NCBI GenBank assembly: GCA_951406725.2
Contig: OX597823.1
Location: forward strand, 28,520,001 to 28,584,000
Length of the DNA: 64,000 nt
Source: Octopus vulgaris
Lineage: Eukaryota
Reading direction: 5' to 3'
Positions within the stretch are counted from its first letter, which is position 1, and every line of letters starts with the position of its first letter. Below are positions 1 to 64,000 of this stretch, one piece after another. The notes beneath the pieces were generated by a model. The model was not told where the DNA came from. It saw nothing but the letters and a program-made list of their open reading frames with translations, and did not search any database. The translations under genes were made by a program, and so were the position numbers.

Positions 1-619
1 GGCATACATTTGAAAAAGAAGATGGCCTGTGGTTATATTCTATAACACGATTGATATAAGTGCAGTGAATGCTTTCATTGTTGCTAAACAACTTCACTTC
101 CAAAGTTTCAAGGATAAAAGAAAGCAGTGCCTAATTCAGTTAGGAAAGGAACTTGCTGGAGTTAATACTAAACAAGAACATGACAAACAATATTCTAGTT
201 CCGCTAACAATTCTCACTCAAACAAGAAAAGAAGACGATCTTCTAACTCATTTGAAATTCTTCAGCCAAAGAAAGAAGGAAGATGTTCTTTGTATGGCAC
301 AAAAAAGACAGAACTACATGTAAGAATTATAATATCCATGTTTGCCAAGAACATTCCAATGTTGTCTGTATTTACTGCTATGAAGAGCTGTAATTATATA
401 TCTTTGTAAACTTTTAAATTTATAATATATTCTGTAAGCTGTATTTTTTAATTAAAATTTGTGAGAACGAGTAAATCTTCATTCACTTGATAGCATATAT
501 AATGTAGCTAAGAAATGGTGGTAGTTTGAATAAAATTTAATTAAAAGAAAAAATATTGGGTCCATTGGACACAAGTGGTAATTAGCGAAATACATTTTCT
601 CTGGTAGACCAAAGGATAA
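1..619 (+). mobile_element. piggyBac transposon 3' remnant (transposase C-terminus pseudogene plus degenerate right end)
   Basis: Translation RRWPVVIFYNTIDISAVNAFIV matches the piggyBac C-terminal catalytic-domain motif. A frameshifted Cys-rich tail follows (RCSL..K / RTTCKNYNIHVCQEHSNVVCIYC). The end ...ccaaaggataa resembles a decayed AGGG-TTAA terminus. Confidence 0.8.
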
Positions 620-1851
620 AAACTGCATTAAACTTGAAAATTCTTGCCAGCATAATTTGCATGTTTAACGTAAGCTGAGGGCAGTAACTCAGCAATGCTA
701 ATTGGATGAATCTAGCAAATTAAGTAAAGTGCAAATGCCTGAGTAATGACTGCAAAAACAAAATATTCAAAAAAATTCTAAATTGAAATTTGCAAGTTAG
801 TTGGAGAAAGAAAACAAATATTTTAAATGTAATCCATTTTCAATCAGAGAAATCATTTCGAGGAAATGTAAAAATCAATTCCACAGAAAATTACATTGTG
901 ATGCATGGCAAACAGGCAAGAGAACAATAATTTGAAGGAGAATTCAGCTGTTAAATTCCTTGATGGTTCATTTATTGGATAATCTGATGAATCGATATAA
1001 ATGTTGCGGATAGGTGGATATATGTGTAACCGTATGTATTCAATAGGTAGAATACTTGTTAACACTAGGATGGTTCGCCTTGAGTGGGTATATGATAAAG
1101 GATATCAGCCATGACTGTCTCACGTTCATAAGAATATCATAATCCAATGTGTATTTTCTTTGCTAAGCCAATTGTGAATTCTCAAAGGAACATTTGGCTG
1201 CTATTTTAACAGACACAGCGACTATATATTTGCGATTACGTTTAGTTTTATGTGAATTACAATTCTTTATTTATCAGCAGAAAGGTGACTGCGCATCAAT
1301 GAAATCTGCTCTAACTCTTCGAAAATTTTAATTAATGGTAGGAAGCCAAAACTCTATGTAGAGAATAGAGAAATATTTCAAATTATTTGGCAAAATAAAG
1401 ATGTAAACGAAGAAGTAAATAACCAAATAAATTATGCATCATAAGGTATATCGAGAGTGGAAGGTCACCTGGAAATAAGAAACACATCTTGGATGAAATT
1501 AAAGAGAAAAATTATGGGAGCCTGTATTTGTAATATGTGTATGAGCGTGTGAGAGCATGTATATATTTAGCTAAGTAATAACTATCGGAAAAATAAATCA
1601 ACAGACGTTGATGTCAGGGATAAAATAAAATACACATTTGAAACGTGACAAATAAATAATGTTAAAACAACACTTGTGAAGTTTACGATGATGATCCTGA
1701 TGATGGGGTTGATGCGGAGAATGAGGGTGGGGAGTGACGAGTATAGAACATGACGGGATTATTAGCAACAACGTAACAACAATACTATCATTAAAATTGA
1801 CAACAACAACAATAAATATATGATAAAGTATGATCAAATTAATATTAATGA

Positions 1852-1928
<77 letters not shown>

Positions 1929-1973
1929 TTACTACTACTACTATTACTACTACTGCTAATACTACTACTACAG

Positions 1974-2022
<49 letters not shown>

Positions 2023-2025
2023 GAC

Positions 2026-2070
<45 letters not shown>
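1852..2070. repeat. Compound microsatellite (TAC)n-(TAA)n-gacca-(TTA)n
   Basis: Read directly; it explains the poly-T/N/I/L/S ORFs here. Confidence 0.95.
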
Positions 2071-3835
2071 CATTAATGTTATTATTGTTCTTTATTGTTA
2101 TTGTCATTTTCATAGTAATAATGAAACTGAGAACTTAATAAGAAAATCAATGTTATTGTTGCACTATTCCTTTCTTTCATTCTTTCTTTTGTTTCTCTAT
2201 AACTTCCAAACATGGCATGTAATTTCACTTTGGTTTCGTTCACACAAAGAGACACTCTGATGTGAATTAAATCAGATTCAATTTTCTGCTTCTTCTTTTT
2301 TCCTCTCATTGTCATTATGTAGGCGTCAGAAACAATTATCGTAATGAGAAGATGCGGGATTCCATTGTTGACCAGAAAACAAGCCTTTGAAGATCTCTTT
2401 TTGTCTTTTGCTTGCCAATATTCATGTTTATTTAATAACACTTAAAATCTTTTGAATTCTACATATATTCTGATTGTTGTTAATATTTAGCCCTACATTT
2501 AGGCAGAATCTTTAAAGCCTTTGATAGAGTTCCTCACAGTATTACTTCTGGCTCGTGACGTCCTGAGTTCAAATTCTGCCCTTCAATTCAGCGTGGCTGA
2601 TTGTATACAATATCAGTCAAATATTGGATTCCATTTAATCGACTGACCCCGTTCTGATAAAATTTGTCTTGTTCCTGAAATAGAAACAGTATGTAGCACT
2701 AGATCTGCTCTGATCAAGAAGAGCAATGATTAAAGATGATGCTGTTGATGGCTTACTACGGATTATTTTATCAACGTATCCTGTTGAAGATGGTAGGATA
2801 TGATTCCAAAGCAATTTGGACATACATTGACACACTACTTTTTTATTGTGGTGTGGCGTTGTTTTGTAATGGAGTTGCATCACGTTGCAGTTTTTCTCTG
2901 ATATATCAGTGCAGAGTAGTAGTTCTAAGGCGATGCAAAGTTATAATCTTGTCATGTTGTTGGCGTTATTATTTATATCACTCAGTCAGTGAACGATGTG
3001 CAATATATAAAAAAAGAATTTTCTCCTATGTATGGAGACTTTTGAATCACCCTGTATATGTATAGTCGTTTAGCTTTAGCCGTTATTAGCTTTTACCGCG
3101 GGTGAATAGTACTGACACTCCGTAAAGAAATTTGATACACTGCAACCCCGCCTTATGGTGAGTTGTAGACTGCCAGCTATTACTATTATTATTTTATTTC
3201 GGGGTAGTCCTTTTTTTTTGATAAAATACCAAATGCATTATATACTCGTTCTTCATTTCAGCTTTATTATCTTTCATATTTTAATGTCCTTTTTCCATTC
3301 TCAAAATGGACTAAAAAGGGTTCGCAGGTTGTGTGATCAATGATTTCAGACAAAGAACACTGAAATAAGATTTATAATGAAGCTGAAGTAACAGAACGAG
3401 TATAGAGTACGTGTGTTCATTTCTCAAAAACAAACATCCGGAAATATAACAATGTTTCAACACGCGATTTCACATCAAGAATCTTGCAGAACAAATATGC
3501 AAACTACTATTTTCAAAGAAAATTATCAAGGGAAATTATTTGCAAATATGCAACCCAAAAGGCTGCTGGGTTGCTACGAATTATTCTACACCGGAAATAT
3601 TAATATCTATTTATTTGCCACGAATTCATATAAGTACTTACAGTTAGCAGTAAGAGTTAAAACTATTAATCAGGGACTATTCAGAGAAAAGATATGTGTC
3701 TGTATGCACAAGTAAAATAACAGGAAAAGCAACACTGATCACACCAAGACGCATATCTGTAAGAGATGAAAACCTATAATAAATAAATGTATATAACCCA
3801 TTATATCTGTCTATTATACATACATATAAATATAC

Positions 3836-3867
<32 letters not shown>

Positions 3868-3897
3868 GCGTGTGCGTGTGTGTGTGTATGTGTGTGT

Positions 3898-4118
3898 AAG
3901 GCGGCGGGTTGGCAGAATCGTTAGCACACCGAAGGCGAGATGCTCAGCGGTATTTCGTCTGCCATTACGTTCTGAGTTCAAATTCCACCGAGGTCGACAT
4001 TGCCCTTTATCCTTTCAGAGTCGATGAAATAAGCACCAGTTACGCGCTGGGATCGATATAATCGACTAGCCACTACTTACCCCAAAATTTTCAAGACTTT
4101 GTGCCTAGAATAGAAATA

Positions 4119-4121
<3 letters not shown>
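3898..4121 (+). mobile_element. tRNA-derived SINE family A, tail type 2
   Basis: Head ggcggcg..tggcagaa (A-box-like), gagttcaaattcc (B-box), central gcctttcatcctttcggggtcgataaa..agtaccag-like domain, tail ccccaaaattt..ttgtgcctagaatagaa. Confidence 0.85.
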
Positions 4122-4166
<45 letters not shown>

Positions 4167-4303
4167 CACACCTGTAAGTTTATGGGTATTTTCGTTGTCT
4201 CTCTCTTAATCGTCCCACTCTCCCACTATCTCATTCTCTCTGTCTTTCTCTACCTATAAATGTGGGTCTATGAGCGTGTATGTGTGTGTGTGTGTGTGCG
4301 TGT

Positions 4304-4372
<69 letters not shown>

Positions 4373-5764
4373 TGTATAAATACGTTTCCTTTTCAGTAGC
4401 TTGAAACCTTGACGTACATTGAACAGCAAAGAAACCACAATATTTTTTATAGAATCGAGCCACAATGTACTTTAGCGCAATATCAAGAGATCGCCTTCAG
4501 CTTCAACTCAAACAACAACGCAACCAATCCGAAAATTGCTTTTCTATCATTATGTATGCAAGACATGAATCCCTTCTCTATTTTATTACCAGACGCCATT
4601 TCGTTGTAGTTATTCTGAGTTCCAGATTTGATTACAAAATTACTCTGACATTACAAATAAGCGTTTTCCAAAAGGTTTCCCGTCCACAGACGATGGTGAC
4701 TGCTCATACATACATGATGTCGCATGTTGTATTACCTTTAATCTTAACAAATTAACTGATTTGTAGTTTTTTTTTGTTGCTTTTTGTTTTTTCGTTTTAC
4801 CCGAAGTAAAAAAGAAACAAAAGCCGGTGATGTTCAATAATGAGAATGAAAACAAGCATTGGATGATATAAACAATATATTAACGACAGGAATGAATTAA
4901 AAACCGTCCTGAAACGTGCCATATGCGATGCAAGGGTGTTTGCGAATGTCTGAGAGTACAAATAATTTTTAACTCTTGATCGGAGTGCATTCCCCGTGGC
5001 ATTGTATTTTAACTTTATTCTATCACACGATAAATACCGGTTCGTTAAATTTCAGTGTGTCAAGTATTATTCCCGTGTGTAAATAGTGTATTTTCACTGT
5101 AATTTTGTGTAAAAAAGATAAAGAAGAGCAATAAATATTTCTCTCTCTAGATAAAAAAAATTACACGATTACAAACAGATATACAAACAAGTACACATGC
5201 ATATATATACATATATATGTATATACAGTATGTTTTATACATGTATGTGTGTGTGTACGTATGCCTTTGTGTATATCAAAGTATTTACACTCAGAAAGAG
5301 TGTTTCACACACACAGACACTCGCATAGGCATATTTTACAAACTTGATTGTCGGTTAGATATGTGCTAATGAATCACATGCATAAAAAAACAAGTATTGT
5401 ATTATGTGTGTATAAGAGTGAGCTGTTTCCATGCCGGACATATGCTTAGAAGTATTTGGTCCGGGATAACAAAGTGAGTTCACATTCCACCGATATCAAC
5501 TTTGCCTTTCATCTTTTCGGTGCCGATAAAATACGAACATTGGGGTCAATGTTATCGACATTGAAAAACTCTTCTAGTTTGCTATTGACACATTATCTGT
5601 GCCCTATCAATATTTGCAAAGGGAAGTTCTCGTTCCCATCTCCAGTCTGACTTGATACACACGGACGCGAGCCAGCTGGAGGAGATATCTTCCTAGGGCT
5701 ACAAGCTATAGTAGCATCGACATTTAGGTGGCAAATATACTTCACAATATATATTTGTTTTTTT

Positions 5765-5979
5765 TATTCTTTTACTTGCTTCAGCCTTTTGACTACGGCC
5801 ACTTTTATCCGAAGAAATCCATCCCAGGGCATATTCTTAGTAAGCCTAGTATCTATTATATCGGTCTCTATTGCCGAACCGCTAAGTTACAAGGGAGTAA
5901 CCACACCATCATCGGTTGTCAAGCGATGATGGGGACAAATAGAGTCACACAAAGATACACACACACACACACACATACT

Positions 5980-6043
<64 letters not shown>

Positions 6044-6180
6044 CGACGGGCTTCTTTCAGTTTCCGTGCACCAAATCCACTCGCAAGGTTTTGGTTGGCT
6101 CGAGGCTATAGAAGAAGACACTTGCCCAAGGTCCCACTGAGTGGGACTGAATCTGGAACTATATGGTTAGGAAGCAAGCT
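5765..6180 (-). mobile_element. SINE family B (CORE-like, internal CA/TA microsatellite), head-truncated
   Basis: Colinear with the copies at 39780, 51269 and 61463 (ccttgggcaagtgtcttct; tggatttggt..acggaaactgaaagaagcccgtcgt). Confidence 0.85.
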
Positions 6181-6410
6181 TATTATTTCTTTTCTGCCCA
6201 CAAGGGACTACACAGAGGGGACAAACAAACGGATTAAGTCGATTATATCGACCCCTGTGCGTAACTGGCACTTATTTCATCAACCCCGAAAGGACGAAAA
6301 GCAAAGTCGACTGCGGCGGAATTTGAACTCAGAACGTATCGGCAGACGAAATACCTATTTCTTTACTACCCATAAGTGGCTAAACACAGAGAGGACAAAC
6401 AAGGACACAC
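6181..6410 (-). mobile_element. SINE family A, partial dimer
   Basis: Tail-1 joined to a head-truncated unit at aaagaaata|ggtatttcgtc. Confidence 0.8.
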
Positions 6411-7429
6411 ACACACACACACACACGTATACATATACACATACGCACAAACAATTATGCATCTATAGATGTGCTTGAAGTTTCTATGTATGTGTGTATA
6501 TAGATATGTATTTATGCATGTATATGTGAGGATAGAAGTATACGTGGTGTATGTGAATATCTGCTTGTATAAGGCCATTTCAGGTTATTTCTCCTATTAT
6601 CTCTGTGGCAACTTTCCAGAACACACAGACGCATAGACATACATGCGGGTCTCTCTCTCTCTCTCTTTGACTCTGGCTTTCTCACCCCAGCCCTCTTTCT
6701 ATCTCTTTCATTCTCAATATGATCTTCTTCTTTCCTTCTCTATGTATATATGTCTGAATCGCATCTTCTGCCTCAGTAACTAACCTCGTTATGTTTAAAC
6801 TTGTTCAATTATTATCACGAAGTACTCAATAACCAATTGATTTAATTATGTATGTGCGTGTGTGTGTATGTGTGTATGGATATATATGTACATATATTTA
6901 TAATACACACACACACATGCTTACAAATATATTTGTTCAAGCAAACAGAAACTTAAGAATAATGAATATGAATTACAAATTTTATGCTAATTATATTCAT
7001 ATCACATACCATGACTGCTAAGTATATTTCGCATAAAATATTTAAACATGATGTATTATCAAAAAAGTTATGAAATCATATTCTTTGCATTTTATCTATT
7101 GGTAACCACTAAGGACTGCAATTTTGTTCACCCGTCAATTTTTCTCTCCCCCCCCTCGTTCGCTCTCTCCATCCACCTCTCTATCTTTTCCTCTCTCTCC
7201 CACACACCCCAACACCACCGCACCACACCACACCGCACATCACCACACCACACTACACACCACCATCCCGCACACGCTAGCACTGACCACTTCCCAGCAC
7301 CCACACCATCATCCACACACCTACACATGCACACACGCACACATAAATGCCACCAGCCCCCAGCCACACGCACATATACGCTCTCGCATACACACGCACG
7401 CACACCTTCGTTTTGGGATCGACTTTCGG

Positions 7430-7530
7430 CATGATAGATCACTAGCCACTAAACCTTTTCTATTTTCTCTCCCTTTTTATTTCTGTGTTCTTTTCTGTTG
7501 AAGAGCGTAGGATCGAAACGTAAAAGACGT
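7430..7530 (+). ncRNA. Penelope-like short element with variant minimal hammerhead (family H2, core CUGUUGA)
   Basis: 7490-7527 reads ctttt CTGTTGA a gagc gtag gatc GAAA CG TA aaaga, followed by (TA)n-type repeats. Confidence 0.7.
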
Positions 7531-7548
7531 ATATATACATACATATAT

Positions 7549-7628
<80 letters not shown>

Positions 7629-8489
7629 TTTTAATGTATTTAATATATTTGATGGATCTAATTTCTTTATCCGCATAATTGCCTATATATGTGTGTGTGT
7701 GTCTGTCTGTTTCAACATGAAATGGCTGCTACAGCCAGCAGTTTCTTGGGTTTCTGTAAGATGTAGATGAGGGTGGTGAATGTGCTATTGTATTTACCCA
7801 AATTCTAATTAATCGCTCAAGTGTGCCAGTGTGTTTTTGTCTGTCCGTCTCTTACAAAAGTGTCTTATCTTTTTATGACTTTCTATTATGATAATATTTT
7901 TATAAAAGCAAGAAAAGTACCAGCCCAGTGTTTACTTATCAAAGAATTTTTTCTTTTTTTTATTATTCATATATACTTGTTTTATGCGTGATTAACTACA
8001 CATAGAGTCATTACTTATATATAAAAAAAAAAGGTCTGTATCCATTATGTATCTAAGCAGCAAAAACCGGCATGCGACCAGCTTCAGGCAAGTAACGGAA
8101 TGCATCATAATCGAGTTTATTGAGCGCACATATTTTTGAAAAATCACCTGACAAGACACATATGTACCAAAGGATGGACCACAACCAGTCGTCCAGAATC
8201 TCACGCGTAAGAGATGCGCAATGGTAATTAATAATGGTAATTAATAAATAATCAGGTGAAGTCCATCTTCACTGTCACTGGTTTGTTACAAACACACACA
8301 CATACACATACATACATACACACGTACATGCACACATATATACACACATACACACCCACATACATACACACGCACATAAATACACCCCCATACACACACG
8401 AACGCACACACATACATATACACTCACATACACATACGCACGCGCATACCCCACCACCACCACCACCACCACCATCACACATGTGATTT

Positions 8490-8696
8490 TTTACTTGTTT
8501 CAGTTATTTTAGTCACTGAACAGCGACCATGATGGGGCTAACCCTGAAGAAGCTTAGTCGACCGAATCAACTCCAGAACTTTTGATTGTAAGTCTGGTAT
8601 ACATTCTATCGGACCCTTTTGCCGAACCGTTAGCTTACCGAGAACTTAAACGCAACAATACCAGTTGTGAAACGGTAATGGAGGACAGAGACTGAA

Positions 8697-8700
<4 letters not shown>
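8490..8700 (-). mobile_element. SINE family B 3' half, degenerate
   Basis: Contains ttttacttgtttcag and ttgccgaaccg.tag, shared with other family B copies. Confidence 0.7.
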
Positions 8701-8731
<31 letters not shown>

Positions 8732-8975
8732 CATATATATATATGAATCTGACGAAATCAGGCGAAGTGTATGCTTGTATATACATACAAACATACATAA
8801 ATACACACATACATACTCATACACATTCATTTGGCTTACTTTTCTCAGACTGACCAAAGCTAGCAAAAAGTCGCTGTGAAACTCTTCCATTTTATACATA
8901 TACATTTATACGTATGCATATATGTATATATATGCATATATGTACATATATATATATGTGTGTGTGTGTGTGTGT

Positions 8976-9010
<35 letters not shown>

Positions 9011-9056
9011 TGTATGAATACAAAAATATACTTATGTATATGTAATACATAAATAA

Positions 9057-9576
<520 letters not shown>

Positions 9577-9654
9577 ATTTATATGTATATATATATATAT
9601 GCGTGTGAGTGTGTGTGTGTATTTATATATAGATATGTATGTATGTACATATAT

Positions 9655-9707
<53 letters not shown>

Positions 9708-10751
9708 AGATAGATAAATTAATATACATAAATAGATATAGATATATATATATACATAAACGTTGAACAATTTGAATGAGTGCTCAACATTACATTGGTG
9801 GATAAAAATGTATTTACATATATATGTATATTTATGTACGCGTATGCAGTATGAGGATGAGGAAGAGAGGGAGAGGGAGAGTGAAAGAGAGAGAGAAGGG
9901 GCGTGAAAGAGAGAATAAGAGAGAGTGTGACAGAGAGAGGATATTTGTAGAAAGAAAATTACGTATACATAAATTCAAAACTTGTGTTAGTGGTTGTATT
10001 GTAAAAGAGAGAAAAAAGAAAGAAGCATAACAAGCAGAGATAGATAGATAGATAGATATATAGAGAGAGAGATAGAGAAAGGGAGAGAGAGAGACGCTGA
10101 AGCGAAAGACAGTGTTTTTGTGTGAGAATTTAAACAATAATGAATACGTTGGTTTATAAATGAGTAACAGTTACATATGCAGTGTTATTGTTATTAATCT
10201 GAACACGAATGTGACTTGGAAAATATTGACAGGAAACATTATTTAACATTTTAGATTCTAGAATTTGACAGAAAATAAAATTTTCATAACAACATTTAAC
10301 TAAACTCTTTAGTATTTTAATATCCACAATAATAACTAAAGAACGACTGCCTCCAGCACAGATAAATAATACTACCATATTGATAAATCGCACCTAGAAT
10401 GCTGCGAAATACAAAGTCGATGTCGCTAGATTTTTGCAGGCCAGCAAACAATTCATCGCTTTATTTGTGACAATGGATTTTGACGAAGGCTATAAGGACA
10501 ACAATTTTGAGCAGAGATTAGTCGATGGTAGTATTTGACCAGTGTTTTTTGTTTGTGGATCTGGAAAGGATGAAAGGTAAAGTTGGCCTCGTTGAGAGGT
10601 GAAATCAGAATGGAAAAAGCTAGGAAAATGTTGTAAAGAATAATTTCGCCATTGCTCAAACGATTCTGATAGGTTAGTGCCTTTCCAATCTACAAAACTG
10701 ATAATAATATTGATACTACTGATGGTAGTGGTGGTGGTGGCAGTAGGAGTG

Positions 10752-10814
<63 letters not shown>

Positions 10815-11470
10815 AGATAAGGAATAGGAGGAGAAGCGAAAACAGTATGTTAGCCAGTTAGTGAGTAAGTGAAAAATATTTACCATTTTGAAAGAATTTC
10901 TCACCTTTTTGGGTCATTAGCAATCCAGCAGATCACGTGATGTTCAAGAAAAACGCTTACTAATGGCACAATCTTTTTCAACACTTAATTAAATAAAATC
11001 GAAAATAAAGGAAAGAAAATACTGAACATTATGCAGAATAGAAATATAAGTAACAGTTCATTCCTACAAAAAAGAAAATAACTCAAAAATTGAAATGATG
11101 AAAAAAGAAAAAGAATTGTAAAATTTAAGAAAAGAAAGAACATGGACAAAAACGCAACCTTACCTACAATTTTAAAATGGCGAAATACGCATTAAAATGG
11201 AATTGTAAGATAATGAGGGGTGTTTGTTGATCGGTTGGATTCCTTCCCGCTTATTTTGTATCGGCGATGCAGTATGAGCATTAAGCAATGTATCGTCTAA
11301 AGATGTGTTATTATTATTATATGCTGGACAATACTACGAACATATTGATACTCCGGCATATAGAAAATATAAAACGCAATAGAAACACAGTGCTATTGCC
11401 TTTGTCATCATTGGTTGCTTGGTTACGTTTTAAATTGTAAATCTTGAAGTGTCAGAAACAATTCCTGATA

Positions 11471-11702
11471 CCTATTTCTTTATTACCCACAAGGGGCTAA
11501 ACACAGAGGGGACAAACAAGGACAGACATAGGTATTAATTCGATTACATCGACCCCAGTGCGTAACTGGTACTTAATTTATCGACCCCGAAAGGATGAAA
11601 GGCAAAGTCGACCTCGGCGGAATTTGAACTCACAACGTAACGCAGACGAAATACCGCTAAGCATTTCGCCCGGCGTGCTAACGTTTCTGCCAGCTCGCCG
11701 CC
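11471..11702 (-). mobile_element. SINE family A, full length, tail type 1, with TSD
   Basis: Complete head, body and tail, flanked by the direct repeat aattcctgatacc. Confidence 0.9.
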
Positions 11703-13554
11703 GAAATTCCTGATACCGTGGTTAATGTACCTCATTGAACTTTTTGCCTGCTGGTAAGACAGTGCCTGTGGCACTTTGCAAGGCGTCTCAGACAGATAGG
11801 TTCGGGGGGAATAAGGAATCCTGAAATTGGAGACCTGATCTGAAGGCTGATAACTGAGTAGGCTCCGCTAAAGTCACCTAGTGTCACAGGTGGTAGCGTT
11901 TAGTGTTACACTTGGCAGCGGATTAAATCTGCAACCCAAATAGGGCGAGACAGGATTTGAACTTTGTGTGCAAAGAACCATGAAACTAGGAAAAAACATC
12001 CTATTCTACGTTTTACATTTCCACTAATCCATCATATTGGATTGCCATTTCTTTATTAACCCTGCAGTTAGCTTTGTTAACTTTGGCGGGATTTGAACTG
12101 GGTTTGCTCGATCTCGGAAGTCATGTTGCAAGGCATCCTCTTTAATGCTTTTCAATTTTATAAATCAACTATCGCTTAAAATGACTACCTGTATTCGTAT
12201 ATAAGTTATTTGGACCCCGTGTACACATCTCAGCAGTATTCAGCTCTCAACTGAACAGAACAAACTACGAGGCTATGAGTTAGACTAAAAGCGAATTCTG
12301 AATTACAGTAAACGAAGTATAATAGAAACAACTGAAACACATAATTACATAGCAACATAGTTTCTGTAGGATATTGGTGAATATAATTATTACTATCGCT
12401 GGCAAGTTGTCAGTAACTACTAGAAACATTTATTGGCGGCTATAATGGTTAATATTGCTGTTTGTTTTTGTTGGTTAACCCCTAAGACCACTCTAACGCA
12501 AACAGCTTCATTATCATTCAGTCATATTTTCTGTCATCAAGTATCGATGACTATATTATTCAATATGTCCTTTAAACAGTTTCGTCACGTGGTATCATTA
12601 CTTGATCTCACACGAACATATGATTGGAGGAAGATTTGTCCGGTATTTCTGTCAAATGGAACGATCGCATAAGAGTACCGATTCGGTGTGAAAGATTATA
12701 ATATTCACTATTTCACTAATCCGTTAGCATTAAAATTTAGGTAAATATTTCTCCGATTTATATAAATGGATAAGAATGAACTATACAAAGAATGGAACAA
12801 AGCTGTTTTGTAGGTCGTACTTTAACAGAGTTGAAAGGTCCTGAAATTTAGTTAAATAAGAAAATGACAGATTGACCTGATTGACTTTGCCAGAGTTATA
12901 TTACGGGTATAAGTAGACTGGCTGCCATCAAGAATGGAAACTCTTCCTGGTAAATACCATAGCCTTATTGTACTATGTGATTTTAATTATGAATACGAAG
13001 TAGTCGGTGTCTATCACAAAGAGGTTGTTGATCAACTGCTTCAGTCAAATTTCAAAATATTAAATTCCACACTGATCAACTTTACATTTCATCCTTCTAT
13101 GTTTAACAGAATAATGTATCCGTCAAGTCTGTGTCTATCTAACGAATCAATAATAATGATTTCATACATTGACCCACGGGCACGCTTCCTTTGATCAGAG
13201 AGGAAAATGAGTGGATCGATCTAATATCTGTCATTGTCTTACTTTTATTTGTTTCAGTCGTTGGACCGCAGCCATGCTGGAGCTTCATTGAAGGGGTTTG
13301 TCAAACAAATGGACCCTTTTTTAAAAGTCTAGTACTTTTAAAAAGCTCTTTTGAGCTTTTAACTACACAGCTAGTAATTTGGCCTCGAGGAATTGCAACT
13401 AAAGTTATCGTCAGTGAGGTTCGAACTAACACGCTCAATTGGCGTAGGAAACGTGTTTATACAAGAACTCCTCCACTTTGGTAATGCAAAATTCTTCTCC
13501 ATAAACAGTAGAGAACTCATAACAAAAGTAAAAAAAAATAATAAAGAAAGTCTT

Positions 13555-13760
13555 GTGAGCTGCCTGGTGATTTCAGTGGTGCTGGTATCACGAAGGGAGC
13601 ACCCGATACACTCTCTATGGACAACATTAGGAAGCAATTCTACCGTAGAAGCCATACCAAAGCAAACAGGAGAACGATGCAATTCTCGGACCCGTCGGCT
13701 TCTGTCAAAACGTTCAACCCCTGCCTACATGAAACATGGATTTTAAAAAATGATGAGGAG
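13555..13760 (+). mobile_element. Degenerate SINE 3' part (V-domain/RTE-tail type)
   Basis: ggtgctgg..cacg..agcaccc..tacactctc...ttaggaag.ca.tc...gtagaa...caaccc.tgc..catg..a.tgga..ttaaa..tgatga resembles RTE-mobilised SINE tails. Recognised from memory; heavily diverged. Confidence 0.5.
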
Positions 13761-15659
13761 AAGGAGAGGGAAGTTACTCATCTCATGTTAGACTTGACAA
13801 TAGTTTGCTTTGTTCCATTTATGGAATGCATCCAAGCTGATCCTATCGGTTCTGATTCCTCTTCAAGATAATGGCCTTGACATTAACTCACATCTGCTGA
13901 CGGATAATAAGAAAAGTAAAAAAAAAAATATATTCGGTTGGGAACCGAAAGCTAAATCCCCGTTTTAACAGATCATAAACACTTGTAGACACTCACGTGC
14001 ACATAAAATAGAAAAGTGCAAAGTAACTGCATAGAATATCCACAATATGAAAGTAGACAACAGAAGAGATAGATAGCTGCGTTGTGTTATTTATTCTATA
14101 TATATATATTTCCTGGAAAATGTATGTCATTAAAAGTTGTCTACGAAAAATGAAAAAAAAAATTGAGAGAAAACAATCAAGCTATTTTCTCATTCGATAT
14201 ATTTCTCTTTATTGCTAATATTTTCTTTCATTTCTAGTTATTTCGAAAAATTATTTTATCGATCTATAAAATATATCTTTATGAAAAAAATAAAGAAATC
14301 AGCAAAATAATATCGTTTTGGTAGAAAAATGTCTGACAGTATATAGACACATTCTTAGTTTTGGTTTTCTGTGAGACAGAGCAAATACGTGTATCTTTAT
14401 GCAAGAAATAGTAGTTAAACCCCCTCACAACATCCGGCTGTCTTTAAAAGATGGGAAGATATACTGAATAATATAGTCTTAGATGCACTGCGATCGAAGG
14501 AACGATTCGTTGCTGACAGTTAAACTATCTTTGATCAAACGTCTCCTCTACAAGTTCTTTTAAGAATATGAGGTGTGCGAGCAACGACAAACCGCTCCTT
14601 GTATATCAGTCTCTGAAGTTGTTACTGGCTTAGCACATGGTTGCGACATCTCGAAAAAACTACGTTCCTCATAAGATTGGATTTAATAGAAGATGCATTT
14701 TCCGATCAAAGGAACCTCTACCCTTCATAAGAAGGGAATGTGACCTGTTATCAGATAATTACCAGGATGATGAACAGTGGTCGGATACAAATATATCGCC
14801 TAAATGATGTCGGCATTAGCTAATCTTTTCTGATCTTTGAGCCATAATTTTCACTAAATCTAATAAAGTTTGCCATTCTGACCGTCGCTTTACTCAAACT
14901 CCTATTTACACTCAGATCCATAATCTGTACTAAACCAAATTACAGGAGGGATAACGTTGAAGGACGACTAGCTTAAGTCCCATAAACTTGCCTATACTCT
15001 TATTAAAATCTAATGTCTGTACAGATATCCTCGATCTCCAGTGGACCCGGAATCATGACAGTGAAGTTGTCCTAGTACGCCAACAAAAGAAAACAAACCG
15101 CTCCTCTGTGTGCCATCTCCACTAGGCTGTTCCTCAGTTTAACCAATTTACACAGAAATTGCTAATTGTAGAGATATGCATATGCCATGAGAGAAAGAAT
15201 CCTTTACAGACGAACTGGGTATCCCAAATAGTTCCATAGTTCCATGATGTAGCCTTTATTCTGATCATCAAACAAATAAAGCAGTAGGATCTAGTAATAA
15301 GATCCAGGATCGACGGACGCCAGACTCGTTTAGGCAGCCGTCATCTTGCAATAGGTAACGATATCAAAAACTATTCTTAAAGACAGATCACAACGTATTA
15401 TTCATTACATAAGGGTCAAGTTGATCTCAGTAGATGCCAGAATCCCAGTTTCCAGAGACTCTATCGACATTAACAAGGACAGCACGCAACGCTTTTTTAA
15501 TTCTACATTTAGCATAGTTGATTCTGAGACGAACATGAGGATGAGGATGATAATGATGATGATGAGGTTGATGACGATGGCGGCGAGGACGAGGATGATG
15601 ACGGCGACGATGATGATAAATTGCAATATAGTAAGATCAAACCAGAGAGCTGAAGAAAC

Positions 15660-16040
15660 TGGAAGACTTAGATAACGATTATTCTTTAGGTAACTGGGGC
15701 ACTTGGCACAACATCCAAAATGCCGCTTAAAAATTTAAGGTGTTGGCATTATGGCTCAAATTGTCGACCCTCAAAATAAAACACTATTCCTGTATTCTGC
15801 TAGAATCCTGAAAAAGATTCTTGAGTTGTGAAGAGACGTGTCATCAAACTTCAAGATAACAGTCCCCTAATTAAATGAGCATTTTCTAGCATGGCAACAA
15901 TACCTGTTGTCATAGATGCCCTAGGAATGATAGAAAAAAGGGGATATTGCTACCTAGCTCAGATACCAAGAAATGCCAAAATGAAAAAAAAAATGAAAAA
16001 AAGGTCATCATGTGAACCGCGCATATCCTACATAAAATAA
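15660..16040 (+). pseudogene. Two R4/Dong-clade LINE C-terminal (restriction-like endonuclease) remnants
   Basis: VTGALGTTSK...SARILKKILEL* and TIPVVIDALGMI...TAHILHKI resemble the R4 C-terminus PVVIGALG...TARILRKVL. Confidence 0.65.
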
Positions 16041-16342
16041 TCGTCGACGTAATCCCCAAAATACTCTAATCTCTAAGCAGTGTCAAAATGCTTTTAAATG
16101 TACCGAACAGCAAACAGCTTTTACTGACATCTTAACACCAGACTATCTATCATCTTATAATCAAATTACTTTTAAAACAAACTTCCAATTTACTTATATT
16201 TTGACAGCTATTCTTTGGAACAATACTCTGTACAAAACCAAAATATATGGCACACTAGTCATGACATCAACATGAACTTCTAACTTGTTGTCTCTTGAGG
16301 TCGCTGGGTGAAACTTGTACAAATACAATTCAAAAGTCAAAC

Positions 16343-16405
<63 letters not shown>

Positions 16406-16424
16406 CAACAACAACAACAACAAC

Positions 16425-16477
<53 letters not shown>

Positions 16478-16490
16478 TAATAGTAATAAT

Positions 16491-17320
16491 TAGTAGACAA
16501 TCAACGCTACAGTTAGTTGACAATCAAAGCTACTAAGCAACAAAAAGAAAACAAAAATACTGTGCAAATACAACATCACAGAAAAAAATTTACCTGAGAG
16601 AAAAGAAAAGCTAAAGCAAGATATCCTTGCTAAAACACAAAGGATCTGCCGGTATGAGAAACGCCAATGTTTCTTTGAACAAAACAAACAGTTCAACTCC
16701 AACCACAAAAATTTCTACTAAGAACTTGGCAAAAATAAAATAGACATCACTGCAGCACCAACGGCAGGAGAAGTGGAAGAATTCTGGAAAGAAATATGGT
16801 CGGCGAATGAACAACCTCAGAAAAGGAGTATTAAAACAACAAACTTAGCACCTGAGCAACTCTGGATCCCCATAACATCTGAAGCAACCCAGGCAAAGCA
16901 AAGACTAAGCAACTGGAAGGCACCTGGGCACGACAAGATCTCCAACTTCTGGTTGAAATATCTGACAGGAATGCACAAAAAGCTGGCTGGAAACTTTAGC
17001 GACATGCTGGTAGAGCCAGAGACAATGCCTGCATGGCTCACGAAAGGGAAAAACATCCTAATTCCCAAATCCAATGAGACAGCAAAACCACAAAACTAGA
17101 GACCTATAATCCGTCTCCCTACAATGTACAAAACATTTACTGCAGTAATATCGCAAAGATTGAACGAGCACCTGGACGAAAACAATCTGTTTCAAGAAGA
17201 GCAGAAAGGATGCCGCAAAAGCTCATCCAGCTGTAAAGATCAACTAATGATCAATAAAGCCATAACTGAAGACAGTCACAGAAAGAAGAAAGGCCTCATT
17301 ATGGCCTGGATCGACTACCG
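16491..17320 (+). pseudogene. R4/Dong-clade non-LTR retrotransposon reverse-transcriptase fragment inside (AAT)n
   Basis: Motifs LKQ..LAKTQRI.RY, EEFWKEIW, NWKAPGHDKISNFWLK, PAWLTKG..ILIPK, RPIICLPTMYK, EEQKGCRK, CKDQLMINK, MAWIDYR. Contains in-frame stops; flanked by (AAT)n on both sides. Confidence 0.9.
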
Positions 17321-17331
17321 AAATAATAATG

Positions 17332-17402
<71 letters not shown>

Positions 17403-17403
17403 C

Positions 17404-17449
<46 letters not shown>

Positions 17450-17475
17450 TAATAATAGTAATAATAATAATAATA

Positions 17476-17888
17476 ACATTGTTTTGTCTTGGTATAAAAG
17501 ATGTGCTACAGCAAATAGTCTGCTCAATACCACAGATTTGCTTGTCAGTTGTTTGACCTTAACCAGTTGAGCATGTCCCTTAGTGGCTGACGATATGTGC
17601 ATCTCTGATCACGAGCAGAAGTAGTGGGGGAGCATCATAGCCGTGTGTTGAGAGGGATTCTTGGAGGTTTGAATAATTCACCACTGGAAACATGGGTGCT
17701 TCGTTCAACATCCTTAAACAAGGTCATGTGCTGTTTATCTGGATATGAGATCACTATGTCGCGCACATAATCGTTGTGATGCATGTGTCTAGTGTGCCCT
17801 AATCAGACGGGTAATCATGATGGGCATACTTGGCTTCGTATATTTTACCCCGGTGTCACTTTGATGGCATGCATACTCTCTCACTCAA
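17476..17888 (+). mobile_element. Family C non-autonomous element, 5'-truncated with an internal deletion, in (AAT)n
   Basis: Reverse complement of 50464-50950, lacking ~80 bp at ccttaaacaa|ggtcatg. Strand is inferred from the (AAT)n tail. Confidence 0.85.
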
Positions 17889-17889
17889 T

Positions 17890-18085
<196 letters not shown>

Positions 18086-19714
18086 ATTTCCTTACAATGA
18101 TACACAGCCGTAATTTCATAGAATTAGTGTATAGTCAATATATTGTAACAACTGCATAACTGGTTGTTCTTTAATCGATCTCGAGTGAGAGAATCCAGGC
18201 AGAGTAAAGGCAAGTTATTTCTATTTAATTAAGGAGGTTTTCAGTAGCATATAAACATTTATTATTTAATGACATGGGAACATTTCTCGAGAGTGTCTGC
18301 TGATTGAAGTGCATAAATGTAAGAAGCTAGTGAATATAATGTACTGAACTGGAATTTATTTTTAACAAGTATCAATTATACTTGCAATGGGAAGGAAAGT
18401 TATTACAAGAAAAGTTATTAACGCTGATTAATTTTCTTCCCATTAAGGATTTATTCTAAAATTATTAATAATTATTTACCGTCCATTAAGCTAGTTATGT
18501 TAGTCCTCGCTTAAATACTTAAATACATAAGTACATAACTTCATATATGAACAGACATTGTACAACCAATGCTGTCTTCATGAAATTTTTCATTTTATTT
18601 CCAGAAGTTTCATAGAGATATTATTAAAGTGAAATAACCAAAGTGGGTGCAAACGAAACCTCTGGTAGCATATATATCTTCAATCCGTGATTAGTAGTGT
18701 ATTATAGATCTTTCAATCTATATATTAACGGCAGTTATCTTGCAACAGAACCATTACCAAATCGGTAGATTTCCTGCAATGAAAGAATCAATTTCTCTTT
18801 AAATTTTCAATACTTTGCAAATTGAAAATTTATTGAATATAAATCTACGTGATCACAATCAAAATATTATACATTTCAATGTGAAATATGGGAGGCTGAT
18901 CTGCTGCATACTTTCAGCGGCTAATTCTCCATTACTATGTGTTACGTTTCACCCAGCATAACAGAGTCGTTAATGCATCAATGGCGGAAAAGCTTTACAA
19001 TAGGCATTTGTATACATAATGACTCTTCATTCCATTTAGCATATATCTTCCCCACCATTACACAATCTGAATCTCTGATTTTCTGTTTCTATCTCTCTCG
19101 CTTCCGTTTTTCTCATCATGTGTGCCTGTGTGTGTATGTCTGTGCATTTATATATATATATATATTACAAACACACACACACTTATATATATACACGTAC
19201 GTACATACGTGCACGCTAGTTTTCCTAAAGACTCAGCTGTTATTACATATCATACAAATTCTCACCATTTCCTGATCCTTTATAAGCTTGCATGAAAATA
19301 AAAGATTTGTTGAAAGACGTAGAATATAACCGATTAATGCTGCATAAGTACATCTCACACACTCTTCCTCTCCCCCCTTCTCTCTCACTCACCATCTCTA
19401 TCTCTGTCTGTCTGTCGCTCTCTTTCTACACGCATACACACACACATGTATATATATATATTACCATCCTTCTATCTATATTTTAATTCCATATACCTTG
19501 CACGCGTTCTCTCAGTTTCTCTCTACATATATGAATATACGAGGGCATGCATACACAGAGACACGTGCGCGCGCGCACACACACACATATTATATCATTA
19601 TTATGAACAATGATTTGTGTAGGCTTTATGAAAAAATACGAACCTTTTAACTTTCCCAGCAGAAAAGGGTCGAGTTAAAACGCGCACATACACAAACACA
19701 CACACGCGCGTATA

Positions 19715-19872
19715 TACATACATACATACATTCATACATACATACATACATACATACATACATACATACATACATACATACATACACACACGCATACATA
19801 CATACATACATACATACATACATACATACATACATACATACATACATACATACACACATACATACATACATA
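19715..19872. repeat. (CATA)n tetranucleotide microsatellite
   Basis: Read directly; similar (TATG)n tracts lie at 27488-27900. Confidence 0.95.
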
Positions 19873-20042
19873 CTCAGATTGGGAGTTGCGTTGTGTTCTT
19901 CAGCAAAACACTTCATTTCGCGTTGCTCTTCGATCCTTTCGTCATCTGACATGTGACACACGGTACACCTGTACAAGTAATGTCAATTACTTATTATTAG
20001 GTAATTATAATAATTACTTATTATAATTACTTATTATTGTTT

Positions 20043-20255
20043 AAGGCGGTGAGCTGGCGGAAACGTTAGCATGCCGGGCGAAATGCTTAGCGGTATTTCG
20101 TCTGTCTTAACGTTCTAAGTTCAAATTCCACCGAGGTCGACTTTGCCTTCCATCCTTTCGGTGTCGATTGAATAAGTACCAGTTACACACTGGGGTTGAT
20201 ATAATCGATTTAATCCCTTTGTCTATCCTTGTTTCTCCCCTCTATGTTTAGCCAC
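20043..20255 (+). mobile_element. SINE family A, tail 1 truncated and fused to an H2 fragment
   Basis: Full head and body; after tttagcc the sequence switches to the H2 element (agccactaaac...). Confidence 0.85.
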
Positions 20256-20320
20256 TAAACTTTTTTCTATTTTCTCTCACCGTTTATTTCCGTGTTCCTT
20301 TCTGTCGAAGAGCTTAGGCT
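20250..20320 (+). ncRNA. H2 element fragment with 5' half of variant hammerhead (CUGUCGA)
   Basis: cctttCTGTCGAagagcttaggct, truncated before GAAA. Confidence 0.55.
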
Positions 20321-21566
20321 TTAACCTTTCGTGTTCAAATGCGTGTTTGTGTTCGTGAGTGTGTGCGTGTATACATCCTACATATTTATACATATCTATA
20401 CTGCATATAGAAATGTATATATACATGTATTTATAAGCGTTTAAGTTTGGGTATATGTATGTGTGATTTTTAATACATTCTTGCCTTACAAAACTGAATA
20501 ATTCCTCAGTTTTGTGTTTACACATACTGTTTCTCTCCCTCTCTCTCTCCTCCGCCTTTCTCTCTCTCACATACACGTTTCGACAACCGGTACTATTAGC
20601 TCGTGTATCCAGTGACCCCTCGTTAGTGCTGGATAATCTGATAACGTCCTTAATATTATAATTTCAAGTCAAACCGTGTAATTTCATTATTGATCTCGCA
20701 TAAATGTAAAACCTACCTATGTAGCAGAATGTCGATTTAATCGCCCCCACCCCAATGCCATAACCTGAAAGCATAAATGAAGATGATATCGATCTCAGGA
20801 AAATGTTCATTCAGCACATATATACATTAAACGGTTTTAAATGAAAGCCACAAGCACTCTTTCTGGTTTTTCTTTTTTCTTCCAGATTTTCCTTTATCTG
20901 GAATTAAATTTCACCGCTGTAGCGTGCGATCTATTATCAAGATAAAACGAGAGCCATTGCCTTGTCGCTCAACCTGTTAGAAATAGCAGCGATATTTTAA
21001 TCAATCCAGAGCATAATATAAAAAAAAAAACCCAAAACATGTAGGATATATTAAATAATGATATATTGTTTCCAAAAGGTATAAGTGGCTGCGTGGTCTG
21101 ATGCATAATGCATCTGACTTAGAATCAGAATATTGTGAGTTCCACAATAATCTTTTAAAGTTGGTGCTCCAGCATGGCAGCAGTCAAATGACTGAAACAA
21201 GTAAATGAGTAGTCAAGATTTTCCCTCCCGTTTGTACACAGCCTCCTTGACGGAGGGGGTGCGAAAGGTAAACTGTATGAACATAACGAAGAAACCTTTT
21301 AGTACATATCAGTCTAGCCGCCGATTGTTATTCAGTATTACTGCAAATTGGCGAACTGAAGATGAATTCTGATACTGCATCACACAATACAGAACAGAAT
21401 TGGCCACTCAGCCACTGGTACTTGAGTTTGCTAATTCAATATATTACCTCAGTGAGACGCCAGCGTGCCTACGATGTTGTCATCTTTTTCTCATGAAGCT
21501 TCAGTTGTGTTGGCAAGCCATAATGATATAAAAATTATATGTGAAAATATAAGTGTTGTTTGGGAA

Positions 21567-21780
21567 AGCGGCGGGCCGGCAGAAACGTTAGCAAGCCGGG
21601 CGAAATGCTTAGTGCTATTTCGGCTGTCTTTACGTTCTGAGTTCAAATTCCACTGAGGTCGACTTTACCTGTCATTCTTTCGGGGTGGGTAAATTAAATA
21701 CCAGTTGCGTACTGGTGTGGATCTAATAGACTGGTTCCCTCCCCTAAAATTTCGTACCTTGTGTCTAGAGAGGAAAAGTA
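21567..21780 (+). mobile_element. SINE family A, tail type 2, with TSD
   Basis: Flanked by atataagtgttgttt on both sides. Confidence 0.85.
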
Positions 21781-21946
21781 TATAAGTGTTGTTTAGGCAC
21801 AGGTAATTTCTAATCCAGTAGTATTATTGTAAAAAAACATCAACGATACCAACCTCCATGTGCACATTGTATTCACTGCGAGATTGCAATGTAAATTTTA
21901 TAAATATAGGCGCAGGAGTAGCTGTGTGGTAAGTAGATTGCTTACT

Positions 21947-22990
21947 GCTACCGAGTTGTCATGTTCTTTTTCGTTGCGGTGAAAGTCAAGTCGGACGTGA
22001 AAAATTGAACATTTGAAGCACGACCACAGTTAAGGCATTTGTTTGGGGGGAGGGGAACTTAGTGAAGTCTGTTGCCCGTATGGTTAAATTTTTTTTCGAA
22101 CCATGGTACCCACTGAGTTCCAGATATTTCTTTGCCAGTGGTCATACTAAAAGATTCACATTTTAGTGAGAATTGTGTGTGTTTCTGGGAGGCGTGTCCG
22201 TCCGAAAGGTTTTGGGAATTTTCTATGACTGTGTTTGTGCCATAGCCAGAGTTGGACTGAACACTATTTGTGCTGCGAAGGACTACCAGTTTGGATTACC
22301 AGAGTAGCAGGATTGTGTTGTGTTGTATTGCCATTTTGAATTATCTTCCTTCGCTCTTTCTTTTCCTATCTGTCTTTCTGATATTTTTTGAGTTTCTTTA
22401 TAGACTTTCATTTGAACATTTTGATTTTTGTTTGTGGATTTTAATTTTTTTTTTTGGCTATCAATATGATAACTGTGAAATCCGCTTTGGAGGGGCGAAT
22501 TTTGGCCCCCAAAGAATGGATGAAAAATTATAAACGGTGGTGTTAAGGACTGATTCCAGGGTCCTTGACACCATCAAGGTCTTCTCTTAGGAAGAAATTG
22601 AGGAGGAGTTGGCAGACTATCTGCCAACTGTTAGGTTTATCCGCAGGGGTGCGAAGTATGGAACTGTGTGTGTACGTTTTGACATACCTGCGCAAGCTCG
22701 TAATTTTGCGAGCACGCCTTTGGAGGGGGAGAAAATTTTGTTTCTCCCTACTTATGTCGGTAGAATGTTGACAAGGGCCTGGCTTCGTGGGCTGCCACCC
22801 GGGCCTGCCAATGCAGGCTTTCCTGCAGGCGGCAGGAATCTTACTTGGGGACCCAGATCAGGACGATTCATGAAAATTGAATTTTTGTATCTTTTGAATC
22901 TTTGATTTTTAAATTGAAGAGTGTTTTCGAGGGGTTATCGGTTGGCGGGCACCGGTGCCCTTTCCATTTTTATTCATGTTTGTCGTTATC
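21947..22990 (+). mobile_element. Possible Tx1/L1-like 5' UTR plus ORF1 remnant, lying between a SINE B head (21907-21946) and a SINE B tail (23030-23110)
   Basis: 22466-22803 encodes an RRM-like stretch, EEELADYLPTVRFIRRGAKYGTVCVRFD...FLPTYVGRMLTRAWLRGLPPG, with stops and frameshifts upstream. Confidence 0.45.
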
Positions 22991-24355
22991 ATCTTCATCA
23001 CATTAATGTCTTTGCCCAGCCCGCAGCTGTCTGGGGTCGATTTGCCCGACTCTAGGCGGCGTTCTAGCATCGCAGCAGTCAAAATGACTGAAACAAGTAA
23101 AAAAAAAAAAGAATATGGCCGATGTCTCTAACATGTAGCACAATAAATGAAATGATATCTGACTGAAAATAAAGGGATGTCTGTGACAACTAATTTTCTT
23201 TATTGTGGGTGAATACGAATCAATTATTTCTATCAGAAGCAATACCTCCATCCAATCCTTTGGGAACATGTTTCTTCAATTTCATTCTCTTTACAAAAAT
23301 AGGAGATCAGAAGAAGTCATAGACTTCCTTTAAGTTCAGAGAATGTTATCTTCTAAAACTTCAGAAACTCACACTCTATTTTAAAACACAATTTCGTGAT
23401 TTGTGATGCAGCCATTATTTTTATCATTTTACAACTTTTTCATTCGTTTTATCAGTTTATTAGTCTTGTAAAAGTATATCTTCATAACAGATCATACGAT
23501 CCTCCAATATATTATCTTATTGTCAATTTCGTCTGTTCATATATTAAACCTCATTCTCTATTAGGATATTTATTACTGCACCATTGTGTCTGATTTATTA
23601 CTTTTCGTAATTTTCAGCATTTTTTCATACCTATTTAAAACAAGTATGCTGCATTAATAGATGTCTTTTTATATTGTAATAATCATTAATCCACCCTAGA
23701 ACTATTACACTACCTTCTGATTATAAAATCTGTATGAAAGCATTTAAAAAAAAAAAAAACATTAAATTCATACAGCCGAACAAAATAAAAAATATTCTAT
23801 TTTTTTCCCTTTCTTTAATACTAACAAGAGCATAATATGAGAGAGAATGTGTTTATTTCTACCACACGACACTTATTATCGCACACATGCAAACACACAC
23901 ACACACACGCACACACATACATTCATATATGTGTGTGTCTTTTAGTTTTTGGTTACTTATATACATCAACAAATGAGTCAATTGAATAACATTGAGTTGT
24001 TCAATTTGCTAGAAAAAACAGCGAAATCTCTCTCATACTATGCTCTTGTTAGTATTAGTATTAAGGAAAGGGGAAAAATAGAGTATTTTTGATTTTGTTC
24101 GGTTGTATGAATTTAATGTGTTTTTTTTTAAATGCTTTCGTACATCATTTGATACAAGAAAAAAGAAACTAGAAAAATCCTGACAAAATCAGAGAAATTG
24201 TAACTCAACAAAAAATATAGAAAGAGAAAGATTTTTATCTGAGGTGTAATTTTATGATAAAATCAAATTCAAATTTGAAATTTAGGAACATAACACTTAA
24301 CATGCTATCTGTTCGGTGTATGGCCGAATTCAAATGGGTAGAAGACCTAAAACAA

Positions 24356-24395
<40 letters not shown>

Positions 24396-24706
24396 TTAGG
24401 ATTTTAATAGCCAGGGGTCAATTTCAGTTCAATCGTAGAAATGAATTCAAATACATACCAGCCACTCCCTCTCACTCAATCTCTCTCTCTCATTTTATCT
24501 CTGCCTTGTTCGACACACACACACACCTTAATTTTCTCATTAAAATCGTTGCTGCTTCGGTGATTTCCAGAATTTACAAGATATCTAGTTAAAAATCTTT
24601 ATTTAAGCAGCAAAATTTTTTCAATGATTTCTTTCTCATAAGCGTGACACACACGTCAGGTACGTACACAAAACAAATTGGCGTATTAATATTATTGACA
24701 ACAATC

Positions 24707-24910
24707 CTCTCTACTATAGGCCCAAGGCCTGAAGAAAGGGGCTAAGTCGATTACATCGACCCCAGTACGCACAGGAACTTAATTTATCGACCCCGAAAAG
24801 ATGAAAAGCAAAGTCGACCTCAGTGGAACTTGAACTCAGAACGTAGTAACGGGAGAAATACCACTAATCATTTTGCCCGGCGTGCTAATGATTCTGTCAG
24901 CTCGCCACCC
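24707..24910 (-). mobile_element. SINE family A, tail type 2
   Basis: Colinear with the family A consensus. Confidence 0.85.
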
Positions 24911-24915
24911 TAATA

Positions 24916-24957
<42 letters not shown>

Positions 24958-24959
24958 GT

Positions 24960-25240
24960 GACATTCTTGAGAAGTACATGGAACAAAGAGGGGGCTGCAA
25001 TAACGGTTGAGCACTTGCATAAAACACCACTGCTTGGAACAGCTTGATTACTACGGATGGTGCTCTAAAAATTAGGGTTTTTACCTTAGTTCACTAGCAG
25101 TGAACTTTGACACCGTGTTACATCTAAGGCATTAGAAGCTGTGCAAAAACAATAAATCAATAATAATAAAAGTAATAATAATAATAACCAATCGATATAA
25201 ACGTATCTGTCAAGACCTACCAGAAACTAAGCAAATAATA
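24960..25240 (+). pseudogene. R4/Dong 3' end with UTR and (AAT)n tail, plus a small endonuclease fragment
   Basis: LEKYMEQ../AAITVEHLHKTPLLGTA*LLRMVL*, then a 3' UTR into aataataa. PIDINVSVKTYQKLSK at ~25188-25238. Confidence 0.65.
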
Positions 25241-25369
25241 ATATTAATAATAATAATGATAATAATAATAATAATAATAATATTAATAATAATAACAATA
25301 ATAATAATAATAATAGTAGTAGTAATAATAATAATAATAGTTATAATAGTAATAATAATGATGATGATG

Positions 25370-25416
<47 letters not shown>

Positions 25417-25529
25417 CCATTCTACTGGAGGCCTCAGATTTTGAGGGAAGGAATTAAGTCGATTAAATATAACACAGTATATAACTGGTACTTATTTAAT
25501 AAACTCCGAGAGAATGAAACAATATCTAG

Positions 25530-25545
25530 AAGTAGTAGTTGCAGA

Positions 25546-25609
<64 letters not shown>

Positions 25610-25675
25610 ATATCAGATGCAGTAGTAGTAGTAATAGTCGTCGTCGTCGTAGTAGTAGTAGTAGCAGCAGCAGCT

Positions 25676-25752
<77 letters not shown>
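25530..25752. repeat. (AGT)n/(AGC)n compound microsatellite
   Basis: Read directly. Confidence 0.95.
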
Positions 25753-26101
25753 TGCTGTAGCACCAGTCTTGATTCCAAAATGTATCATGCGACAAATCTG
25801 CTAGAGAAGAGTGGAATCGATTAAAAACGAAGACATTATTTGATCAGGAGTCAAAGAGCTGTTTGTGTTGGCACCTGCCTGGATGTCTGACCAAGGTATT
25901 AATTAACAAAGAGGGAATGTGTCCCTGATACAGGCAGAAACGTATAATTACATGTCCAATATGTTTAGACTCTCCTCCTAACAGCTTTCTTTTCAAATCA
26001 ATGTCGAATAAAAATTGTATACATAATTCTACTGATGGGCATCCATAGTTACATAAACACACTCACACACATATATATAGAGGAGTACAAACACACATAA
26101 C

Positions 26102-26140
<39 letters not shown>

Positions 26141-26817
26141 GCATACAATATTCGAATTTATGTGCTGGCATTTATATATAAATATATATATATGCGCGCG
26201 TGTGTGTGTGTGAGTGTGTGCGTGTGTGTGCGTAAACCTGGATATAGACATATATGCGTTGCATTTCAGTATGTATAGACAAATTTATGCACGTGTGTAT
26301 ATACATACATATACATATGTATATATACATGTGTGTATATAAATATATGATTGCATGTATATGTTTGTATGGTGCGAGATGGGGGGAGCTACGACTGGTG
26401 GCCGGTTTATACTCTACTTGCTTTGTTTTTATTGATAATTGTACACAAGTGCCCTTCCATGGCAGCGAGAATTTGTTATCTTCTATAAAAGAAATATTTT
26501 ACCGAAAATCGTCAATGATTTTATAATCAACGCTGTCTTTGTTCTTGTGTTGTCGAATATAATATTGCATTACACTGTTTATTCAAGTGGAATATGCTTG
26601 TAGATATCAATATCACGTTACTGGTATTTAATTTCATCCTTTTTGCGGAGTTTGACGACCAATACCAGTCTGCTGTGTAAGCATTTCAACGACTTCTCTT
26701 TCTTTCGTAACAAAAGTTACTTCTTAGCAGACTTTTGAATTCGAAACATAGAAAGCAGGCATATCTATATACATACTTGACATAAGATCACACTTAACCA
26801 GGACTCCACAAACATGC

Positions 26818-26880
<63 letters not shown>

Positions 26881-26887
26881 GCACATA

Positions 26888-27078
26888 TATAGGGAGAATT
26901 CACAAAAAAAATCAAAAGATGGAGACAGGTAGCATAGACAAGAAACAGATGCATTAGTATAACGATCAGGAAGTGAAAAAGTCTTTAACGTTTCGATCCT
27001 ACGCTCTTCCACAGAAAGGAACACAGACAGAAACAAGGAGAGAAAATAAAGAATGTGTAGTGGCTAGCGATCTATCAT
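26888..27078 (-). ncRNA. H2 element with variant hammerhead (CUGUGGA)
   Basis: Reverse complement of 26982-27018: cttt CTGTGGA a gagc gtag gatc GAAA CG TT aaaga. Embedded between TA-rich tracts. Confidence 0.7.
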
Positions 27079-27089
27079 ATATATATATA

Positions 27090-27160
<71 letters not shown>

Positions 27161-27294
27161 CGTGTAAATGTCTGCTTTATGTTAAAATAAAAATCAATTT
27201 TAGATTAAACTGAAAAACTGAAAATTTAATACTTTTTGCTCGTACATATGGACAATTCTTTAGGAAGAAAACTATTGCCTGTGACTTGGAAGTT

Positions 27295-27487
27295 GCTTCT
27301 GATCAGAGATGCACATATCATCACTAAGGAGCATGCTCAACTGGTAGAGGTCAAACAACTGACAAGAAAAGCTGTGGTATTGAGCAGAATATTTGCAATT
27401 ACCCATCTTCTATACCAAGACAAAACAATGTACATGATAACACTTCCAATCAGTTAAGATCAGAAACCATGAGAGCTACTGCCTGGT
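27295..27487 (-). mobile_element. Family C fragment
   Basis: Matches 50803-51004. Confidence 0.85.
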
Positions 27488-28690
27488 GTATGTATGTATG
27501 TATGTATGTAGGTATGTATGTATGTATGTATGTATGTATGTATGTACATGTGCCGATTTGTATTTATTCTCATGCATATATTTGCATGTATAAGCATGCG
27601 CATATATATTTAAGTAAGAAACTTCAGGAAAGTTTTACAGATTTTCACAATTCGAGTGATGACTTGGATGACCTGCAATGTTGTATGTATGTATGTATGT
27701 ATGTATGTATGTATGTATGTATGTATGTATGTATGTATGTATGTATGTGTGCATGTATGTATGTATGTATGTATGTATGTATGTATGTATGTATGCATGT
27801 ATGTATGTATATATGTATGTATGTATGTATATATGTATATATGTATGCATGCATACATGTATGTATGTATATATGTGTGCATATGTGTGTATATGCAGGT
27901 ATGTATACATGTTGCATGTGGTTATAAGATTTATAAGAACTCCAAAGAATTTTTCTCACGTCATCTAAGCGATGTATAACTTATATAAAGTGCCAAACCA
28001 ACAATTATAAATCCTTATATATTACTCGAGGCTATGACGAAATAAAACGGTTATGAACAAATATCTGTTGCACCATATTATTAGAGATGCCATATTATTG
28101 ATCTTCCCCTACAACAAAAGTCGTATATTTATCGTGTGATACCTTTATCTAGAGTAAAGTTCTCTGTCGATTGTCGAAATGGTGCAATATATTTTCTAGG
28201 GATGTGGAAAGATAACTGGTTGATCCCTAAAATAATAAACTAAAGCATAAAAATATTTACGTAAAGCAAAAATATGTAAAAATATTTACCGTGAAAGTAG
28301 CTATTACTTAAGGAAATGAAATTTCATTTAGAAGACGGGACTGATTGTGTTAGTGTCGTGAAATTTATTTATTTATTTTTGTATATGAAGTCATAAGAAT
28401 GCCGGAGAAGTAATTAAAGAATTAATAATGTACTTTAATTGTAATAGAAAATCCTCTTTTTTATTAGAGCTCTTACAATTGTTGTTCGTTGGTAGCGAAA
28501 TAGAACTGAAGTGAAAGAAAATTCTTGTAAATGTTTTTCCTATCTTTAAAATTAAGTTTGAGTTATACCATTAAATATCTTTTGCTCTGAATTTTAATCT
28601 TGATGGCAATATAGCAAGATGTATACAATGTTTATCTGTAAATTTCATAACGGGATTCATTGTAATACAGAAGCAATAATGAACACAGCC

Positions 28691-29056
28691 GCATCTGCCG
28701 ATAAAGAGGCGGAGGTATTGTTTTTAGTCGGGTTTGTTTGTTGGTTTGTCTGTGGACAAGATATCTCAAGAACTACTGGATGGATTCGAATGAAACTTTT
28801 AGGGATGTTTGGCCTCGTGATTGGTACGAACTATTTAGATTTTGGGATCGATCCGGTACTGGACAAGGATTCTCGATTATTTTTCCTCTTTTTTACTTAA
28901 TATTTGTGAACGGTCGGGTTCATCATCAGTATCCTCGTTTGTGAGAGCTGTCGATTTTATTTCAGATATTCTCATTTAAAAAATCATCTCTGGCTAATCG
29001 TTGCGAGGACGTTGCTGTTGCTTTGGTGGAGGTTTGTGCTCTCCCAGTGCTCTTGT
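28691..29056 (+). mobile_element. Non-autonomous Helentron/DINE-like (HINE) element
   Basis: 5' hairpin tctgcc..ggcggag, 3' ggtggaggtttgtgctctcccagtgctcttg. Paralogous to 9057-9450. Confidence 0.7.
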
Positions 29057-29402
29057 CAATATTAGGTTTGGGGTAGAATACTTGGGAAAATGATAAGATT
29101 TTTAAGTGTGTAAAATATTGTCGTTCGCTTTTCGGTTGGACATTATTTTCGTATCGAAATTTAAAGTTATATAACAAAATTATTATATGGTTAATTTCAA
29201 ATCAATTAGTAAAATTTATATTTCACTAATTGTGTTAGCAAATATATTTTACTAAATAATGCTATGGGGACTTTCCTAAGCCTATTACATGACCATCGGC
29301 TCTGTATTATACACCAAATAGGTTGGAAATACTTTTGAAAACAAAATATCTAAAATATATATTCGATTAATTTCAAAAACCTCTGCCGTATTGTGTATTT
29401 AA

Positions 29403-29816
29403 TTCTTTATTGCCCACAAGGGGCTAAACATAGAGGGGACCAACAATGACAGACAAAGGGACTAAGTCGATTTCATCAACCCCAGTGCGTAACTGGTACT
29501 TATTTAATCGACCCCGAAAGGATGAAAGGCAAAGTCGAGCTCAGCCGAATTTAAACTCAGAAGGTAGCCGCAGACGAAATGCCTATTTCTTTATTACCCA
29601 CAAGGGGCTAAACATAGAGGGGACAAACAAGTACAGACAAACGGATTAAGTCGATTACATCGACCCCAGTGCGTAACTGGTACTTAATTTATCGACTCCG
29701 AAAGGATGAAAGGGTAAGTCAACCTCGGTGGAATTTGATCTCAGAACGCAGCGGTGGACGAAATATCACAAAGCATTTCGCCCGGCGTGCTAACGATTCT
29801 GCCAGCTCGTCGCCTT
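29403..29816 (-). mobile_element. SINE family A dimer within one TSD
   Basis: Full unit plus head-truncated unit; both sides flanked by gccgtattgtgtatt. Confidence 0.9.
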
Positions 29817-30169
29817 TGCCGTATTGTGTATTCCCATGCAAACATGAAACGATTAGCCTTTGTTTTACTTCTTACACAGGGTAAATAAACAAATTTGGAA
29901 TCATCTTACTTGTATATTGTTCTAAGTATCACAATGTCTGATTTCTTTGCATTTTTTGTCATTAATGGTGCAAAATCGCTCGCCTTAACTTTCTGAATTC
30001 AAATGCCCTTCATCCTTTCGGGGGCCAATAAAAGTAAGTGCCACTTGAGCACAGAGTTGATTGCAATAAGCACAAGGGCTGAGATATTAATAGCGCAAAA
30101 TAGACATAGTATATTCTCATAGTATATTGTCCTCAAAATGGATAAAAGTATCGGTTTCCAGGCTGTAAG

Positions 30170-30495
30170 AAGACTGGAATGGTGAGAACTCAAATAGTGA
30201 CAATTGATATCTTTTCAGTTGTATTGTATTTAAGAATATTTCAAACTGTCAACCCAAGCTTTGCTGCTCGTCAGGCTGAGAAAGGTAATCTTTCAAAGTA
30301 CCGACCGCATTCTGACAGATTTTCAGTCGAGCCTGTGGCAGTGGAAACCTCCAGCATACTCGGACACGTGGCCATGCCTCTGCTCACCGATGTCGAGTCG
30401 AAGATGCCTGTCCTCATGTGTGAGCGCCGCGAGTCATAGTGGCTTATTCAGAGCATCACTTCGCCATCCTCTGTGGAAACATTTCTCCCATTGTA
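30170..30495 (+). pseudogene. CRE-clade non-LTR retrotransposon C-terminal endonuclease remnant
   Basis: AARQAEKGNLSKY...EPVAVETSSILG...RRES*WLIQ../..AILCGN matches the pattern AA..AE..K..KY...P.AVET.G..G...RE..FL.QRLS.A..RGN. Confidence 0.75.
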
Positions 30496-30989
30496 TCCGC
30501 TGGGACCGTGAGACGAATTGACAAACCTCTTTGGATAATGCTCAATAGTGATTGTTCTGTTTCATCGTTATTTTCACTGTATGAATTTAAACTGTGTTAG
30601 TCCCGCGGATATATGAACCCAAAAGCAAAAGATCGCGATTCACAATTATTTAGCAACGTGGACTTCTATAAAATGCCCAGATTGAAGTAAGGAGTTATAT
30701 AATTTACGGCTTGATGACAAGGATGCAGGATGGGGTTGTTGTTGACGACGTTATGGAATAAAACGGATGTAGGTAAAACAAAACAAATAAATAATGAAAA
30801 TGATGGAAAAGGCAAAGTGAAAGATAGAAAAATATTACAAGAACATTAATGGATAAGAAAAAATATATAAGTCCATAAAGTTTTATTGTTCATAGTGTTG
30901 AGAGATCAATATGTTCAAGTATCAATGCAATAGAGTGCCTTGTCTGTTCTTCTTTACTAATAAAAGTTGAAGAGCGAAATCGAAGGGGA

Positions 30990-31390
30990 TTTGGTTAAGT
31001 TTGCTTCCTAACCACATGGTTTCAGGTTCAGTTCCACCGCGTGGCTCCTTGGTCAAGTGTCTTCTACTATAAAAAAGATCGAAGACTTTTGAGTAGATTT
31101 GGTAGACAGAAACTGAAAGAGGCCTATCAGATATTTATGTATGCCTTCATATGTGTATGTGTGTTGTGTATCTGTGTGATTGTGTATTTCGCGACACCGC
31201 TTGAAAAACAGACTTGGTTTGAATATATCCCTGTAGTAACGTTACAGTTCAAAGAAAGACATGCTTATAATAACTGTCAGTCCCGTTTTTAAAACAATTT
31301 CTGGAATCGATTTACTCGACCAACACCCTTAAAGGCCGTGTCCCACTATACCTCCATTGCAAACCGTAAGACTATAAACGACGCAAGTGA
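30990..31390 (+). mobile_element. SINE family B, degenerate
   Basis: aaccacatggtttcaggttcagttccac, ccttggtcaagtgtcttctactat, gatttggtagacagaaactgaaaga. Confidence 0.75.
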
Positions 31391-32206
31391 ATCATAGAAT
31401 TGCTGCTGAGCAACAGACATATTTTGCACACGACTCTTCTTTTCTGAATTTTAATTTGCAAAATATTATTTCGGAGAATCTTGGCTACTATTATATCATG
31501 GCCACCTTATTGATTAACAGAATAAAGAAAGGAAAAGAAGCGATAACATTTTGAAAGAAATTGGTCGTTTGATCGGTAACAATACTCATTTAGTGGTGAT
31601 TATATATTCATTTCTAATATTTATTATTACCGCACATTGGGATGCGGCAAAATTTTGTCGGGAGACGTACAACATCTAAACGTTGGCCATTACCATCGAG
31701 ATGCACGTGTATTCTCGCTTGTTTAATATCAGCACTTAGCCATATATGGTATGAAAATCTCTAGCTATTTCTTTCATCGCAAGTACACACACGCACACAA
31801 TCATCTTCTACAAAGATACATACATAAATACGCACACATGCACATAATGTTATAAGTAGATATTACTATGAATTATGACAAATATATTTGTATTCTTATA
31901 AGCTTGTTGTTTGTCTTCTGGTTCTAGTAATATACGATATGAAAACATAGAGGTATTTGCTTTAAAGGAAAATATCTCGTTTATTTAAAAGCGAATTCAT
32001 CGGGAACGCAAACATTTGTTGTGGTAGTTTTTATACATTTCTAAAAGCAAATGAACGAAATCTGTTAAATTGTTTGCAAAAATTGTAGAGTATAAAAATA
32101 TCTACGAATAATTTTCAAATAATCGTGCATTATATCGTGCCACATACCGCAGACAAGAAGCATGTCATCACGAATACGAAATGAATATATATATATATAT
32201 ATATAT

Positions 32207-33010
32207 ATTATCAATAATAAAAGGGTAAAATCAATTAATAATTAATTAATTTTACCAAGTAGTGTTCAGTATGTAAGAAGACCATTTACGGTATATTTAA
32301 AACATTACGTTATATAATTAGGGTTCAGTAAAATAATTTACTTTACCACACACCGAAGTTTTAGAAATAGCAGCCCAAAAATCTTAGCTATTTCTTCTAC
32401 TATAAGAAAAATCTCCCAGACAATGTATACTAAAAAATAATTCACGCAGGTTTGGAGGGAAAAATAACAAAATATCACATGTACATAAGATTACTTGAGA
32501 ACGTACGTTTCTAGATTAGTTGAATTTAAAGATCAACATGTCCTTCGTCAGCTCAAAGATTTCTTAGATTTGGATTTGAGAGCACTAAAAATCGAACATA
32601 CCCGTCTGATATGAGTAATCCCAGACAAACCATCTTCGACCGCCAGTACCAACGAATTCAAACAGTACAAATAAGGCCTTGCATTCCTCCCACTTCCACC
32701 CACGTGAGTTATAGAGTAAACAAATTTCTACAGAGAGAATTGTAGTTAAATATCAGGGAGAGAGAATTATATTATCAATAATAAAAGGGTAAAATCAATT
32801 AATAATTAATTAATTTTACCAAGTAGTGTTCAGTATGTAAGAAGACCATTTACGGTATATTTAAAACATTACGTTATATAATTAGGGTTCAGTAAAATAA
32901 TTTACTTTACCACACACCGAAGTTTTAGAAATAGCAGCCCAAAAATCTTAGCTATTTCTTCTACTATAAGAAAAATCTCCCAAACAATGTATACTCAAAA
33001 ATAATTCACG
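32207..33010 (-). mobile_element. Partial tandem (period 564 bp, ~1.4 units) carrying a hammerhead; Penelope pseudo-LTR or retrozyme-like
   Basis: 32207-32446 is nearly identical to 32771-33010, with (TA)n on both sides and an HHR between the repeats. Confidence 0.75.
32495..32556 (-). ncRNA. Type-I hammerhead ribozyme motif (H3)
   Basis: Reverse complement: ttgag CTGACGA aggacatgttga..tcaactaatcta GAAA cgtacg TT ctcaa. Five-bp stem I and palindromic stem III; the base of stem II is imperfect. Confidence 0.7.
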
Positions 33011-33012
33011 TA

Positions 33013-33045
<33 letters not shown>

Positions 33046-33050
33046 CATGC

Positions 33051-33105
<55 letters not shown>

Positions 33106-33177
33106 CATAGATAAATATATATATATATGCATACATATATATGTATATATATTATATATATTTATATATGTATATAT

Positions 33178-36100
33178 AGGTTCTACCTGAGAGGTGCCTG
33201 CTGGCATGGAGAGGAAGGTGCAGGCTGCCGTTTTGCACATCCGGGACCCTGCCGCAGAAACCAACCACCGAAAGGAAAAGGGATGGACCACGCACCACCT
33301 GCCCCAAAGCGGAGGTACGCAGATGTGGTGCGTACCACAAACCGCCAACGTGTTGTTGAAAGGGCAGCTGCTGAACAAGAATCTTTTTTGTGCATGGCAC
33401 AAAAGATTGTACAGCAGCTAACCTGGCTCCATCAAACTCAAGTTCGCAGATGGGACTACCCACAGTTCACAAGACCACCACAGCAAATAGACCCAAGGTG
33501 GACACCACCAGCAACAGCATACACCTCCCCTCGATGCTCCTACTGAACATCAGAGGACTACTAACACACAGTAACAGGACAAAAGTCCCGTTCTTGAGAG
33601 GCTTTGTTGCATGCAATCAAACCTTATGCATAGCACTTAGGGAAACACACCTGAAACCGGACATAGCGGATGCGGAAGTACACATACCACAGTATGTTGT
33701 ACTACGGACCGACAGAAAAGAAAGGAGTCATGGAGGAGTTGCTATGTACATCCGTGAGGACCTCACACCCCAGGTCCTTTTGTCATACTCAAACTCGGTG
33801 TGTGACACACTAATTGTACATGTAAGGCAACTTGGTGTAGTTGTGTGTGCTACATATCGCCCTCCAGATGCCCCGAGCCATATGGGCAAGTTTGAAGACT
33901 GCCTTATAAAAATAGAAGTTCTAGTCACACTAGAACAGCACATAAGTGTACTTCTCATGGGAGACTTCAACCTGCCCAATGTCAGATGGCCCGAGGTCCT
34001 TTCTCTCCCAGGAATGACACGATGTGAACGGGGATAGGCGAGGTCCCTCCTGAACCTCATCAACACCCTGTACATGGAGCAAGTAATACTCCAACCAACC
34101 AGGGCAGGTAACACACTGGATCTCTGCTTCACAAATAATATGGATCTCATCCATAATGTGAAAGTGACGCCGACACTACTCTCGGATCACAACATGGTAG
34201 AGCTGACCATGTACGGGCCAAAGGAACACTGGACATGCAGCCTACAAGAAACTCTTAGAATCTTTCCAGCTTGAACTTCAATGAGGAAAAACAGGAAACA
34301 AATTGAGAAAGAGATCCTCAAACAAAACTGGCCTGAATGTCTCTCCTCGCCGGACATCGACTTGAAACTTCAACAATTTATGTCTGTAATGCAAGCCATA
34401 TGCTACAAATGTGTCCCAGAGAGAAAGGCCACTATACACAAGAACAAAATCCCCAGAGAGAGGAAAATTCTAATGAGACGGCGCACAAAAATCTCAAATC
34501 GCCTAAACAAACAAACTGAAAGCAGTGAAAAGTCCCGTCTGAAAATGAAACTGTTGGAAATTGAAAACTGTCTGCAACTCTCCCATGAAAAGGAAAGAGC
34601 AGACAAAGAAGCCTGGGCTATAGACAACATAAAATCTAACCCCAGAGCTTTCTACAGGTATGCCAAAGAAACAGCTACGGTGCACTGTAGGATAGGGCCA
34701 CTCCTTGAAAGGGATGGCACACTCACAGGAAATCCAATGAGGGTAAGTGAAATACTAAATGAGCAATTCAAGAGTGTTTTCACCCCACCCCTTGGGCATT
34801 TCCAAATCAGCAATCCAACTGACTTCTTCACCACTGCAGATATGGGGTCAGAGGCGGCGATGATTCATTACATCAATATAAAGGAAGACGATGTAATAAA
34901 GGCTATAGATGAGATGGAAACAAACTCAGCTACTGGCACCGATGGATTCCCAGCAATCCTTCTAAAAGTATGTAAGAGGGCCCTAGCAAGGCCACTGCGG
35001 TCTCTCTTTAAGAGCTTCCTTGCAACTGGCAAACTTCCAAGTAAACTGAAGGAAGGTAAAATATGCCCTATTCATAAAGGAGGTAGCAGAGCGGAGGCCA
35101 AGAACTACAGACCTATCTCCCTAACCTCACACATCAGCAAGGTCATGGAACGAATAGTCACAAAGGAAACTAATCACCTTCCTTGAAGAAAATGACTTGC
35201 TGCCTGACACCCAACATGGTTTCCGACCAGGAAGAAGCTGCTTAACTCAGCTCCTACAACACTATGACTGGGTGCTGAAACTACTGCTCAACCACTCAAA
35301 TGTGGAAGTCATATATCTCGACTTTGCAAAGGCCTTTGATAAAGTCGATCATGGAATGATATGTCACAAACTGCGTGATCTTGGCATAGTTGGAAAATTG
35401 GGAGAATGGCTTCATGACTTTCTGAAGAATAGAAGTCGGGTGGTAGTAGCCACTTCCATTAACACGCAAATAGTGAGCGGTGTTCCGCAGGGCACTGTTT
35501 TGGGACCACTACTGTTCATAATGGCCCTCTCAGACATGCCCTCAGCCACGCAGAGAGCCACGATCACAAGTTATGCAGATGATACAAAAGTCTCACAGGC
35601 AATACAGAACCCTGAAGACACTAAGCACCTGCAATGTGAGCTGGACAAAATATACAAGTGGGCCGAAAAGAATAGCATGCAGTTCAATGCTGAGAAGTTT
35701 CAAGCTTTATACTATCAGCATGCAAAACTGAATGCAATACCCAATGAATACACTGGACCCGGAGGAGTTGAAATCCCAGAGGCACAATCAGTGCGTGACT
35801 TGGGTATTCACATGAGTGATGACGCGACCTTTCATGTACATGTTGCTAAACTGGCAATGAAATGTAGACGGTTGGCTGGATGGATTCTTAGAACCTTTAG
35901 AACAAGAGAACAAGAAACCATGATGGTCCTCTGGAAGACACTTGTCCTAAGCCACTTTGACTATTGCTCTCAGCTATGGTCACCATCCAGTGTCAAGATG
36001 ATCACAGAACTTGAGGCGATCCAACGAAGCTACACGAAGAAGATAGCCTCTGTGCAGCATATGAGCTACTGGGAAAGACTCAAGAGATTAAAGCTCTATT

Positions 36101-36580
36101 CCCTAGAGCGTAGGCGAGAAAGATATGCCATAATATATATCTGGAAGATCCTGGAAGGACTTGTCCCAAACTTTGGCATCGAGAGTCACACAAATGCCAG
36201 AACCGGGTGCCACTGCGTAGTACCAAGGACTCCAAATTTGCCATCAAGATGTAGGACAAGATATTGTGATAGCCTGGGCTTCAGAGGCCCACAGCTCTTC
36301 AATATCCTCCCAAAGAACCTGAGAGACCTGCATGGTGTAGATGCGGATGTCTTTAAAGTAGGACTGGACCTCTTCCTGTCAGGTGTCCCGGATGAACCAA
36401 CTTCACGGCAGGAGGTGCAGATGAGGGCAGCTGCATCGAACTCTCTCATGCATCAGATGGCGTTTGCTAAAAAGCATCCGTGAGGTAAAATCGTGTAGCA
36501 AACCAAATGGCGGTGCCCCAGCATGGCCACAGCTTATTAGCTGAAACTGGAAAAATCAAAATCAAATGAAAATCAAAATC
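33178..36580 (+). mobile_element. CR1-group LINE, 5'-truncated within ORF1, 3' intact with (AAATC)n-like tail
   Basis: Cys/His ORF1 remnant, APE and RT ORF2, short 3' UTR and tandem tail; inserted in TA-rich repeats. Confidence 0.93.
33534..36483 (+). pseudogene. LINE ORF2 (APE endonuclease plus reverse transcriptase), disrupted
   Basis: LLNIRGL, ETHL, GGVAMY, YRPP, MGDFN, TLDL, SDHN; then NYRPISLTS, QHGFR, YLDFAKAFDKV, GVPQGTVLGP, YADD, LYSLERRRER. Stop at ~34035 and frameshifts at ~34220-34280 and ~35160. Confidence 0.93.
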
Positions 36581-37095
36581 ATATATGCATATATATGTAT
36601 ATATATTAGAAGGTTTGGAGATGATGTACAGGTATTTTATATTAGAAGAAATGAGGTACTCAGAAATTCGGATGGCTTTATATTTAAAGATATTTATTTG
36701 TATATTACATGTTTTAATACATCATATATCATATATCATATATTAGCGCTTTCGTCCATTCTGGGGGAGTTGTTCTTGGGGAAAATTTGAGCATTTTTAT
36801 GATGTTATTGAGTGTGTAGTGGTGGGGAGGGATATAAGATAGTGCAAGAGGGTGATGAATGGGGAGAAAGTCAGGGATAGCATGTGTGTGTGTGCGTGTG
36901 TGTTTTTGTATCTGAAAAAAGTGTTAAAGAAAAAGAAGGAAAGAAAGAAAAGAGAGAGAAAGAAGAAAAAATTGTTTTGTTAGTCTTTTAGTAGCTGGTC
37001 AGGATGTTTACTCCAGGGGGCAATATGTCACTTTCCAAAATATTGTCTGCATTTCATTTTTATCATTGTCTAATGAGAGAGAGAGAGAGAGAGAG

Positions 37096-37130
<35 letters not shown>

Positions 37131-37133
<3 letters not shown>

Positions 37134-37384
37134 GTATAGAAGTCAGATGGTAGTAGACAATGTGGCCACCTCGAATGACACGCAAATAGTGAGTGGTGTT
37201 ACGCAAGGCACTGCGTTGCGACGACTACAGTTCATAATGGCCCTCTCAGTTATGCCCTCAGCCACACGGAGAGCCACGATCACACGTTATGCAGATGATA
37301 CAAAATTCCTACAGTTGAAACAGATCACTGAAGACGTTATGCACCTGCAATGTGATAAAACATAAAAGTGGGCTGAGAAGAATA
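37131..37384 (+). pseudogene. Diverged RT fragment of the same LINE family
   Basis: TQIVSGVTQGT...ATITRYADDTK, colinear with ~35424-35675. Confidence 0.85.
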
Positions 37385-37410
37385 CATATTTGTGTATATA
37401 TATACCATTA

Positions 37411-37860
37411 ATATTGTAAGAAAAAATGGAGAAAGATGGCTGTATGAATAATTTATTTGTATGATATAAAGATGTTGAGATCTTTTTAAAAATAACAATA
37501 CAAATAAATAATTTGTAAATCTTAAAATGACATGGGAGATGCGAAAAAGATATTTTGTAGGCACCTTTTCAAGAAATCTGTTGAACTTTCTTCTATAAGC
37601 TCATAACAAATCTTGACGAACTTCTGCCCTATATAGTTAAAATTGATGTCATTCTTAGCATATAATCAAAGGCTTAGGATAACATGTCAACTAGGCGCGA
37701 GATCCGAAACGTATATATAGGTTATTTTCGCATCTCCCATTTCTTTTTGGGTTTTACATAATTTATTTGTATTGTTGTTTTTAAAAAATTTCAATATCTT
37801 CACATCATACAAATAAATTATTCATACCTCCATCTGTCTCCATTTTCTTTCTTTCAAGAT
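37411..37860. repeat. Imperfect inverted repeat (~135-bp arms, ~175-bp spacer)
   Basis: 37411-37547 is the diverged reverse complement of 37725-37860 (e.g. gtatgaataatttatttgtatgat / atcatacaaataaattattcatac). Confidence 0.85.
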
Positions 37861-38064
37861 AAATAATATGTATTACTACAATAATCCCTAACATATCTTA
37901 GACTTTCTCATTATTTGATAGGGATTAACCAGTGGAAATTTTCTGGATTATATAATCCTTAATATGGACCTAACATCCTCGAGTTGACTATATATATATC
38001 TTTTATAAAATTTATGAATAAATGAAAGAATGGAGTTGAACGACAAATTAACAAATTTCCTTTA

Positions 38065-38146
38065 TTTTCGACATATGTTTCGAAGGCTGCATATTCCTAA
38101 TTGTGAAGGAATAAGGAGTACATTATGCCGCTTTCTCATCAGGAAA
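38065..38146 (-). ncRNA. Type-I hammerhead ribozyme motif with canonical core (H4)
   Basis: Reverse complement: ttttc CTGATGA gaaagcggcata...tatgcagccttc GAAA catatg TC gaaaa. GUC cleavage triplet and palindromic stem III. Confidence 0.8.
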
Positions 38147-38383
38147 AACAACGAATTTATGTCAACATCAAGATTCACAAAAACTTTCAGATGACTGCTC
38201 TCACGGAGCGCATAGCGACAATCTACCGCAAATGGAGTTGTTCGAAATTAACGCATTCATTAAGGACATACCGTAACTTCAACCGTGTTATTTCTGATGT
38301 GAATTTGCTACCCAGGTATCGGTTAAACGAATTATCCATAAAAAGATATTTCATTTTTCTACTCAAATATATATATATATATC

Positions 38384-38414
<31 letters not shown>

Positions 38415-38534
38415 TAGTGAGTCTGTGTGTGTTATAAATTAGAGCAAAGAGTAAACGGTTGTCATTATAATACTCAGAGATTAGAGTGTCGGAGCGAAGA
38501 TCTCGATACATTCTCGTCAGCTATTAAAGACCTG

Positions 38535-38815
38535 CGCCCGCTAAATGGAGCCTGTATGACCGAGGCCATTATTTATGATGCTACTGTAAGTTCCTCCAAC
38601 TCTAATAATACAGTTTCATCCTATAGATATATGGGTCTCACAGAGGGAAATTTCAAACCAAGATTTAACAATCACACATAAAGCTTCAGAAACTGGAATA
38701 AACGAAAGCCTACCAAATTATCCAGTTATATATGGTTCTTAAAAGAATAAGGTGGCAACTACAGTATTTGCTGGAAGATATTAACCAAGTGTAAACCTTA
38801 TACCAACGGTAGTGG
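38535..38815 (+). pseudogene. Penelope-like element GIY-YIG endonuclease remnant
   Basis: PLNGACMTEAIIYDATV...YMGLTEGNFKPRFNNHT*SFRN...TKLSSYIWFLKE*...WKILTKCKPY matches the PLE GIY-YIG domain pattern. Confidence 0.85.
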
Positions 38816-39110
38816 CGAGCGGGGTCTTCGTAATATGGAAAGATGTTTCATATGGAAATGTTCGTTAGATCCCGCTACATATTTAAATTCACGTACGGAA
38901 CGATTTGGATCATGTCCCCATATCACAATATACCTGTTAGGGTTTTGGGCCGCCCCTCCAACATCAAGGCTAGAATCCACATTTCTACTATGTTCTTGAA
39001 CAAACTTTCCCATACGTTTTCACTCCTATTAAATTTTTAATTTTTAACTTTTATTGTTATTTTAATTTTTGTGTTTTATATATATTTTCATTTTTTCGGT
39101 TTTTCTTTTT

Positions 39111-39306
39111 ATATAGGGAAAGTTTACGAAAATAAACATGAGACGAAGGCAGGTGGAGTACAAACAAACAAATGTATTAGTATAGCGCTCAGGAATAGAA
39201 ATAGAAAAAGTCTTTTACGTTTCGAGCCTACGCTCTTCGACAGAAAGATACACAGAAAAAAACAAGGAGAGAAACAAGGAGAGAATAAAATGCGTGGAGG
39301 AGCTAA
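39111..39306 (-). ncRNA. H2 element with best-preserved variant hammerhead (CUGUCGA)
   Basis: Reverse complement of 39211-39248: tcttt CTGTCGA a gagc gtag gctc GAAA CG TA aaaga, with perfect stems I and II. Confidence 0.75.
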
Positions 39307-39605
39307 CCAAGGCTAGAATCCGCATTTCTACTATGTTCTTGAACAAACGTTCCCATACGTTTTCACTCGTATTAAAATATATATATATATATGCATATAT
39401 TTTATATGTATATGTGTGTGAGGATATGTATGTATGTATGTATATAAGAGTGTGTGTATGTGTGTGTATGCAGGAGTGCGAATGTATGTCTGCATATATA
39501 TACCTATATGTATACGTATAAATATGTCTAAATATATATGTATTCATTTAAGCACCTACGTGTATATGAGGATGAGGTTGCGTACACACACACACACACA
39601 CACAC

Positions 39606-39649
<44 letters not shown>

Positions 39650-39779
39650 TGTGTGTGTGTGTGTACATATACGTGCCTAAATATACATGTCTGCTTGTTT
39701 GTGCGAGTATTTGTGTTTGTGTGCCTGTACGTATACATGTTCGTGTGCTTGTGAACGTATATATATATATATATATACT

Positions 39780-40190
39780 CTTTACTCTTTTACATGTTTC
39801 AGTCATTTGACTGTGGACATGCTGGAGCACCGCCTTTAGTCGAGCAAATCGACCCCGGAACTTATTCTTTGTAAGCCCAGTACTTATTCTACCGGGCTCT
39901 TTTGCCGAACCGCTAAGTGACAGGGACATAAACACACCAACATCGGTTGTCAAGCCATGCTAGGGGGACAAACACAGACACAAACACATACACACACATA
40001 CATATATATATATATATACATATATTCGACAGGCTTCTTTCAGTTTCCGTCTACCAAATCCACTCACAAGGCATTGGGCGGCCCGAGGGTATAGTAGAAG
40101 ACACTTGCCCAAGATGCCACGCAGTGGGACTGAACCCAGAACCATGTGGTTGGTTAGCAAGCTACTTACCACACAGCCACTCCTGCGCCT
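39780..40190 (-). mobile_element. SINE family B, full length
   Basis: Head ggcgcaggagtggctgtgtggtaag (A-box), gggttcagtccc (B-box-like), CORE-like cttgggcaagt, and LINE-like tail. Confidence 0.9.
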
Positions 40191-40435
40191 GTATGTATAT
40201 ATATGTAAGTGCATGTATACATGCACTTACACACGCGTAGACACGCACACATACGATTTGGATTTTCCTCCTGTTACTGTTTAGATTATTCTCGTTACGA
40301 ACACGTCTTTCAAGCGACTTAATCTGTACAGAACACGCAATCTCATACACCACCCCCTCACACACACACACGTGCGTACGCTCAAGCGTATGAGTGCACA
40401 TGTATATGTTTAAAGAGACGTATATGTTTAAAGAA

Positions 40436-40668
40436 AAGGCGGCGAGCTGGCAGAAACGTTAGCACGTCGGGCGAAATGCGTAGCCATATTTCGTCTGCCA
40501 TTACGTTCTGAGTTCAAATTCCGCCGAGGTCGACTTTACCTTTCATCCTTTCGGGGTCGATAAATTAAGTACCAGTTACGCACTGGGGTCAATGTAATCG
40601 ACATAATCCCTTTGTCCGTCCTTGTTCGTCCTCTCTATGTTTAGCCCCTTGTGGGTAGTAAAGAAATA
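40436..40668 (+). mobile_element. SINE family A, tail type 1, with TSD
   Basis: Flanked by tatatgtttaaaga. Confidence 0.9.
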
Positions 40669-41728
40669 TATATGTTTAAAGAGACATCAATGCACATTCA
40701 TACGTATTTATGTGTATAAATCTGCGTGTGATGTTTGCGTGTGTCTGCGTATTGGTGTGATTGTGAGTGTGATTACGCCTTTATATGCGAATGTACGCAA
40801 ATCAAATATTGTTGTTCTTTAAATAGATAGCTACTTTTATTCATCCCGCATACGACTAAGTACTAACATTACACAAACGCGAAATAATATTAACGTTCAC
40901 CATTTACAACTTACAATTTTTTTCCAAAAAAAAATTCCTATATTTCAAGGCATTGCATAATCGCAGTCAGAAGGCTTTAAAACAAAATACAGCCTAGTAA
41001 CAATAACCGTTGTTATCTGTACTTTTTCATGCATACTCTAACTCTTTGCAAAATGTTATCAGTTTGTACGTAAATGATAGAAACATTGTGAGTGCTTCAT
41101 TTAATTAACAATGATAAGTTGTCAAATAACGGTGAAACCTCTAAATTTATAGGAGGACTATTCAACGGAAAAGCGTTTTCATGACACGCAACCTGCAACA
41201 AATTGCAGCCTAATCTCCCTCAATTCTGTACGTCACTTCATATTTGTAAATAAAATTAAAACGAGTAATGTACTTTAAATGATTTGTCTGTCCTGTAAAT
41301 CGCATGGTATACAGTACGTTGGTCCTGTGTACCACATCATATATTATGAATGGCGTCCACGTACCATACGTGATACACTTTCCCAATTTCTTTTAAGCAC
41401 CACAAAAGAGAGTTCTATATTACTTAGAATGTCTGAAACAAAGCTAATTAAATGTCTGAAAAGAAACAGACTTTTCGGACAAACTTGTGTATTTGCGCTT
41501 TACAAAGGGTTACCGACATTCGCCATAAATATTTCTAGGTCCAATAGATCATTATGGAGTAAAACGTGTTCTTTGTCTTCAGTAATCCTGAATCATATTG
41601 ACATTCATCCTTCTTCAGTATTACTTTTCTTCTATATCCAATTTTGTTTCTTCTTATCGTGATTACTAGTTATATTTATAGTTTTCATCACACAGTTCTT
41701 CATTCATATGCCAACATATTTATTCATA

Positions 41729-41910
41729 CAGTTCTATTTTTAAGAGATGAGGAATTATGTACATTATTTACATTATGTACATTCAACGGATATTTGGCTT
41801 CATCTTGTTTGTTGCTAACACAACGTTTCGACTGATATACCCTCCATCTTTCATCGGGTGTCTTGGGTAAATTTTGAACCTGGGTTCTCATTCCTAAGGT
41901 ATTTTTCGGT
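41729..41910 (-). ncRNA. Family H1 short element with minimal hammerhead (core mutated to CCGAUGA)
   Basis: Reverse complement of 41818-41861: acac CCGATGA aagatggagggtatatcagtc GAAA CG TT gtgt. Confidence 0.7.
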
Positions 41911-41913
41911 GTG

Positions 41914-41975
<62 letters not shown>

Positions 41976-42097
41976 CGTCATCATCATCATTATACAGGGC
42001 ATATGGAGTTCAATTACAGGTTGTGACCAGATTAATAATAATAATAATAATAACAACAATAAGAACAACAACAACAATAATAATGATGGTGATGATG

Positions 42098-42173
<76 letters not shown>

Positions 42174-42229
42174 TAATAATAATAATAATAATAATATTAA
42201 TAATAATAATAATAATAACAACAATAATA

Positions 42230-42372
42230 ACATCGAAAAATACCTTAGGAATGAGAACCTAGGTTCGAAACTTCCCCAAGACACCTGATGAAGCCTGGAG
42301 GGTCTATCAGCTGAAATGTTGTGTTAACAACAAACAAGATGAGGACAAATATTCATGAAATGTAAATAATGT
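42230..42372 (+). ncRNA. Family H1 short element with minimal hammerhead
   Basis: 42281-42324: acac CTGATGA agcctggagggtctatcagct GAAA TG TT gtgt. Confidence 0.7.
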
Positions 42373-43023
42373 GAAATGTATATATTAATTCATTTATCGA
42401 TTATGTATGTATGCATGCATGTATATATGTATGCATGTATATGTATATGCCCATCTATATATGTATATGTATATTTAACAATATAAATGTAAACTGGGTA
42501 CTAACGGACAGACATACCGAATATGTAAATGGTTTTCTGACCTGCTTGATATGAACGCAAGAAAAATAACAACACAATTATTACGCGTGCATTTGCTACT
42601 GGAATGTAAGTAGAGATACCATTAGCAGGCAACAGAATAAATTCATTTTAAAATACTGACCTAATTTGCAGGCACTGCAAAACCTTGACTAATGAATAAT
42701 GTAAAGGTGATAGTTGAGCAATATTACCACTCTCGGGCCAGGGAAAGCAACTATATAACAAATTAACCAATGGAAATAAATTACATTTTAATGATTCCGA
42801 GCACAGTAAGAACTCGGTTACAGAAGAATAAAAATGTTCAGATGACAGAGGGGCGAGAATCGCATTGATGAAATCTGAACAGAAAAAAACGATCGTGCAC
42901 GTTGTAATGAGATGGCTTATTTCCAATGGAGGAAGATAGAAACATTCTGAAGTATTTATCAAATCTCCCTATAAATTAAATGCATTATTATTATTTTCAA
43001 AAGACTTGTCAATCGTGATATTC

Positions 43024-43125
43024 TATACCCTCCAGGCTGCATCAGGTGTCTTGGGGAAGTTTCGAACCTAGGTTCTCATCATTCCTAAGGTATTTTTCGA
43101 TGTTATTATTGTTGTTATTATTATG
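43024..43125 (-). mobile_element. Family H1 5' fragment
   Basis: Shares the (AAT/AAC)n-catcgaaaaatacctta start; truncated in HHR stem II. Confidence 0.75.
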
Positions 43126-43894
43126 TAAAGGGACAAACAACCATTTAATGAACTGGAAAAATATTTCGCATGTAATTCCGTATTAATTAGTGTGAATGGA
43201 CTATTGAATTACACATGCTGATTATAATAGTTCGACGAATATCTGATTATAATGTATTGTATATAACCTAAATATCAATTTGTGGTAGATATAGTCGTGA
43301 TTCACTTAGTTGAAACTGACTAAAATAGAATGCTGTACGAGTTCACTATATGACATTCAAGAGAGTACCATCGTAAGACAATCCAAGGGTAGCTGGAAGG
43401 CCTGATATCTACCGAAAGGTCATACAGAAAATGTTTGATAAAGAGCCACTAATGACTTACAAAGTCAGAAAACACTGTGGCATTTAAATATAAGATGCCT
43501 CAGATATATGAACCGACATCAGCCAATATCAACCAACATGAAATATGCGTAGTATATCAGCATTATAAATCATAGCCTCTGAAAGCTTAAATTAACTGAT
43601 GAAGTCATGAAGCTGTTTTCTATATAAATATTAAATAATTCCTACAAAACCACTTTGTGTAACACAAACGCTTAGTCTTATCTGTACCGAAACATAGTAC
43701 ATAAGGTCATGTGCGCTTTAGAGGTAATCCTTATCTTTTATAAGTATTAAAGCATTCAATAATAGTCCTGCTACAAAGCGAGTAACAATTATTAGTTTTA
43801 GCAAAATAGACATGTATTTTATAAACATGAAATAAAAAAGCATTTATTTGCCGGTTAATATAATGAAATAATTATATTTCTACCACCATAAGAT

Positions 43895-44176
43895 GACTAT
43901 GATACAAAACCAGCAATGGCCAATGATTTGAAGTCAGCCATCGAACGAGAATGCACAGATATTTCGAACGAAATGTTTCTTGAAGTTTGGGATTCTATTG
44001 CTTCTTGTTATCGGTAGTGTTCCGACCAAAATGGTCATCATTTTGAAAATGGTATTTCATAGAAAAAATCAAATCTTGTCTGTTGATTTTCCTTAATATT
44101 GGAAATGTCATATAATTTAATATAAATTGAGCATATTATCATTCAATGTTTTTATAAATATTTGGGATACCCTGCA
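43895..44176 (+). mobile_element. Tc1/mariner transposon 3' remnant with TIR
   Basis: YDTKPAMANDLKSAIERECTDISNEM...CSDQNGHHFEN is a typical C-terminus; the end tttgggataccctg.a resembles a cagggtgtccca-type TIR. Confidence 0.75.
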
Positions 44177-44260
44177 TAAATATCTTTTATTTTTGTAAAT
44201 TTTGCTTGTTTCTGTCATTGGACTGCAGCCACGTTGGGGCATCGCCTTGAATTCAGACAT

Positions 44261-44352
<92 letters not shown>

Positions 44353-44357
44353 ATAAA

Positions 44358-44542
44358 ATTATAAGTTAGGGTATCTAAGAGATACCACCACGCCGGAAAT
44401 AGCAGTAAAAACTTGACTCTAAAACCACATTAAAAGTTCATACAGCACCAGGTGGTATATGAACATTTAATGTGGTTTCAGAGTCAAGTTTTGACTACTA
44501 TTTCTAGCGTAGTGGTATCTCTTAGATACCCTCAATTATAAT
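44358..44542. repeat. Near-perfect 185-bp palindrome (foldback)
   Basis: agggtatctaagagatacca...accacattaaa.gttcata / tatgaac.tttaatgtggt...tggtatctcttagataccct, with almost no loop. Confidence 0.9.
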
Positions 44543-44642
44543 ATTAATAATCATTACCTTTGAGGTTTTTATTCCCATGCTAGCCACCTCATAAGATCGG
44601 TATTTTAAATAACGACCTTATCCATATTTATATAAATTTATG

Positions 44643-44704
<62 letters not shown>

Positions 44705-44732
44705 TGCTTAATTCTATTTGCTTATTTATTGT

Positions 44733-44835
44733 TAACCTGAAGAGTGTCTATAATTTTAAATTGAATTGATTTTCGATTAAATTTAAATTTAATTGTAATT
44801 CCAATTTAATTATAGTCATGAAAGGTACATAGTTG
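44733..44835 (+). ncRNA. Degenerate hammerhead motif with long AT-rich stem II (H5)
   Basis: aac CTGAAGA gtgtctataatt...aattatagtcat GAAA ggtaca TA gtt; stem III is mismatched. Confidence 0.5.
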
Positions 44836-44983
44836 TTTTTTACTTATTATATATTGATTATTACTTTTTATACTTTTTGTGATCTAGTTATATGCTTTAT
44901 AAAATATTTTTTATTTTTCATTTATGATTTGGTTTATATCTATCATTGTTTCTATTGCATAATAATGGTTTTTTTCTCTAATT

Positions 44984-45014
<31 letters not shown>

Positions 45015-45228
45015 CGACAAGCCTCTTTCAATTTCCGTCTACCAAATCTACTCACAAGGTTTTGGTCAGCCCGAAGCTATAGATGAAAATACTTGCCGAA
45101 GAATCCATACAGTGGCATTGTACCGGGACGAATGACCCGTCTCTTTTGCCTGTCATTCTAATTGTTTTTTTTTTCCTGACCGACTTTGTATCGTGCATTT
45201 TTGGTTCATTGTTTAATATTTATATATG

Positions 45229-45338
<110 letters not shown>

Positions 45339-45491
45339 CATATATGAGAGGTTGTGCATTCTTGAAATTATGGGTATAAATGTGTGGCTGTGAATACAAA
45401 AGTGACATCCTTATACGTATTGTTCTAAATTATAACATATATAAACAATCCTCTATTTCTCCAATATCAAGGTCTCATACATTTTTATTAC

Positions 45492-45536
<45 letters not shown>

Positions 45537-45594
45537 CTACTTTTTTATCTCCCCTTCTTCCTAGCTTTATTGTTTGACTCCTCTGTCCGTCATT

Positions 45595-45739
45595 CGCCAT
45601 GATAGATCGCTACCCACTAAGCCTTTTCTATTTTTTCTTCTTGTTGATTTCTCTGTTCCTTTCTGTGGAAGAGCGTAGTCCCGAACCGTAGAAGACTTCT
45701 TCACTTCCCGCGCATTGTCTTTTGTTATTTTGTAAATTC

Positions 45740-45745
<6 letters not shown>
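45595..45745 (+). ncRNA. H2 element with decayed variant hammerhead (CUGUGGA)
   Basis: cttt CTGTGGA a gagc gtag tccc GAAC CG TA gaaga; ends ttttgtaaattctcac(TA)n. Confidence 0.6.
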
Positions 45746-45814
<69 letters not shown>

Positions 45815-46486
45815 ATTTGTATATACATATAGAGATGCATAATTCCATATACATGCATATATGCAAATATTTACTGAGAGAGAAAGAGTGACAGAAAATT
45901 GGTGAGAATGAAAAGACGGGAAGCAAGAGAGCGCGAGATGTACTCACAAGCAGAACGAGTCACTTAGATGAATCAATAAATAGATAGGTAGATCAGATCT
46001 ATATTTTGCACGTGTGCGTTCACACACGTATATGTTGCATGCTGTTTAATAAGTACATCTTGCTGCACGTGACTCCTGTGAAATATGATGTCAAAGGAAT
46101 GTTAGCAAAAGACAGAAAAGAAGAAAAACAATACAAAGACTGCTTGTATTTAAAAGAGAAGGAAGCGAGCGGGAAGCAGCCGTAAGTGGAAGAGAAATAA
46201 AATGGCGTTGTTTCTAAAAACTAGTATTGAGTGATATAGAGTTGGAAGATAGGGGTGAAGGAAGCTTATATCAATAGTTCAAACGGTGAGGTGTGTGTGG
46301 TGCGGTAGAATATTGCAATTAGAATATCGCTGCTTATTGGTGAGGGTGATTACATGTGAAGTGGTACATGTATACACACCTTGACACATAGAGACATACA
46401 CATACATGTCTATCTATCTATCTATCTGTGTATGTATTTATATATATATATATATAAACATAGCACACACATTCATATATGGATAC

Positions 46487-46547
<61 letters not shown>

Positions 46548-46714
46548 AATATTTATACTAAATGAAGTTTTTATTCCATTTATCTTATTAATACTCTTAC
46601 CCCAACCGCCACTACGAAGTTCCTGCAATAAATCTACGGATAACAACAGGTGATCGAAACTGTGCTGGTGCTTTTCTCATCATCCACTTATACATTTTTG
46701 TATAATTACTCCAT

Positions 46715-46755
<41 letters not shown>

Positions 46756-46813
46756 GTATATATATATATATATATATACATATATATAAACATACATATA
46801 TATACATGCATGC

Positions 46814-46851
<38 letters not shown>

Positions 46852-46955
46852 GATTATGCTCTCATGCTTTATTGGTTCCTCTCCCGCACACCTTCCCTAT
46901 CTCTGTCTTTCTGTCTGTCTCTTTCTCTCTATATATGTATACAGACATACATTTG

Positions 46956-47000
<45 letters not shown>

Positions 47001-47799
47001 CATATATATACAAATAGAACAACTGCACACACTAAACACACACACACTTATACATACCACCACTTAAACTCTCTAATATTATATACATATACATACACTT
47101 ATGACGAATTAGACCCGTATTCTTGATACATCTCACGCACACACACACACACAAATAAAATAGTCACACGCAACAAACTAACACTTCAAAGTAAGACATA
47201 TAAAACGCATGCTCAGTAGTAACGCAACACGCTTACTTGCATGTGACCCGAGTAGCGCTATAACGCACATAACGCTTTTTATACACGTCTAAACTCGCAT
47301 ACATTTATAAGATTTATAGCACTACAAAATTATACCACAATAGTGAGGCGAATTAGTAACCATTGGAATGTCGAACAAGAAGTCTATAACATAATATGCA
47401 GCAGTATCAAATGATACAACGCTGTTAATACATTTAGAATATGTACAATTTCTATAACAAAAATAAGAATAGAGAAATGTCTGCCATGTAATAATTTTGA
47501 AAACGCCATTTAAAAGAAAGTAAAGCCATACTAACACCACCACCATCACGACAGAAGCAATACGTAATAGCTACTTCGCGACTAAAGTGCAAATCAGTCT
47601 GTTTAAGGAACTCATATTTTGCGGGGTATCAGTCAGTTGTAGTGCTGGAACCAGACCCTTGCGCAAGGACGGGTGGCACTGCCTGGTTCAGAAACTGAAC
47701 ACATAGCCTAATGCTTGTAAACCCTACTACCGAACCATCATGCTACACGCCTTGACAACAATATGTCATCCCTTCTTTTTTTCTTTATATATTTTTATT

Positions 47800-48105
47800 T
47801 GTTTTATTCGTTACACTGTAGCCATGCGAGGGCACCGCCTTGTAAGGGCGAATCCAACCAATAGCCCCAGTACCCATTTCATCTGTTTCTTTCGCCGATA
47901 AGTTACTAGTTATCAAGCAGTAGATATACATACACACACATATTCCAAGGATTTCACATAGAGTTTCCTTCTACCAAATTCACTCACAAGCCAATAGTTG
48001 GCTCATGGCTATCGTAAAGGACACTTGCGCACGGTGCCGCGTAGTGGAACTGAACCCGCAGCCAACTGAGTGCAAAAGGAGCTTCTTAACCACACAGCCA
48101 CGGCG
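47800..48105 (-). mobile_element. SINE family B, degenerate
   Basis: accaaattcactcacaag, acacttgc, gtggaactgaaccc, accacacagcca. Confidence 0.7.
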
Positions 48106-48329
48106 ACATAATTTATATGAATTACACCAGCTTTAAGAATTAAAACTACAGAATGAATAAAAACGCTTAGAGCGATTAGAATATTTTACCGGAATAACAA
48201 TAGTCATAATTACAACACAATGTTTACTAGCGAATATAAGGTGCGTTAAAAAGGTAAGTTGTTGGAATGGATTAATTGTGTCATCTGTTACCATTACATT
48301 TCCTCTAGATTCACGTGATGATAAACATA

Positions 48330-48401
48330 ATATATGATCATGTATATATGTGTATACAGATTTATAGATATATGTATGTATTTGTATGTATTTGTATATA
48401 T

Positions 48402-48442
<41 letters not shown>

Positions 48443-48481
48443 CGTGTGTGTGTGTGTATGTAGTTATACGTGTATGTATGT

Positions 48482-48580
<99 letters not shown>

Positions 48581-48683
48581 TGTATGTATATGTATATACA
48601 TACATATATATGCATGTATGTATATATTCACATACGTATATATTTGAATATATATATATACATACGTACATATGTATATGTAT

Positions 48684-48742
<59 letters not shown>

Positions 48743-48861
48743 CATACATATGTATATATATGCATGTACATACAGACACACTTATATATATATACCTATA
48801 TACATGTTTGTATGTGTATACTCATATGTGTACGCATCTTTCCTTGTATAAATATCTGCAC

Positions 48862-48913
<52 letters not shown>

Positions 48914-49010
48914 GTGCATATACATACGCATGTATACATATGTACACAGGGATATATGTGCGCATTCATACAAACATACCAGCTGCATGCATGTATGCAT
49001 GAATGCGTGT
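48330..49010. repeat. Long (TA)n/(TG)n/(CA)n low-complexity tract
   Basis: Read directly. Confidence 0.95.
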
Positions 49011-49314
49011 AGATATACGCAAATAGAGGCATATGCACATGTATACATATTGAACAACCTTACTAACACACTAACCAAAGATGGAATAAATCGGATGTGA
49101 AGCCATTAAAAGGATTCTTGAAATTAATAATGTAAGAATTCCGATGACATGCAGTGTTATCGTTACCATCACCTTCAGCTCTGCACCATCGCTTCCTCAC
49201 TTTCCACTTGGGCCTCCCCCCCCTCTTACCCGCTCCTCGTCAATATCCTCATCTTTCTGATCCTGCACATTGTTGTCATCATGTTCACCATCACCTTGTT
49301 ATCATTAGCAACAT

Positions 49315-49363
49315 CGTTTTCATCGTCGTCGTCGTCGTTGTCGTCAGCATCATCGTTATCATT

Positions 49364-49408
<45 letters not shown>

Positions 49409-49619
49409 GTCGTCGTCGTCGTCATCATCATCATCGTCGTCGTCGTCAACATCATCATCATCATCATCATCATCACCATCATCACCATCATCATCACCAT
49501 TATCATCACCATCATTATCATCATCATCATCTTCATCATCATCATTACCATCATCACCATTATTATCATCATCATTACCATCATCATCATCATCATCATC
49601 AACTTCATCGTCGTCGTCG

Positions 49620-49661
<42 letters not shown>

Positions 49662-49730
49662 ACATAATCGTCATCATCATCATCATCATCATCAATCATC
49701 ATCAACAACAACAACAACAACAACAACAAC
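49315..49730. repeat. (CAT)n/(CGT)n/(CAA)n compound microsatellite
   Basis: Read directly; gives the poly-S/I/D/M artefact ORFs. Confidence 0.95.
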
Positions 49731-50463
49731 AGCGTCATTATGTGCTTAAGGCCTAAAGCAGAGGATTTCTCCGTTGCGTTAATATCAATGTCGTGAGACG
49801 AGATATATGCATTGATGCGAGAAAGTAGCGTATCAGCCATTTATCTGCTTGCATGTGTAGAGATATGCTAAACCTTGACGCTTGGAGGCCGTAAATGAGC
49901 GTGCGCACACATATGTATACGCATGTTCTGTTGTGTTTCGATATTTTTCACCATATATTTTACAGTACTTCTCGCTCACTCTTTTCCTGTTTATATATAC
50001 ATATACGATAATAAATAACGATAGGAATATACTGAGATAAAACTGATTTTACCACAGGAAAGTCTTACTTAACGACAATTGTTTCGTAGCTTAATAAAAC
50101 ATGCAACGATAATTTGTATTATATTTTATACATAATGAATTACTTACGTGTCTAAAGTAATATATGTAAATGTAATTTGTTATTTATTATAAAATACAAT
50201 AAAGTAAACCTTAATTAAGATGCGAAACGATTTTCATTTAATAAGAATTTCCAATAGTTAAAAAAGAGGATTTTTAATTCTGCGCGCTACTTATGTTTCG
50301 CAGGTGTATCGTAGTATAGATTCTAGATGTTTCATGAAATGATACTTTAAGGAGCTTTTTCCATGAAAACCACCGGATTAGTTGCATCCATATCTTTGTG
50401 AATTAAATATATATTTGTGTGTGTGTGCGTGTGTGTATCTATATCTACATTATTATTATTATT

Positions 50464-51120
<657 letters not shown>

Positions 51121-51149
51121 GTTATTGTTGTTGTTGTTGTTGTTATTAA

Positions 51150-51189
<40 letters not shown>

Positions 51190-51193
51190 ATCA

Positions 51194-51260
51194 GTGCCTG
51201 GGATCGAAGTCGGAATCTTGAGTTTAGTAGCACGCGCTCTTAACCACTACGCCATATGCC
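51194..51260 (-). mobile_element. tRNA-like SINE head (third family) or tRNA pseudogene
   Basis: Reverse complement gggcatatggcgtagtggttaagagcgcgtgctactaaactcaagattccgacttcgatcccagg has an A-box and a TTCGA T-loop, but no matching acceptor stem. Confidence 0.6.
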
Positions 51261-51268
51261 CACGGGCA

Positions 51269-51745
<477 letters not shown>

Positions 51746-51751
51746 AATAAC

Positions 51752-51935
51752 AACATCGAAAAATACCTTATGAATGAGAACCCAGGTTCGAAATTTCCCC
51801 ATGACACCTGATGAAGACTGGAGGGTATATCAGCTGAAACGTTGTTAAGAACAAACAAATATGAGGACAAATATCCATCAAATGTAAATAATGTAAATAA
51901 TGTACATAATTCCTCGTCTCTTAAATATAAAACTG
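51752..51935 (+). ncRNA. Family H1 short element with minimal hammerhead, fused to the SINE B tail
   Basis: 51804-51845: acac CTGATGA agactggagggtatatcagct GAAA CG TT gt; ends ttaaatataaaactg like the 41729 copy. Confidence 0.72.
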
Positions 51936-53437
51936 CTTTAACTTTGTGTCCAACGTACAACCATCGTCCATTTTTAAGCACAATGAAGTTAGATTATATA
52001 AAAGAAAAATAGTTCTTGAGAGCTTTGGAGAAACTTGACACTGTCTAAACCATGTTGAATTCATAAATTTCCAAAGTTTAGTTTATATAACGAACACTTA
52101 GAAAATATATAATACATAACAATGTTAAAAGCATTTGATACATCAAAATTAAATGTATCACCACTAATATATTTACTGGGTGTTGCTTTTGAATTTCTTG
52201 TAACAAGGACTATACTGTATCTATAGCCTTTGTTGTCATTTTGATCGAGAAATTCATATTACGATTTCAAAAGAAAAGCGTTATTTAAACTCTCCATCGA
52301 TTTCTTTTCAATCTATCTCTATCAGTGTCAGATTAATGGGTATTATACTATGCGGGAATAAATATTACCGACATATTGACTATTTTTTTTGTTTTTGTTC
52401 AAGCATGAAATAAGAAATCAGTTAATAAATTGGTGACATTTTGTCAATAGAAAAATGAACAGAACTTTCCAGAATTTCTCAAGGATTGTTTAATACAATT
52501 AGCGGTAGCACATCTTTGAGAAATTGAGAGACAGGTGACGGCGAACAAGGTCAAAGAATAAATTACCAAAGCTTTACAAGACTGGGATTATGGAGTATCA
52601 ATCAGAGTGATTAATGTCAGGCAACTCTTTCACAAACACATGTTCTTGTTAAATAGTTTAGATATCTCTTTGTAAAATTCTCACCAATTCTATATCACTT
52701 CAAGTTCTCTAGAATCATTTCTTTCTAACTAATTTCGATTCTTTCTCATCCTCGGTATTTCTCTCTTAGTCGATAACGAAGTGTAATTAGTTGGAACAGC
52801 GGGAAATAGTGTAATATTCGGAATGCTGCCCATAGATATCGCTAGAAATTCAACTGCTTCACTGCTCTTCTACGAATGATATATCTTCGAAATTCTCCTT
52901 GCTTTCAGAGTGAAATCATTCTAATTTGTGAAATTCTATTCAGTTACTAAATACCGATGCAGTCCATAGATATTTTTGCTTCACTCTAAAACGACCAGCT
53001 TGTACAATCTTTAGAGAGGCGGGTTAAAATGTTGGGCAGCATTTGTTCCATCTCTTTACACTCTGATTTCAAATTCTGTCGAGGTCGACATTGCTTTCTA
53101 TCATTTCGGGGGTGAGAATGCATAACACTAGTGAAATACTATGGTAGGAGCTATCGAATAACCCTTAAAATTGTGGACGTTGTGCCTAAAAGTGTGTTAT
53201 GGTTTGTATTCGAATTCATATATATGATAAAATGAATTGCTTCACAATAACAGCAACAACAGATCTCGTTGGGGCAATAATAGTACCTTACAACTGTAAT
53301 CATTCATTTTTAAAATATGTTTCCAAACGCGTCACATGCGATAACGGAATACGAACTAACGATATTTTGGCGACACTGTCATACAATATGACTGAAGTAA
53401 CCGATAGTCTTGTATTGATAATATAAGACTACGTTCA

Positions 53438-54277
53438 AGACGGCGAGCTGGTAGAAGCGCTAGCACGCCGGCCGAAATGCTTAGCGGTATTTCGTCTGTC
53501 TTTACGTTCTGAGTTCAAACTCCGCCGCGGTCGACTTTGCCTTTTATCCCTTCGGGGTCGATAAATTAAATACCAGTTACACACTGGGGTCGATATAATC
53601 GACTTAACCCGGTTGTCTATCCTTGTTTGTCCCCTCTGTCTTTAGTCCCTTTTGGGTAGTAAAGAAATAGGTATTTCGTCAGCTGTTACGTTCTGAGTTC
53701 AAATTCCACCAAGGTCGACTTTGCCTTTTATCCTTTCGGCGTCGATAAATTAAGTACCAGTTACATACTGGGGGACGACCTCATCGACTAGCCACTTTCC
53801 CCAAAAATTTCAGGCCTTGTGCTTAGAGTAGAAAAGAATATTTTAAGGCAGCGAGCTGGCAGAAACGTTAGCACGTCGGACGATATGCTTAGCGGTATTT
53901 CGTCTGCCGTTACGTTGTGAGTTCAAATTCCGTCTAGGTCGACTTTGCCATTCATCCTTTTAGAGGTCGAGAAATTAAGTACCAGTTACGCACTGGAGTC
54001 GATGTAATTGACTTAATCCCTTTGTCTGTCCTTGTTTGTCCCCTCTGTGTGTAGCCCCTTGTGGGCAGTAAAGAAATATGAAACGTCAACACGCACGGCG
54101 AAATGTTTAGCGGTATTTCGTCTGTCTTTACGTTCTAAGTTCAAATTCCGCTGTGTCAACTTCGCCATTCATCCTTTCGGCGTCGATTAAATACCAGTTG
54201 CGTACTGGGGTCGATCTAATCGATTGGCCCCTTTACCCCAAAAATTTCGGGCCTTGTGCCTAGAGTAGAAAAGAATA
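53438..54277 (+). mobile_element. Tandem array of four SINE A units (tail1-tail2-tail1-tail2)
   Basis: Units at ~53438-53669, 53670-53842, 53845-54078 and 54080-54277; outer imperfect direct repeat ataa.act.cgttca. Confidence 0.9.
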
Positions 54278-56084
54278 TAAAACTGCGTTCACATCTTACT
54301 TTTCTATTTCCTATATTCCAAAGCATAGTTAACGACACAGTTGTGAAAATTTCTCATCAACAAGATATAGAAGGAAATTTAATATTTGTCATGCACAGAT
54401 GAGCATTGTATTAATTTGATGAAATGAAATTAGATCAGAATACAAACGATAAGTTGGTTAAGACTTTAATACCTCTGACAGAGGAGAATGTTTGCTTAAA
54501 GAATATATTATGATTTATAATTCTTTAAATTAACACGAGTTGTAAAATGTTTTGACCGATATCGAAGCAATGCTTGCAAAGCAATTTCATGGAGCAAACA
54601 TTATCGATTCAAAATTACATTTTGTAGTGAATTCTGATTGTGATTTCGATCCACATGTGGGAAAAGCGCAGCATGCATACCATGACATTACATAGAAGAA
54701 TTTTCTGAAACCATTGGACTCACAGGGGTAGTTACCTGGTCACCATGGAGCATATGTGAGTGAAATGACTATGGCTACTCTGAATGCGACACTGGATTGA
54801 TGCAGGGTGACTTATTTACGGTTGAATGGACTGCGACAACGGGAAATGTAGTGTTTTGATCAGAAACGTCACGTCACCAGCCGGCCCAGTAAAAACAAAT
54901 CACGGTTTTGCGATCGTGAGTGGAAAACCTTCTCGACTAGGACATATGCCTTCACACAAAATACATTCCCCGCCAACAATACATTCGAAAAAGATTTTCT
55001 GTGGTTGTTCTGTGTGCTAGAATCTGTTAATAAATCTCCATCATATCTTGTCTTAATATCGTAAACATACTGAGAGCACATCAGATAACATACTAATGCT
55101 TACTATTAAAAACACGGACTGGTCATGGTTGGAATATCATAGATCATATACTTGCTCGATCAAGTCTAAAATCGAGCTAAGCAACAGCAGTATTAACCAC
55201 AACAACCTTTGCTCCTAATTAAAAAGAACAAATAGTTAGAAAGTAGGAGGCTTTCGAGAATGATGGCCGAGGTATGATTGTGGATGCGTTAGTGGATGGA
55301 TTAACGGATGGATTCAAAGATTCATACTCACTCTTTAGCATGAAGCTAGACCTATGTTCATATTAAAGATTTCTCTTCTATATCTAATAGCTTCAGAACA
55401 CAAAGGTTAACCGTTTTACTCATTATCACATAGTACACTCAGAAAATAGACGGCAAAACAATGCATATAAAAGGTCTCCATTGAAATACAAGGGAGCTGA
55501 TCAATTAGGGGATAAATAACATTGGTAATATTACAACCGAAGGAGGGTTAATTCAATTTTGTTGGTCTAATAATATTTTACATATTTAAGTGATATAAAT
55601 AAAGTGTGTTGCTTTCCACCAGAACACTGGACGCAAGATTGAATCTAAAGGAGCATTAAAGGAGTTAAAGGCATAGCCTATTGGTTACGAAGTTCGTTTC
55701 GAATTCCATTGTGCATGAGATCTTGGACAAATGTCTTGTGCTCTAACTTCGAATTGGCCGATTCTAGGAGTGAAACTGGCTAGATGGAAACTGTATAAAA
55801 TTCGATGGAATGTTTTTTTTTTAGTTCCTGTAATTCAAAACAGCACATTGACTGCGTCTGAGAATTGCATTGAGGCGTCACGCGCCTGATGAGGGTTCTC
55901 CTGCTTCAATGTTAATTTAACAAATAGGTATGGGTCAGTTGATCTAACAACAGAATGCATATCAGTATCTTCGCCCCCGTTGTTGTGGGTCTTCTTCGCC
56001 GTCGTCACCAACTTCGTGATCATGATAAACATCATCATGACCACCACCACCATCACCACCATCTTTACTATCATCCTCATCATC

Positions 56085-56574
56085 ATCATCGTTTCCTTTC
56101 GTCGTCATTGTCGTTGCAGTAGTCATCCTCCTCCCTCCTCCTCCCTCCTCCCTCCTCCTCCCTCCTCCTCCTCCCCCTCCTCCTCCTCATCATCATCGTC
56201 AACGTCATTGTTTCGTCGTCGTTGTCGTTGCCGCCGACGTCGTCGTCATCATCATCATCATCATCATCATCGTCATCGTTTCGCTTCGTCGTCGTTGTAG
56301 TTGCCGTAGTCATCACCATCATCATCATCGTCATCGTCATCATTTCGTTTCGTTGTCCTTGTCGTTGTGGTAGTCGTCATCATATCATCATCATCATCAT
56401 CATCGTCACCGTCATCGTCATCGTCATCGTTTCGTTTCGTTGTCCTTGTCGTTGCCGTAGTCATCATCATCATCATCATCATCATTATCATCGTCATCGA
56501 CATCATTTCGTTTTGTCGTCGTTGTCGTAGTCATTCATCATCATCATCATCATCATCATCATCGTCATCGTCAC

Positions 56575-56607
<33 letters not shown>

Positions 56608-56625
56608 TTCTTGTCGTTGCCATAG

Positions 56626-56671
<46 letters not shown>

Positions 56672-56771
56672 TATTATCGTCATCGTTTCGTTTCGTCGTC
56701 GTTGCCGTAGTCATCATCATCATCATCATTATTATCGTCATCGTTTCGTTTCGTCGTCGTTGTCGTAGTCA

Positions 56772-56816
<45 letters not shown>

Positions 56817-56830
56817 GTTTCGTCGTTGGC
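56085..56830. repeat. Higher-order minisatellite of (CAT)n tracts punctuated by gtttcgtttcgtcgtcgttgccgtagt-like spacers
   Basis: The spacer motif recurs about nine times with variable (CAT)n lengths. Confidence 0.85.
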
Positions 56831-58377
56831 ATTCGTTGCTGTCGTCGTCATGATCATCATCCTAATCATCGGACTCAGCAGCTCACCGTCACCACTTACT
56901 CAACGAGCGTGAAGTACAAGTGAAAGGAAGAGGGTCGGATTATTTAATCAAAAGCAGGTATTTCGCTCGTCAACTTCATAATTGACGTTCTTCTTTACAA
57001 TATATTTGATATATCCCTAGTAATTACGGCCAGCGGGCAAATAAAATTTCATTTCATTTAACTAATTTCGTACGATCGAGTAGCACGGATATCGCAATAA
57101 ATTGTGCGGCGACCAAACTGTAAGATGAGTTTCATTATATGATTATTTGCACATTCTGTAGTAATATAATAAAAGTAATTCTAGATATGCTAATGAATGT
57201 TAGCATTCATCAAATCGAATGACGATTTTAATATCCGCTTTCATTATCTTTAATGTTTGCTATTTTAACTTTTCATATTGTTATAAAATTTTGATGAGCC
57301 AATATCATTCTTCAAATAAATCGGCAATTTATTACATGTCATTTCAAGATTCTTATTAACGTAAAAGTCGTTCGAGTACATAGAAAAGACACAACAACAA
57401 CAGTAATGATAAACTGCAACAGATAGAAGGATAGTAGTAATAACCACATCGACGATAAAACAGGTATCCAGCAAATTGTATCTCTCGAATGAAGAAGGGT
57501 TAGTTCTATGAATGACCCATGAAATTTCTATTCTGCTTCAGGAAAGTAGGGGCAAATAATTTGATATGTATCTTGAAAGAGAAGTAAAGTTATCAGGATA
57601 CTTTGAGATAAAAGTCAGCCAAGGGATGCAGTCCGGTTTTTGTACCTAAACGAAACTATTAACGTTGTTGCTGAGATGTTGATAAAAGGGACCTTTTCAT
57701 TTCTATTTTGTCTTTCTGCGTCAGAACATCAGTAGCCAAACTGTTGTTGATGTTTAGAGTAATCTCTTGTGTGGTACTGAGGCTACATTAGTCGGTGTTT
57801 CATCAGGTGGTGAAGAAACTCTATTGGTGTTTCGGCCCCTTCCAGTGCAATACAAGAGGTTCCTGGGGTTACCTAACAAGATACAGAAACAAATTGGTTA
57901 AAACAATTCTACTTCTAGCGGCGATCAGTTTCTTTTTACCCCACTCCATCTCTATTTCTTTTTATAAGACGGTCAACTTAAGACTCCATAATCCAATATA
58001 CTCTTCATGCATTATGGATGTGGGGTGTGATTTCAAAGGTGAATGTCTGTTATTTCTAGCAAATACTGTGACTGTAAAAGAATCCTGCCCCACCCTGTTT
58101 GTGCTCAACATACGTGAATTTCGTTAGCATGAAAACGTATATTTTGAATTATATCTATTATAGACTTGAACTGTATAGCTCTGCGCCCTTTACTCGTTAT
58201 CTCTAATCTCATGAAGAGAAAATCTCCACAAATACCAAAGATAACAAAATGTTTTATGCAAAATAAATAGTATTTTGTCTCAAGTACAGAAAACCAAATA
58301 TAAGCTTTGTTATTTTGCGTTGCCTAAATAGACGAGATTGAAATCATTAAAAAAAATGATCATCAACACCAGTAATG

Positions 58378-58563
58378 TTGGCACAAATTATGGCACAAGG
58401 TCAGCAGTCTCAAGAAAGTGGCTAAGTTGATCATATCGACCCCCAATGAATGAAAGGCAAAGTCGACCTCGGTGGCATTTGAAATCAGAACCTAAAGACG
58501 GACGAAATGCCGCTAAGCATTTTGGCCTGTGTGTGTGCTAACGATTCCGCCAGCACAGCACCT
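58378..58563 (-). mobile_element. SINE family A with internal deletion and TSD
   Basis: Flanked by tcaacaccagtaat. Confidence 0.8.
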
Positions 58564-58766
58564 TCAACACCAGTAATATTTTTAGGTATATCTTTATAAG
58601 AAATTGACCCCTTGGAGGCGGAAGTGTCGTTATCGATTCAAAGAACATTCAATGCCAATATTTGCTCCGGTTGCCTGCGTTCTGAATTCAAACTAACTTT
58701 AGCATTTAACCTTCAGAAATAGACGCATAGAGTATCAGATAAGCGATGATATCTGTCTGGCTGGCT

Positions 58767-58976
58767 GGCGGCGAGCTGGCACAATCGTTAACACGCACGG
58801 CGAAATGCTTAGTGATATGTCGCCTGTCGTTACGTTCTAAGTTCAAATCCGCAGTGGTTGACTTTACTTTTCATCCTTCCGGGGATCGATAAATTAAGTA
58901 CCAGTTGCGTACTGGGGTCCATCTAATCGACTGGCCCATTCCCCCAAAATTTCGTGACTTGTGCCTAGAGTAGAAC
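58767..58976 (+). mobile_element. SINE family A, tail type 2
   Basis: Colinear with the consensus. Confidence 0.85.
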
Positions 58977-59309
58977 AAAGGAAAAAAATTGTCTGTCTGT
59001 TTGTTTCTCTTTGTTTCTCTTTCTTTTTCTCTCTCTCTCTCTCACTTTCTCTCTTAATCCTCTACGTTACACTGTGTGAATGATCGTAGTAGAGAGAATA
59101 CTACCCGTGTCACAAACTCCCATAGGTGGAGATTGATCGAGCAGCCGCCTCTTCTATAGAAACAACCTTATACATGCGTGCGTTGTGTAATGACAACTCT
59201 TATTTAAATGGACTTCACCTTTTCGATGATAGATTGGAGGTCTAGGATCTGGTCTAAATACTAATTGTCTATATCTAACATACGCCTTTATCATGTCTTC
59301 ATACCAATT

Positions 59310-59351
<42 letters not shown>

Positions 59352-59810
59352 GGGCCAATAACATAATTGAATACCAATGATTATGGTGTATGTCCATTAT
59401 CAGATTTATTCGGAAATGTAACATTGAAATCTTCACTTCAATGCTTCATCTCCATAAAACTTTTCTGGTCGCTACTGTATATGAAATGATTTATGAATAA
59501 CAGTTAAACCTGACGCAATAAACCCTCCCTCTCTTTGAACTGAAAAACGGGGAAAGTCTATGTTTCCCTTCTTTCTTTTACTGCCATTCTACACTCTTCC
59601 CTACAACATCAGTTCTTATATTTAATTAATTCTTGGTCAACACACATCAATGATAAATCCAGGCAACACCTAGTTAATTTATAATCACACTTTCTCCCTG
59701 CTGTCGCCACTACAACGTTTAATGTTAGACTGAACTCCTATGCCTGAGAGCCCTGATATCTCATCTGTGTTCATCTTGTAAACCATTTGATAAAATAATT
59801 AATATGATCA

Positions 59811-60127
59811 TAGGCACAGAAGTGGCTGCGTGGCTAGTAGGTTGCTTCCCAACCACATAGGCTCCAGGTTCAGTTCCACTATAGCGTCGGACCGAACAAA
59901 GGCTTGTGAGTGGACTGGATAGACGGAAACTGAAAGAAGCCTCTTGTATATATATATATATATATACATCTAATGTAGGATAACATTTTTCGAAGAAAAT
60001 TTTATCAATGACCAGCATATTAAAAAATACCTAAAAGGTTAAATTTATAAACAACTTATAAATAAGGACAAACAAACAAAAATATTTGGCATTAGAAATC
60101 TTTTTTCGTTTGCCCTTATTTATAAGT

Positions 60128-60183
<56 letters not shown>

Positions 60184-60545
60184 AAGTTTAGGCAAAAAGA
60201 AAAGACGAAGAGAGGTCTATGAACAATAAGTAAATGCATTAGTTTGACGCTCGGGAAAAATGAAAACAATCTTTTACGTTTCGGGCCTACGCTCTTCAAC
60301 AGAAAGGAATGGAAAAACTTGTAGATTTCAGTGGTCCATGTTTAACTGTCTGTGCTTTTCCTCTTACCACCTCTTGACAACCGATGCTGGTGTGTTCACG
60401 TTCCCGTAACTTAGCAGTGCGGCAAAAGACACCGATAGAATAAATGCTAGACTTATAAAGAATAAATCTTGGAGTTGATTCATTCGACTAAAGGCGGTAC
60501 TCCAGCATGGCCGCAGTCAAATGATTGAAACAAATAAAAGAATAA
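59811..60545 (+). mobile_element. SINE family B split at its internal microsatellite by a hairpin and an H2 element
   Basis: Head 59811-59945, tail ~60340-60545; the insert lies between. Confidence 0.75.
60181..60312 (-). ncRNA. H2 element with variant hammerhead (CUGUUGA)
   Basis: Reverse complement of 60270-60306: cttt CTGTTGA a gagc gtag gccc GAAA CG TA aaaga. Confidence 0.7.
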
Positions 60546-61202
60546 CTGTATCTCTCATGAATTTACTTCCTTTACGATTGTTCCCTAAGCATCCATGTCC
60601 AGTGTGTATATATGTATGCGTGTATGAGAGAACGAAAATATCAACCAGACCAACATGATGAAATTTACCGAAAGTTATATTTTCTTAATAAATAATTCAA
60701 GTAATAAGAAACTATGTAAATACCTACCCATGAGAGATAATATATTTCAAGATATTTCCTCTCATAACAAAATGAATTTTAAATGTTTTCCCAAAAGAGA
60801 TAAAAAAAAAGGTTTTAAATTATCTTCCTATCACTCATTATCTCTATCTTATATCATATTTTCTAATCATTTCTCTTTTTCTTTTACATTTTTCTCTTTT
60901 GTTTTCCACTTGTACTTTTTTATTCTGTTAATTATGATACCGACCAATTCAATAATTATTTGCTATATTAAACGATATTGAGACATATGATATCACTCGT
61001 GTTTTTCTTGTTCTTGTCGTTATTTTCTTCTGACTCCATTCAGACGTAAATATTTAGCTCTGAGAATACTCAATCTTTTCGAATGTAACCGATGGTTTTA
61101 ATTTTTCTCTTTGGGTATTATTTATTATTTCAATCGGAGACTATTGTTAAACAGTTTAGAATCTTTGCCCCGGTCTTACACCACACAGTATGATCGGACC
61201 AT

Positions 61203-61436
61203 AAGGCGGCGAGCTGGCAGAATCGTTAGCACGCTGGGCGAAGTGCTTATCGGTATTTCGTCTGTCTTTACGTTCTGAGTTCAAATTCCGCCGAGGTCAA
61301 CTTTGCCTTTCATCCTTTCGGGGTCGATAAATTAAGTACCAGTTAGGCACTGGGGTCGATGTAATCGACTTAATCCGTTTGTCTGTCCTTGTTTGTCCTC
61401 TCTGTGTTTAGCCCCTTGTGGGTAGTAAAGAAATAT
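61203..61436 (+). mobile_element. SINE family A, tail type 1, with TSD
   Basis: Flanked by gtatgatcggac. Confidence 0.9.
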
Positions 61437-61462
61437 GTATGATCGGACTATTTAAAACATAC

Positions 61463-61872
61463 TCTTACTCTCTTTTACTTTTTTCAGTCATTTGACTGCG
61501 GCCATGCTGGAGCACCACCTTTAATCGAGCAACTCGATCCCGGGACTTATTCTTTTTTTGTAAGCCCAGCACTTATTCTATCGGTCTCTTTTGCCGAACC
61601 GCTAAGTAACGGGGACATAAACACACCAGCATCAGCTGTCAAGCAATGCCAGGGGGACAAACACAGACACACAAACACACACACGCATATATATATATAC
61701 ATATATACGACGGGCTTCTTTCAGTTTCCGTCTACCAAATCCACTCACAAAGGCTTTGGTCGGCCCGAGGCTATAGTAGAAGACACTTGCCCAAGGTGCC
61801 ACGCAGTGGGACTGAACCCAGAACCATGTGGTTGGTAAACAAGCTACTTACCACACAGCCACTCCTGCGCCT
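61463..61872 (-). mobile_element. SINE family B, full length
   Basis: Complete and colinear with the 39780 copy. Confidence 0.9.
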
Positions 61873-63086
61873 ATCTTAATATCTATCTTAATTTAATCGT
61901 TTAACTCGAAGTCGAAAGCTGTTTCTTGTAACATAGGAAATGCCTCCCCACAAAATATTATACTGAATAAAGTAAGAGAAATTAGATTTAACATTATCGA
62001 ATCGGAGAATAGAAGAGATGTTTGACAACAGCACCACTGCATGCTAATATATTCTGAGAAACAAAAGCTTGGTGAATACCAATAAATTCTCTTCTATTGC
62101 AAACGTATTTTAGAACGAAAATATAATTCTGGATATGAAGTAATTTTGCTGAACAAATTTAAGATTGATAACATCTTCATTACAATCTGGGCGTCAGCAA
62201 CACGCAGACCTAAACAGAGTTTATAAATGTTCCTTTCGAGCTTCGAGGAATTCATTTGTTTCTTCTCCTTGCAACGAATCCTTTCCTCCTACTATTACAA
62301 AGAACATATCCATAACATACTTTCTTAAATTCTCCCCTTATGCGCCTACGCAGTCTACTGCCTTTATTAATTTTCTACTGTCATCATTTCCGTGGAAATA
62401 TAATCTGCCTACATTTTCTGATTAATATGAGGCTCAGGAGATTGTCAGCAATTTCTTTTTTCTCGAAATTTCCCATTGTCCATTTATGTATTTATTTCAT
62501 TTCAATACGACAGCAATCAAGCAGTATTGTTAACACGTGGGGGGGGGGGGGGATAAACAAAAACAAACTTGGCAACATTCCTTTACGTCCTGAGTTCAAA
62601 TTCCGGTCAGGTCGACTTTATTTTTCCTCCGCATACTATAAACAAAGATAATACCTTTTCTCAACAAATTGAGGACGAAGGTGATGAGAGAAAAAAGATA
62701 AATAGAAATTCACTGTTCTTCGAAGATCGAACAGAGATGCGATACAAATTAATTCAACAGGCTAGAAAGAACAGTGGTCCTGCTGAAGAAGATTGGACCT
62801 GGCGAGTTCCTTTGCTCGCTAAATTAAAATCAGAAAGCAATTGGTCCAGGAAACTAGATGGTAAAATGTTTTTATTTTTCATTTCGTTCCTGTCGAAACT
62901 TATCCCTAATTTTTGTGGTTATAGAACCTAGCTGTTCTTTCTAGCGTGTTGAATTCCTATAAGTGAATTCCTCATGTGTTTAAATATACACTATATCGTA
63001 TGACTAATATATGGTCTTTTGGAGTAAATTTTTTACACGTTAGACCACTGGAAATGTAAATTTAAATTAATTTCCATTTCCCTTTC

Positions 63087-63136
<50 letters not shown>

Positions 63137-63774
63137 ATTTGGATTGATGTGTAGATGGAAACAAATGCATTAAGTATTGGATTTTTTAAAATATTGAAGT
63201 TAACCCTGGAAGTAAATTTGTATAGAAACATCAATTAAAGCTTTCGTTAAAACACATCCACATGCATAGACACTTCCACATAGTCATATACACCAATATG
63301 AACATTATTACTATTGCGATATGTATAAGAATGTCACCAGCAGCTGCGAACATTAAATATGTCTGCTGGTGAACAACGCGTATCTATTGAAAAGATGAAA
63401 TATCTTGTGATGAATATTTGGCTCTTTATTTCTATACACTTGCAATCCTGGAAATGACCTAAGAAGTTGTTTTCTTCCCCCAATTCTCTCTCTATCTATC
63501 TATCGATCCATCTATCGCCCTGTTAAGCTATTTTACCTTTTACTTATTATTGGCACATTAGACTGCTTGCGGACATGCTGGAGCAGATCGAACGCTGCGT
63601 TTATTTTGATTACTTTTTTTAATCTATTATACTATAGGTCTGCACGTAAGCAAACCGAGACCAAAGTGGGCGCGAAAAACATATGCACTCGCACACACAC
63701 ACATACACGCACGCACTCACATACACATATACTACGTAAAGCAAACTTCTTAATCACTTCTGTGCTTGCGCCGT

Positions 63775-63824
<50 letters not shown>

Positions 63825-63835
63825 CCACTCCTGCG

Positions 63836-63880
<45 letters not shown>

Positions 63881-63883
<3 letters not shown>

Positions 63884-64000
63884 CGCAGGAGTGGCTGTGT
63901 GGTAAGTAGTTTGCTAACCAACCACATGGTTCCGGGTTCAGTCCCACTGCGTGGCATCTTGGGCAAGTGTCTTCTGCTATAGCCCCGGGCCGACCAATGC
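63881..64000 (+). mobile_element. SINE family B 5' part (runs off the window)
   Basis: aggcgcaggagtggctgtgtggtaag...cttgggcaagtgtcttct. Confidence 0.9.

Follow-up and report, generated by a model that had tools for sequence, protein, structure and literature searches.

The window, i.e. the whole stretch of 64,000 nucleotides of Octopus vulgaris DNA analyzed here (contig OX597823.1, positions 28,520,001 to 28,584,000), contains six copies of a repeat with a hammerhead-like motif, whose C3 is at 7495 (+), 20302 (+), 27014 (-), 39243 (-), 45663 (+) and 60302 (-) (Table 1). A profile search of the window retrieved the same six copies and no others. All six possess T at hammerhead position 6, within the sequence CTGT-N-GA-A-GAGC, and have T, C, G, C, G and T at N7, exactly as the first-pass annotation had it. 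That annotation had further proposed that all six carry the hammerhead; the T at position 6 is indeed present at each site, but the whole motif is kept only in the 39243 (-) copy, where the four pairs of the perfect stem II ascribed to it are found, and the other five are decayed. The 7495 and 27014 copies have a mismatch in stem II (GATC), as does the 60302 copy (GCCC); in the 45663 copy stem II is broken and GAAA is changed to GAAC, and the 20302 copy has lost GAAA together with the cut triplet and stem I's 3' strand. The strict motif pattern matched once in the window (39220-39243), against none in 100 shuffles. All six copies are truncated 3' ends, and we found no remnant of the RT or the endonuclease (EN) of this family in the window. 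The copy at 39111..39306, together with 77 AT-rich bases, is flanked by a 69-bp direct repeat (38965-39033 and 39308-39376, 96% identical), which may be an unusually long target duplication.

Table 1. Features of the U6 hammerhead family in the 64-kb window (PLE, Penelope-like element)
Feature	Positions	Strand	Remarks
PLE 3' end (part of pLTR)	39111..39306	-	5'-truncated; subfamily S6/S7
Minimal type-I hammerhead motif	39211..39248	-	sole intact motif of the six
Stem I, 5' strand	39244..39248	-	pairs with 39211-39215 (5-pair stem I)
Core C3-A9	39237..39243	-	U6 = 39240; free position N7 = 39239
Unpaired A	39236	-	usual in minimal hammerheads from PLEs
Stem II, 4 pairs	39224..39235	-	39232-39235 with 39224-39227; 4-nt loop 39228-39231
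G12-A15.1, palindromic stub, U16.1 and H17	39216..39223	-	stub (39217-39220) replaces stem III
U16.1 and H17	39217 and 39216	-	H17 is A17
Predicted cut	between 39216 and 39215	-	inferred from hammerhead numbering
Tail, about 100 nt	39111..39210	-	predicted cut site to element 3' end
Repeat copy	7428..7531	+	S3; U6; stem II mismatch; tail absent
Repeat copy	20244..20320	+	S3; U6; 3' half of motif missing
Repeat copy	26890..27079	-	S4; U6, G7, H17 = U; stem II mismatch
Repeat copy	45596..45716	+	S3; U6; decay in stem II and GAAA
Repeat copy	60181..60316	-	S1 (old); U6; stem II mismatch

The intact motif exhibits the features that characterize the minimal hammerheads of PLEs, namely C3, U4 and G5, G8 and A9, G12, A13 and A14, A15.1-U16.1 and H17, as well as stems I and II, G10.1-C11.1, the unpaired base after A9 and the palindromic stub. 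The one missing feature is A6, which is replaced by U in all nine subfamilies described below. A6 is a near-invariant base of the hammerhead core, and the only natural exception known to us is one phage sequence with C. Pairing of U6 with A15.1 as an off-switch was considered and rejected, the predicted gain being just 0.2 kcal/mol. Comparison with Rfam gave no match at the gathering score in the window, and none of its hammerhead families matched at E<=10 over 39100-39320, which bears out the expectation that canonical searches miss the U6 motif; since a motif with a canonical core at 42285 is also sub-threshold, these models miss minimal motifs generally. The window also contains a second, unrelated repeat family, whose minimal hammerhead has the canonical A6 (42280-42325 and 51803-51846, both on the plus strand) and adjoins (AAT)n. 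This family has 7,578 matches genome-wide, with A6 in 99 of the first 100; its copies often form inverted pairs separated by a few hundred bases, and in 8 of its loci the protein of the U6 element had no match.

Followed in the 5' direction, longer copies of the U6 repeat, whose tail in most cases continues into (TA)n, pass through a 3' UTR rich in CA and reach a GIY-YIG endonuclease, with both EN and RT upstream of the motif. With the endonuclease from a copy that has A6 as the query, a protein search gave 7,148 candidates, of which 150 were scored, and we fetched the 20 copies with the longest open frames among the candidates listed. They contain one ORF, comprising an RT and, at its C-terminus, a GIY-YIG endonuclease, i.e. 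the organization of an EN+ PLE. The RT matches RVT_1 above the cut-off (E=1e-7), while the match to GIY-YIG is weak and below it (E=0.039), with YIGQT, two Cys and two His present; related proteins match PF00078 and some of them also PF01541. The frame of L098 has a C-x4-C-x2-C linker at residue 633, before the endonuclease. By its linker and domains the element appears to be a PLE of the Neptune/Nematis type, and it may be Neptune rather than Nematis. A CX2-5CxxC linker before the endonuclease is given as the mark of these two clades in PMC8557442. Two of the 20 fetched copies (L106 and L110) span the whole element and carry the U6 motif in each of their pLTRs, the distance between the two motifs being 4285 nt in one copy and 4384 nt in the other, and the hammerhead is located about 730-740 nt upstream of the ATG. 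The insertions exhibit 5' truncation, inverted 5' pieces and microsatellite targets, as is typical for PLEs. The motif is a minimal type-I hammerhead that lies at the 3' end of a PLE with an RT and a GIY-YIG endonuclease and is repeated in each of its pLTRs, and the link to Penelope suggested in the first-pass annotation is borne out. In four loci (L020, L052, L164 and L174) motif-bearing 3' ends form inverted pairs 114-265 nt apart, resembling the inverted-repeat arrangement known for Penelope insertions.

To count the letters at position 6, we searched the genome (2.80 Gb) with a 20-letter pattern in which positions 6 and 7 were open, and obtained 22,929 exact matches and none with the reversed control. 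Of the alternatives to U6, A6 and C6 were counted; A6 occurs in 316 of these matches (1.4%) and C6 in 640, in line with the claim that U6 is fixed in the family genome-wide. When positions 3-9 were all opened, the pattern had 16,446 matches, the first 100 of which contain C3 in 99, U4 in 97, G5 in 97, U6 in 96, G8 in 97 and A9 in 100 cases, with N7 distributed as T 44, A 25, C 20 and G 11. Among 88 copies found independently of the motif (by protein, tail, 5' UTR or as bystanders), U6 is present in 84 and A6 in none, and all 20 fetched copies with long ORFs, which are the youngest, have U6, i.e. the young-copy consensus is not A6. Position 6 is slightly looser than position 4 (A6 316 versus A4 167; C6 640 versus C4 265, the C4 figure being an undercount because C4 makes a CpG). 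In the old S1 group the first 100 of 669 matches comprise 77 U, 16 C, 6 A and 1 G at position 6; among matches with C17, which include the oldest subfamily, A6 occurs once in the first 100 of 121. We also considered that this genome might hold an older sister subfamily with A6, and rejected this as an artefact of choosing copies on A6, as unpicked copies are mostly U6. Small side lineages with A6 or C6 may have existed, none of them displacing U6. Four public runs, labelled as coming from four coded organisms, provide contigs with all four letters at N7 and no listed alternative at position 6, a silence that carries little weight because the same table lists no variant of H17, which does vary.

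Related proteins in metagenome contigs provided the direction of the change. In 80 such loci we found 23 sense-strand motifs with a descriptor that permitted any letter at position 6 (reversed controls gave 0), and all 23 have A6, so that U6 is derived. Stem II of some of the closest relatives is nearly identical to that of the U6 family, and in comparison with the relatives stems I and II covary, both sides being changed in 6 of 8 pairs (in a set of nine rows chosen by us, so that the shuffle counts are not probabilities). U6 also predates S0, the oldest subfamily seen. The known core variant with U3-A8 was observed in relatives from other organisms (L331:2764, L348:2660, L361:1676 and 5100).

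To follow the motif through the history of the family, we assembled 242 distinct copies from the fetched loci and the window and placed 230 of them into nine subfamilies, S0-S8, by their flanks alone, starting from seed groups set manually from a tree. The mean divergence from the consensus falls from 8.1% in S0 to about 3% in S5-S8, and a ladder topology was found in two trees, one of the nine consensuses and another of 39 endonuclease stretches linked to copies of subfamilies other than S0 and S3. Over the eight subfamily steps, 34 of the 36 motif positions, including U6, are unchanged; N7 has changed six times, taking all four letters, and H17 four times among C, A and U, never to G. The flanks underwent 0.88-0.96 changes per site over 125-143 sites. 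Under a linear ladder and equal rates, the probability of 11 unchanged core sites is between 6e-5 (Poisson) and 7.5e-4 (site level), or between 3.9e-4 and 1.3e-3 when S0 is omitted (0.71 changes per flank site). The sites that change are exactly positions 7 and 17, which are the ones left open under the hammerhead rule (PMC3088659), a coincidence expected by chance 1 time in 630. This is the pattern of purifying selection on the master elements after the A6U change, with freedom just at N7 and H17. The earlier proposal that A6U is the state of the family rather than a sign of decay is thereby upheld, the youngest copies having U6 and the rest of the motif being unchanged across subfamilies, and the core is, as it required, far more conserved between subfamilies than the flanks.

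The same data bear on the idea that a dead hammerhead has been hitch-hiking in one successful master, or that the conserved block serves as DNA, for instance as a promoter. The flanks, too, contain blocks without change (9 and 14 nt long), and many of the 242 copies were chosen with patterns that require the motif, both of which would fit this idea. The count was repeated on the 88 motif-independent copies, and their consensus is identical in S1-S8 (S0 copies being absent from this set). Hitch-hiking would also have to account for nine successive masters, in two trees, with about 0.9 changes per flank site against none at 34 of 36 motif positions, and freedom confined to N7 and H17 is not what a DNA element would exhibit. 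Both forms of the idea are largely refuted by these comparisons, and we regard them as very improbable. N7 changes more often than the average flank site (P between 3e-4 and 5e-4, or 0.02 when compared with variable flank sites only); speculatively, its turnover (39239 in the window) could mean that the rate is being tuned, or that the element evades a host repressor directed against an otherwise fixed block. Error-prone copying at a ligated junction is unsupported, H17 being uniform within S8 (30/30) and within S5 (23/23).

Analysis of the 5' ends provides information about the templates. Thirty copies extend into the 5' UTR, and in every one of them the tail is joined to it at one fixed point. 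Of these, 22 span the cut site, 21 with an intact motif upstream and one with a deletion, while the other 8 start in the tail and only one of them within 3 nt of the cut site (3 nt past it). Long-element 5' ends at the cut site were thus looked for and not found among the 30 copies anchored on the 5' UTR. The templates are thus not linear RNAs beginning at the cut, and were either uncut or re-joined. As to 5' truncation points, a count by eye among the first 100 matches listed places about 10 of the 40 distinct loci within a few bases of the cut site, where microhomology with (TA)n is a confounding factor. Several loci (L157, L168, L170 and L171, also L148, L172 and L007) are internally deleted, non-autonomous, retrozyme-like units of about 500 nt, in which the 5' UTR is joined to the pLTR and each has its own deletion. 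Four deletion derivatives of independent origin, whose periods are 481-514 nt, contain 1.25-1.75 units that are 99-100% identical, and in three of the four the deletion junction is present in both units. They fit a circle copied more than once; template jumping could give the same result.

Taken together, the sequence comparisons make it fairly probable that the U6 hammerhead still cuts the RNA of the element, slowly, as a dimer and probably with the help of the protein that the element itself encodes. A 4-nt palindrome stands in place of stem III, and a motif on its own therefore cannot close the active core. Two motifs one unit apart would pair via their palindromic stubs and swap the strands of stem I; the cut after H17 would free an RNA of unit length, likely to be re-joined as a circle. 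Using a nicked (TA)n target, the RT would begin within this circle, some 100-140 nt downstream of the cut, and could go round more than once, giving rise to pLTRs and to copies with an intact motif. The A6U change would lower the rate, and the lineage would tolerate or even prefer this, uncut or re-joined RNA being the template. Motifs with such stubs have been proposed to act as dimers with weak cutting (PMC4209133), and in our predictions the swapped dimer has an energy of -14.7 kcal/mol, compared with 2 x -7.8 for the monomers, i.e. energy alone does not favour the dimer. Changes of A6 are reported to slow hammerheads strongly. For the natural A6C variant, cleavage rates of <0.1 per min with Mg2+ and of at most 0.3 per min with Mn2+ are given (PMC3088659, PMC7151607). 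In PMC11167929, a Penelope hammerhead from the anole cleaved only with the protein of the element, a precedent for such help. The insertion of this element in vitro did not need cleavage, which is the main source of doubt, and RNA reads with ends at the site were absent. Naiads, for their part, thrive without a canonical hammerhead (PMC8557442).

Some of these observations can be read in another way, namely that the motif no longer cuts and that it was kept after A6U as a folded RNA handle, with selection on the fold and on binding; candidate roles are a binding site for the RT-EN protein and a signal for dimerisation or template jumping. Neither loop II nor the two stems vary any more than the core does, and covariation within the family is absent, which is more than a bare ribozyme needs and what a binding site would require; among the copies anchored on the 5' UTR, long elements do not begin where the cut would fall. 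In a different hammerhead, for which all mutants were scanned, CUGA changes were low in activity (PMC9901934), and the insertion without cleavage just mentioned concerns another PLE. A6 and C6 are about twice as common as A4 and C4, and S1 contains 16 C6 and 6 A6 per 100, yet A6 never took over again. What speaks against a dead handle is that it would have no evident reason to obey the hammerhead rule with free sites at exactly N7 and H17, that H17 moved four times without ever becoming G (avoidance of G has a chance of about 1 in 5), and that natural variants of position 6 retain activity. We therefore consider loss of cleavage possible and rather unlikely, and favour a hammerhead that still cuts.

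It could also be that U6 is compensated and that cutting proceeds at about the speed of canonical PLE hammerheads, via a tertiary contact of loop II, a changed metal preference or tuning by N7. The invariance of loop II, six changes at N7 above the flank mean and the switch of metal preference caused by A6C (PMC7151607) would be compatible with this, as would a stretch of 4-5 nt complementary to loop II, seen by eye 35-50 nt upstream in 7 of the 9 subfamily consensuses. This complement, however, fails in S2 and S3, and a match so short is often expected by chance; moreover, in the mutant scan no double mutant rescued changes in CUGA save the 3-8 swap (PMC9901934). Full compensation thus seems improbable to us, and slow cleavage remains the preferred reading. 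The more specific picture of an A6-less hammerhead that works in the cell, deliberately damped, gated by protein or metal, tuned through positions 7 and 17 between successive subfamilies and making circular templates for a highly successful retrotransposon lineage, is one we put forward tentatively and would rather bet against than for.

Comparison with known systems reveals both common features and differences. The family resembles the minimal hammerheads of metazoan PLEs (Cervera and De la Pena 2014, PMC4209133) in being of type I with a short stem I, an unpaired base before G10.1-C11.1, a palindromic stub and H17, in its position in the pLTR and in the predominance of solo truncated copies, but in that source the consensus is CUGANGAH, the supplement rows examined have A6 and the reported variant is U3-A8, whereas here U6 is present throughout. 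The hammerhead of phage Bcep176 (PMC3088659, PMC7151607) also has a natural change at position 6, with low but real activity; however, it is a single phage sequence with C6 in a motif that is neither minimal nor dimeric and bears no sign of long-term selection, in contrast to U6 retained through nine subfamilies and >20,000 copies. The Poseidon element PAc from Anolis (PMC11167929) likewise has a pLTR hammerhead, an internal RT start downstream of the cut and AT-rich targets, but its motif overlaps the start codon, unlike the one described here, and the passages of the paper that were consulted mention no position-6 variant. The deletion derivatives are similar to non-LTR retrozymes (PMC7229834; bioRxiv 10.64898/2026.07.22.740005), i.e. 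short non-autonomous type-I hammerhead units proposed to derive from PLEs; retrozymes there form long arrays, whereas the U6 derivatives are rare insertions of 1.25-1.75 units with the U6 core. The small hammerhead variants of Lünse, Weinberg and Breaker 2017, as summarised in PMC6765202, share the association with PLEs, the reduced stem III and cleavage as dimers.

The first-pass annotation knew of no mobile family fixed for A6U, and our literature check agrees: it found A6C and U3-A8, and in the literature searched (to which the Lünse 2017 alignments and the repeat databases did not belong) neither a described U6 hammerhead family nor a measured activity of A6U. The extractable text of the PMC3088659 supplements has 0 matches to U6 cores, and a term search in PMC8370743 (in part), PMC11014351, PMC13481778 and PMC12192606 returned nothing on U6. 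Thus, hammerheads in pLTRs, U3-A8 and a single A6C are already known, and U6 throughout a lineage appears to be new.

The persistence of U6 through nine replacements, with the other functional positions held, is a natural experiment on whether Penelope hammerheads must cut, and also on whether the protein of the element does part of the job. It comes with a dated series of N7 and H17 variants, and the A6 relatives elsewhere and the canonical A6 family in the same genome can serve as controls. Searches with a CUGANGA descriptor miss tens of thousands of motifs in this one genome. If a hammerhead without A6 does work in the cell, whole classes of core variants would be invisible to such searches, and claims that some Penelope clades are hammerhead-less would also be in doubt.
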